From assembly GCA_033442325.1 (NCBI GenBank), contig JAWQFM010000003.1, forward strand, positions 2,535,970-2,599,969: a stretch of DNA of 64,000 nucleotides. The letters run 5' to 3'. Below are positions 1 through 64,000 of the stretch, in pieces (position 1 is the first letter of the stretch; each line of letters opens with the position of its first letter). Source of the stretch: Salpingoeca rosetta (taxonomy: Eukaryota; Protista; Choanoflagellata). The position numbers and the translations under genes were made by a program. Below the pieces are notes generated by a model. The model saw nothing but the letters and a program-made list of their open reading frames with translations, did no database searches and was not told the origin of the DNA.

Positions 1-492
1 TCAATCTCCATCGGTTTCGACACCTTGAGGTAGTCCCCACCTGACGCGTATATATTGAGCGAACGGAGTGATGGCGCAAGCGCGAGTGTGAGAGTGTGCG
101 TGTGTCATGCGTTGATTTGCAGACATGTTTCGAGCATGTGTTGTCAATGTGTCCATTACGACACGCAAATAAATGCACACACACACTCACACTCACACAC
201 CTTTTGATTTCGGTTTCGTTGAGTTGGCAGCCTGGTCCTGCATCACATCATCATCACCATCATCATCATCATCATCGTCATCGCCATCCTCGTCCATGTT
301 GATGTCGACAACAGCGAGTGCGGGCTGCTTCGCTGCACCAGCGCTGCTGTTCTTCTTCGAAGGCGACGGTGTTGTGCTGGATGGGGATTGAGGAAGAGCA
401 AGAGTGTCGAGTGGGATGCGCATGAAGGGTGTTACAATTCAGAGAAACAACTGACACCAATGGCTGCACTGAAGGACAACAACACCACCACC

Positions 493-577
<85 letters not shown>

Positions 578-978
578 CCAACACCAACACCAACACCACC
601 ACCACCACGCTCATCACATCATGACATTCTCGCTATCACAACTTACGCTGACGACCACTCCTGTGTGCTGGCGCGTCCTTCAGGTGACTCCATTGGCTCA
701 GCATCCATTCCGCCGCCACCACCAACACCATCATCATCATCGTCGTCGTCGTTGTTGTCGTTCATGTCATCAATGTCCAGTGGGGGTTCTCCCATGGCTT
801 CGAGCGACTTTGGCGCAGGCTTGCCACCTGCTCACGATGATGGTGAATTGTGGATGATGAGCGGTGATGCAGGTGGTGAGATGAGTGAGGGTGGTGCTGT
901 AAAGGCATTGTCTGCGTGAGTTCACGTGTGCGACCGCACGTGACCTTCACGTACACGTGTACACAGGGTACGGCATTG

Positions 979-1064
<86 letters not shown>

Positions 1065-1833
1065 GCGCGCACACGCACACGCATCTGTACATACACCAAG
1101 AGAACACACACACACACACACACACCCTGCACCATAACCACTCACCAGCAGCAGCAGGCGTAGTCTTTGCAGCGGCAGAACGCTTGGAGCGCTTTTTGGT
1201 ATCAGCACCATCGTCGTTGTCGTCATCTTCGTCGTCGTGTGGCAGTTCACCTTTCATGAACACATCGTGGGCCGCGTCCACGCTTCCATGCAGTGCAATG
1301 TGCGCCAGTGACCTGAGGAATTGACAGGCACAAGGGGGCAAGGGGGGGGGGCAACGTGCCATTGAGTGTGTGAGTGTCAGAGGCTGGGTGCGATGTAAAC
1401 GTTGGTTCGGTGCAATCAAACGACGACGACGACCACCACCACCACCACCCCCACTACCCCTCACTCGTTCGTACTTGTTCTTCTTTGCGTTGCGTCTGGC
1501 CTTGAGCATCTGCAGCACATCGTCATCCTCGCCATCGCCATCCATGCCCGTCTGATTCGTGATGGTGAAGGAAGGCAGTGGGCACTCGTGAGCACGCGAA
1601 ACCAGACAACACACACACGCACATGCACACACGCACACACACACTTACGCACACGCACACGCACACGTACGCACACACATGCACACACGTCGCACATGCT
1701 TACCTCGCCCATGACTTCGGCCAGCAGTTTGTCCTCGCCAAGCGGCCGTGTCGCCTGTCAGCCGTATGACACAAACCCATGCGCATGTGTGTAGGCGTGA
1801 GGTCTGTGTGCTCGAGTTGAAGGCTCACACACA

Positions 1834-1869
<36 letters not shown>

Positions 1870-2335
1870 TACACATTTTCGCAGACGCATACACATACTC
1901 ACACAACCATAAACGACATGCAATACACGGCACGCTAGCATTACGTGGCTCATCTTGACGACGGCGGCGCCGAGGCGTGCGCCCTTGCCGCTGCTGAAGA
2001 GGTTGGCGGCCCGCGATGCCTTCTTCGGCGCCTTCTTCTTGCGCGGACCCGTAGGGCCACGGGGCCCGCGACGCGCTTTGCGGGCGGCGTTGCTGTACTG
2101 CGCGTTGAAGACCTCGTCATCGTCTTCCATGATGTCCCGGCCATCATCATAGTAGCCGCCGTAGTCGCCGTCGCCGTCGTCGACAATGAAGTCGGCGTGC
2201 TGCAGTTGCTGGCGCCGGTGCTGCTCGTAGGCGTCGTCGTCGACCTCGTCGTACAGATCGTCGTCGCCATCATCAAGCAGCGCGTTCCTGTCCATCTGCG
2301 TCCATCCGTGACCATCCGTGAGTGATCATCGGTGT

Positions 2336-2374
<39 letters not shown>

Positions 2375-2892
2375 AGCACACGCACACACACACAAACGGC
2401 GTGAGCGATGATGTTGTGTGTCAGATGGCGTGTGTGTGTGTGATCGCCACCATTGCCATCCAGCGTACACTCTCACACACATGTGTACACACACACACAC
2501 ACAAACTTGTACGCACACAAACAAACAAACAAAAAAAAACAAGCACACACATACCTTGAAGGCGGCACGGGTGGCATCGCGCTTTTGTTTGAGCTTGTCA
2601 CGTCGACTGCTGCGCGTGCGTCCCTCATCCAGCTCATCTGCACAAATCGCGCATGTGGTCACAACCGCGCACACAACACACACACACACACAAAGCACAC
2701 ACAACACACACACACACAAAACACACACACGCACACACAAGCATGTTGAGCTGTGCCACGACACGACAGACAAGGAAGACAGCTGTCCCGCGATTGTTCG
2801 ACATGCGCGCACACCACGTCATGCTCACCGAGGTTGAGCAGGCCCTTCTCGGCCATGTCGAGGGCGTCCATGTTCGCTGTCTCCTCAGCCAT
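1..2892 (-). CDS. POLA1: DNA polymerase alpha catalytic subunit, N-terminal part (multi-exon; runs off the left edge of the window)
   Basis: Exons approx. 2892-2829, 2637-2555, 2295-1945, 1754-1704, 1551-1474, 1312-1146, 827-646, ~378-202 and 40-1. The exon at 2295 encodes LYDEVDDDAYEQHRRQQLQHADFIVDDGDGDYGGYYDDGRDIMEDDDE, the characteristic Pol alpha N-terminal motif. The catalytic domains lie outside the window. Confidence 0.8.
478..620. repeat. (CAC)n(CAT)n trinucleotide microsatellite in a POLA1 intron
   Basis: Seen directly; it is the source of the poly-His, poly-Ile and poly-Met pseudo-ORFs. Confidence 0.92.
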
Positions 2893-3075
2893 GATGAATG
2901 CTGGCTGTAGTGTTTCCCTTGTCTGTCCTCCTCACGCACAGTATGCTCTCTCAGACAAGGCCCCAGCGACCTTTCTTCCTCCGGTGTTCTTGTCTGCGGT
3001 GTCGTGGTGCAGTGAGTCGCAGAGACAGAGAGATGGCGGCAGTGGTGGTGTGTGTCTGGCGGCTCGGCTCGTATC

Positions 3076-3129
<54 letters not shown>

Positions 3130-3172
3130 TTTGCCGCTTCAAGATTTTGGCGCTTGTTTTGGCGCGCGAAAA
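3130..3172. promoter_or_regulatory. Cluster of E2F-type sites (TTTSSCGC) in the POLA1/GALE divergent promoter
   Basis: TTTGCCGC at 3130-3137, TTTTGGCGC at 3145-3153, and the overlapping inverted pair TTTTGGCGCGCGAAAA at 3157-3172. They lie about 240-280 bp upstream of the POLA1 ATG. Confidence 0.6.
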
Positions 3173-3325
3173 TCGAATCGACTGAATTCAGTCGCAATTG
3201 CTGAGTAAGCAGAAACAAAAACCGCAGTGGCGAAGCAACACAACGGAAACGTCCAACACACACACACACACACACACACAAAGCTTCAGTGCGAGGCACG
3301 ACCGACCCACCCCGTTCATATCTGA

Positions 3326-5750
<2,425 letters not shown>

Positions 5751-5802
5751 TGGTAGCGAGGACCAATGCCTCGCTTTTGCTGACCCCACCATCCACCACC
5801 AA

Positions 5803-5849
<47 letters not shown>

Positions 5850-6065
5850 TTGTGTTATTGGCTGCTCTTTGGCAGCACTCGGTTGACGTTGTTCCAATGA
5901 AACTGGCCAAGCAACCTCCATGCACAGCAAAGCACTCCCGCACCATCCACACACACACACACACTCTCTCTCTCTCTCTCTCACATATTCACGCCCTTGT
6001 CCACACGAGGTTGCGTCATTCTTTCTCTTCCCATATCCAACAACAACACACAACCACAAAGCAAG

Positions 6066-6549
6066 ATGGCTGTGCTTTCTGTTGCTGGGAAGCGGCGGCG
6101 CGCGTGGTGGGCGCTTGCTGCCTCTATCGTCTTCTCCACGGGGATGATCGCCTTTGTCCACCTCAACCAGAACAAGGAGCGCGAGGTGCGTGATGATGCG
6201 GGGGACAGGCGGCGGCAGTGGCTGGTGTGCACGTGTCTGCATGTGTGTGCATGTGTGTGCATGTGCGTGTGTGTGCATGTGCGTGTGTGTCAATGTGATT
6301 ACAGCTTGCTGGAGTCCTGTGACCACCTTTGGCCGCACTGCCCACAGCGCTCACCGTGCTGCCCGCTCTCATTGCGCTGCTTGTGCACAGGCGTTGCATG
6401 AGGGGGTCATCAAGGATATGGAACGACAGGAGCGCAAGCGGCTCAACAGGATTGAGCAGGAACAGCAGATGGAGCTGCGACGGCAGCTTGAGTTGGAAGA
6501 GAAGCGAACACTGGAGCAGCAGCAGCAGCAGCAACGCAAGTCGCAATAG
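6066..6549 (+). CDS. PET117: Mitochondrial cytochrome c oxidase assembly factor PET117 (2 exons: 6066-6185, 6391-6549)
   Basis: Spliced product MAVLSVAGKRRRAWWALAASIVFSTGMIAFVHLNQNKERE|ALHEGVIKDMERQERKRLNRIEQEQQMELRRQLE. It shows the PET117 pattern of a TM helix, VH..Q..E...LH.GVI.D.ER and a coiled coil. Confidence 0.85.
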
Positions 6550-6872
6550 CCAACCACGCACGACTCTATGAGCGCGCCACCCTCCGTCTAGCTTCCCCAC
6601 CTCTCCTCTTACACCCTCGCCCGCTCACTCCCTCGCCCTCGACCAGCCGATACCGCTGCCCTCCCTGCCTCCCTGCTTTGCTATTCTTTCTCGCCTCCTC
6701 TCCTCTCGCGCGCCCCACGCAGGATGTGCTTGGAGCATGGAGGGGGCTTGTTACTCTAACCATAAGGCCACATGGTGTTCGGTTGTCGCACTTACTCCGC
6801 CATTAAACACGACTTGTGTGTGAACACGCTGCTCCCATATCCAACCACTGAACACACGCGCGCGCACAAAGC

Positions 6873-7197
6873 ATGGGCGGCGAGCAGGAGAGCGGCGTGT
6901 CGGAGTACGAGCGCCTACGCCAGGAGAACATCCGGCGCAACTTGGAGAAGCTGCAGGCCCTCGACCTGCTCTCGTCGCCCTCGCTCACGACAGGCTCCGC
7001 CAGTGCTTCCACCACAACGACAGCAAGCACAACAGGGTCCTCGTCGTCGTCGCAGCAGAAAGAAGCGGGTAAGAAGCCGCCAGCCCCACAGCTACCACGA
7101 CGCCGCTCCCAGCGACTGGCACAGCTCAAGCACCGGCCCAGCCTCAAGGAGCCATCTGTTCCTCGGGCGCCGACGTCGTCCAAGCGCCGCCACGAGC

Positions 7198-7240
<43 letters not shown>

Positions 7241-7632
7241 TGTGTCTGTGTGGCTGTGTGTCTGTGTGGCTGTCTGTCTGTGTGCGTTCAAGCCACATCC
7301 ATCTCCTCTTCTCTACGATACGTGTCTCATGTTGACCTGTGGACGTGTGTGCAGGCAGACAACAGCGCCGAGGATGCAGATGCACAGGCCAAGTTCTGGT
7401 CAAAGCGGCCGCCCCACTACACATCCGACGACGCCAGCGCCACTGCCAAGACTGAGCAGCAAGCACGGAGTGCAGCACACAGCGCCATCGCCAACGCCAA
7501 GTATGGGCGGGTGTCCTGTAAGCAGTTACGCGCCAACGTGGAGCGCATGGTCTTGCAGCATCTCGGTCGCTCCATTCCACGCATCGGCGGACAGGTGTGT
7601 TTGTGTGTGTCTGTGTGTGTGTGTATGTGTGT

Positions 7633-7699
<67 letters not shown>

Positions 7700-8995
7700 T
7701 CTGTGGGTGTCTGTGTGTACGTCTGTGGGTGTCTGTGTGTACGTCTGTGGGTGTCTGTGGGTGGGTGGGTGTATGTATGGGTGTGCTGCATGTGTCTCTC
7801 CGTCTCACTGTTTGCCTGTGTATCGACTTGTGCGTGTGTGATGACACGCGTCTCCGTGCCATACCACGTGCGATCATCACTCATCCCTGTGCAGGTGAAG
7901 CGGGCTGTAATGGAGCTTGCCGCTGCTCCGCACAGCGTCACCTTCAACCGCATGAGCGGCATCCAGGAATGGGCAAACGCCGTCTTCCTCTTTGTCAACA
8001 TCAACCCCTCAGGGTGAGGCCGTACATACGTGTGTCTGTGTGTCTGTGTGTCTGTGTCTGTGTGTCTGTGTCTGTGTATGGGTGAGTTATGCCTACCGCA
8101 GTGTCGTTGATGTCTGCAATCTGGACTTCGCAGGTACGACAACGTGTTTCTCGACGGCGGCCGGATGCTTACGTGGTTCGCACAACCAACCCAGGTAATG
8201 CTAGTCACGCCCTCGAAGCCATAGCCTACAGACACACACACAAGCACGTACAACCCCGCACACACACACTAACACATTTACACGCTCACCCACATACATA
8301 CATACATACACACTCACTCACTCACTCACTCACTCACTCACTCACTCACTCACTCACTCACTCACTCACTCACTCACACACTCACACACTCACACACACA
8401 CTCACTCACTCACACACCCACTCACTCACGCACTCACGCACTCACACACACACACGCACACACTCACTCACTCACACACCCACTCACTCACACACACACA
8501 CACACACAACATGTGCAGAAGCCAACGACGCCCGTGATTGTGAAGCTGCTGCAGTATGGCCAGATGCCCATTCTCCCGCCCAATGGTCCCGTTTTCGCTA
8601 CTGAGAAGCAAGGCAACACAGCAACTCAAGCGACAGTCACAACGAATGCTGAGGTACTCAGCTCACTGCCACACAACAGCCACGATTGCGCCAGCAGCAC
8701 AGCAGATGCTGATTACGACACTGCCTACGAACACACATACGACGACGGGAACGACCACCACCGCCAGATTGATTACCGGCATTATGAAGTAGATGGTGAT
8801 GTTGTTCGGAGTTTGGTTGACGAGTGTGTGCTGCTGTTCTGCCGGCTGCCTGGCCAGGACTACGTGTGCCTTGGACGCCTTCGATGCGAGAAGACAGATC
8901 TGGATGCCCGGCCAATGCGTTTCCTTTGGCGCTTAATCGACCATGGTCACCTTCTCAGGTCCCCTTCCTTTCTTCAGATGCTTCCAGCACCGTGA
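6873..8995 (+). CDS. Uncharacterised protein with an N-terminal SEYE..R..NI..N helix and a C-terminal DUF3427/SRA(PUA)-like domain (5 exons)
   Basis: Exons 6873-7199, 7355-7594, 7895-8013, 8134-8194 and 8519-8995 splice in frame with GT-AG ends. Motifs: SEYERLRQENIRRNLEKLQALDL; SGIQEWANAVFLFVN; YDNVFLDGGRMLTWFAQ; VLLFCRLPGQDYVCLGRL; RPMRFLWRL. The domain call is by pattern recall. Confidence 0.7.
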
Positions 8996-9007
8996 CGCTC
9001 GTGCGTG

Positions 9008-9044
<37 letters not shown>

Positions 9045-9307
9045 CATCCTATGCAACAGTATGTGTGCATCTCATTGGCTTGTGGTTCTCTCCCGTGGCG
9101 CGGCTTTGTCTTGCTCGCGGGCTGGATGAAGCTAGTGTCAAGTTTATTTCGAGTGTACGGAAGTCCGAGCTGGCCGTACCAAGGAACAACACGCAAAGTC
9201 GTGTAACACAACAGAACAGAGAGACAATGCTCAATCAACCAATCAATCACATCGATCACACCAATCAAGGGCAACTACAACTACCATCGCAACTCACACA
9301 ACGACAG

Positions 9308-9353
<46 letters not shown>

Positions 9354-9481
9354 AAACAACAACAACAACAACAACAACAAAAACAACAACAACAACTTCG
9401 ACTCGCACAATGGCTGGCCGTGACTGCTACTGTCTGGCTTTCTGGTCTCTTCCTCTGCCCGCCCCTTTCACTAGAACACAC

Positions 9482-12400
9482 TCACGCCCGCGCCTGCTCT
9501 CACATCGTGTAACGCACGCATACACGGCACAGCAATGGCTCAAAGAGGGCAGAAAACACAAGCACACTCTCAGGCCTCCGCCTTGTGCTCGCCCCACACC
9601 TGCTTTGAAATCCACACGGGCCACTCAAGGAAGGAGACATTGTGGGATCTTGCACGCGCAAACAGCTCTGCCACACTTGCATTCTGAACACCGGCAGCAA
9701 CAATAGCATGAACACGGCAAGCGCAGGACCAAGCAACAAAGAGTGAGCATCAGCGAAAGCATGATTGAAAGCAAGCACACACTCAAACTCATACAACGGC
9801 AGCAATAGACAACAGGACGCAAAGCACATTGCTTCCCTCAACTGGCAAACAATAACAAACATCGAGTGTACTGACGGGTGCAAGCTTGCCCGGGTTCTCC
9901 TTCTCATAGTTGATGCGCAAGGCGAGCACAAGGTTTGCAAAGTACACCTGCACACAGCAAAGCAAACAAGGTTGAGTCAAACAAGGACATCCGTAAGCTA
10001 TCGCAGAAATGCAACGGTTCACTCCCACCAATCCCAAGAGCATGAAGAGCAGGTTCATGTGCACATGTAGACATGTACACATGCACACACGCACGCACGC
10101 ACACACACACACACACGCATATGTACTCGGACTCCAGTCCACACAGTCGTCTCATACCCGCTCGAGAATGAGTTGGTTCTGCTGCAGTTCGCCCAGCTCC
10201 TTCTGTGCCGTCTCAAGGCTGGCCTTGCACCGTTTCCCCGCCACTTTCTCCTGCTGCAGCTCCTTGCACACCTCCGCAAGTTGCGTGACAAGCTGGTTCT
10301 TGTACGCCTCAGCGGCAACAGCAACAGAAGACGAGCGTGACACGGCTTGCTGCAGTTGCTGCATGCTGTCCGCGTGATCACCGAGTTCAGAGTTGACCTC
10401 TTGCCTCAGATTGGTCATCCACTGTCGCACCTGTTCAAATGCTTCGCGAACACGAGCAACTACAAAAACAGCAGGTCAAACGCAACACGACAACAAACTC
10501 AACAATGAATGGTACAACCTTACGCATTGCTGGCATCAAGCACATCATCGCAACTCGCCAAATACGCATGATGGACTGCGCAGATCATTACCTTGTGCTT
10601 GGCGTTGCTCTACAAGCGCGGCCTCTGCGGCCGTGTGCTTCGCCTCATATTCAGCACGCAGCGCAGACGCAGTGGAATCGAGTGCTTTGTCTGCCTGAGC
10701 GTGTGCTTCTGCAAGTTCGTCTTGGTGTCTTGAACTCAGTGCTTGCAAGCGAGCATTGCTCGCCTTAATAGCACTGGAAAGCTCTTCGATTCGCACGCGA
10801 AGCACAATTGCTTCCTGATCAAGCGCTTGCACGGTTGCATTGTGCTCAGCCTTGATGCTATCCACATGGTGTGCGTGCTCAGCCTTGATGGTGTCGACTT
10901 GCTGTACGTGCTCAGCATCCTTCTGCTCAAGCTGCTGTGCATGCTCAGCCTTGATGTTGTCCACATGGTGTGCGTGCTCAGCCTTGATGTTGTTGACCTC
11001 TTGCGCATGCTCAGCCTTGATGCTGTCAAGCTGCTGTACGTGCTCGGTCTTGATGCTGTCAAGCTGCTGTGCGTGCTCAGTCTCCTTCTGCTCCAGCTGC
11101 TGCGCATGCTCAGCCTTGATGCAGTTGACATGCTGTGCGTGCTCAGCGTCCTTCTGCTCAAGCTGCTGTGCGTGCTCAGCATCCTTGTGCTCAAGCTCCT
11201 GCGCATGCTCAGCCATCTTCTGCTCAAGCTCTTGCGCATGCCCGGTCTTGATGCAGTCGACATGCTGTGCGTGCTCAGCATCCTTTTGCTCAAGCTGCTG
11301 TACGTGCTCAGCCTTGATGCAGTCGACATGCTGTGCATGCTCAGCTTCCTTGTACTCAAGCTCTTGCGCATGCTCAGCCTTGATGCTGTCCACATGCTGT
11401 GCATGCTCAGCCATCTTCTGCTCAAGCTGCTGTGCGTGCTCAGCATCCTTCTTCTCAAGCTGCTGCGCATGCTCAGCATCCTTCTGCTCAAGCTGCTGCG
11501 CATGCTCAGTCTCCTTCTGCTCAAGCTGCTGTGCGTGCTCAGCACCCTTCTTCTCAAGCTGCTGTACGTGCTCAGCCTTGATGTTGTCCACATGGTGTGC
11601 GTGCTCAGCCTTGATGTTGTTGACCTCTTGCGCATGCTCAGCCTTGATGCTGTCAAGCTGCTGTGCGTGCTCAGCCTTGATGCAGCTGACATGCTGTGCG
11701 TGCTCAGCGTCCTTCTGCTCAAGCTGCTGTGCGTGCTCGGTCTCCTTCTTCTCAAGCTCTTGCGCATGCTCAGCCTTGATGCAGTTGACATGCTGTGCGT
11801 GCTCAGCGTCCTTCTGCTCAAGCTGCTGTGCGTGCTCAGCGTCCTTCTGCTCAAGCTGGTGTACGTGCTCAGCCTTGATGCAGCTGACATGCTGTGCGTG
11901 CTCAGCGTCCTTCTGCTCAAGCTGCTGTGCGTGCTCAGCTTCCTTCTGCTCAAGCTGCTGTGCGTGCTCAGCATCTTTCTTCTCAAGCTCCTGCGCATGC
12001 TCAGCATCCTTCTGCTCAAGCTCTTGCGCATGCTCAGCCTTGATGGTGTCCACATGCTGTGCGTGCTCAGCATCCTTCTTCTCAAGCTGCTGTGCGTGCT
12101 CGGTCTTGATGCTGTCAAGCTGCTGTGCGTGCTCAGCGTCCTTCTTCTCAAGCTGCTGTGCGTGCTCAGCCATCTTCTTCTCAAGCTGCTGTGCGTGCTC
12201 AGCTTCCTTCTGCTCAAGCTCTTGCGCATGCTCAGCCTTGATGCAGTTGACATGCTGTGCGTGCTCGGCGTCCTTCTGCTCAAGCTGCTGTGCGTGCTCA
12301 GCTTCCTTCTGCTCAAGCTCTTGCGCATGCTCAGCCTTGATGCAGTTGACATGCTGTGCGTGCTCAGCATCCTTCTGCTCCAGCTGCTGTGCGTGCTCAG

Positions 12401-15400
12401 CATCCTTTTGCTCAAGCTGCTGTGCGTGCTCAACCTTGATGCAGTTGACATGCTGTGCGTGCTCGGTCTCCTTCTTCTCAAGCTCTTGCGCATGCTCAGC
12501 CTTGATGCAGCTGACATGCTGTGCGTGCTCAGCGTCCTTCTGCTCAAGCTGCTGTGCGTGCTCAGCGTCCTTCTGCTCAAGCTGCTGTGCGTGCTCAGCG
12601 TCTTTCTGCTCAAGCTGCTGTGCGTGCTCGGTCTCCTTCTGCTCAAGCTCTTGCGCATGCTCAGCCTTGATGCAGTTGACATGCTGTGCGTGCTCAGCAT
12701 CCTTCTGCTCCAGCTGCTGTACGTGCTCAGCATCCTTCTGCTCAAGCTGCTGTGCATGCTCAGCCTTGATGGTGTCGACATGCTGTGCATGCTCAGCATC
12801 CTTCTTCTCAAGCTGCTGTGCATGCTCAGCCTTGATGCAGTTGACATGCTGTGCGTGCTCAGCATCCTTCTTCTCCAGCTGCTGCGCGTGCTCAGCCTTC
12901 ATACCAGCAAGTTGTCTTTCGTGCTCTTCAAGGATACCCACTGTCTTTTCATCATACCGTGACGCCAAACTGCTGATTTCTGCCGCGTGTTCTTCCTTGA
13001 GACTGCACACCTCTTGCTCGTGCTTGCGTTGCTGCTGTCTGATCATCCCTGTGTGCGCGTCGGTCTCACGGGTAATGCGTTCTTCATACTCATGCGTCAA
13101 GTGTGCAAGTTGCTGTGCATGCTTCTCCTCCAGGTCGGCCTGCTGTGCAGCAAACCCTGTCTCCATCGCATCAAGCTGCCGTGCCTTCTCCACTTTGTTC
13201 ATGTCCAGCTCTCGCCTGTGCTCCGCAAGTGCTGTCTCGAGCTTCCTTTCGCACGCTGCTTTCGTCTCTGCAAGCTGGAGCGCATGCGTTTCGCTCGCCG
13301 CGCTCATCTCCCGCTGGTGTGCTTCAGACTGCTCCCTCAGCTGAGTCTGCACATCCCTCTGCAGCGCACCTGTCCGTGCGTGCAGCTCGCACGTGTGCTC
13401 TGCAGCCAACACGCGCATCGCGCCTTGGTGATTCTCCTCCAACACCTGTAGGTCTTGATCTTGACGCGCGGTGACAGCGTGCAGCTGCGCAGTGGCCTTG
13501 TCGACCATTTCCCTCAGTCGCTGCTCGCGTTCAGCGTGAAGCTGCTCCTGCTTGCGAACAGCGGCCGTCAGTTTCTGTGCGTGGGCGTTCTGGACGCTGC
13601 TCAGGGCGGTTTGGTGCTTCTCGTTCAGCTGTTGCATGCGGGTGGAAAACTCAGCCTCGAGTGCAGCCAATTGGTTCCGGTGCTCTTGCTTGACAGTATC
13701 GAGTTCTTGCTGGTGCTGACGTTGTGCGCTGCTCATGTCCTGCTGCAGCTGTGCGGAGAGACTGGCTGTGGTCGTCTCCACCTCCACCTTGACCCTCTCC
13801 ACCTGCTCCACTAAGTCATTGCAGCGTGTACTGAGCGTGCGCCGTTGGGCAACGCTCTCCTTCACCAGCAGCTGCAACTCAGCACAGAGACGGCGCATAT
13901 GCGTCGTTGCGTCGCCCTGGTCACCGCCGCTGCTGCTGCTGCTTGCTTCTGTCCCTGGAGCGCCCTCTTGCTCGCCCTCCACAGACTCATCTGCCGACGT
14001 CAGCGCTGCAACGGCAGTCTCCATCTCCGCCTGCATCTCACACAGGGCAGCGGCAAGCTCCTTGTTGTGGTCGCGTAGCGCCATCACCTCTTCCTTCATG
14101 TATGAATGCTGGGCGTCATGCTCGTTGAGCAATTCCTCCACCTCCAGCTGCGATTGCTTTCGTGCTGTCGCGAGCGCATCGCTGAGTGTCTGCATGCTGT
14201 CTCTGAGGCGGGCCGTGTCCTGAGCGTAGCGGTCGTGCACGGCTGCCACTGCGCGCTCCGTGTTGTTGAGCTGCACCTGCAAGCTGCTAATGGTGCAATC
14301 CCGTGCACGCATCTCTTCCTTCTGCTCCTCAATTGTCTCGCGCAATGTGCACACATCACGCCTCAGCTGTGAATTTGCCGTCTGCAACGCCGCCATTCGG
14401 TCTTTGCTCTCGGACTTGGGCGTGGGATTCTGTTCCGCTGTTGTTGCCTGGGCATAATGTTATTCGTGTGTGTATTACGCGTACGGGTGCATTGTGTGCG
14501 TGTGTTGCGCATGTTCTTGCGTGAGGATAGCGACTGGAGTAAAGGCACGCAATGCTGCTGATGGTGGTGCTGATGATGTTGAGAGGACATGGAGCCAGCC
14601 ACCATCATCACGACAACAAAATGAATCCTAACATCACCACCACCACCATGGCATCACCACAGGCCGCATGCACGATGTGTCGCTTACCGCGCGGATCTGG
14701 CTGACGAGATTGCGGCTGTCTTCAAGCAGTCGACGCAGACTGGAGGTGGATGGCGAGGAGCGCTGTGGTGGTGACAACAGGGGCAACAGCATGATGGGTG
14801 AAATGAATGAGCAGACGCCGTGTGGTGCACGCATGCAAGCATGAAGCATAGCAAGGAAACGGACGATGGCGTCTGATTGTAGGTAGAACGTAGCGTACAA
14901 CGAGAGAAATCTTAAGAAGTGCGCAGCTCAACAGCACACGCAAGCACGCACGCAATCACACACACACACAAAAACAACTCATTGAATAAGGAAGTCAACG
15001 AACACGTGAACAGACATATGTACACGCATACACGCATTCACGCATACACGCATACACGCAAACGCACACACGCAAACGCACACATTTTCACGGACCTTTC
15101 TGCGAAGCCTGCGGGGTTGAGGTGTCATGACCTCCTCGCCATCATTTGTAATGTCCACCCACTCCGAGTCGTTCATGGTGGTGGATGTCATGATGGAGGA
15201 GTTTGCTGTTGCCACACCCCCTTCATCCTCCATGTCTGTGTCCCGGCAGCTGGCTGTGTCCGTAAGGCTGCTACTGTCCACGCTGGTGTCGCGATACTGA
15301 GAAGATGAGGGCCGAAATACCCTTGGGGTTGCATGCACACTGGCGTTCACACTGCTGCTCATACTACTGTTCATGCTGGTGGTGGTGTTGCTGGTGGTGG

Positions 15401-15522
15401 AAATCCGCTTGGCACGCCGGCGCGCAGGCTTGCTGTTCTCCTTCTCCACGAGACCCAGCGCTTGGAACTGACGAAGGCGCTGATCAAACTTGTCTTTGCA
15501 GTGCTGCGGTATGTGTATTGTA

Positions 15523-15568
<46 letters not shown>

Positions 15569-16852
15569 TTGTGTGGGTGTGGGTGTGCATGGGTGAGTGG
15601 AGATGGGTGGATGAGCGTGTGTGCATATGTTTGCTTGCGTGTGATTGCGGGCAACCATGCGCCGGTACGCATTCGTATGTAAATAATAGCACGAGCAGCA
15701 AACAACAACACAAACCCCCCCCCCTCTCTCTCTCTCACGCCAGACGCCAGCCAACAATGCCTCACCTCGAATTGCTTGGTGCCATTGAGGGACTGGCGAT
15801 GCGCTGGTGATGCTGGATCGCACATGAACTGCTCAAATACGGCCATCAGCTCCTTCGCTGCACCTTGTCGCTCCATGGCCAGGCGCAGGGCACGACGGCG
15901 CTCGGGGCCTGTGCACCAAACATGCATGAGTGATGATGATGGTGTTGATGTTGTCGTTGTTGGTGGTCGTGATGGTGATGGTGGCGGTGGTGAGCATGCA
16001 GGTGATAGTGATGGGTGCCTTATATGTAAAGGTCAGCTGCAAGATGCAAGACTCCGACATCAGACGTTGGTGAGAGAGCAAGCACAAAACGGACAAGTGC
16101 CGGTGCAACGCACAAAGCTGCACAATGCGGCCACTTCCAGGTGATTTCGCCTTTGAGGGTGGTGTCCTGTCATCGGAGCATCCGAGTATGAGACGCGATG
16201 GGAATAAGACATGGAGGGTGGTAAGGACAAGGGAGCTGCAGCCCACTCAAATACAAGCAAGCACGCACGCACACATACACATATACACACACATACACAA
16301 ACAATACACAGCGCATCTGTTGGCATAGTCCATGTTTTCAGTGTACACGAACACAGACCTGCTGCGCCGTCTGCGCTGTTTGCCGGTAGAGTGGTTGTTG
16401 CCATTGCGTGGCATGAGGACCTCACGGCATCTGGCGCTGCTGCGTTTGTTGCTGCTGGGTGCAGGCGACACCCACTTGTCGCTGGAGCTTGGTGTGGAGC
16501 ACCTGGACGGTGGTCGATCAGTGGATATTGATGAAGCGACATGCCGGTGCGACTGCATCCTGGGCGACAGATTTGTTGGTCGGAGGCGCGGAGATCGGTT
16601 GCGGTGGGGCACGCACAAGGATGGTATCTTGCTGTGCATGTGCTGCAGGTGTGTTGGTGTGAGTGATCCCTTGTGTGTTGCTGCCTTTGAACGGTAGCCG
16701 CGGTGGGATGCCGATAAGGGCGACAGCGGTGTGGTGGCCTTTGGTGAAGCCGCCAAGCTCCTCGTTGGTGTGAGCAGCGCTTGGTGTTGTCGCTGCTGGT
16801 GACTAGCTATGGGCGAGTGCACCGCGCTAGTGGTAGCGCTCAACCCACTCAT
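9482..16852 (-). CDS. Very large coiled-coil protein with an 11-aa tandem repeat region and a small C-terminal globular domain
   Basis: A 3.86-kb exon 14447-10592 (ORF 10545-14396) is followed by exons 10459-10158, 9947-9876 and ~9683-9600. Upstream Ser/Pro/Arg-rich exons lie near 14765-14690, 15500-15095, 15910-15765 and 16852-16360. Both termini are uncertain; an alternative stop is at 9570. Confidence 0.7.
10840..12900 (-). repeat. Coding 33-bp minisatellite of roughly 60 units (AEHAQQLEQKD / AEHAQHVNCIK variants)
   Basis: The unit is visible on the plus strand as variants of gctcagcatccttctgctcaagctgctgtgcgt. Confidence 0.97.
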
Positions 16853-17366
16853 GATTCTCTTGAACAGAGGCACTCTTGCACTTGTGGACTGTGTTTGTGA
16901 TGGCGCTTGTGGTGCAGGCTGTGCAGCGAGCGGGATGGGGGCTGTGAACGTGCTTGTCGTGAATCTGCTTCTTCCCGCCAAATACGGTGAATCCTGGTCC
17001 GGTATCACTTTTTCACCCACTGCTGAAGCTGTAGCTGCTGATGCTGCTGCTTTTGCAACACCTGCCAAGCGTGGTACGAGCCACACGACAGCAAAGAGCG
17101 ACGTGGTGGTGTTTGTGCCTTGCTGCTGGCAGCAACAGAGGTTGTTGGCAGTGTGGTTGATGTGGTGGTGCTGGTGGTTGATGAGTGTGAAGCCTGTTGG
17201 TTGGTTGGGAAAGACGGTTTGGAAATTCGCGGCTGAAATTCGTCACCTTCTACACTTTGTGGTGTCGCAACATGTCGATCTGGCCGGGGGACGCTGCCGA
17301 GCGCACTCGTCATCCAACTCAACACACTCTCACGTCAGACACAACCAGCCACCCACACCAGCCACG

Positions 17367-19233
17367 ATGGACACGTTGACGAAGCAGCATCTGGACTTGC
17401 TCCATGCCATGGATGGCTTCAACGAAGCTGCCCTTGGCTCCTACTTTGAGATTCACCCAGATGGCCAGTACACCGCTGACCAGTACATGGACGTCGAAGT
17501 GCCGGGACAGGACCAATACATGGGTGCGTGGGTTGGTTGTGCGTATTTGTGTTGGTTGTTTGTGTGCGTGTGTAAATGAAATGCTGAAATGAATTAGATG
17601 CGTTGATGCGTTCACATGCGATGAACATGCTTCTCTGCGTTGCAAATTCCAGTGGTTGTGTTCTCTGTGTCGCTGTGATTGCTGTCTGTGGCTGTGATTG
17701 CTGTTGCTCTGATTGTTTCATTGCCACTTCCCGTCACATGTGCTCGCATTCTGTCTGTGTGCGATGGCAGCCGTGTCGCCGTCTTGGCTGAATAACCAAC
17801 AGAGCTTGCTGAAGAAGCAGGTGTGTGTGTGTGTGTGCATGTGTGTGTGCGTGTGTTTGTTTGTTTGTTTGCGTGCGCGCTTCTGCAGGCACACGTGTGC
17901 AAACATGTGCACTGCTTTACATCTGCTCTTCTTCGCTCGTCCTGTGCAGTGTTTGAAAGCACCTGGCAGCCGATGTAAGTGCACCCGCACGTTCTCCTTT
18001 CGTAATCCCTCCCTTTCCACCGCGCGTCCCCTTCCTCTCACGCTGTCCCCCTCCTCTCACACGGTGTCTTCGCGGGGCAATGCCCAAGCAGCCGTGGTTC
18101 CGTGCAGCCCCGTACGGCAGACGAGAGGCGGTTGACGAGCTGCAAGCGGCGCCAGTGGGCACGTTCGTCGTGCGCCCGTCCTCCGACACCGGCAAGTACG
18201 CCATCTCCGTCAAGCGCAAGAACGGGAACGTCGACCACATGCTCATCCTCCCATCTTGGGTACGGCTCTGCGCGTGTGTCCATGTGCGGCGTTTATTTGT
18301 GGATGTGTGTGTGTGTATCTGTGTGTGTGTGTGTGTATCTGTCTGTGTGTGTGCGTGTGTGCGTGTGTGAGTGTCTGTGTGACTTTCTGCGTGCATGTGT
18401 GTCTGTGTAAAATGCTCTGTGTTTGTGTCTGTGTATGCTGCACATGTGCGCAATGCGAAACAGTCTGTGCGGCCCTGCAGCTCCTAGATACAGTTGCACG
18501 CAGGCGTGATTGCTGGGTTGTTGGCGTCTTGGGCTGTTTGTGGCTTCCACCATGATCCCCCCCCCCAATCTTGGCCTGATGCACGTATTTTTCCCGCGCT
18601 GCGTTTGGTTTTCCACTGCAGGGTGGCCCGGACAGCACGGCTCCTGGCCAGACGCAGTATCGAATCGGCACTTATTCCTCGGCCCTCTTCAACACTGTTC
18701 CCAAGCTCATCGCGTATTACGTTGGTGGGTGCTTTGTGTACCTGTGTGTGTGTGTGTATGTTTGTCTGTGTGTTTCTGTGTGTGTGTGCCTGTGTTCATC
18801 GGTGTGTATGTGTGTGTTTGTCTGTGTGTGTCTGTGTGTGTCTATGTCTCTCTGTGTGTGTGCCTGTGTTCATCGGTGTGTATGTGTGTGTTTGTCTGTG
18901 TGTGTCTGTGTGTGTCTATGTCTCTCTGTGTGTGTGCCTGTGTTTATCGGTGTGTATGTGTGTGTGTGTGTGTGTGTGGTAAGTTGGGTGCACACGCCGG
19001 TCCAGCCTGCTGTGTTTGCTTGGCTGCACACCAGCAATGCCAAACAAGCCATTGGCGAGCCGACAGGGCACATTCCATCACTCATTCCTGTATCACCCTC
19101 CACTGTTGACTCACGCCACATTATTTTCACAGTGCACCCATATTTCGACGATGAGATGCTGGCTGGCATTGTGCTGCCGGAAGAGCAGGAAGGCGGTTAC
19201 AACTACATGGATGTGTGTCCCGTGCGGAAATGA
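17367..19233 (+). CDS. Small single-SH2-domain adaptor protein with YMDV-type tyrosine motifs
   Basis: Spliced product ...[15 protein letters not shown]|[17 protein letters not shown]|[52 protein letters not shown]...[13 protein letters not shown]|[35 protein letters not shown]2 signatures [11 protein letters not shown] and F.TV..LI.YY are present. Confidence 0.85.
18781..18960. repeat. 74-bp intronic minisatellite (about 2.5 copies) built from TG-rich units
   Basis: The anchor catcgg/tatcgg recurs at 18797, 18871 and 18945. Confidence 0.8.
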
Positions 19234-19780
19234 GGATGGCCTGGTGTTATCGTTTCATTGTGTCACCGTGCAATGGTGCCATGCACCCTTCCTCCTTCCC
19301 CCTCCTCAACTCTGGTTGCGTCTCGGCTATCATTGTGCTTCCGCTCGCTTCTCAGCTTGCTTTTTCACCTCACCACCACCACCTTTCATGCTTTCTGATT
19401 GATGATTGTTGCATTTTGACGGGTTACACATTGCCTTGGACTCATCCCCCTCCTCCTCATCATCATCTTCTTCATGCATCATCAGCACGTGCGTTAAACG
19501 GCTTTTCTTCCGTCTTGTTAAAGCCCATCCACCATAGACAACCCAAATGGGACTGACAAAACAAAAATGAATTACCATCTGTTCACGCACGAGTGGACAT
19601 GCTGCCAGCTGAAAGGCTGAAGCCTTTGGATTCATGGACGTTGGTGAACAATGGAGTCACTGTTCCATAGTCGAGGGTGGCATGCGTATGGCGACACGGT
19701 GATGTGGATGCCAGTGGAACCGAAGGATTTGGTCGCAGCAAGTGTTCATTTTGGTGCAGCTGACGGTGCAAGTGAGCAGC

Positions 19781-21767
19781 ATGAACCACGCCAAGTGCGA
19801 GCGAGAAGCCGAAGGGATGGCATCGGAGGACGTCAACGGGTACCGGCGCGTACGGCTGGTGGGGTCTGGGTCGTTTGGCAAGGCGTGGCTCGTGCAGCGT
19901 AAGACATCGCTCTCGCAGTATGTGATGAAGGAGATTGCGGTGCGCTTGCTGGACGAGGGTGCACGCAAGGCAGCCGTGAACGAGGTAATGGTGCTGCAGC
20001 AGCTGCGACACCCGTACATTGTGCGATACCGCGACGCCTTTTGCCACAACGGCATGTTGTGCATCTGCATGGAATATGCGGCAGGTGGCGATCTTTCCGC
20101 TCGCATCGCAAAGCAGCGAGCGCAGGGCTTGTTTCCGGAGGCCAAGGTGCTGGATTACCTCACCCAGCTCACGCTCGCGCTTGCATATCTACATCGAAAG
20201 AACATTCTGCACAGAGACCTCAAAAGCCAGGTGCGGGCACACACGACAGTCTTTGGTAACTCAAAGGCACCTTTCGTTCTGTGTATGCGTGTGTATGCGT
20301 GTGTGTGTGTGTGTCTGTGTGTGTCTGTGTGTGTCTGTGTGTGTGTGTGTGTTGTGATATGACGTGGGTTTGGTTCATGCGGCCCTCTCCCCGGTTATTC
20401 TGTCACTCGTGCCTCGTGTTCATCTCGCAGAGTGACATTATGCACCGCCTCACCACGCCTCACCACGCCTCATCGGCCCGCTTGCACACACTATGTGCCA
20501 CTGGCATGTCACTCAGAACGTGTTCTTGTCAGCGAGGGACCACGTCAAGCTGGGGGACTTTGGCATCTCAAAGGTGCTGACAGACACGCAGCAGCACGCG
20601 AGCACTCTGGTTGGCACGCCGTTCTATCTCTCGCCAGAGATTTGCATGTCCATGCCGTATGGGCAGAAGAGCGACACGTGGGCGCTGGGGTGCGTGCTGT
20701 ATGAGCTGCTGACACTCAAGCACGCGTTCCGTGCACACAGCATCAGCAGCCTGATGGTGCGCATCATGGGCGGCCACTACCCGGAGCCGAGCCTGGGCTA
20801 CTCCGCGGCAACGCGGCGCCTGGTCCGCCACCTCCTCGATGTCCGGCCAGACAGCCGCTGGGACACGAGCGTCCTGCTCCAGCAGCACGTGCTGCAGCCG
20901 CATGTTCTCAAATACGTCAAGGCGTGCGACATGGACCATGTTCCCCTCGGACCCCACCTGCGCGCAGCCATCGCGGAGAAGGCCGCCGCACCACACGCCC
21001 AGCTGCGCAAGGAGCAGGTACAGGTGCAGCCGGCCCAGACGCGGCGACCGGTTCGGAAGCTACCAAGGCCGGAACCGTCATTGTCACCTTCGCCGATCAA
21101 GCGCCAGGATGTGCCCGACCGGGAGCACGAACATCAGCCAGGCCAGCCAGTGCAGAGGTCGCCCCAGCATGACCACCAGCACCAGCACCAGCACCAGCAG
21201 CAGCTTGTGGAAGATGGCCGAGCAAAAGTCACCCTTCGGACACCGCACACCGAACGACTGACGAGCTGTGAACCCGACGACGAGGAATGGGGTGTGGAGG
21301 ATGAGGAGGAAGAAGAAGAGACCACAGAGGAGAGAGGGGACGTCGAGTGCGTTGAAGAGCAAGGTGCACGCCAACACCAACAACAGCAACAGCAGCAGCA
21401 CCAAGGGCATGGTCATCACCACAACAAAGACGCGAGGAATGCAAGCCGGTCAACAGCGTCTGAGCAAGAGGAGGTGGCCAAGTTCATGCTTGGGGACGCA
21501 ACGCTGCATCTGCAAGGCGTGAAGAGCGACGACAGCATGTTCACGAGGCTGGAGGCGCTTCGGCAGTTCCTGGAGCTGCGGCTTGGCGAAGACCGCCTCG
21601 CTGCCGCCTACGCAGAGGTCTACGCAACGCTGATGGATGACGACGATGACGATGATGATGATAACGACGACGGCGATAGCTTGTGCCTGTCTGATCCCGT
21701 TGTGAACGTGTATGCGCCTTTAATCGTGCAGCTGGTGTACGCCGAGCTGTCGACCAAGCATGACTGA
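19781..21767 (+). CDS. NEK1: NIMA-related kinase, NEK1-like (2 exons; intron 20231-20516; start at 19781 or 19817)
   Basis: Kinase motifs VGSGSFGKAWLV, YVMKEI, EVMVLQQLRHPYIVRY, MEYAAGGDL, ILHRDLKSQ|NVFL, KLGDFGISKVL, VGTPFYLSPEIC and KSDTWALGCVLYEL. The C-terminal FTRLEALRQFLELRLGEDRLAAAY...YAPLIVQLVYAE resembles the NEK1 C-terminal domain. Confidence 0.85.
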
Positions 21768-22035
21768 CGAACTGACCGGCAAGCTGGCAGCAGAGGACGC
21801 CCCGTGTCTGCCTGTGCCTGTGCCCGTGTCTGCCTGTGCCTGTGCCCGTGTCTGCCTGTGCATGTCACCGCCAGTGCATTTGTGTTCATGATCCGCACAC
21901 TCGAGAACAAAAGGGGCCTAGAATCGCACATTTGGCGCTGTTAAGCGTGCATTAAACCCGTGTCGATGATGTCATCAAATCACATCTCATGTGCCATTCA
22001 CATCATCACATCATCAAGCAGCCAAGCAAGCCGAG

Positions 22036-23648
22036 ATGACGACAACATCCTCACCGCTGGTGGTGCTCATGCTGGCCACGGCGGCGGGGGTGGTGTTGGC
22101 TGCCCTGGTGCCTGCGGTGCACTGCATCCCAGACACACCATCTGCCAAACTGTACGCCGACAACGACGGGAATCTGCTGGTAACAACATACGGCTTGAGC
22201 GGCGACGTGATCGTTGACGGCGTGCCCATCAAACGGAAGCTCAGTGAGCTCGAGCAGATGTACAACACCTTGGTGGAGCAAGTTGCTGGCCAGACTCAGA
22301 GCGGTACCGAAGGTGCCGGCAGCACGGGCTCAACAAACCCCGGCAGCGCAGCGACTTGTTCCGGCTCTTACCCTGCTGGGGCATACTGCATGTTTGACAC
22401 GACTGCGCTGCTCCTGAACAACCAACTCGCCTCCCGCAACCCACACATGCTGACGCGCCTGCGGCACATTGCACAGTCAACGGCGACGCCCACGGCCTAC
22501 GCATTCCACCAGACGGGGAAGAACAGTTTTGTTAACGTCGTGAACAACTTCACCACCATCGTGTATGACAGGGAGCTGCACACGCTGCGCCCGACGCTCC
22601 CGCCAGTGTTCGACTCGAGTGCGGTGGAGCTGTACCAGTACCAGGGCCCCACGGTTGGGCACACGCAAATCGTGCACACGCTGGATGGCCGAGACTTGTT
22701 TCTTTGCTTGCTTCGGGATGAAGTCAGCGGCACGCAGCGCGTCAAGGCATTCGCTGTCACCGAGGATAGCGTCGACAGCACGCGCCTCACGCTGACGGAG
22801 GCGACAGATATCACGGCTGTTGGCCCGACCGCGTTGTGGTTTGTTGCGTCCCCCACGCACGTTGTGGTCCCCAATACGAACAGCAAGGTGGCCATCTTCA
22901 CCGTGGATTACGAAGTCACTGCCCCCGATGACTCCTTCTACTTTGACTTTGACACAGGGAACACCCCGGAAGAGCAAGGCAAGGTGATTGTCGGGAGTGC
23001 AATCCTTCCCACCAGGGTCTATGTCGCCCTGGCAAAGAACGGCAAGGGTAGCGTGCGCGTCTTCACGCTTCCCTCGGACGGGTCAAACCCAGAGCTGCTC
23101 AACCAGAAGCTCACGTTTGATGTTGGTATTCGTGACATCTACACGCTCGGAGAGGACCGCCTTGTTGTTCGTCTCGCCGATGACAACAGCACGAACGTCG
23201 TGTACGACCTCAGCACCAACGCCTTCACCGTGAGTTGCAGGGGAGGGGGTTGTGTGTGTGTGTGCGTATGTGTGTGTGTGTGTTTGTGTTTGTGTGGAAG
23301 GGGGGGGGGTTGGGTGGTCACACATTGTACGTGCAGGTATGCGTCACGGCTGTGTTGTTTATCCGCTTTTCTTTGTCGGCCCCTCATCACTTCATCAGCA
23401 CCTTGCTGCACCTCAACTCATTCATGAATCACGCATCGTGCATGCTGCCACGTTTAATGCATGTCCTCTCTCGTTTCTCCACTTCCACTGCTTGCCGTGT
23501 GTGTTCGAACAAAGAACCGTGGCTCGTTCATCTTGCCGACAGACACGACGGGCACAACCAACTTTGACGTGAACGGCTGCCTTGCTCTCTTTTCCACTCC
23601 CAACGTACGTGCAGGCTGTGCGTGCGTGTGTATGTGCGCTGTGACAGG

Positions 23649-23727
<79 letters not shown>

Positions 23728-24002
23728 CACTGTGTTTGCTGGCACGTTGATGACCCCCCCCCCCCTGCCTTTCAGTTCACCCGGCACATGCTCACATCAC
23801 TTCACACTACTGAACACTGTCCCCTCTGTGTACATGCACATCACGACCACCACAACAACAGGATGGCCTGCATCTTTTCAACCTGACAACAGCCGTTCCC
23901 ACGAACATCCTCACCCTGCCCCACCCTGGCGGTAACCCACGCGTCGCGGCAACAGCAAATGGTTTTGCAGTCACAAACAGCACCCACCTCTTGTTCTACT
24001 GA
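22036..24002 (+). CDS. Secreted protein: signal peptide, cubilin-N-like beta segment plus short coiled coil, and a beta-rich (propeller-like) body (3 exons)
   Basis: Exons 22036-23229, 23515-23604 and ~23862-24002. A hydrophobic leader (LVVLMLATAAGVVLAALVPAVHC) is followed by AKLYADNDGNLLVTTYGLSGDVIVDGVPIKRKLSELEQMYNTLVEQV. Several N-x-S/T sites are present and there is no obvious TM anchor. Confidence 0.75.
23648..23727. repeat. (GTT)n trinucleotide microsatellite, intronic
   Basis: Perfect GTT run seen directly. Confidence 0.95.
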
Positions 24003-24014
24003 CCGAGGTTGTGC

Positions 24015-24055
<41 letters not shown>

Positions 24056-24165
24056 TGTGTGTGTGCGGCGGGCGAGTTGATCTAATGATACGATTGTTTA
24101 GAGTCATTCACGTCAATAAAGACAAGATGCACGAAATACAACTGAAGTTATGGCACACACAAGTA

Positions 24166-24227
<62 letters not shown>

Positions 24228-24269
24228 GCACGTGTTTCCATCAGCCTTCGCATACGGTGCCTGCTGCCA

Positions 24270-25993
24270 TCACGCTTTCCTCGGCTTCATCACATTGCGT
24301 TGAACGGCCTCAAAGTCAATCTCAATCTCCGTTTCCGTCGGCTCAAACCGCCTGCACACACACACACACACGCACAAGCACACACACACACACAAGCACA
24401 CACACACACACACACAAGCACATACACATACATGTGGGGAAGCAGCACCAAGTCAACGTGACTATGGAATGGTTGAGGTGGGATGTGACCACACATGCAA
24501 AAGCAGCTTGGGATCGAGACACGTGCATGGCAAACCGACCTGCACTTGACGCGTGCAAGCTTGAACAAGCGGCGGCTGGCCATGTACGGTGTTGCATTGT
24601 GCATCTTCAACAAAGGGAGAGGTTCGTTGCATCCGCGTGCGTGTGCGCATGCGCGCATGTGAGTTGTCAGTTGTGCTTGTATGTGTGTGCGCGTCTGCGT
24701 GCGCATGTGCATGGTAGCACAGGAGCACTTGATGGCGACCAGCAAACACACACAGCACAAGTACAGCAAACACAAGGCAGAGAGGGGTCGCTCAGCGGAC
24801 CTCATCTGCGACGTAGACAACCTCCTTGATGCCGGCTTGGATGATGAGCTTGGCAGACTCGTTGTCGGGAAACTGCATCACATATCTGACGGGTGAGCGT
24901 GTATGAGTGAGTGAGTGAGTGAGTGAGTGTAGATGTGTGTGTGTGTGTGAGTGCGTGAGTGTGCATATGTGTGAGTGAGCGAGTGTGTGTGTGTGTGTTG
25001 GATGGGTTCGTGTACGCGCTTGCTGATTCGTGTGCTTCCGCCGGCCCTTCAGCCCCACAACTAGCATCCTCACCTCTCACACACATGGACACACACACAC
25101 ACACACACACACACGTACACACACTCAAACACAATGACAACAACCCACATGCGACAGCCGCGAATGCTGGACGAGTTGCGGTTGAGAATGGCGTTCATCT
25201 CTGCCTGACAGACAAAGGGGTACTTTGTGTCAAGGACCGAGTCTCCTTGGCTGCGCCATGGCAGCTTGTCATCGCTACATCCGCGTGGCATCCCATTGTA
25301 CCCTGGCGACGGGCGTGCACATGGAGACGACAACGACAATAATGTCAGCAGTGCTGGCTGGGTGCGACTCAGTGGTGGCACAACACCGCAAAGGCATACC
25401 ACAGTTGATCGCAGCACTTGACGGATGCAACACGAGGGCAATGACACAAAGAAGCGGAGGAAGGCGCCCAGTTGCATAGCTGAAATCGACGCACCAATGC
25501 CGACGATCTTGTTCTCTGAATTGACGATGCAAGCACCAAACTGGGACCTGTCAGTCGTGATGTGTGCGTGTGTGCGTGTGTGTGTGAGAGAGAGTGTGTG
25601 TGTGTGTGTGAGAGAGAGAGAGTGTGTGTGTGTGTGTGAGTGGGTTAGAGTGACAGTGAATGTGTGCGCGCACAAGCAGGAGAGCGAGAGAGTCACTCTC
25701 TGAGTGTGTGAGTGAGTGAGTGTGTGTGTGTGTGTGTGAGTGAGTGTACCGCAAATCACCACCACCACCACCACCAACAACAACAAAGATGTGTTGAAAA
25801 AGCCCCTTCCTCCCCTCCCCTCTCACACTCCCACATCTCACCCTTGACTGCTTGCCCCGCTTGGCCACTCTTACTCTGGGTCCTTGCTTCGCTGGGCTGA
25901 AAGGAAGGCCACTGCCATGAAGTAATCCTCCCAGCAGATGTGCCGCTGTCGTCGCGGCTGTGGCTGCGGCTGTGGCTGTGGCGGCATTTCCAT
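24270..25993 (-). CDS. DCTD: dCMP deaminase homologue with substituted zinc ligands (probable pseudoenzyme; 6 exons)
   Basis: Spliced product ...[53 protein letters not shown]...[56 protein letters not shown]...ASRRLFKLARVKCRRFEPTETEIEIDF. It is colinear with eukaryotic DCTD, but HAE is QAE and PCNEC is PDNES. Confidence 0.9.
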
Positions 25994-26025
25994 CGTTGTG
26001 TTGTCCTCCTCCTCTTGTTTTCTTG

Positions 26026-26034
26026 GCGGCAAAA
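26026..26034 (-). promoter_or_regulatory. Single E2F-type site (TTTTGCCGC on the minus strand) just upstream of the DCTD-like ATG
   Basis: The plus strand reads ttggcggcaaaa at 26023-26034, matching TTTSSCGC. A single short match could be chance. Confidence 0.35.
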
Positions 26035-26356
26035 GGACTTTGCTGGTTTCTGCTGACTCAGCAATATTGCTTCGCACCAGACCGCAACTGTCGGAGTTTG
26101 CTGCCGCTGCGAGTTGTCATGTCTCACATCATCACGCAAGCTTCCGTGCGTGCCTCAAAGCGTTTAATGGTTGCACGGTTGTGTATGTTTGTGAAATACG
26201 ACACGAAGGCAATGACACCCCTCCTACACCTTCCCATCCCCGCTCTCCTTCCTCGATCAATGAAACTTAGTGGCATCACATCACCAGTTCAAACTGCAAA
26301 CTTGCGGTAGCGATGCGATGAGAACCCTGTTGACTATGTGCCCGTCCCAGGCGCGA

Positions 26357-27561
26357 TCACCTTCCCTTTCGTTTCCGTCCGAGCAACGACTCCCACCTGC
26401 AGTAGCGCATGCGACAATGGAGGGAGTGGAAGAGGCAACACACGCAGACAACACACGGAGGCAACAACATCCGCGTCAGCAATAGCAAATGTCAGCGCAT
26501 ACATGCGAATCTACAAGCAATGGCCACGCAAAATCCATATGCACTGACAAACGCTTCCAAACTCATATGCACACACACACAGACACACACTCAAACACAG
26601 AGACGCAAACGCGCACAGACACAGCCACACACAGCCACACACAGACACACGCGTGCACAGACACACACACGCACGCATGCGCACACAGCACGCACGAACC
26701 ATCCAAAGCCCCAGAAGTGCTTGTCGGTAAACTTGGGTTTGGCGCGCGCGTCGCGTTTGGAGAGCCAGTCCCTTGCGGCCGCCGTGGCCGAGGCCGAGGG
26801 AGCAGCGTTCTCCACGTCAAAGACACCCGTGTTGCTGCCCAGCTCAAGGAACGCAGCGTCGATGCCAACCATGCCCAGTCCAGGCTGGCAACGTGGGACG
26901 CACCCACAAACACACACATGCATGGTCAGCGAAGACGAAATGGTGGCGAAAGAAATGCGCAAAGGTAGAATGGAGAAGCAAACAGGCAACACAGATATTG
27001 ACTCTGTGCGTTGTCGATGTGGGCTGTACAGTGCAATCACACCTGGTGTGGCTGCGATAGGTAGCTTGGGCTTCGCATTTCATTCAGGCGCGAGATGCAC
27101 CGCTTTGATGCAAACAGCTCCTCCTCGCCCGTAAACAGCATGTTCTTGTACACATCTGGTCCATCGCGCCCCAACTGCATCAACGTCGTTGTGGTCACGC
27201 GGTCATGTGTGTGTTCGTCAGTGCGCGCGTGTGTGAGTGTGTGTTTGAGAGACAGAGACAGAGACAGAGACAGAGACAGAGGCAGACAGACAGACAGACA
27301 GACAGACAGAGATACAGAGAGACAGACAGGCAGAGTCACTGAGCGTGTTGTTGCTTGCACGCGACTTGCTCGTGATCAACCAAGAAACATGCAGCGTGTA
27401 TCGCAAAATGGAGGACCACGGCTGGATGTTGATTCGCAACACTGCACGAGTTGCATTCAAACCAGCCGCAATCGAATACCAACGTACGTCATACATCATC
27501 TCGCCAAGCATGTCACCATGCATAATCTCAAACCGGTCGTGATCCGTGTCGTCCACCTGTC

Positions 27562-27595
<34 letters not shown>

Positions 27596-28095
27596 CCAGT
27601 TCAGTGTCGTGGGTTGTTGTACGTGCGTGCAAGTGCCACAGAAGGCGCACAATGACGCAACTGCTTGTACCGCTCCAAGGTATTCTCACCACCACCTGTC
27701 TCTGCACCACCACCACCACCACAATGCATCACCACCACCAGCAACAGCAGCACTTAGTCTCTTCACCACCCCCATCAATATCAGCACCACCACACCCCCA
27801 TCAATATCAGCACCACCTCAAGGAAGAGGCGATCGATGGGGAGTTCGACGGCGGCGAAGAGTTTCGTGCGGCACTCGTACAGCGCATCGATGAGTGTGAT
27901 GAACCGCCGCGCCTCGTTCCGCGACGACATGCGCAGCTGGTGCAGTCGTGGTGGTCATGGTGGTCGTGGTGGTGCAGTTGTGGCGTGTGTGGGTAGGCGA
28001 GTGAGCGAGCGAGCGAGCGGGTGAGTGAGTGAATTAACACTTGGATCATCCACCCACTTCTTCGCCTCCCTCGCATTTTTCCACGCTATCCATCG

Positions 28096-28183
<88 letters not shown>

Positions 28184-28681
28184 CTGGTGTACCTTTGGAA
28201 TGCCTGCAAGGAAGACGGAGTGGAACTGACGGGCGATGGCAAGATAGTCGGCTGGGCCGAGCGCAGAGCCGCACAGATAGGAAAAGTCAAAGTAGGCGTG
28301 GCCCTCACGCGTGCTGTGGGGAATGCTCACGTTGCGCCCAAACACATGCACAGACGCAGGCCGCACACGCTGTGCGTGTGTGTGTGTGTGTGTGTGAGTG
28401 AGAGGCAGTGAGACCATGGTCGTGATGTGTGCTTTGAATATGCACACAGGTGGCAAGGTGTTTACCGCAACATGTGTAACTCATGAGGCATGCACGCAAA
28501 AGCACGCAACAGCAAACCTTGTCCTCGGTGAGTGTCTCCCATGTTTCCTGCAGAATGTCTGTTGCGTCGTCGCCAACGAAGATGGGGTCCGCAAACATGC
28601 CTGCGCGGCCAAAGATGTGTGGGAGGGGGGCGTGTTGGTGAGCAAAACGACCACATGTCAAATGCGCACTCGATGCGCAAG

Positions 28682-28750
<69 letters not shown>

Positions 28751-29863
28751 GCGGCTGCCTCAATCTCAACACCAACCAACCAACCAAACAAACAAACAAA
28801 CAAACAAACAAACTTGCACAGCGGGGGACCTTGGTGGTCGGCGGCCTCTGGCATGAGCTCGCGATAGTCAACATCCGAGTCGACGCGAAACACGGAGCAA
28901 TTCTCCTCCACCACGCGCACAAACGGCTCAAAGAGCGCCTCCTTGAAGTGGCCCTGGTACAGGTCGCACGGCGGGCGGTTGCTGGTGGCGACAACAACAA
29001 CGCCATAGTCGTGCAGGTGTGTGAAGAGGCGATAGAGAATGCCAGCGGTGCCGACGTCTGGGATTTGCATCTCGTCAAAGCACAGCACGCGCGCCTGTGG
29101 GTGGCGGATGTGGTGAGGTGGGAAGTGGGACACGTGAGGGCGTGATGGTGGTGAGACGGCGAAGGCAATAATAGGTGGTTGCAGTGGCTGAGTGCTTTAC
29201 ACCTGACTACCAATGCCCAGAACCCAAAGCATGAACAAACCCACAAATGCGTCACACACACCACAACATACGACACACACACACACGGCACACACCACAC
29301 ACACACCACACACACACACCACACACACATGCACACACATACACATGCATACACATACACACACATGCGCACACATACACATGCATACACATACACACAC
29401 ATGCGCACACATACACATGCATACACATACACACACATGCGCACACAACACACAACACACGACACACACACACACGGCACACACCGCATACACGCACGCA
29501 CGCACGCGCGGAAAGCGAACCTGTCGAGCGATGTTCTTGGCCACGAGATGGGTCATGTTGTGGTCGTACTTCGCCCTGTGCTCTTCATCACAGAGGAAGG
29601 AGAGGCGGTGAAGGTGCTGCAGGGTGTCGCGCATGAAGCTGTGAAAGTGAATACGAAGCTTCTGCTTCACAGGCAACGTGTCGTAGAAGAGGTCCATCAG
29701 CATGCTCTTGCCGCAGCCAACGCTTCCCCTGCACATGATGGTGTGCGGGGTTGCGGTCAGTTGTGGTGAGTTGCGGTGAGTTGTGGTGAGTTGTGGTGAG
29801 TTGTGGTGAGTTGTGGTGAGTTGAACGCCACGACAGAAGGCACAGCGGCGGAGCTGGGCAAGG

Positions 29864-29908
<45 letters not shown>

Positions 29909-30512
29909 ACACACAAAGACACACACACACAAAGACACACACACACAGACACACACACATACACACAGACACACACACACACATACACACAGATACAGAC
30001 ACACACCATAGATAGACGCCACGAGGGGCGGTTGTCAGCTGCGGCAAGTCGACATTGTCCAGGTCCTCCTCAAGCACTTTCGTGTCGACCTTCAACTCCT
30101 TTGCCATCATCATGGAGCGCGAGCCAGTGTGAGCAGGCGCGGTTGTTATACATGGTGAATCGAGGCAAAGACAACAGACAGCAACGAAGCAAGACACCGG
30201 CCGGGAAAGAGGGTGCACAATACAGCGGAGAGGCTGGGCGAGAGGGTGTTTGAGCACCATGGTGGGGGCTTGCTGGCGCGCGTCGTAGCTAACCTGTGCG
30301 TGTCGCTCAAATGCCTTGTCATCCTCCGTGAAGCCATACAGCTTTCGTTGCGTGTCCTCATGTTCCCGCACAGCTTCCTTGATGCGCTCTTGCTTAATCT
30401 GCTTGTAGCGGTGGACGACGTGCTCGTCGTGTGCTTGTACCGGCGACGGGTCAAATGCGCACAGCTCGCTGTGCAGCTTGTCCAACAGCACCAGCGCCTC
30501 CAACTGTGTGTA

Positions 30513-30572
<60 letters not shown>

Positions 30573-30688
30573 CGTGCGTGTGTGTGTGCATGCATTTGGG
30601 TGAGACGAGGTGTGTTTCCATTCACAAGGAAGTGACCTGAAGTGTGTGGCGCACCACTCCAGCGTGGGCCCAAGATGCCGCCCCCCCC

Positions 30689-30757
<69 letters not shown>

Positions 30758-31020
30758 GCACACACAGACGCACACACAAACACACACAAACACACCTGAG
30801 CAGGGTCCATGGTGATGTCGCCTGCTGTTGTGGCACGCATGTATGCTTGCGACGGAAGCTGCCGCTGACCTGCTTGCGTATGCGCGGCAGCAACACGACC
30901 CACTCCACTGAAGGCCACACGCGCTACACCCGTTGCCACCCGCCATGCTCCACCGCCACCACCACCACCACCACCACAAGCAGCATGCCTCGCCACAGCA
31001 CGCCAACACATGCACGCCAT
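26357..31020 (-). CDS. AFG1L: AFG1-family mitochondrial AAA ATPase (AFG1L/LACE1/ZapE family), about 12 exons
   Basis: PRGVYLW|GSVGCGKSMLMDLFY (Walker A), RIHFHSFM, VLCFDEMQIPD (Walker B), GVVVVATSNRPP.DLY, DSDVDYR, LGPADYLAIA, NEARRFITLIDALYE and GEEELFASKRCISRLNEM. The Arg/Ala-rich N-terminus looks like a presequence. The last exon (WWESLLGRKRKGR) is inferred. Confidence 0.92.
29757..29823. repeat. 10-bp tandem repeat (gttgtggtga)n, intronic
   Basis: About 6 copies seen directly. Confidence 0.9.
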
Positions 31021-31078
31021 TGCTGTTGTGTTGCGTCCACTTCCGAAACAACGTCATTGATGACTCAGCACACGAAGC

Positions 31079-31964
31079 ATGACCGATGATGGCAGCTGCT
31101 GTGATGGGTGGTGGTGTGGTGGTGCTCGTGTGCACGCTGGTGCTCGTGTGAACGCTGGTGTGCAGGTCGGTGTGAGGGAAAGACGGGTGGAGGAAGGCGG
31201 CCCTGTGGATGGCAGCTGTGGTCGCGAACGGCGCAGCAGTAGGGAGGCGGTGGAGGAAGAAGAACGGTTGCAGCTGCTGCAGAGCGTGTTGTGCGGGGAT
31301 CTTGGGCGCAACTGCATCGCCTGGCAACTCAGTCTGGCCGACCTCCATCAACTGTGTCTTGCGCTGGGCGCTCGACATGGCGGGAACACCATCGCCGGGT
31401 GGCTGACCCCGATTATGCACGCGTGGGACCTCTCGTTTGTCAACGCCCGCATGTTCAAGAGCAGGCCCTCCTTTGAACGGCTAATGCCCGGTGTTGCGTA
31501 CATGCTGCGACATGGCCGTAAGCCCGGCAATCAGCTCGCACTGGTTCTCTATGACTTTATCTGGACGGAGATTGCGGCTGGCGCCATCGCCTTTGGGCAC
31601 CCGCGCATTGCTCTGGCCTGTGTGGATGCGGACTGCTTTCCAGCGAAGCGGCTTGCGGGCTTGTACAAGCTTGCCAAGCACTGGTGCAAGGTAAGCACGC
31701 GCGTGTATGTGTGTGTTCGAGCGTTTGTGCAATAGTGTGCGTGCGCGAATGTGTGTGTGTGTGCGTGTGTATATGTGTGAGATTGATTGGAAGCAAGCCA
31801 GTACACATCTCCTTCCTCGTCCTGCCCCTGCTCCTCTTGTTCATCTTCACAGCCCCTCACGGCCCCTTCCAACCCCTGCAACGCTGCTTGCTCAGGTCCA
31901 AGGATCGACCATGCCAGAAACAAGCCAAGACATCATGAGCCGCCATATACATCCTCATGCATGA
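31079..31964 (+). CDS. Hypothetical protein with a weak F-box-like segment
   Basis: Repeat-free, coding-like ORF 31079-31690 ending at a strong donor (AAG|GTAAGC). The second exon is uncertain (stop at 31964 or 32101). No family recognised. Confidence 0.45.
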
Positions 31965-32268
31965 AGCCTTTGTTCGGCGCAGTTGTGTCATCACCATCAC
32001 CATCAACACATATGTACATACTGTGTCTGCCCATGCATGTCACTGACTACGGTATTGTGGCTCATGTATTGACGAACGTAAGAGGAGAGGAAATGCATTG
32101 ACGAGAGACAGAGCAACAGCATCAGGCAGCAAGCAACAACAAAAGGGAAGAACAGGGGAGAAAGAAGCCTGTGGCACTGAACGCTCGCATGTGTACGCGG
32201 GTGTGTGAGAGAGAGAGAGTGTGTGTGTGTGCGTGTTGGGAAGGGAGAACAAAGGGTCGCTTCGTTTG

Positions 32269-33226
32269 TTATACGTGGAACTCCGTGAGCTTGATCTTCG
32301 CCTGGTCTCGCGGGTGCACTTGCGTAATGCCCTGCCAGTGGTTGCATGCCAGCCATGAGAGAGGTGTACAGCTGTGCACGTACGCAAGCAAGCATACCCA
32401 TGACGCACCGCGACGACAACAATCATCACCACCCCCGCACGGAGACACACGCACACACACACACGCACACACACACACACACACATGCACACACATGTGC
32501 ACGCCGTATGAGACGCACAGCGCGTTGGAGCATTTCGAGGTAAGGCAGCCAGTGCTTGTCGTCATCAATGGCGATGTACGGATCGTGCGGGCTGGTCATG
32601 CACTGATTCATCAGCTCCTGCGAGGAGAGTGTGAATATGTATGTGTGCGTATGAGTGAGTGAGTGAGTGTATGCGTGCGTGCGTGAGTGAGTGAGAGAGT
32701 GCGTGCGTGAGTGTGAGTGAGTGTATGAGTGAGTGTGAGTGAGTGAGTATGTGAGTGAGTGAGCGAGTGAGTGAGTGAGTGAGTGAGTGAGTGTGAGTGA
32801 GTGAATGGGTGTGTGTGTGTGTGTGAATATTTCAATGTGATTTGCCAGACGGCATGCTTCCAAATACCCCCCCCCCCTCACATAAACACACATGTACACA
32901 TCCACCAGTACCGACCTGCAAGAGCTGCCGCAAGCTGATGAACGTGGTACCGCCGCTCGCAAGCTGCGCGTCTTCATCCTCATCCTCCTCATCATCGTCG
33001 TCGTACTGCGGGTGCCTGCCCCTCCCCCGCCTTGCACTGCCACCGCCACTTCCCCGCGTGTGTCCGCGCGTGCGATGAAAATACGACTCAATGGTCCTTG
33101 GGGCCTTTGTTCCCATCGGCCGGCCCGCCACATCGCCCGGGCGCGGCGACGGGAAGTGCTGGTCAAGGAACTCGCGCTGTGCATGCGTGTGTGTGCATGT
33201 GCGTGTGTGTGTATGTGTGTGTGTGT

Positions 33227-33261
<35 letters not shown>

Positions 33262-34019
33262 TGTGCGTGTGTGTGTGTGTGTGTGTGCATGTGCGTGTTG
33301 GGGGGAGGTGAGGCTTAAAGTGCTGTGAGCAAGCCCAACACACAGCACGCGCACGCGCACACGCACACGCACGCACATGCTCATGGCACAAAACACAGGC
33401 GAATACGCGAAAACACACTGAAGCACACTTGCTGTCTCCTTTCCCCCTCGCCACACCGTCAACGCCACGCACCATCTTGATGAGGAGCTTCTGGTTCCAT
33501 TTGCTGACGGCCTTTGCACGGTGTCTGATCTTGCGTGCAGCCTGCGATGCACGCTTCCTCCCATCGTCCCTGGTGTAACACATGTCAGTGTGTTGAGGGT
33601 AGATGAGGACAGTTGCACATGTTGGTGTTGCACAGGCATGTGCGTGTTGCAGCAGTTGAGTACTACAAACTGGTGCACAGATTGGAGCGCGCACACGCAC
33701 ACGCGTGAACCCACGCACACTCACGCGCGCAGACGCACGCACACGTACGATGATGCCTCGGCCTCCTGGGCGTCGAGTTTTGCTCGCGTGTCCACCAATC
33801 GCTTTGTGAGGCCCTCACGTAGGGCAATGTGCTCAGCCAGACACGCTTGCTGACTGTTATCACCAGTGCGCATGTGTGTGTGAAAGGCAAATGAAAGTTT
33901 GCAGGGCCGTGGACGTCGCATACACTTCCAAATGACGTTGCACACACACACACACACACGCACACACGCACACACACGCACACACACGCACACACACACA
34001 CACACACACACGCACACAC

Positions 34020-34055
<36 letters not shown>

Positions 34056-35104
34056 GCACGCACGCGCGCGCGCGTGCACCTCACCGTTTGATGGTTGCTT
34101 CAATGTCCTGGACGTCGCGCGTGACCTGAGCAATGAGAAACTGCAGCCTGCTGACGCTGGCGTCCACGCGTGCCTCGGCCTGACTGCGGATGACTTCTTC
34201 GCTCGGCTGGGGGACTGGTAAGCATCAACACACAAGCAAGGGCGAGACAGATCGTGCCAGTGGTTGGTTTGGTCAAGGGCGCATGTGTGGACAGGTTACA
34301 GCAACGTTGTGAGACACATACAAAGCAGTGACCACAACGTCCATCATCACCACCAACAACAGCCACAACACTACTTGCAGCACCTGTGAATGGGTATGTG
34401 TGCAATGCCTCGAGTTCGCTCTCCAACAGCAACACTCTACGGGCCAGGAGACGCTGTGACATCAGCACGTGCGTGCATGTGTGTGTGTGTGTGCATGCGT
34501 GCGTGCGTGTGTGCATAAGCCGTGACCAAGCAGACGGTATTGAAATGGTGAGAGGTGGGTGATAACAAGGGTGTTTGGGAAGATACAAGCAGGGCGTGTG
34601 GCTGCAATGCCTGTTCACCTTCTCCTTGACTTCCGGAGACAACGCGGCTGTGTCCTCGGTCGCTGTGTGTCGCGCATGCTCTGCTGCATCCAGCCGTAAC
34701 TGTGCATGTGTTGTGTGAGTTGTGTGTGTGTGTGTGTGTGTGGTGTGCGGCGTTGTGCGTGCGTTGTGTGCGTGCGTGTGTGCGTGTGCATGTGGTGTGT
34801 GTGCGTGCGTGCGTTGTGTGAGTGGGTGTTGGATGTACGTGCGTTGTGTGAGTGGGTGTTGGGTATCGTGTATGCATGGGTGTGTTGTGTCCATGTTGCA
34901 CGCAAGACGTCAATGAGGTGGTGCAAGGAATACCCTGTTCAGTTCCTCAGAGAGTGTGTCGCATGCTGCCTGCGCTTCCTTGTCGGCCTCTCGGTGTCGA
35001 TCTACCCGCGTGTCCATCAGCGCATCGCCCTCACCGCCTTCATCCAGCAGCACATGCTGCACTGCTGCTCTGAACAGCGCCAGGCGTGCACCACCAGCCA
35101 CCAT
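32269..35104 (-). CDS. CENPK: Centromere protein K (CCAN subunit; Mcm22/Sim4 family), multi-exon
   Basis: The spliced C-terminus [11 protein letters not shown]...FISLRQLLQ|[33 protein letters not shown]|[20 protein letters not shown] matches the CENP-K pattern FL..HFP.P...L...L..L.N.....PHDPY......WPPY.E.L.R.GI...HP.D...I.L..FH. Coiled-coil exons lie upstream; the start codon is uncertain. Confidence 0.85.
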
Positions 35105-35199
35105 CACCGCTGCAGCCAAGTCCTTCTGTTGTGCAAACCGTTTTCGCCGTTACTGTCTGTTTTGCTTCTGTTCCTCTCCACTGCTGTTTGTTGTTGGAA

Positions 35200-35262
<63 letters not shown>

Positions 35263-35310
35263 CACACACACACAGACAGACACACACACACACCAGCCAG
35301 CCAGCCAGCC

Positions 35311-35385
35311 ATGGACGCAGTGGTGCCGTCGACAGCGGTGCTGAAACGATTGCAAGCAGCGAAGGAGCACGCGGAACAGAAGCAG

Positions 35386-35417
<32 letters not shown>

Positions 35418-37250
35418 ACAACAACAACAGCAACAGAAGCAGGCACAACATAGACAGCGTGGGGCGGAAGCAGAGGAGAGAGCGCCACGCCTGTTCCCGC
35501 AGTTCTTTGCGAACGCAAAGGAAGAGAGCGTGTTCGAGGCCCTGTTCAAGAAGTGGCGGGCCACCATCGACGCGCACCCGTCATATGCGACCATCCCTCG
35601 CTTCTTCTTCGGACCGCGCACCGCCAGCTCGCAAGCCAAGCCGGTCATTCCAACAGCGAGCAGCGCCACAAGCGGCGACAGCGAGGCTCACAAGAAGGCA
35701 GCCCATAAGAAGGAGGCCCACAAGCAGAGGCACCATGATACGCAATCCAGCGGCACACCAACCGCGGGCGACGCTGCGCAGCGGCTGCTGAGGGAAACGG
35801 CACACAGCTACCAGCTCCTGACGCGCCACGACCGCAGCATCACAAACGACGAGCTGCAGTTTGTGTGGGGCGTGCTGCAAGAAGAGGCTGGCGACAAGGA
35901 AACGCTCACGTACGCGCAGTTCAAGCTGTGTGCACAGCGCGTGGAGGAGGCCACGCCAAAGTTCACCGCGTTCTTCGCGCCCAACACCTTCCTTGCGCTA
36001 TGCAAGGACCGGTACAACAGCGTCTCTATCAACCACTTCTTCGACCTGATCATGTACGTGGTCAACTGGAAGCAGCGCTACCTGGCACTGTGCCAGTACG
36101 CGGATGACTCTGGCGAGTTCATTGCCGAGGACGCGTTGAGTGACTTCATCGCCGACCAGCTTGGCGACATGCCTGCGCTCGCCAACCTGGCCGACTCCTT
36201 TGTGGAGACGTACCTTGTCTATGCCAGCCGCAAGTTCGTCTTTCTGCACGACCTCAAGAACAAGAAGGTGCTTGTCTGTATGTGTGTCTGCTGTGTGCAT
36301 GTGTCTGTATGTGTGTGCGTGCGTGTGTGTGTATGGGTGGAGGTGTGTGAATATGTGTGTATATGGGTGTGTGCGTGTGCGTGCGTGCGCGTGTGTGCAT
36401 ATGTGCGTGTGTGTGCGTGTGCATGTATGTGTGTGGATGTGTGTGGATGTGCGAGAATGTACCATGTACGGTTCGACCACAACACCGCACCCTCACGCGC
36501 TCGCACATCCCCTCCGCCACCACCACAACACCCGCAGATGCGCGTGAAGGACATTCTTGTATCTGAATCGATGGAGGAGTTCTTCGAGCTGCGCCAAGAG
36601 CCGCACACCATCCCTGCCCCGCGCCTGCAGAACAACTGGTTCAGCATCCCCACCGTCCGCGACATCCACGCAGAGTACATTCGCCTCGACGCCGACGAGG
36701 ATGGCATGCTCTCCAAGCAGGAGATGTTGAAGTTTCGCAAAGGGTCAATCAACCCGATGGTCATTTCTCGCATCTTCGATGTGTACAAGACGTATGGCGG
36801 CAAGCTGGACTTTCGCGCCTATTTGGACTTTGTACTTGCGCACTGGAGCATCCAGACACCGCAGGTTGGTTGATGTGTGTGTATGTTGGTTGCACGTCAT
36901 TGTTTGTTGTTGCACTCACGCATGGGTGTGTGTATGTGTGTGCGAATGTGCGTGCGTGCGTGCATGTGTGCATGTGTGTGTGTGTGTGTGCTTGGTGTGC
37001 GTATTTTGGTACTCCAGCAACAGTGCCCAAGTTGTTGGCAGGCAAGCACACAGACACGCAACCACATTTCAACTCCCACTCACAACCGCAACTGCTTTTA
37101 CGCGCGTGTGCGCGCGCAAACTGCAGGCCATCCGCTATTTCTTCCGCTTGTTGGACTTGGAGCACCAGCACCGCATCACCCCAGCCAACCTCTACCACTT
37201 CTTCCAGGGCATGCAGGTGTGCGCGCGCGTGTGTGCGTGTGTGTGCGTGC

Positions 37251-37284
<34 letters not shown>

Positions 37285-37989
37285 GTACGTGTGTGCGTGT
37301 GCGTGCGTGTGTGTGTGTGTGTGTGTGCGTGTGTGTGCGTGCGTGCGTGTGTGTGTGAGAGAGAGAGAGAGTGTGTGTGTGTATGTGTGTACGTTGAGGG
37401 TCATGCGCACCTTGCTCGGTTGTTGATTGCATTTGTCAATCCTGAAACACTCGGCCTTGCCTGTCTTCACGCGCCCTTCTTGTTACCACCCCCCACCCAC
37501 AAACACACACACACAGCGCCATCCTCAACTCCGGGGGTTTGAGTACGCGTCGTTTGAAGACATTCGCACAGAGATTATTGATATTGTGAGTGTTACACGC
37601 CATGTTTTGCATCTTTGTTGGTGTGCCTTCATCTGGCCTTAAGGTGTCGTTTGGAAACCGATGTGAACATGACGTACAGCTTCAGTACGCAGTCAGCCTG
37701 CTCCATGCATGCACACATCCACCCGCATACATGCACAAACACACACATGCACTCACTCGCACACGCACACACGCAAACACACACATCTACGCGCTGGCAG
37801 GTGAAGCCGAAGAATGTTTTTGGGATCACGCTTGATGAGCTGATTGCGTGCGGACGAGCGGACCACGTGCTGCTGATGCTTATTGACGCAAACTACATCT
37901 TTCACAACGAGAACCTCGAGGAACCACAGCCCACGGAGGGCGATGGCACCGAGGTGGAGGAAGACACGCCCCCTCTTGGCGAGGCGTGA
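35311..37989 (+). CDS. PPP2R3C: PP2A regulatory subunit B'' gamma (EF-hand)
   Basis: Motifs [20 protein letters not shown]...[47 protein letters not shown] (EF-hand), [33 protein letters not shown]|VKPKN...[10 protein letters not shown] and LID...IFHNEN.E. Confidence 0.88.
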
Positions 37990-38654
37990 GTTGACGCGCA
38001 CTCCCACGTGCTTGCAAGCATTTAATGAGTTATTGATGCTGCTGTTCATGTCGATTTCCGCGCTGTAACGGATGCATGTATCATATTGTGCAAAGAAGCC
38101 ACCACCTCGCTTATCGATTCCTTGTACATAACAACTGTTACACATTGGTGCCGTGTGTGTGTGTGTGTGTGTGTGTCGTAATCCCTCTGTGTCAGGATGA
38201 TTCACCCCATAAATGAATCAGCAGCAGCCACGTTTGACATGTTGTATCAGCGCGGTGTGCGCGCTGGGACGATAGTGAGAAGGAAGAGAAACTGAGCGAG
38301 CAAGATGCGCGTATGTATGACACACAGGGGAAAAAGCACGGTTGTGTGGGGTGTCAAGGGTGGTTTGCTTGCAAGCATTTTGCCATGTGGAGTGAAGGGA
38401 TGGGTTGGTGATGTGACACAGGCAAAGGGAAACGCACGAAAACGCAGCAATAACAGCCTGGTAATCATTGGTATGACCCTCGCTGCTTGGGTTGCCGTGG
38501 ATGCTGTCGTTGTTGTCGGTGGTGGTGGTGGTGGGAACTTGTGTGGTGACAGTGAGTTGCGGCGATATGAAGATCAGAGCGATTCAGGATGGTGCGATGA
38601 CGGGAGTGGTTGTCAACGATGCGTAAAAGAGGGGGGGGGGGTGCAGTGCTGCCT

Positions 38655-41742
<3,088 letters not shown>

Positions 41743-41921
41743 CGTTGTCCTCTGTGTAGTACAATTGGCATAGAAATAGTACACTACACCCCAACGTGCG
41801 TGGGAGACAAACACCAACAGTGGTTGTTTTGTGTGTTGTGCTGCGTTGTGCTGTGGTGTGCTGGGAGACTGACCTGATCCTTCGTTGCCACCAGGCCACT
41901 GCTTCGTGACCTTTGACAGTC

Positions 41922-41999
41922 ATGCTTGAGATCAGAGCATCGGCACCAGGGAAGCTCATCCTTCATGGAGAGCACGCCGTTGTCCACGGCAAAGTCAGT

Positions 42000-42093
<94 letters not shown>

Positions 42094-44786
42094 AGTGTGT
42101 GTGTGTGTGTGCGTGTGTGTGTGTGTATGTGTGTGTGCCAAGCAGACGTCACCGAACTTATGTGACAAGCTTGGAGCAAACGACTGCATTTATCTCCCCG
42201 CTTGTGCTAACGTCTTACTCGTCCCCCCACACACAACGCCCCCTGCGACTGTAGCTGGCTGTTGCTGCGAGCCTGGATCTGCGTGCGAGTCTGGTGCTCA
42301 CACTGAACGACGATGCAAAAGTCAAGCTCAGCCTGGCGGAGCTCAACATTGACATCGACTTCCCGCTGTCGGATCTGCCCCAGGTGTCAGCTGAAGGCGC
42401 TTCCAGCACACAATTGGACCAACCCCTGTACCAGGCCATCCACACCCTCGTTGCTGCCCGCGACGAGTTGAGCGAAGGATTGGAGTCGCGCAGGTTCGCG
42501 GTGGAGGCCCTCTTGTACCTGTATTGCGGCATTGTCAAGGCCACATCCACACAGGAGCAAGACGAGCAAAGCCCTTCTGGGGTGACGATCAACGTCAAGT
42601 CCGATCTTCCCATTGGCGCTGGCCTTGGATCCTCCGCTGCGTACAGCGTCTGCCTGGCGTCATCCATGCTTGCCCTCACCCGCCCCATTGACGCCGGTCC
42701 GTCGGTAGCTTGCTGCATGCTGATGCTCTCATAGACATGCATACTTTGTGTATGTGCATGTGTGTGCTTGTGTGTCAAGTTGTGTACTTATGGATACCTT
42801 GCGCTTAGCTCGCCCACGCTTGCCTTCCTACCTACCGTTGTACCAGACGCACACGCACACACGCACACTCACTCACTCACTCTCACTCTCTCGCTCTGTC
42901 GCTCTCTCTCTCTCCCTGCCGCTACCTGACCATCCATGTGCCTTTCTTTCTTGCCTGAATCCGTGCTGTATTTGCGTGCAGCCAATGCTGCGGACCTGGA
43001 CGCCATCAACGCGTGGGCGTTCCTGTCAGAGTCCATCATCCATGGCAAGCCCAGCGGTCTCGACAACACCATCAGCTGCTTTGGTGCGTGTAATTGTGTG
43101 TGTGCGCGCATGTGTGTGTGTGTGTGCGCGCGTGCGTGCGTGTGTGTGTGTGTATGTGTATGTGTGCGTGTGTGTGTTCGTGCGTGCGCGCGTGTGTGTA
43201 TGCGTGCGTGTGTGTGCGCGTGCGTGTGCTGCTTCTGATATCACGTGACAACGCGAGCTTGAAGTTCCTCTCCCCAATCGTACCATCTCACATGAGCACT
43301 GGTCGTCCTTCGTTCGCTTTCAGGCGGTGCGGTGTCGTTTGCGTCGGGCAAATTCAATCGCGTGTCCACGTACGTGTGCATGTGTACACGTGTGCATGCG
43401 TGATGTTTGTGCAACTGTGTGTGCATGCGTGATGTTTGTGCAACGCCCTCAACGCCCACATACACGTGCACGCAAGCACCTACGCGCAAGCACACACACA
43501 CACACACACATCACGCCAGCTTACACCTTCGTCGATGCATGTTGACTGTTGTGCAGGTTCCAGAGTCTTGAGGTTGTGCTGGTGGACACGGGTGTGCCGC
43601 GATCAACAAAGGCACTCGTCAGCGGCGTCAGAGAACGCAAGCACGAGGTGCACACACGCTGCGTGTGTGTATGTGTGTGATCTGAACGTTTTGCGTTGGG
43701 TATTGTACCCGTTGTGTTGAAAAGAGGAATCGTGCTTGAAGTGTGTGCGAAATGATTTTTGCTTGCTGTTCCCGGCCCTCCTCTCATCAACAAACCACCG
43801 CCCCCTCCACACACACACATGCACACACACACACACATCACACACACACACACACACAAATGCACACACACACGCACACACACACGCGCACACACACACT
43901 CTTGCAGTTTCCTGCCGTGATGGATCCACTGCTCGACTCCATGGGCCATCTTTCACAGACGTTCCTGGACATCAGCCAGCAGCTTGCAGAAACATCGGAC
44001 ACAGACCCGCTCTTCACCAAGCTGGAGGTCCGTTGCGAGCAGGGTTTAACTGGCATGGCCTGTGGTGGTGGTGGTGGTGGTGGTGGTGTTATTGCAGCTG
44101 CGGTTACTTTGTGGCTATGAGAGAGAGTGTGTGTGTGTGAGTGTGTGAGTGTGTGTGTCGTTTCCTGCACGCAGACACATGTACACGCACACGTGAAGAA
44201 GCCGTCGTTTTCCCGATCCTGATCCCCTTTCTTTGGTGTGTGTGTGTGTGTGTGTGTATGTGTGTATGTGTGTGTGTGTGTGTGTAGACGCTGATGACGA
44301 TGAACCACCACATGCTGAACGCCATTGGAGTTGGCCACCCGGCCCTTGACGACGTGAGTCAGCAGCACAGACGAGCACTGGTGCATTCGCACGTTCGCAC
44401 ATGCCAACGTCGTGTTGCAGCCTTCTCGCACACACGTGCACATACGCACACTTTTTTATCTCACTCACTAGCGCGCGCACACACACACACACGCACACAC
44501 ACATACCATCTCTGTTACTCACGCATGCACACGCACGCATCTGTCACACCCTTTCCTTTGCCCCCCCCCCTTTCAGGTCGTTCGCCTTGCCTCGTCGCTC
44601 GGGCTGGCTGCCAAACTCACGGGTGCTGGTGGTGGCGGCTGTGCATATGTTCTTCTTCGCCCGCACGCAAGCGAGGACGTGAAGGCAAAGCTGTTTGCTG
44701 CTCTGAAGGAGAAGGGGTTGCGGTATTGGACCACGTCGCTTGGTGGTGCTGGTGTTGCTGTTGAGCGCAGTGACGCCAACCAATAG
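41922..44786 (+). CDS. MVK: Mevalonate kinase (8 exons)
   Basis: [38 protein letters not shown] (GHMP motif), [40 protein letters not shown] and [13 protein letters not shown] at 44784-44786. Confidence 0.96.
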
Positions 44787-45736
44787 CAGTGGCGTCACGC
44801 GAACAAAGTAGAAGCACGTCGCCATGTGTGTGTGTGTGTGTCTGTGTTTCATGTTGTTTGTAAACCAACCCCATCAATAGACTGCTATCGCCATTGACAT
44901 GGCTTCGCACGTTGCCAACCCTCCACGTGCAATGAGTGTCGTGGCTGTGGAGAGTGCCGTTGTAGTTCAAGAGCGTCAGCCCCATGCACGTCAGCTTACC
45001 AGCCTTGCAAGTTTCGCCTCAGCCCCATGCACAAGGAAGCAATGCACACACACGTTTGATTTCGCGTCGTCACACTCCTGCGTTTTGGACGTGCGAACCT
45101 TTCCTCCTCGTGATGGTGTTCACAATGTGTCACGGGGAAGGTTCAAAGAGTGTCTATTCATGCATGTTGATGTGCAGTGAGTCGGGGGCACACCCATGCT
45201 TCGGCTCAAGATCACAAGCACCAAACACGGTGGTGGGCAAAAAGGCGAGAAAAGAAGATTAAAAGGACCAGTCACATCGGCAAGTAAAGAAGCAAGACGC
45301 AAGAAGAGTGAAAGAGGGCTGGGGAGAGCGGCTGTTACCGTAAAGAGGACAGACAGCCAAGTGCCATTCACGAGCAGGTCAGGAGTGGTGTGTGACAGTT
45401 CGCCATTGTAACAACAAAAAGGAAGGGCTGAAAAGGAGACCAGGGTGCAAATAATGGCACGGGAAAAGAAAACTCAGTGGCTTAAGACCCTTGATTTGCA
45501 TGGGCAACAAGGATCAGAAGAAGAACACACGAGCAAGACGACAGCACGCGCATGCACAACACGAGGTACCTTTGCAACAACAACACATGGCTGACGAACA
45601 TATCGCTATACACAGACGCTCACGCTGCAGCAGCAACAAGGCAACAAGGCAACAAGGCAGGAAGCACGGACACTCAAACGCAACCGATGAACAAAAGAGA
45701 TCAGATACGAAGAACCTGAAGAACTGAAGAAGATTA

Positions 45737-45776
<40 letters not shown>

Positions 45777-46362
45777 GAGGAAGTGGTGGAAATTGAGGCC
45801 CTCTGGGCAAACAAAAAAAAGCAAGCAAACGCAACTGTAGCAGGAAGATCAGGCTCCAACACGTCTGAGAGCGAAGGAAGAAAGAAAAGGGTCATGTCAA
45901 AACACGAACAAACAAACAAGGGTGTGATGTAAGAGATCACACGCCCCCACTACAGCACTAGAGCACTACCACAACGCAACACAACATCCAGCGGTGGGGA
46001 GAAAACGACCGGTCTATGTTTGTGATTGGCTGCGTCACAACACACAACAAACAAACGGCAAACTCCTCAGCGAGATGCACTCCATAACTGCACAATGGCA
46101 CAGCTCTATGAGCCAGCACAACATTACTGCAACAAGTTCACAAATACAGTTCGCGTAACGGAGCGGTGACACATGACAACGGCACACCGCACACGTGTGC
46201 GTACGAATGCAGTGCCACTAGCCAAAGGCAAAGTGCTGTGGTGTGAGGTGACGTGACAACAGCAAGGACTTATCAGGAGCAGATAATAAACCACCTGTGG
46301 TTGCTTGCTTGCATGCAGGCAATGCAGGCAATGCCCGTGCAGCTGCTGAGCAATGCTCACGC

Positions 46363-49300
46363 TCACGACTGCGCTTCTGCGGTGGCGCTCAGCTTGGCGC
46401 GCTTTGAGTTCTGCTGTTCTTCGGCAGCGCCGTCTCCATCGACGACCGCCGCTCCAACGTGGTTGGCACCGCGCTCGCTGTCCTTGGTGCTGTCCTTGGT
46501 ACTGTCTTTGGTGCTGTCCTTGGATTGGGTTGGGCGGCGTGCTGCTGCTGAGGGCTTTGCTGGTTGCTGAGAAGCACGTGCACGCGTCGCATCCGCGTCC
46601 GCGCCATTGCCATTGGTAGGCTGGGCGCTGCTAGCACCACGCTTGGCCATGTCAGCAGCAACGCCAGCACCGCCGTACGCGTCCCCCACAGCCTTTTGCT
46701 CGAGTGCACCGGCATCCAACGACTCGTCGCCTTCCTCGCCGTCTTCTTCCTCGTCGTCATGCTCATTGTCCGTGCTGATGTTGCCACCATCATCGTCGTC
46801 ATCACCGTCATGGCTGCTGTCGCCGCCGCCGCTCTGGTTTGCCGTCGCGCCGCGCTTTGCACTTGAAGCCGTCCTGGCATTCTTCGCAGCGAGCTCCTGT
46901 AGACGAACGCGTCGCTTCTCAAGCACTGATGAACACACACACACACACAAAGGCGGTGGGGGCGAAGTAGGGTGCGGTAAGTTGTGAGTGGTGAGTGGTT
47001 AAGGCTTTAAGGGTATGTGTGGTGGTTGCGGCGACAATGATTGATGGAGAGCCGACAAGAAAAAAAAACTGCAGGCTTAAGCGTGGTGTTGTTGGCGCTC
47101 AATGGCAGTTGCACGTGCAGTCCTTCTTCTCAGGCACAGAGAGACTCACGGCTTTCAACGACGGACACGTCATAATCCATGACAGCAAGTGTTCGACACT
47201 GCGTGCACTTGACGTCTGTGATTGGGGAGGGGAATCAGGAAGGGAGGGAATGATGGGCAGCCAGGTTTGGTGAGTCGAAAAATAACCGACACGCGACACA
47301 ACGGTGCCCCTGCACAACGGAACACGCACGCACAAACGCACAGACATAGATACACAGACACGTACAGACAGGCAGACAGACAGACATACACAAAACACAG
47401 ACAAAAAGCTGAAAGCTTACATGATGGCACCATGTGGTGGAAGTGTTCACGAGTGCATGCGTGGTTTCGTGGACAGCCGCGCGCGAGCTTTAGCAACTCT
47501 GCAACGTCAGGCAGGCGTGGCCAATGCACAAGAAGGAAGAGAAGGAAATCAACAAGGTAAGAACTGAGGAGCATGGTTGTTGCGGGCTGTGGCTGACGAC
47601 GACTCTATCAGGCCAGCGTTGGGGCGCACGACTCAAGTTGCATGCAAATCCACGAGACTACTGACTTTGTTTGAACTCCTTGGGGGTCATGGTGTGCTTG
47701 CCGAGAGTGCGATACACCTTTGCAATGTCGTTGTACACGCCGCTGGAAAAAACACGCCGAGGACATAAGTGTTAGAAACAGCACCCAGTTGAGAGCCAAC
47801 CAAATTACGGCACCGTGTGAGCACTTTGCAGAACGTATCGTTCACAGTACAGGCCGTGTGGTCCAAGCATGCACGTGCATCTGTCACACAGGTCACGACG
47901 TATCATCACATCATTGCACAAAATCTACTTCTAAAACGACGCAACGCAGCTCGCAACACACACCACTCAAGCATTGACAACCACACTTGCACAACGCGCA
48001 ATCACACACACACACACACACACACACAACTTTGCGCATATTTGCAGAGTGACTACACGTCAGCATATAGGACCACCATCACTCTTTTACATACCCGTAG
48101 CATGTGGAACAGAGCCTGTTCAAGAATGTGGTCAAGGTCAACAACCGGACAACCCACCCCGGGAGAAGAGCGCTGACGTGAGTAAATGTTGTGGAATTGT
48201 TGGTTCCCAAGAAACACGATTGCAAGGAGAACACAATCAACCCCAAGCAGCACCAAGCACAAACACGAACCCATACACAGTGCGCGAAACAAGAGAACAC
48301 TGTTTATTCGCGGGAGAGCAGGACCTACTTTGATGAGGTGTGCCTGCCTGGGCCTTGGCAGATTGGACACGTTGGCCGGGGCTTGCGGCCGCGTCGTCTG
48401 GTGGGTGGCACGGCACGGTAGCCAGACTGTGCGTCCATGGCAGGTGCAGACATGGGCGTGAAGCCTCCGCCAACGGACAGCTGTGACGGCATGACGGCGG
48501 CAGACACGGGGCTTTGTTGGTATGGCATGGTGGAGGGCATAGCGCCCGTTGGAAAAGCACCTGTAGAGAACGCGTGCAATGCGGCTGGTTGGTGCTGCGA
48601 AGCAAACATCCACGGCTGCATGCTCGCGGCTGGGTTGGCGGCCATGAACCAAGGGTTGCTGGTTGGCTGCTGCTGCTGTGGTTGTTGTTGCTGTTGCTGC
48701 TGCGTTGGGTCACGGCCATCCTGTGCGGTCTGCTGTCGCAGCGGCGGCATACTGTGCTGCTGAAACATCATTTGTGGTGGAAGCATCTGGGCTACCGATG
48801 ATCCAGGATACGCCCTCGCTTGCTGCTGTTGCTGTCGTGCTTGCTCAGATTGCCCAGGCTCCTGCAGTTGCGCATTCTGTTGCTGCTGCTGCTGCTGCTG
48901 GAGCTGGTTCATTGCCATCTGCAACTGCATGGCATAGAGCTGCTGTTGCTGCCAGGCGGCCAGCTGTTGAGGGTCGAATCCAGAGCCACCCATGGCTGCA
49001 GGGGTGACTCTGGCCTGTGGCTCCATGCTTGAAGGCGCACCCTGATCTGGCACCAGGGGACCGGCAGGCGGCTGTGCGCGCTGCTGCTGCTGCTGCTGCA
49101 GTAATTGCTGCACCGGCGCGGACTGGAGTTGCACGGCCCGCTTCTGCACGCCTTTGGTGTTGTTGTTGTTGTTGTTGCTGCTGCTGCTTGCGTTTGCGTT
49201 TGCGTTTGCGTTGCTGCCGCCGCTGCGCTGGGTTGGTGGCCCTGCCTCGGTGTCAGCAACAGAACGGGGCATGGCAATTGCGTTCTTATCGCCCATGAAG

Positions 49301-49387
49301 CTGTCCGGACCGAAGGACAGCAAGTGAGGGAGAAGGCGGACAGGGGGGGGGGGGGAGGCTGGAAGTTAGGCGCACGGTGCTGCTGCC

Positions 49388-49418
<31 letters not shown>

Positions 49419-50654
49419 TTGTTGTTGAAGGAAATGCTTGCCTGCAAGCAAGCAAAGTGATAAACGGAAGCAAAACAACGATAGGCGAAGACATGCAATG
49501 GCGGGTATGAGTTCAAGACTTCCACCAAACAATTCGACACACAGACAGACAAGACAGACACACACAGACAGACACGCATATTTCATACACTCAGGATGGT
49601 TCGAACGGAAAGCGCGGCACTCACTCAGAAGCTTTGGTGTAGTGCTCGGTTGGGCTTTTGGGCGGTGGTGGCACACCTACCGTATGCAAATGGCAGTGGA
49701 ACCTGGCTCGACACTGGAGCAAATGAGTGCAGATGACCGACAAAGTGCAAGCAGGAGATGGGGGTGAGGGCGATGCGTGAAAGATGCTGAGGATGCTTGA
49801 AAAAGGATGTTGCTGAATTCGATGGAATGGAATCAAGACGAAAAGGGGCAAAGCAAGCCCGGTATGATGATTGGTGTGGATATAGCAAGCAAGCGAGCGA
49901 ACGCTGGATGCGATTAACAGTAGCACAAGAATTAGCAAGGAAACAAAAGGTAGAGGGAGAAGAAAAGACGAAGATGAGACAAAGGGAGGGAGAGGAAGAC
50001 AGAGAGAGGGGAAAAAGAAACGGAGAAGGAAAGAGGGCCTGGAAGTACAACAACAAGGAGACAAGGAAAAAAAAAAGCAGGAAGGAATCGCGGTGTGCGC
50101 GCAGCTTGCACGCAAGCAAGCAAGACAAACGCTCAGGGATATGGGGCTCTCAGTAGTGAGCTTGCGCTTTGCACCCCGCAAACAAAACACAGGCAAAAAG
50201 GCAGCAAACAGGAGAACATGCAAGCTTACGGTGAGTGATGTGACAACAGGCTGCTGACTGAACGAACAGCTGTGCCCACTGCTGCAATTGCGTTGCCTGC
50301 AGGCACGAACAGAAATGAGAGGGAGCGGGAGAAAGAGAAACAGGCAACGAAAATGAACAATGGTGGGTTGGGGATATGGGTTTCGTGGTCGCCAGAAAGG
50401 GAAGACGAGTGTCGAAACACATAAGTTGACAGTCCGTTGAGCAGATACAAGAGCGGCATGGAGCAGGATCGAGGATCGAAGAAGAAGAAGGAGGAGGAAG
50501 CAGCACAAGCAGCAGCTGGGTGATGCCAGGGAAACGGCGATGTTCCTGGTGGTGACTGGGTTTGAGGTGTTTGAGTGCACTTACCGTTGCTGTGCGCAAC
50601 AGGGAGTGTAGTAGGATTGACAAGCGCTTTGCTTCTTGCGAGTTGCACCTTCAT
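46363..50654 (-). CDS. Gln/Pro-rich putative transcription factor with a double C4 zinc finger of nuclear-receptor-DBD-like spacing (9 exons)
   Basis: Exons 50654-50585, 49676-49625, 49441-49376, 49300-48329, 48115-48095, 47742-47666, 47498-47421, 47215-47150 and 46925-46363 all join in frame with GT-AG ends. Core: RRRGRKPRPT-CPIC-QGPGRHTSSKL-CSTC-x35-CPRNHAC-x14-CTQCR. The three 5' exons are less certain; an alternative ATG is at 49296. Confidence 0.7.
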
Positions 50655-52453
50655 GAAGTTCAGGAAGGAGACGGACAACGATCTCTCCTTGGCTGCTTGT
50701 GGTGGCACTGTGCGGGCAGCTGCGCGAGGAAGCTGTTGCTGCTGCTGCTGCGGCGGCGGCGGCGTGGGCGGCGTGGCTGGGAAGCAAACCAACACCAAAA
50801 CCAAAACAATTGCCGCAGGCGGCTTTGTGTGGAGTGGGAAACAGACAAGTGGCGGTCTTGCAAGTCTGCAAGTCGGTGGGGTGAGATTTGATCTCGCAAT
50901 CTCCGACGCCTTGAGGGAGAAGCGATAGGGGCAACCATGCACACGAAAACCCGGTTGGGAATCGAGGTGGCAGTTCACAACAATGAAGTTCAAGGAAATG
51001 AGAAATGAGCGCTTGTTGCGTTGCACGCCTGCAGGCAGGCGAGAGGGCGCGTTGCTTCTGCGGCGACAATGGGCGTGTTCTGCGAGCGTGCGAAAGGTGC
51101 AAGCAAGGAGCTGAGGGAGCTGGAAAACAGCCAGGGATCGTGCGTGGAGAGCAACCCAACGGCGACACCGCAACCCGGCAACGCACAATGGATGAGAGAC
51201 CGGCTGTGGATGTTGCTGCAGGTGGCGTGCCGAACAACCAAAAGGCGAGGAGAAAGCCCACGGCTAGGCCAGCAATCCGCCAAACGGCAACAAGCCAGGC
51301 TGGTTGAAGGGGTTGAGCGCTGTGTTTTGGCAAACGTCAATCACTTCGTGCGCGTGTGGGTGCGTTGTGCTTTGAGTTGCAGTTGGTGGCGTGATGTCGC
51401 AGCGCACACGCAACTTGGAATGCCCCGGGTGTGAAAATTCGAAGCACACTCGAACAAAGCGTTCACGGCGGGCTTGATTGCTCCGCCTTGCTTGCTTGCG
51501 GCCATTTGCTTGGCGCTGCGTGGGTGACGTGGCACGGCGGGATTGCTCGTGCTGCTGCTGCCACGAATGCTGATGATGATGGCATGCAGGGGTTGGTTGG
51601 CTGGCAAATTTATTTGGTGTGTGTGTGTGTGGGGGCGACAATCAGCACCGTTGTGTTGGCGGAAGTGGTGCACTTCCTTCTGCGTGCTTGTGCGTGCTTG
51701 TGCGTGCTTGCGAAGGGTGGGACACTTAAATCTGGACGTGGACCCTTAGAGGGACAAATAGACGAATTCGGTGCGGTCGACATGACGAAAGCTGGCCCCG
51801 TTTGACCATTTGCACATGATTATGTCGGCTATGGAACGACAACGCAACATGCGTGGGACATGCGTGGGACAGTGCGTTCGGGTGGTTGTGAAATTTTAAC
51901 CTTGGGTGGCGACGCAGTCGTAGCAGCAGCTGGGGAAAATTTGAACCGAACACGAGTGATGATGAGGGCGCGAAAGTTGGCGCGGGGTTGGATACAGCGA
52001 GGTGGAGGGGAGAGAAGGAAAAGGAGAACAACGTCCATGGGCAAGCAGAAAGGGGGAAAAGGAGAACAACGTCCATGGGCAATGAGAAAAGGAACTGCAT
52101 TCATAACATTGTAAACCTGAACAGAGTAGAGCGAGTGCCATGAGGACAGAAGCACATGTGACGTAAGTTGGCTTATCAACACGTGTGAACAAGACAAAGG
52201 GAAGGTACAGCGATGCAGAGGGAATAGTAAGCGAACACTGTAACCTCACAAACACGGACCCAGAGGGACTCAAAGAGACTGGAAGGAGGGCGGTGTGGAG
52301 AAAGTCAATAACGGGAAGGAGGGCGGTGTGGGAAGAGAGGTGAACACATGCAGACACACAGACACCCAGACCCAGACCCAGACAGACACAGACACACAGA
52401 CACACAGACACACAGACACACAGACACACACACACACACACACACACATGTGC

Positions 52454-53219
52454 TCAACAGTGGGGCTCGCCGCCACCAAGACGGTGCACGGCATTGTCGA
52501 GTGCCATCTCAATCTGACAGTGGCTCTGCAGGATGCTGAGCTTGGGCCACGTGGCCAGCTGTCCCACAAGCACGCCGTGCCGCACCCGCTCAGGCGTTGG
52601 ATTCGACACCAGGCTGGACACGTGCGAGCGAGTGAGCAAGACGTGAGCAAGCGAGTGAGGGAGAATTGAAGGTGGTGATGGTGATGGGGAGTGGATTGCA
52701 TGCGTACAGGAATGTAAGAACGCGCGGGAAAGTAAGAACGCGCGTACAGGAGCAAGAGAAGCCTTTGCACAAACAGGCAACACTCCGACATCATACCATA
52801 CGTATCACACGCAGTTCCACACACGCTCCACGCACCCACCTCCACACTTCCCACTTCCACAAACGCACTAGAGATAATCGTTGAGGGTGACGCGTGGGGT
52901 GACTGTGATGTCACCGCTGTAGGGCTGTGATAACAAGTGGCTGAAGTTCTTGATCCAGTGAGGTTTGAACCCAAGCTTGAGCAGCTGTTCAAGCCGATAC
53001 AGCATCTGTGCACGGGGTGTGTATGTGCGTGAGTGAGTGCATGTGTGAGAGTTGGGGCGTGTGGGAGAGTCAGCACGCGCAAAGAAATGGTTGATGGACG
53101 AGGCACAAACAAGATCAAGCGTGGCAGGACAGCACATGAAGAGACAGAAAACCGTTCGGCAGGCAGCATGACTCACACGTCACCTGACAGAAGCACAACA
53201 CACACACAAACACACACAA

Positions 53220-53250
<31 letters not shown>

Positions 53251-53498
53251 CACACAAACAAACACACACACACACACACCTCGGAGCGCACGAGCTGCAG
53301 GAGTCGACTGTTCCAGAAGGAGCGATAGCGCAGAAACGGGAGAATATGCGGATTCACCTGCAAACGGTGGTGGTTGGTTTGCAAGTTGTGGTTGCGTTCG
53401 TCGAGACACGCAGAGCGAATGAGAAATGGAGGGCATAGGTGGGTCACACTCGCGTCACACAATATACAATGTAAGTGTGTTCGAGAGAACAGTTGGTC

Positions 53499-53547
<49 letters not shown>

Positions 53548-56500
53548 GGCAGGCAGACAGACAGACAGACACACACACACACACACGCACGCACCAGCAC
53601 AGACAAGCGCACAACATACTTGGCTGACGATAAAATGGTTCACATTAAAGTGCTCAGCCAGCTGTTCCATGGGCAAATCTGTCTCCATCGAGCCTGGTTG
53701 CGCGGCACAAGCGAAAGCAGGAAAGGGCAAAGGGAAAAGCGAACGAGGTGAAGCAGGTGAGGCAGATGCGACGTGCAAGGGAGGGGGAGGTGGTGAGCAA
53801 CGCATGCGACTAAGACAAGAGTGGAGGCTCAATCCGAAACACATAGGCGATCACAGTCAGGAACAACAACAAGAACAACAAGAACAACAAGAACAACAAC
53901 AACAAGAACAAGAACAACAACTTAAACAACAACAACAACAAGAGCAAGAACAACAACAACAACATGCTGGCCAAGTCAAACTATTCACATCAGGTGGTTC
54001 CAAGGGCGCTCACCCTCTCTCACGTACCGTCACTCCACACTTGTCCGCCCGGGTTCCACGCCACGCGACGCCCATGCCCAAACTCAGCCTTGATCTGTGA
54101 TGTGAAACAGGTGAGTGGATGAGCAAGTCAAAGAGGAAGTGGGGAGACAAAGTGGAAGGTGAGAAGAGGAGACGGAAGCGAAGGTATGACACACTGCCAG
54201 CATCGCAATAACGAACAACACAAAGAATAAGAGCAACAAACAACAAACAAACAAACAAACAAACAAACAAACCAATAAACAACCACATACACATACACGC
54301 ACACACGCACACAAACCCACCTCGACGGTGTCAAAGAGGCCCATGAGAGCGCAGGAGGCGCACGCGGCGCTGGCGATGACGACATTCGGGGCAGTGAGGT
54401 GGTTGAGCAGGCGTGGCGACTCGCTCTGCATATTGCCGGTGGCACGCGTGCATGTGCATGCGTTAAAATCGTTTGGGTTGTTTGGGTGTGCCGTTGTGGT
54501 TGTGGTTGTGTTTGGTCAGTTGGTTGTGTTGTGTTGTGTTGTGTTGAAGACGAAGGGGAAGCGAGTGTCAGCGCAAATTTGTCACATGTACATGTGTGCA
54601 ACGCAAGGTTGTGGAATGCGGAGCGATTAGTGCACAGCCACCACGCGCGTTGTTCCCAAGGCCCAGGTGCATGCAAGAACACGATGGTGACAGCAACTCA
54701 CGGAATCGCGGGCGTTGATGGTGATGTTCAGCACACGGCCCGTTCGCTTGTACGCCTCCTGTCAAGCAGTGAAACGTGGGTGTTGGTCGTTGGCCATGGC
54801 ATGCAAATTCTTGCTCTGTGGGCTTGTGACACGATGGCCAAAATTCAACCCCCCCCTCCCGGGAAACAACATTCACCCCTGTGGACCATCCCACGAGTAC
54901 CGTAAGACAGGCGGGGCAATTGGGACGCCACAGTGGAACTCAGTTGTTGTCGCACCTCAAACGTGATGTCACCGATGTTGTCATAGATGCACTTCTCCAG
55001 CACACGCACGTCCGCCATTGACCCGGTCCTGGGCAGCAGCGCATGCCGTGCAAGGGGGGGGGGGCCGGTGAGCAAGTAGGTGAGAATGTGAGCCTATTGA
55101 AGTGAGTCAAAGTGGGTAAAGGTCACGCACGTACGTTGGGAAGGAAATTGGCGGAGTGACCAAGGACAAATGCACACTCCACCCACTGCTCTGTCTTCCC
55201 CTTCGTTCCCGGTCACACCTGAAGAGGCGCCGAAGGAGCGACGCAAAGTCAACGTCTTCCCCGTCAGGCACCAGCAGATTCCTGTGCCACACACATTCAA
55301 ATGTTGCCGAGTGCGTGAAGATGAGACAGGTGCGCGTGGAGTATTCCTGTATCCACCTCACACCAAACACGTCCAATGCACATGTACACATGCATGCATG
55401 CATGCATGCATCATGCGCACGCGTACGCACACATACACAGACACAGGAACAGGCACAGGCACATGCACACACACAGACAGACACTCACACACCCACACCC
55501 ACACCCACATACACACATACAAACAGACATACACACCCACACAACCACAACTGACCAGTTTTTGACGTCTGGAATCTCATTCTCGAAGAACTCGTCCAGC
55601 TCCTCGTCCGTGCGCGTGCAGATGAGACTGGCCATCAGAGAGCCTGCCGACGACCCGGACAGAATGCGCGGCAACAGCCCTTCCTTATGCAACACACGCA
55701 CAACACCGAGGTGGTAGATGCCAAAGCCGCCACCGCCACTCAGCAGCAGCGCAGAGCGGCCAAACGAGCTTCGCATTGCCTCAAACATCTGCAGCTTGTC
55801 CTCGTGCGAGAGGCCAGGGATGTTTGTGTCCGCGAGGTAGTTGATTTGGTACACCACCTCGCTCACGTACTGCTCAATCAGGTCCTTCGTGCCGTGGTAG
55901 CACCGCTCAAACAGCTTTGGGTTGCCCATGTTGGCCAGGTTGCGGTGTAAGGTCGTGCGGAGCAGCCACGCCATGCGTGCGCGGTCGTCCTTCATGCGCG
56001 CCTGGTAAAACGCGTCCAGGTGGTCACGCAGCAGCATGTAGTCGTACAGCGTGCTCTCAAACCCCATCTTCCACGTCACGTTCCCCACCAGCTTGTCGAG
56101 CTGGATGGCCGTGTCCTTCCACTCGTCGTACGTGCGCGCATGTTTGAGCTGGTATCGCAGCGTGGCCTTGAGGCTTGAGCGCTGCGACGGGCCCAGGCCA
56201 CGCGTCAGCCAGTGCGCGGCAATCTGGTTGGCCACGTCGCACACGTCTGCAAACAGCTCCACCACGCCCGTCACAATGCTTCGCGTGCCAGAGAGGGAGC
56301 CTGTCGTTACCCACGCAAAGCGCACCAGCACGGCACGCAGCACGTGCACTACCGTCCACACCGCCATCAGCAGCGCTGTCTTGAGGTGCAGCAGGCTGTC
56401 GCGCGCCCACCACGCCCCCTGTTGCCAATACCGCCGCCACCACGACGCTGTCCTCGCGCCAGCATCTGGTTCTGTGATGTGATCGTAAACGCGTACCCAG

Positions 56501-57562
56501 AATGATTCACAACAGCACGACGTGCATGCATGGACATGATGTACGAACGTGAGCATGCAGGTACACGTGCGGCTGCGCGTGCAGATATTCAACGACAAGA
56601 CAAAGGCAACAGGCACTTTGCAAGCGGTGAACACACACACACACACCAAAAGAAAGAAACCCCAACCATACTTACACACACACACATGCACGCGCATGCA
56701 TGGACAAACAGACAGACAAACGGACAGATAGAGATAGGCAGAGAGAGAGATGCAGCCACACACACAAACAAACAAAAAAGCACACAAAAAAACACAGACA
56801 CCACACATCACACACACACACACACACACATACATACACACCTGCGCTTGTTGCTGGTGCCTCGTCGTGTTGGGTACCGGGGAAGTGGAGATTGCGGTTG
56901 AAGCGACGGGAGCCTGCTGCGGCCCGTCTTCTGCTGTTCTTGTCCCTTGCAGTTGCATGTGGGTCGTTTGCAATGCCAGAGTCTTGGTGGTCTAATACAC
57001 CGTCCTGTTGGGCCAAAGGTGACCTGATACGCTCGCGGCCAACGACACCGGTGCTGCTGGAGCGCAAGGAGAGACGAGCTGTGGCTGTTTTGTCAGCAGC
57101 ACCGACACCATTGCCGCTGGTACTTACACTCGCTTCTTCTTTGCCTTCATCATCATCTTCGTCTTCTGCAACACCATTTACACCATCAGCGTTCTTGTTG
57201 TCGGCGTTGTCGTCGTCGTCGTCGTCGTCGTCGTCGTCCTTGTCGTTGCTGATTCCTCGCACGTCGTCATCCTCTGATTCATCCGAGGTGGGTGCATGAC
57301 TGTGGTCGTTGGGAATGGGGCTGCTCCTGATGCTGCTGACGCTGCTGTCATCCAGCATGGGTCTGGGTTGTCTATCGTGGTTCGTCGTGGTGTCAGCCAA
57401 GTGTTTGATGGTGCCATCGACACCATCCACGTGTCTGTCATGGTTGTGGTTGGAACTGCCAAAGGTGGCCTTGAATCCTTTCCATACATTCGACAATGTC
57501 GCTGATTTCGGTGAACGAGAAGGGCTACTACTGCCCACAGCATCGCCACCCTCTGTCTCCAT
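52454..57562 (-). CDS. Patatin-like triacylglycerol lipase of the SDP1/TGL3-4-5 type (DUF3336 + patatin)
   Basis: ARTYDEWKDTAIQLD, W....ESTLYDY, LHRNLANMGNPKLF...GTKDLIEQY (DUF3336-type); FGRSALLLSGGG (oxyanion), ILSGSSAGS (catalytic Ser), GDITFE|EAYKRTGRVLNIT, PRLLNHLTAPNVVI, WSD|GSMETDLPM (catalytic Asp) and FNVNHFIVSQ|VNPH. Confidence 0.93.
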
Positions 57563-57563
57563 G

Positions 57564-57678
<115 letters not shown>

Positions 57679-57819
57679 ACGGATGCTGTGTTTGAAGCGA
57701 AGCAAGTGCAAGCGCAGCAATGCGAGAGAGCTGCGTGGGGAGGAAGCGAAAACCAAACAAACCAAGGAAATGTGTTGGAAGTTTTCCACAAATCGCCAAC
57801 AACAGAGGCAAAGTCGACA

Positions 57820-63843
<6,024 letters not shown>

Positions 63844-64000
63844 GCGCAACCTCCCACGCCCACACACAGCTGTCGTCACCAACACATGCGGACCTGCTCT
63901 TCATGATGTTATGATTGCACGCATGGCCACGTGCTGCAACTCGCCTCGCACTTTGCCCTCCCCTCCCGCCTTCTCCAAAATCTCTTGTGCTTTCCACGCG

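What the first reader, a model, noticed from the sequence alone, without database searches (positions are those of the whole stretch)
47150..48400. Hidden double C4 zinc finger with nuclear-receptor-DBD-like cysteine spacing in an apparently non-animal genome
Seen: five exons (ending 48329; 48115-48095; 47742-47666; 47498-47421; 47215-47150) join with matching phases and canonical splice sites. They give RRRGRKPRPT-CPIC-x11-CSTC-YGGVYNDIAKVYRTLGKHTMTPKEFKQKLLKLARG-CPRNHAC-TREHFHHMVPSYVK-CTQCR-TLAVM, which no single ORF in the track shows. Known: nuclear receptor DBDs follow C-x2-C-x13-C-x2-C-x15-C-x5-C-x9-C-x2-C-R and are considered an animal innovation; Drosophila Trithorax carries an NR-like finger with longer spacers. 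Here all eight Zn cysteines, the Cx5C D-box-like knuckle and the CxxCR end are present. The spacers are 11/35/14, and the FFRR motif, ninth Cys and ligand-binding domain are absent. The flanks look like a transcription factor (Gln/Pro/Met-rich N-terminus, basic stretch, acidic tail, C-terminal KRAK NLS-like motif). Inference: a pre-metazoan relative, or a convergent analogue, of the NR DNA-binding domain that may define an undescribed TF family.
Basis: partly seen in the sequence, partly recalled or inferred. Interest (0 to 1): 0.85.

Follow-up and report, generated by a model that had tools for sequence, protein, structure and literature searches.

The report
Nuclear-receptor-like zinc finger in choanoflagellate
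A spliced gene of the choanoflagellate Salpingoeca rosetta, confirmed by RNA, encodes a two-zinc, eight-cysteine domain that is predicted to fold like the DNA-binding domain of animal nuclear hormone receptors; it belongs to a so far unnamed gene family found only in choanoflagellates, which makes it a candidate for the pre-animal source of that domain.

Summary
All five introns, including those flanking the 21-nt micro-exon that supplies the second Cys pair, are present in transcript contigs from two studies, and one junction is also in raw RNA reads. The six exons give a clean 590-aa ORF.

The genome is Salpingoeca rosetta. The domain (aa 304-413) belongs to a family found only in choanoflagellates. 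There are 17 database representatives from six named species and about 16 loci in this genome. All eight Cys are conserved; the His residues are not.

No Pfam family matches, zf-C4 included. hhalign against the RXR DBD is not significant.

AlphaFold2 models of two members were confident (pLDDT 95 and 92). In an all-against-PDB structural search, nuclear receptor DBDs took ranks 1-11 for both models: Z 7.2-6.0, rmsd 2.2-3.4 Å for most, 73-74 of the 76 ERRγ DBD residues aligned, 13-20% identity. Foldseek and the ESM Atlas also put NR DBDs first.

Common ancestry versus convergence, and DNA binding itself, remain untested. The window protein could not be folded, so a 62%-identical paralogue stood in. 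Another first-stage note (s1-431372) reports similar paralogues elsewhere in this genome.

The parts
46363..49296 (-). Whole coding region of the gene (six CDS exons, 590 aa). The 3' UTR runs at least to 45900.
   Evidence: Spliced ORF; transcript contigs X4 rec1 and X7 rec6.
48329..49296 (-). CDS exon 1. Encodes the Gln/Pro/Met-rich N-terminal region (aa 1-299), the basic arm RRRGRKPRPT (aa 300-309, 48399-48370) and the first Cys pair C310/C313 (48369-48358).
   Evidence: The donor at 48328 is joined to 48114/5 in RNA.
48095..48115 (-). 21-nt micro-exon. Encodes (K)LCSTCYG, that is, the second Cys pair C325/C328 and the start of helix 1.
   Evidence: Joints 47742/48095 and 48114/48328 are present in X4, X7 and X21. 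The paralogue's micro-exon encodes the same peptide with synonymous differences only.
47666..47742 (-). CDS exon 3. Encodes the rest of helix 1 (GVYNDIAKVY) and the start of the long inter-finger linker.
   Evidence: Helix 27-40 of the paralogue model.
47421..47498 (-). CDS exon 4. Encodes the end of the linker helix and the third Cys pair C364-x5-C370 (47475-47455).
47150..47215 (-). CDS exon 5. Encodes the fourth Cys pair C385-x2-C388 followed by Arg (47207-47193) and the helix that starts there.
46363..46925 (-). CDS exon 6. Encodes the C-terminal helix of the domain (LLEKRRVRLQ, to aa 413), an Asp/Glu-rich tail and KRAK at aa 578-581.

Best explanation
The gene encodes a 590-aa protein of Salpingoeca rosetta built like a transcription factor. 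It has a long low-complexity Gln-rich N-terminus, a short basic arm and a 110-aa zinc domain, followed by an acidic tail with a KRAK motif.

The zinc domain has two Cys4 sites (C310/313/325/328 and C364/370/385/388). It belongs to a multigene family restricted to choanoflagellates. It is predicted to adopt the fold of the nuclear receptor DNA-binding domain: each zinc site is a knuckle plus a loop, and a helix begins at the second Cys pair. Compared with the NR DBD it has one extra helix in the inter-finger linker and a C-terminal helix.

Inferred mechanism: the domain binds DNA as NR DBDs do, with the basic arm and the basic patch around K-C-T-R-C-R adding contacts, and the Gln-rich region acts in transcriptional activation.

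What is shown: the gene model, its transcription, the family, Cys conservation and the predicted fold similarity. What is inferred: zinc binding, DNA binding, nuclear function and any common ancestry with NR DBDs.
For: Gene model and RNA.

Family:
- phmmer with the paralogue's domain against 1.84 billion representatives gave 17 hits. Every hit with a named source is a choanoflagellate: S. rosetta, S. infusionum, S. kvevrii, Choanoeca perplexa, Microstomoeca roanoka, Hartaetosiga balthica.
- The family HMM, built without the window gene, scores the spliced window protein at 112 bits over aa 304-413.
- About 16 loci exist in the same genome.

Conservation: C11, C26, C29, C64 and C70 are invariant. 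C14, C85 and C88 are present in at least 90% of members, the exceptions being truncated gene models.

Structure:
- AF2 confidence was pLDDT 95.0, pTM 0.86 and pLDDT 91.6, pTM 0.84 for a member only 28% identical.
- VIA-align against 48,161 PDB representatives put NR DBDs at ranks 1-11 for both models. ERRγ scored Z 7.2/7.1, rmsd 2.4/2.3 Å, with 74/73 of 76 residues aligned. In the second model the next unrelated fold scored Z 4.7.
- Sequence identity in the NR rows is 13-20%, against 0-15% in the other rows. The N-terminal alignment ranges put the model's first Cys on GR C421 and RXR C135. That register is my inference, and the GR and RXR residue numbers are from memory.
- Foldseek's top 30 hits for model 1 are all NR DBDs, with probability up to 0.93 and TM by target 0.63-0.69.
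- In the ESM Atlas the two best clusters are zf-C4 families, TM 0.56 and 0.53.

Charge: the domains carry net +6 to +17, pI 8.9-10.1, in 16 of the 17 domains examined.
Against: - No sequence-level similarity to NR DBDs was found. PF00105 is absent from hmmscan of the window domain, the paralogue and all 16 aligned members, even at E up to 1-10.
- The profile search of PDB sequences found no NR.
- hhalign against the RXRα DBD gave probability 0.45%, aligning only the second finger.
- Foldseek E-values are 0.4 or worse. Z of about 7 lies within the range that the tool says unmatched models often reach.
- For the second model Foldseek was weak (probability 0.54, rmsd 8).
- The NR recognition-helix residues (the CEGCKGFFRR box) are replaced by C-[GS]-x-C-Y-S-G-[LVI]-Y-N-D, which includes an invariant Asp. 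NR-style base reading is therefore not implied.
- The models are of paralogues, not of the window protein. The window protein lacks the otherwise invariant Pro at family position 98.
- AlphaFold2 was trained on NR DBD structures and may favour that fold for an 8-Cys pattern.
Confidence: 0.6

Rival explanations
1. Convergent analogue. The family arose independently in choanoflagellates as two tandem Cys4 knuckle-helix (treble-clef-like) modules that happen to pack like an NR DBD. It shares no ancestry with animal zf-C4.
For: There is no significant sequence or profile similarity. The spacings differ (x11-12, x34-50, x4-5, x5-15, against 13, 15-17, 5, 9). An extra helix sits in the linker. The P-box/FFRR motif is absent. 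The Z-scores are only middling.
Against: The nearest structural matches are exclusively NR DBDs, and they cover nearly the whole NR domain. The family occurs in the sister group of animals. The five-residue loop between Cys5 and Cys6 and the C-x2-C-R ending are shared with NR DBDs.
Confidence: 0.3
2. The domain is a zinc-stabilised helical module that binds protein or RNA rather than DNA. The protein would then not be a sequence-specific transcription factor.
For: FF domains, which are protein-interaction three-helix bundles, follow the NR DBDs at Z 6.0-4.2 for model 1. The would-be recognition helix is dominated by Tyr, Gly, Asn and Asp rather than Lys and Arg.
Against: FF matches fall to Z 4.4 or below for model 2. 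The domains are strongly basic. A basic arm resembling an AT-hook abuts the first Cys in several members. The flanks are Gln-rich and acidic.
Confidence: 0.2
3. The NR-like fold is a prediction artefact, and the true topology differs. One example would be cross-braced zinc sites as in RING/PHD domains; another would be two independent zinc ribbons.
For: The alignments held only 15-16 sequences. Sub-threshold Pfam DZR_2 (double zinc ribbon) hits occur in 10 of 16 members, best E 0.0034. AF2 does not model zinc.
Against: pLDDT was 95 and 92 for two members only 28% identical. All five models of each run lay within 2 pLDDT units. No RING, PHD or LIM structures appeared in any search list.
Confidence: 0.12

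Closest known systems
Nuclear receptor DNA-binding domain (Pfam zf-C4, PF00105), e.g. ERRγ 8ifo, RXRα 1rxr/3dzu, GR 7prv
   Same: Both have eight Cys in two Cys4 sites, with a helix starting at the second Cys pair of each site. Both have a five-residue loop between Cys5 and Cys6 and an Arg right after Cys8. The predicted fold superposes on 69-77 NR residues at 2.2-3.4 Å in most NR rows, Z 6.0-7.2, and NR DBDs are the top matches in three libraries.
   Different: There is no HMM or profile match. The first loop is shorter (11-12 against 13). The inter-finger linker is 34-50 residues with an extra helix, against 15-17. The second finger is longer (mostly 11-15 against 9). There is no CEGCKGFFRR box and no ninth Cys. 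No ligand-binding domain is present anywhere in the proteins. The family is found in choanoflagellates, not animals.
Choanoflagellate proteins with a lone Pfam zf-C4 domain reported by Lopez-Escardo et al. 2019 (PMC6792448)
   Same: Same clade, same idea (an NR-type DBD without an LBD), and the same conclusion that the DBD may predate animals.
   Different: That paper gives no species or protein identifiers in the text held, and its one supplementary file held as text has no occurrence of the term. Its hits passed a Pfam scan, whereas none of the 16 aligned family members, nor the window domain, matches PF00105. S. rosetta shows no convincing PF00105 locus in six frames. Whether the two sets overlap could not be determined.
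Double zinc ribbon (Pfam DZR_2, PF18912; N-terminus of ComF/GntX)
   Same: The C-P-x-C-G ... C-x2-C first module gives weak matches in 10 of 16 members. ComF-like clusters appear in the Atlas structure lists at TM 0.36-0.42.
   Different: The scores of 16-17 bits are below the 27-bit cut-off. Only the first finger is covered, and the structural matches are far weaker than those to NR DBDs.
AT-hook
   Same: The basic Gly/Pro-containing arm RRRGRKPRP lies directly before the first Cys. One S. kvevrii member has a true R-G-R-P core.
   Different: The window protein has no contiguous R-G-R-P core and gave no Pfam AT-hook match. Most family members have only a loosely basic arm.

Membership tests
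Nuclear receptor DBD (zf-C4, PF00105) | Eight conserved Cys forming two Cys4 zinc sites | tested here: met
   Eight Cys are invariant or at least 90% conserved in 16 homologues, and the His residues are not conserved. The window protein has all eight. Zinc binding itself was not testable.
Nuclear receptor DBD (zf-C4, PF00105) | Significant match to the family HMM | tested here: not met
   No PF00105 hit for the window domain at E<=10, the paralogue or any of the 16 members at E<=1. The PDB profile search found no NR. hhalign against the RXRα DBD gave probability 0.45%.
Nuclear receptor DBD (zf-C4, PF00105) | Canonical spacing C-x2-C-x13-C-x2-C-x15-17-C-x5-C-x9-C-x2-C | tested here: not met
   The window protein has 2/11/2/35/5/14/2. 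The family has 11-12, 34-50, 4-5 and 5-15. Only the x2, x2, x5 and x2 elements agree.
Nuclear receptor DBD (zf-C4, PF00105) | Recognition-helix box C-E-G-C-K-G-F-F-R-R (P-box, FFRR) | tested here: not met
   The family helix 1 reads C-[GS]-x-C-Y-[SNG]-G-[LVI]-[YFW]-[NH]-D-[IV]-x-K. The RXR box is taken from the PDB-verified sequence.
Nuclear receptor DBD (zf-C4, PF00105) | Fold: two zinc-nucleated loop-helix modules whose helices pack into one globular domain | tested here: met
   This was tested on predicted structures only. NR DBDs took ranks 1-11 for two models, Z 7.2-6.0, with 73-74 of the 76 ERRγ residues aligned at 2.3-2.4 Å. Foldseek and the Atlas agree.
Nuclear receptor DBD (zf-C4, PF00105) | Sequence-specific binding to hexameric half-sites in DNA | not testable with these tools
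   Only indirect evidence is available: the domains are basic and carry a basic N-terminal arm.
Nuclear receptor (whole protein) | C-terminal ligand-binding domain (Hormone_recep, PF00104) | tested here: not met
   No Pfam domain was found in the full-length paralogue. The window protein's C-terminus is a low-complexity acidic tail.
Double zinc ribbon (DZR_2, PF18912) | HMM score above the curated cut-off (27 bits) | tested here: not met
   Scores were 16.6, 15.9 and 16.1 bits, covering only the first finger.
Cross-braced fingers (RING, PHD, FYVE) and LIM/MYND | Structural match or characteristic Cys/His pattern | tested here: not met
   None appears in the Foldseek or VIA lists. The only weak Pfam hits, in single members, were zf-C3HC4_3 at E 0.63 and ZZ_ADA2 at E 0.052. 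The His residues are not conserved.

The most novel reading that the evidence does not exclude
This choanoflagellate family is a true homologue of the nuclear receptor DNA-binding domain. It would be a surviving stand-alone form of the module that was fused to a ligand-binding domain on the animal stem. It diverged beyond HMM detection and expanded independently as a transcription factor family in choanoflagellates.
Probability: 0.35. Interest if true: 0.9.

Novelty: new variant of a known kind. Interest (0 to 1): 0.75.

Why it matters
How nuclear receptors arose is an open question. The ligand-binding domain is animal-specific. The only earlier hint of a pre-animal DBD is an unspecified Pfam hit in choanoflagellates (PMC6792448).

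This work defines a concrete, expressed, multi-copy gene family in the sister group of animals. Its predicted fold is that of the NR DBD, yet no domain model detects it.

S. rosetta can be transfected and genome-edited (my knowledge, not tested here). DNA binding, localisation and knock-out phenotypes are therefore directly testable. The family also gives structural phylogenetics an outgroup for the zf-C4 fold.

If the similarity turns out to be convergent, it is still a lineage-specific family of likely transcription factors, missed by TF catalogues that rely on Pfam.

Tried and rejected
- **Searches for the annotated window protein.** The search for homologous proteins with exon 1 of the window gene found nothing. 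The tool's length window is a possible reason. The annotated protein of the window gene was never recovered, so no database identifier exists for it.
- **Folding the window protein.** After that I used it only inside the closed script sandbox. All remote work used the paralogue PTSG_00329 (P0001:497-610).
- **CCCH reading.** The match of G-C-P-x-N-x-x-C-x-x-x-H-F-H to ZAP (E = 1) was rejected, because the His residues are not conserved in the family.
- **ESM Atlas feature search.** It gave only sub-0.8 hits. The Atlas's own model of the whole paralogue is poor (pLDDT 0.39).
- **PF00105 in six frames of the genome.** One hit exceeded the cut-off, at C31:210311-210472. It lacks the Cys pairs and lies in a stretch that does not look coding, so I judged it chance.
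- **Literature.** No paper mentions the PTSG identifiers or combines choanoflagellates, nuclear receptors and Foldseek. Richter et al. 2018 does not mention NRs.
- **Not run.** No complex prediction was run, because no protein-protein claim is made. The Trithorax comparison in the finding was not tested.
Full report
**Observation.** The region lies in a minus-strand gene. Every intron has GT..AG ends. The CDS is 1773 nt, a 590-aa ORF without stops. No single ORF in the six-frame list carries the domain.

So are the flanks: a Gln/Pro/Met-rich N-terminus, the RRRGRKPRPT arm, an acidic tail and KRAK at 578-581.

**RNA evidence.** Public runs of the same organism were laid on 45900-50100.
- A 2270-nt transcript contig (X4 record 1, depth 158) carries all five joints: 46924/47150, 47215/47421, 47498/47666, 47742/48095 and 48114/48328.
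- Contigs of an independent study (X7) carry the same joints.
- The 20-21 letters between the last two joints are the micro-exon.
- Three raw RNA-seq reads of X21 cross 47742/48095.
- All skipped pieces end CT..AC on the plus strand, which is GT..AG for this gene.

The refuting outcome 'transcripts skip the 21-nt exon' is not seen among the listed joints. Skipping would keep the frame, so a minor isoform cannot be excluded.

**Organism and paralogues.** The assembly has 55.4 Mb in 68 contigs. A six-frame search of it with the 25-aa exon-4 peptide found a second locus. I modelled that locus as six exons with the same intron positions and phases. Its exon 1 retrieved hypothetical protein PTSG_00329 of Salpingoeca rosetta (P0001, 714 aa), and the annotated sequence contains my spliced model exactly.

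Its micro-exon encodes the same K-L-C-S-T-C-Y-G but differs at six or more synonymous positions, which indicates purifying selection. The two domains are 62% identical.

**The family.** phmmer with P0001:497-610 against 1.84 billion representatives gave 17 proteins at E<=0.001. All those with a named source are choanoflagellates:
- S. rosetta PTSG_00329 (the query itself), PTSG_02264, PTSG_12352, PTSG_05628 and PTSG_07689
- three each from S. infusionum and S. kvevrii
- Choanoeca perplexa, Microstomoeca roanoka and Hartaetosiga balthica
- three unlabelled sequences, from two Logan contigs and a marine metatranscriptome

No animal protein and no NR was hit.

In the alignment the eight Cys are invariant or at least 90% conserved, the exceptions being truncated gene models. 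Also conserved are Y30, G32, D36, K39, R19, R87, R89 and P98. The His residues after the Cx5C are not conserved, so the ligand set is two Cys4 sites.

The consensus is C-P-V-C-G-G-x-G-R-x6-C-x2-C-Y-S-G-x-Y-N-D-I-x-K, then a variable stretch, then L-P-R-G-C-x5-C-x(11-15)-K-C-T-R-C-R-S-L.

A profile of this alignment found about 16 loci in the S. rosetta genome, with varying intron positions. Scoring the spliced window protein in the closed sandbox gave 112 bits over aa 304-413. The domains are strongly basic, net +6 to +17.

**Comparison by sequence.** Pfam gives nothing above threshold for the window domain, the paralogue or any of the 16 members. zf-C4 is absent even at permissive E-values, and the only recurrent hit is sub-threshold DZR_2 on the first finger. 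PDB sequence and profile searches find no NR. hhalign of the family against the RXRα DBD aligns only the second finger, at probability 0.45%. That RXRα sequence was verified as identical to 1by4_A. Membership of PF00105 by sequence is therefore not met.

**Comparison by structure.** The result was pLDDT 95.0, pTM 0.86, with helices at 27-40, 50-58, 86-96 and 98-113. Helices 27-40 and 86-96 begin right at the second Cys pair of each site, as in NR DBDs.
- Foldseek against the PDB listed NR DBDs at all of ranks 1-30 (RXR, USP/EcR, ERR, TR4, COUP-TF, ER, GR). Probability reached 0.93 and TM by target 0.63-0.69, but E-values were only 0.4-3.
- VIA-align does not depend on Foldseek. Against 48,161 representatives it put eleven NR clusters at ranks 1-11: ERRγ Z 7.2, rmsd 2.4 Å, 74 of 76 residues, 20% identity; RXRα 7.0; TR4 6.9; HNF4α 6.7; GR 6.6. 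FF domains followed at Z 6.0 or below.
- The ESM Atlas shape search put two zf-C4 clusters first (TM 0.56 and 0.53), with everything else at 0.44 or below.
- As a replicate I folded the Microstomoeca member, which is 28% identical (pLDDT 91.6). VIA again gave NR DBDs at ranks 1-11 (Z 7.1-6.0), with the next unrelated chain at 4.7. Foldseek was weak for this model, though 1rxr was still first.

No LIM, PHD, RING, FYVE or MYND structure appeared in any list. The tool warns that Z of about 7 alone is not proof. The weight comes from four things: only NR DBDs head the lists, nearly the whole NR domain is covered, the gap to the next fold is clear in the second model, and two models and three methods agree.

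**Interpretation.** The protein is best read as a transcription-factor-like protein whose DNA-binding module has an NR-DBD-like fold. Relative to the NR DBD it has a longer inter-finger linker holding an extra helix. It has no ligand-binding domain.

DNA binding is inferred from fold, charge and the basic arm. It is weakened by the non-basic, invariant Y-x-G-x-Y-N-D helix 1, which does not resemble the NR P-box.

Whether the likeness reflects common descent or convergence is open. My estimates are:

| Claim | Probability |
|---|---|
| The domain adopts the NR-DBD-like fold | about 0.8 |
| It binds DNA | about 0.6 |
| It is homologous to the NR DBD | about 0.35-0.4 |

**What was known.** Lopez-Escardo et al. 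2019 (PMC6792448) reported Pfam zf-C4 alone in unnamed choanoflagellate proteins and concluded that the DBD predates animals. A 2022 paper repeats this (PMC8942334). The family described here does not pass Pfam, is not named in any paper found, and S. rosetta shows no convincing PF00105 locus. It is therefore probably a different, undescribed set.

Another first-stage note of this scan (s1-431372) reports two paralogous Q-rich proteins with the same kind of finger on another contig. That is consistent with the paralogues found here.

Noticed in passing
G000:C31:210311-210472 (+), locus L003:1501-1662: This is the only six-frame hit of Pfam zf-C4 above its cut-off in the S. rosetta genome (24.1 bits, E 0.0026). 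The translation has an 'F-L-R-R-S' stretch but lacks the Cys pairs. It lies in a stretch that does not look coding, beside a minus-strand gene start, so it is probably chance.
   Followed up: partly
window 49551: Most RNA reads and contigs lack one base here relative to the assembly, in the 5' leader of the gene. This is either an assembly indel or a polymorphism.
   Followed up: no
window 49441-49623: Contigs X4 rec4 and X7 rec9 join 49713-49624 to about 49438. This suggests a 5'-leader intron upstream of the ATG at 49296. An in-frame TAA at 49368-49366 closes the frame upstream of that ATG.
   Followed up: partly
window 48666-48703 and 49078-49100: CAG/CAA repeat stretches collect reads from many other loci (depth up to about 2900) and produce many false joints and a G>T call at 48680. 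They are not evidence about this gene.
   Followed up: no
G000:C30:460362-460484 and G000:C30:485102-485224: These are two identical fragments of the family domain, each with one in-frame TAA, about 25 kb apart. They may be a duplicated pseudogene or a read-through of an intron.
   Followed up: no
G000:C13:1454033-1454365 and G000:C25:530521-530883: In these two family members the whole domain is encoded without introns, inside long open frames (757 and 1334 aa). They would be convenient for cloning and for folding by reference.
   Followed up: partly
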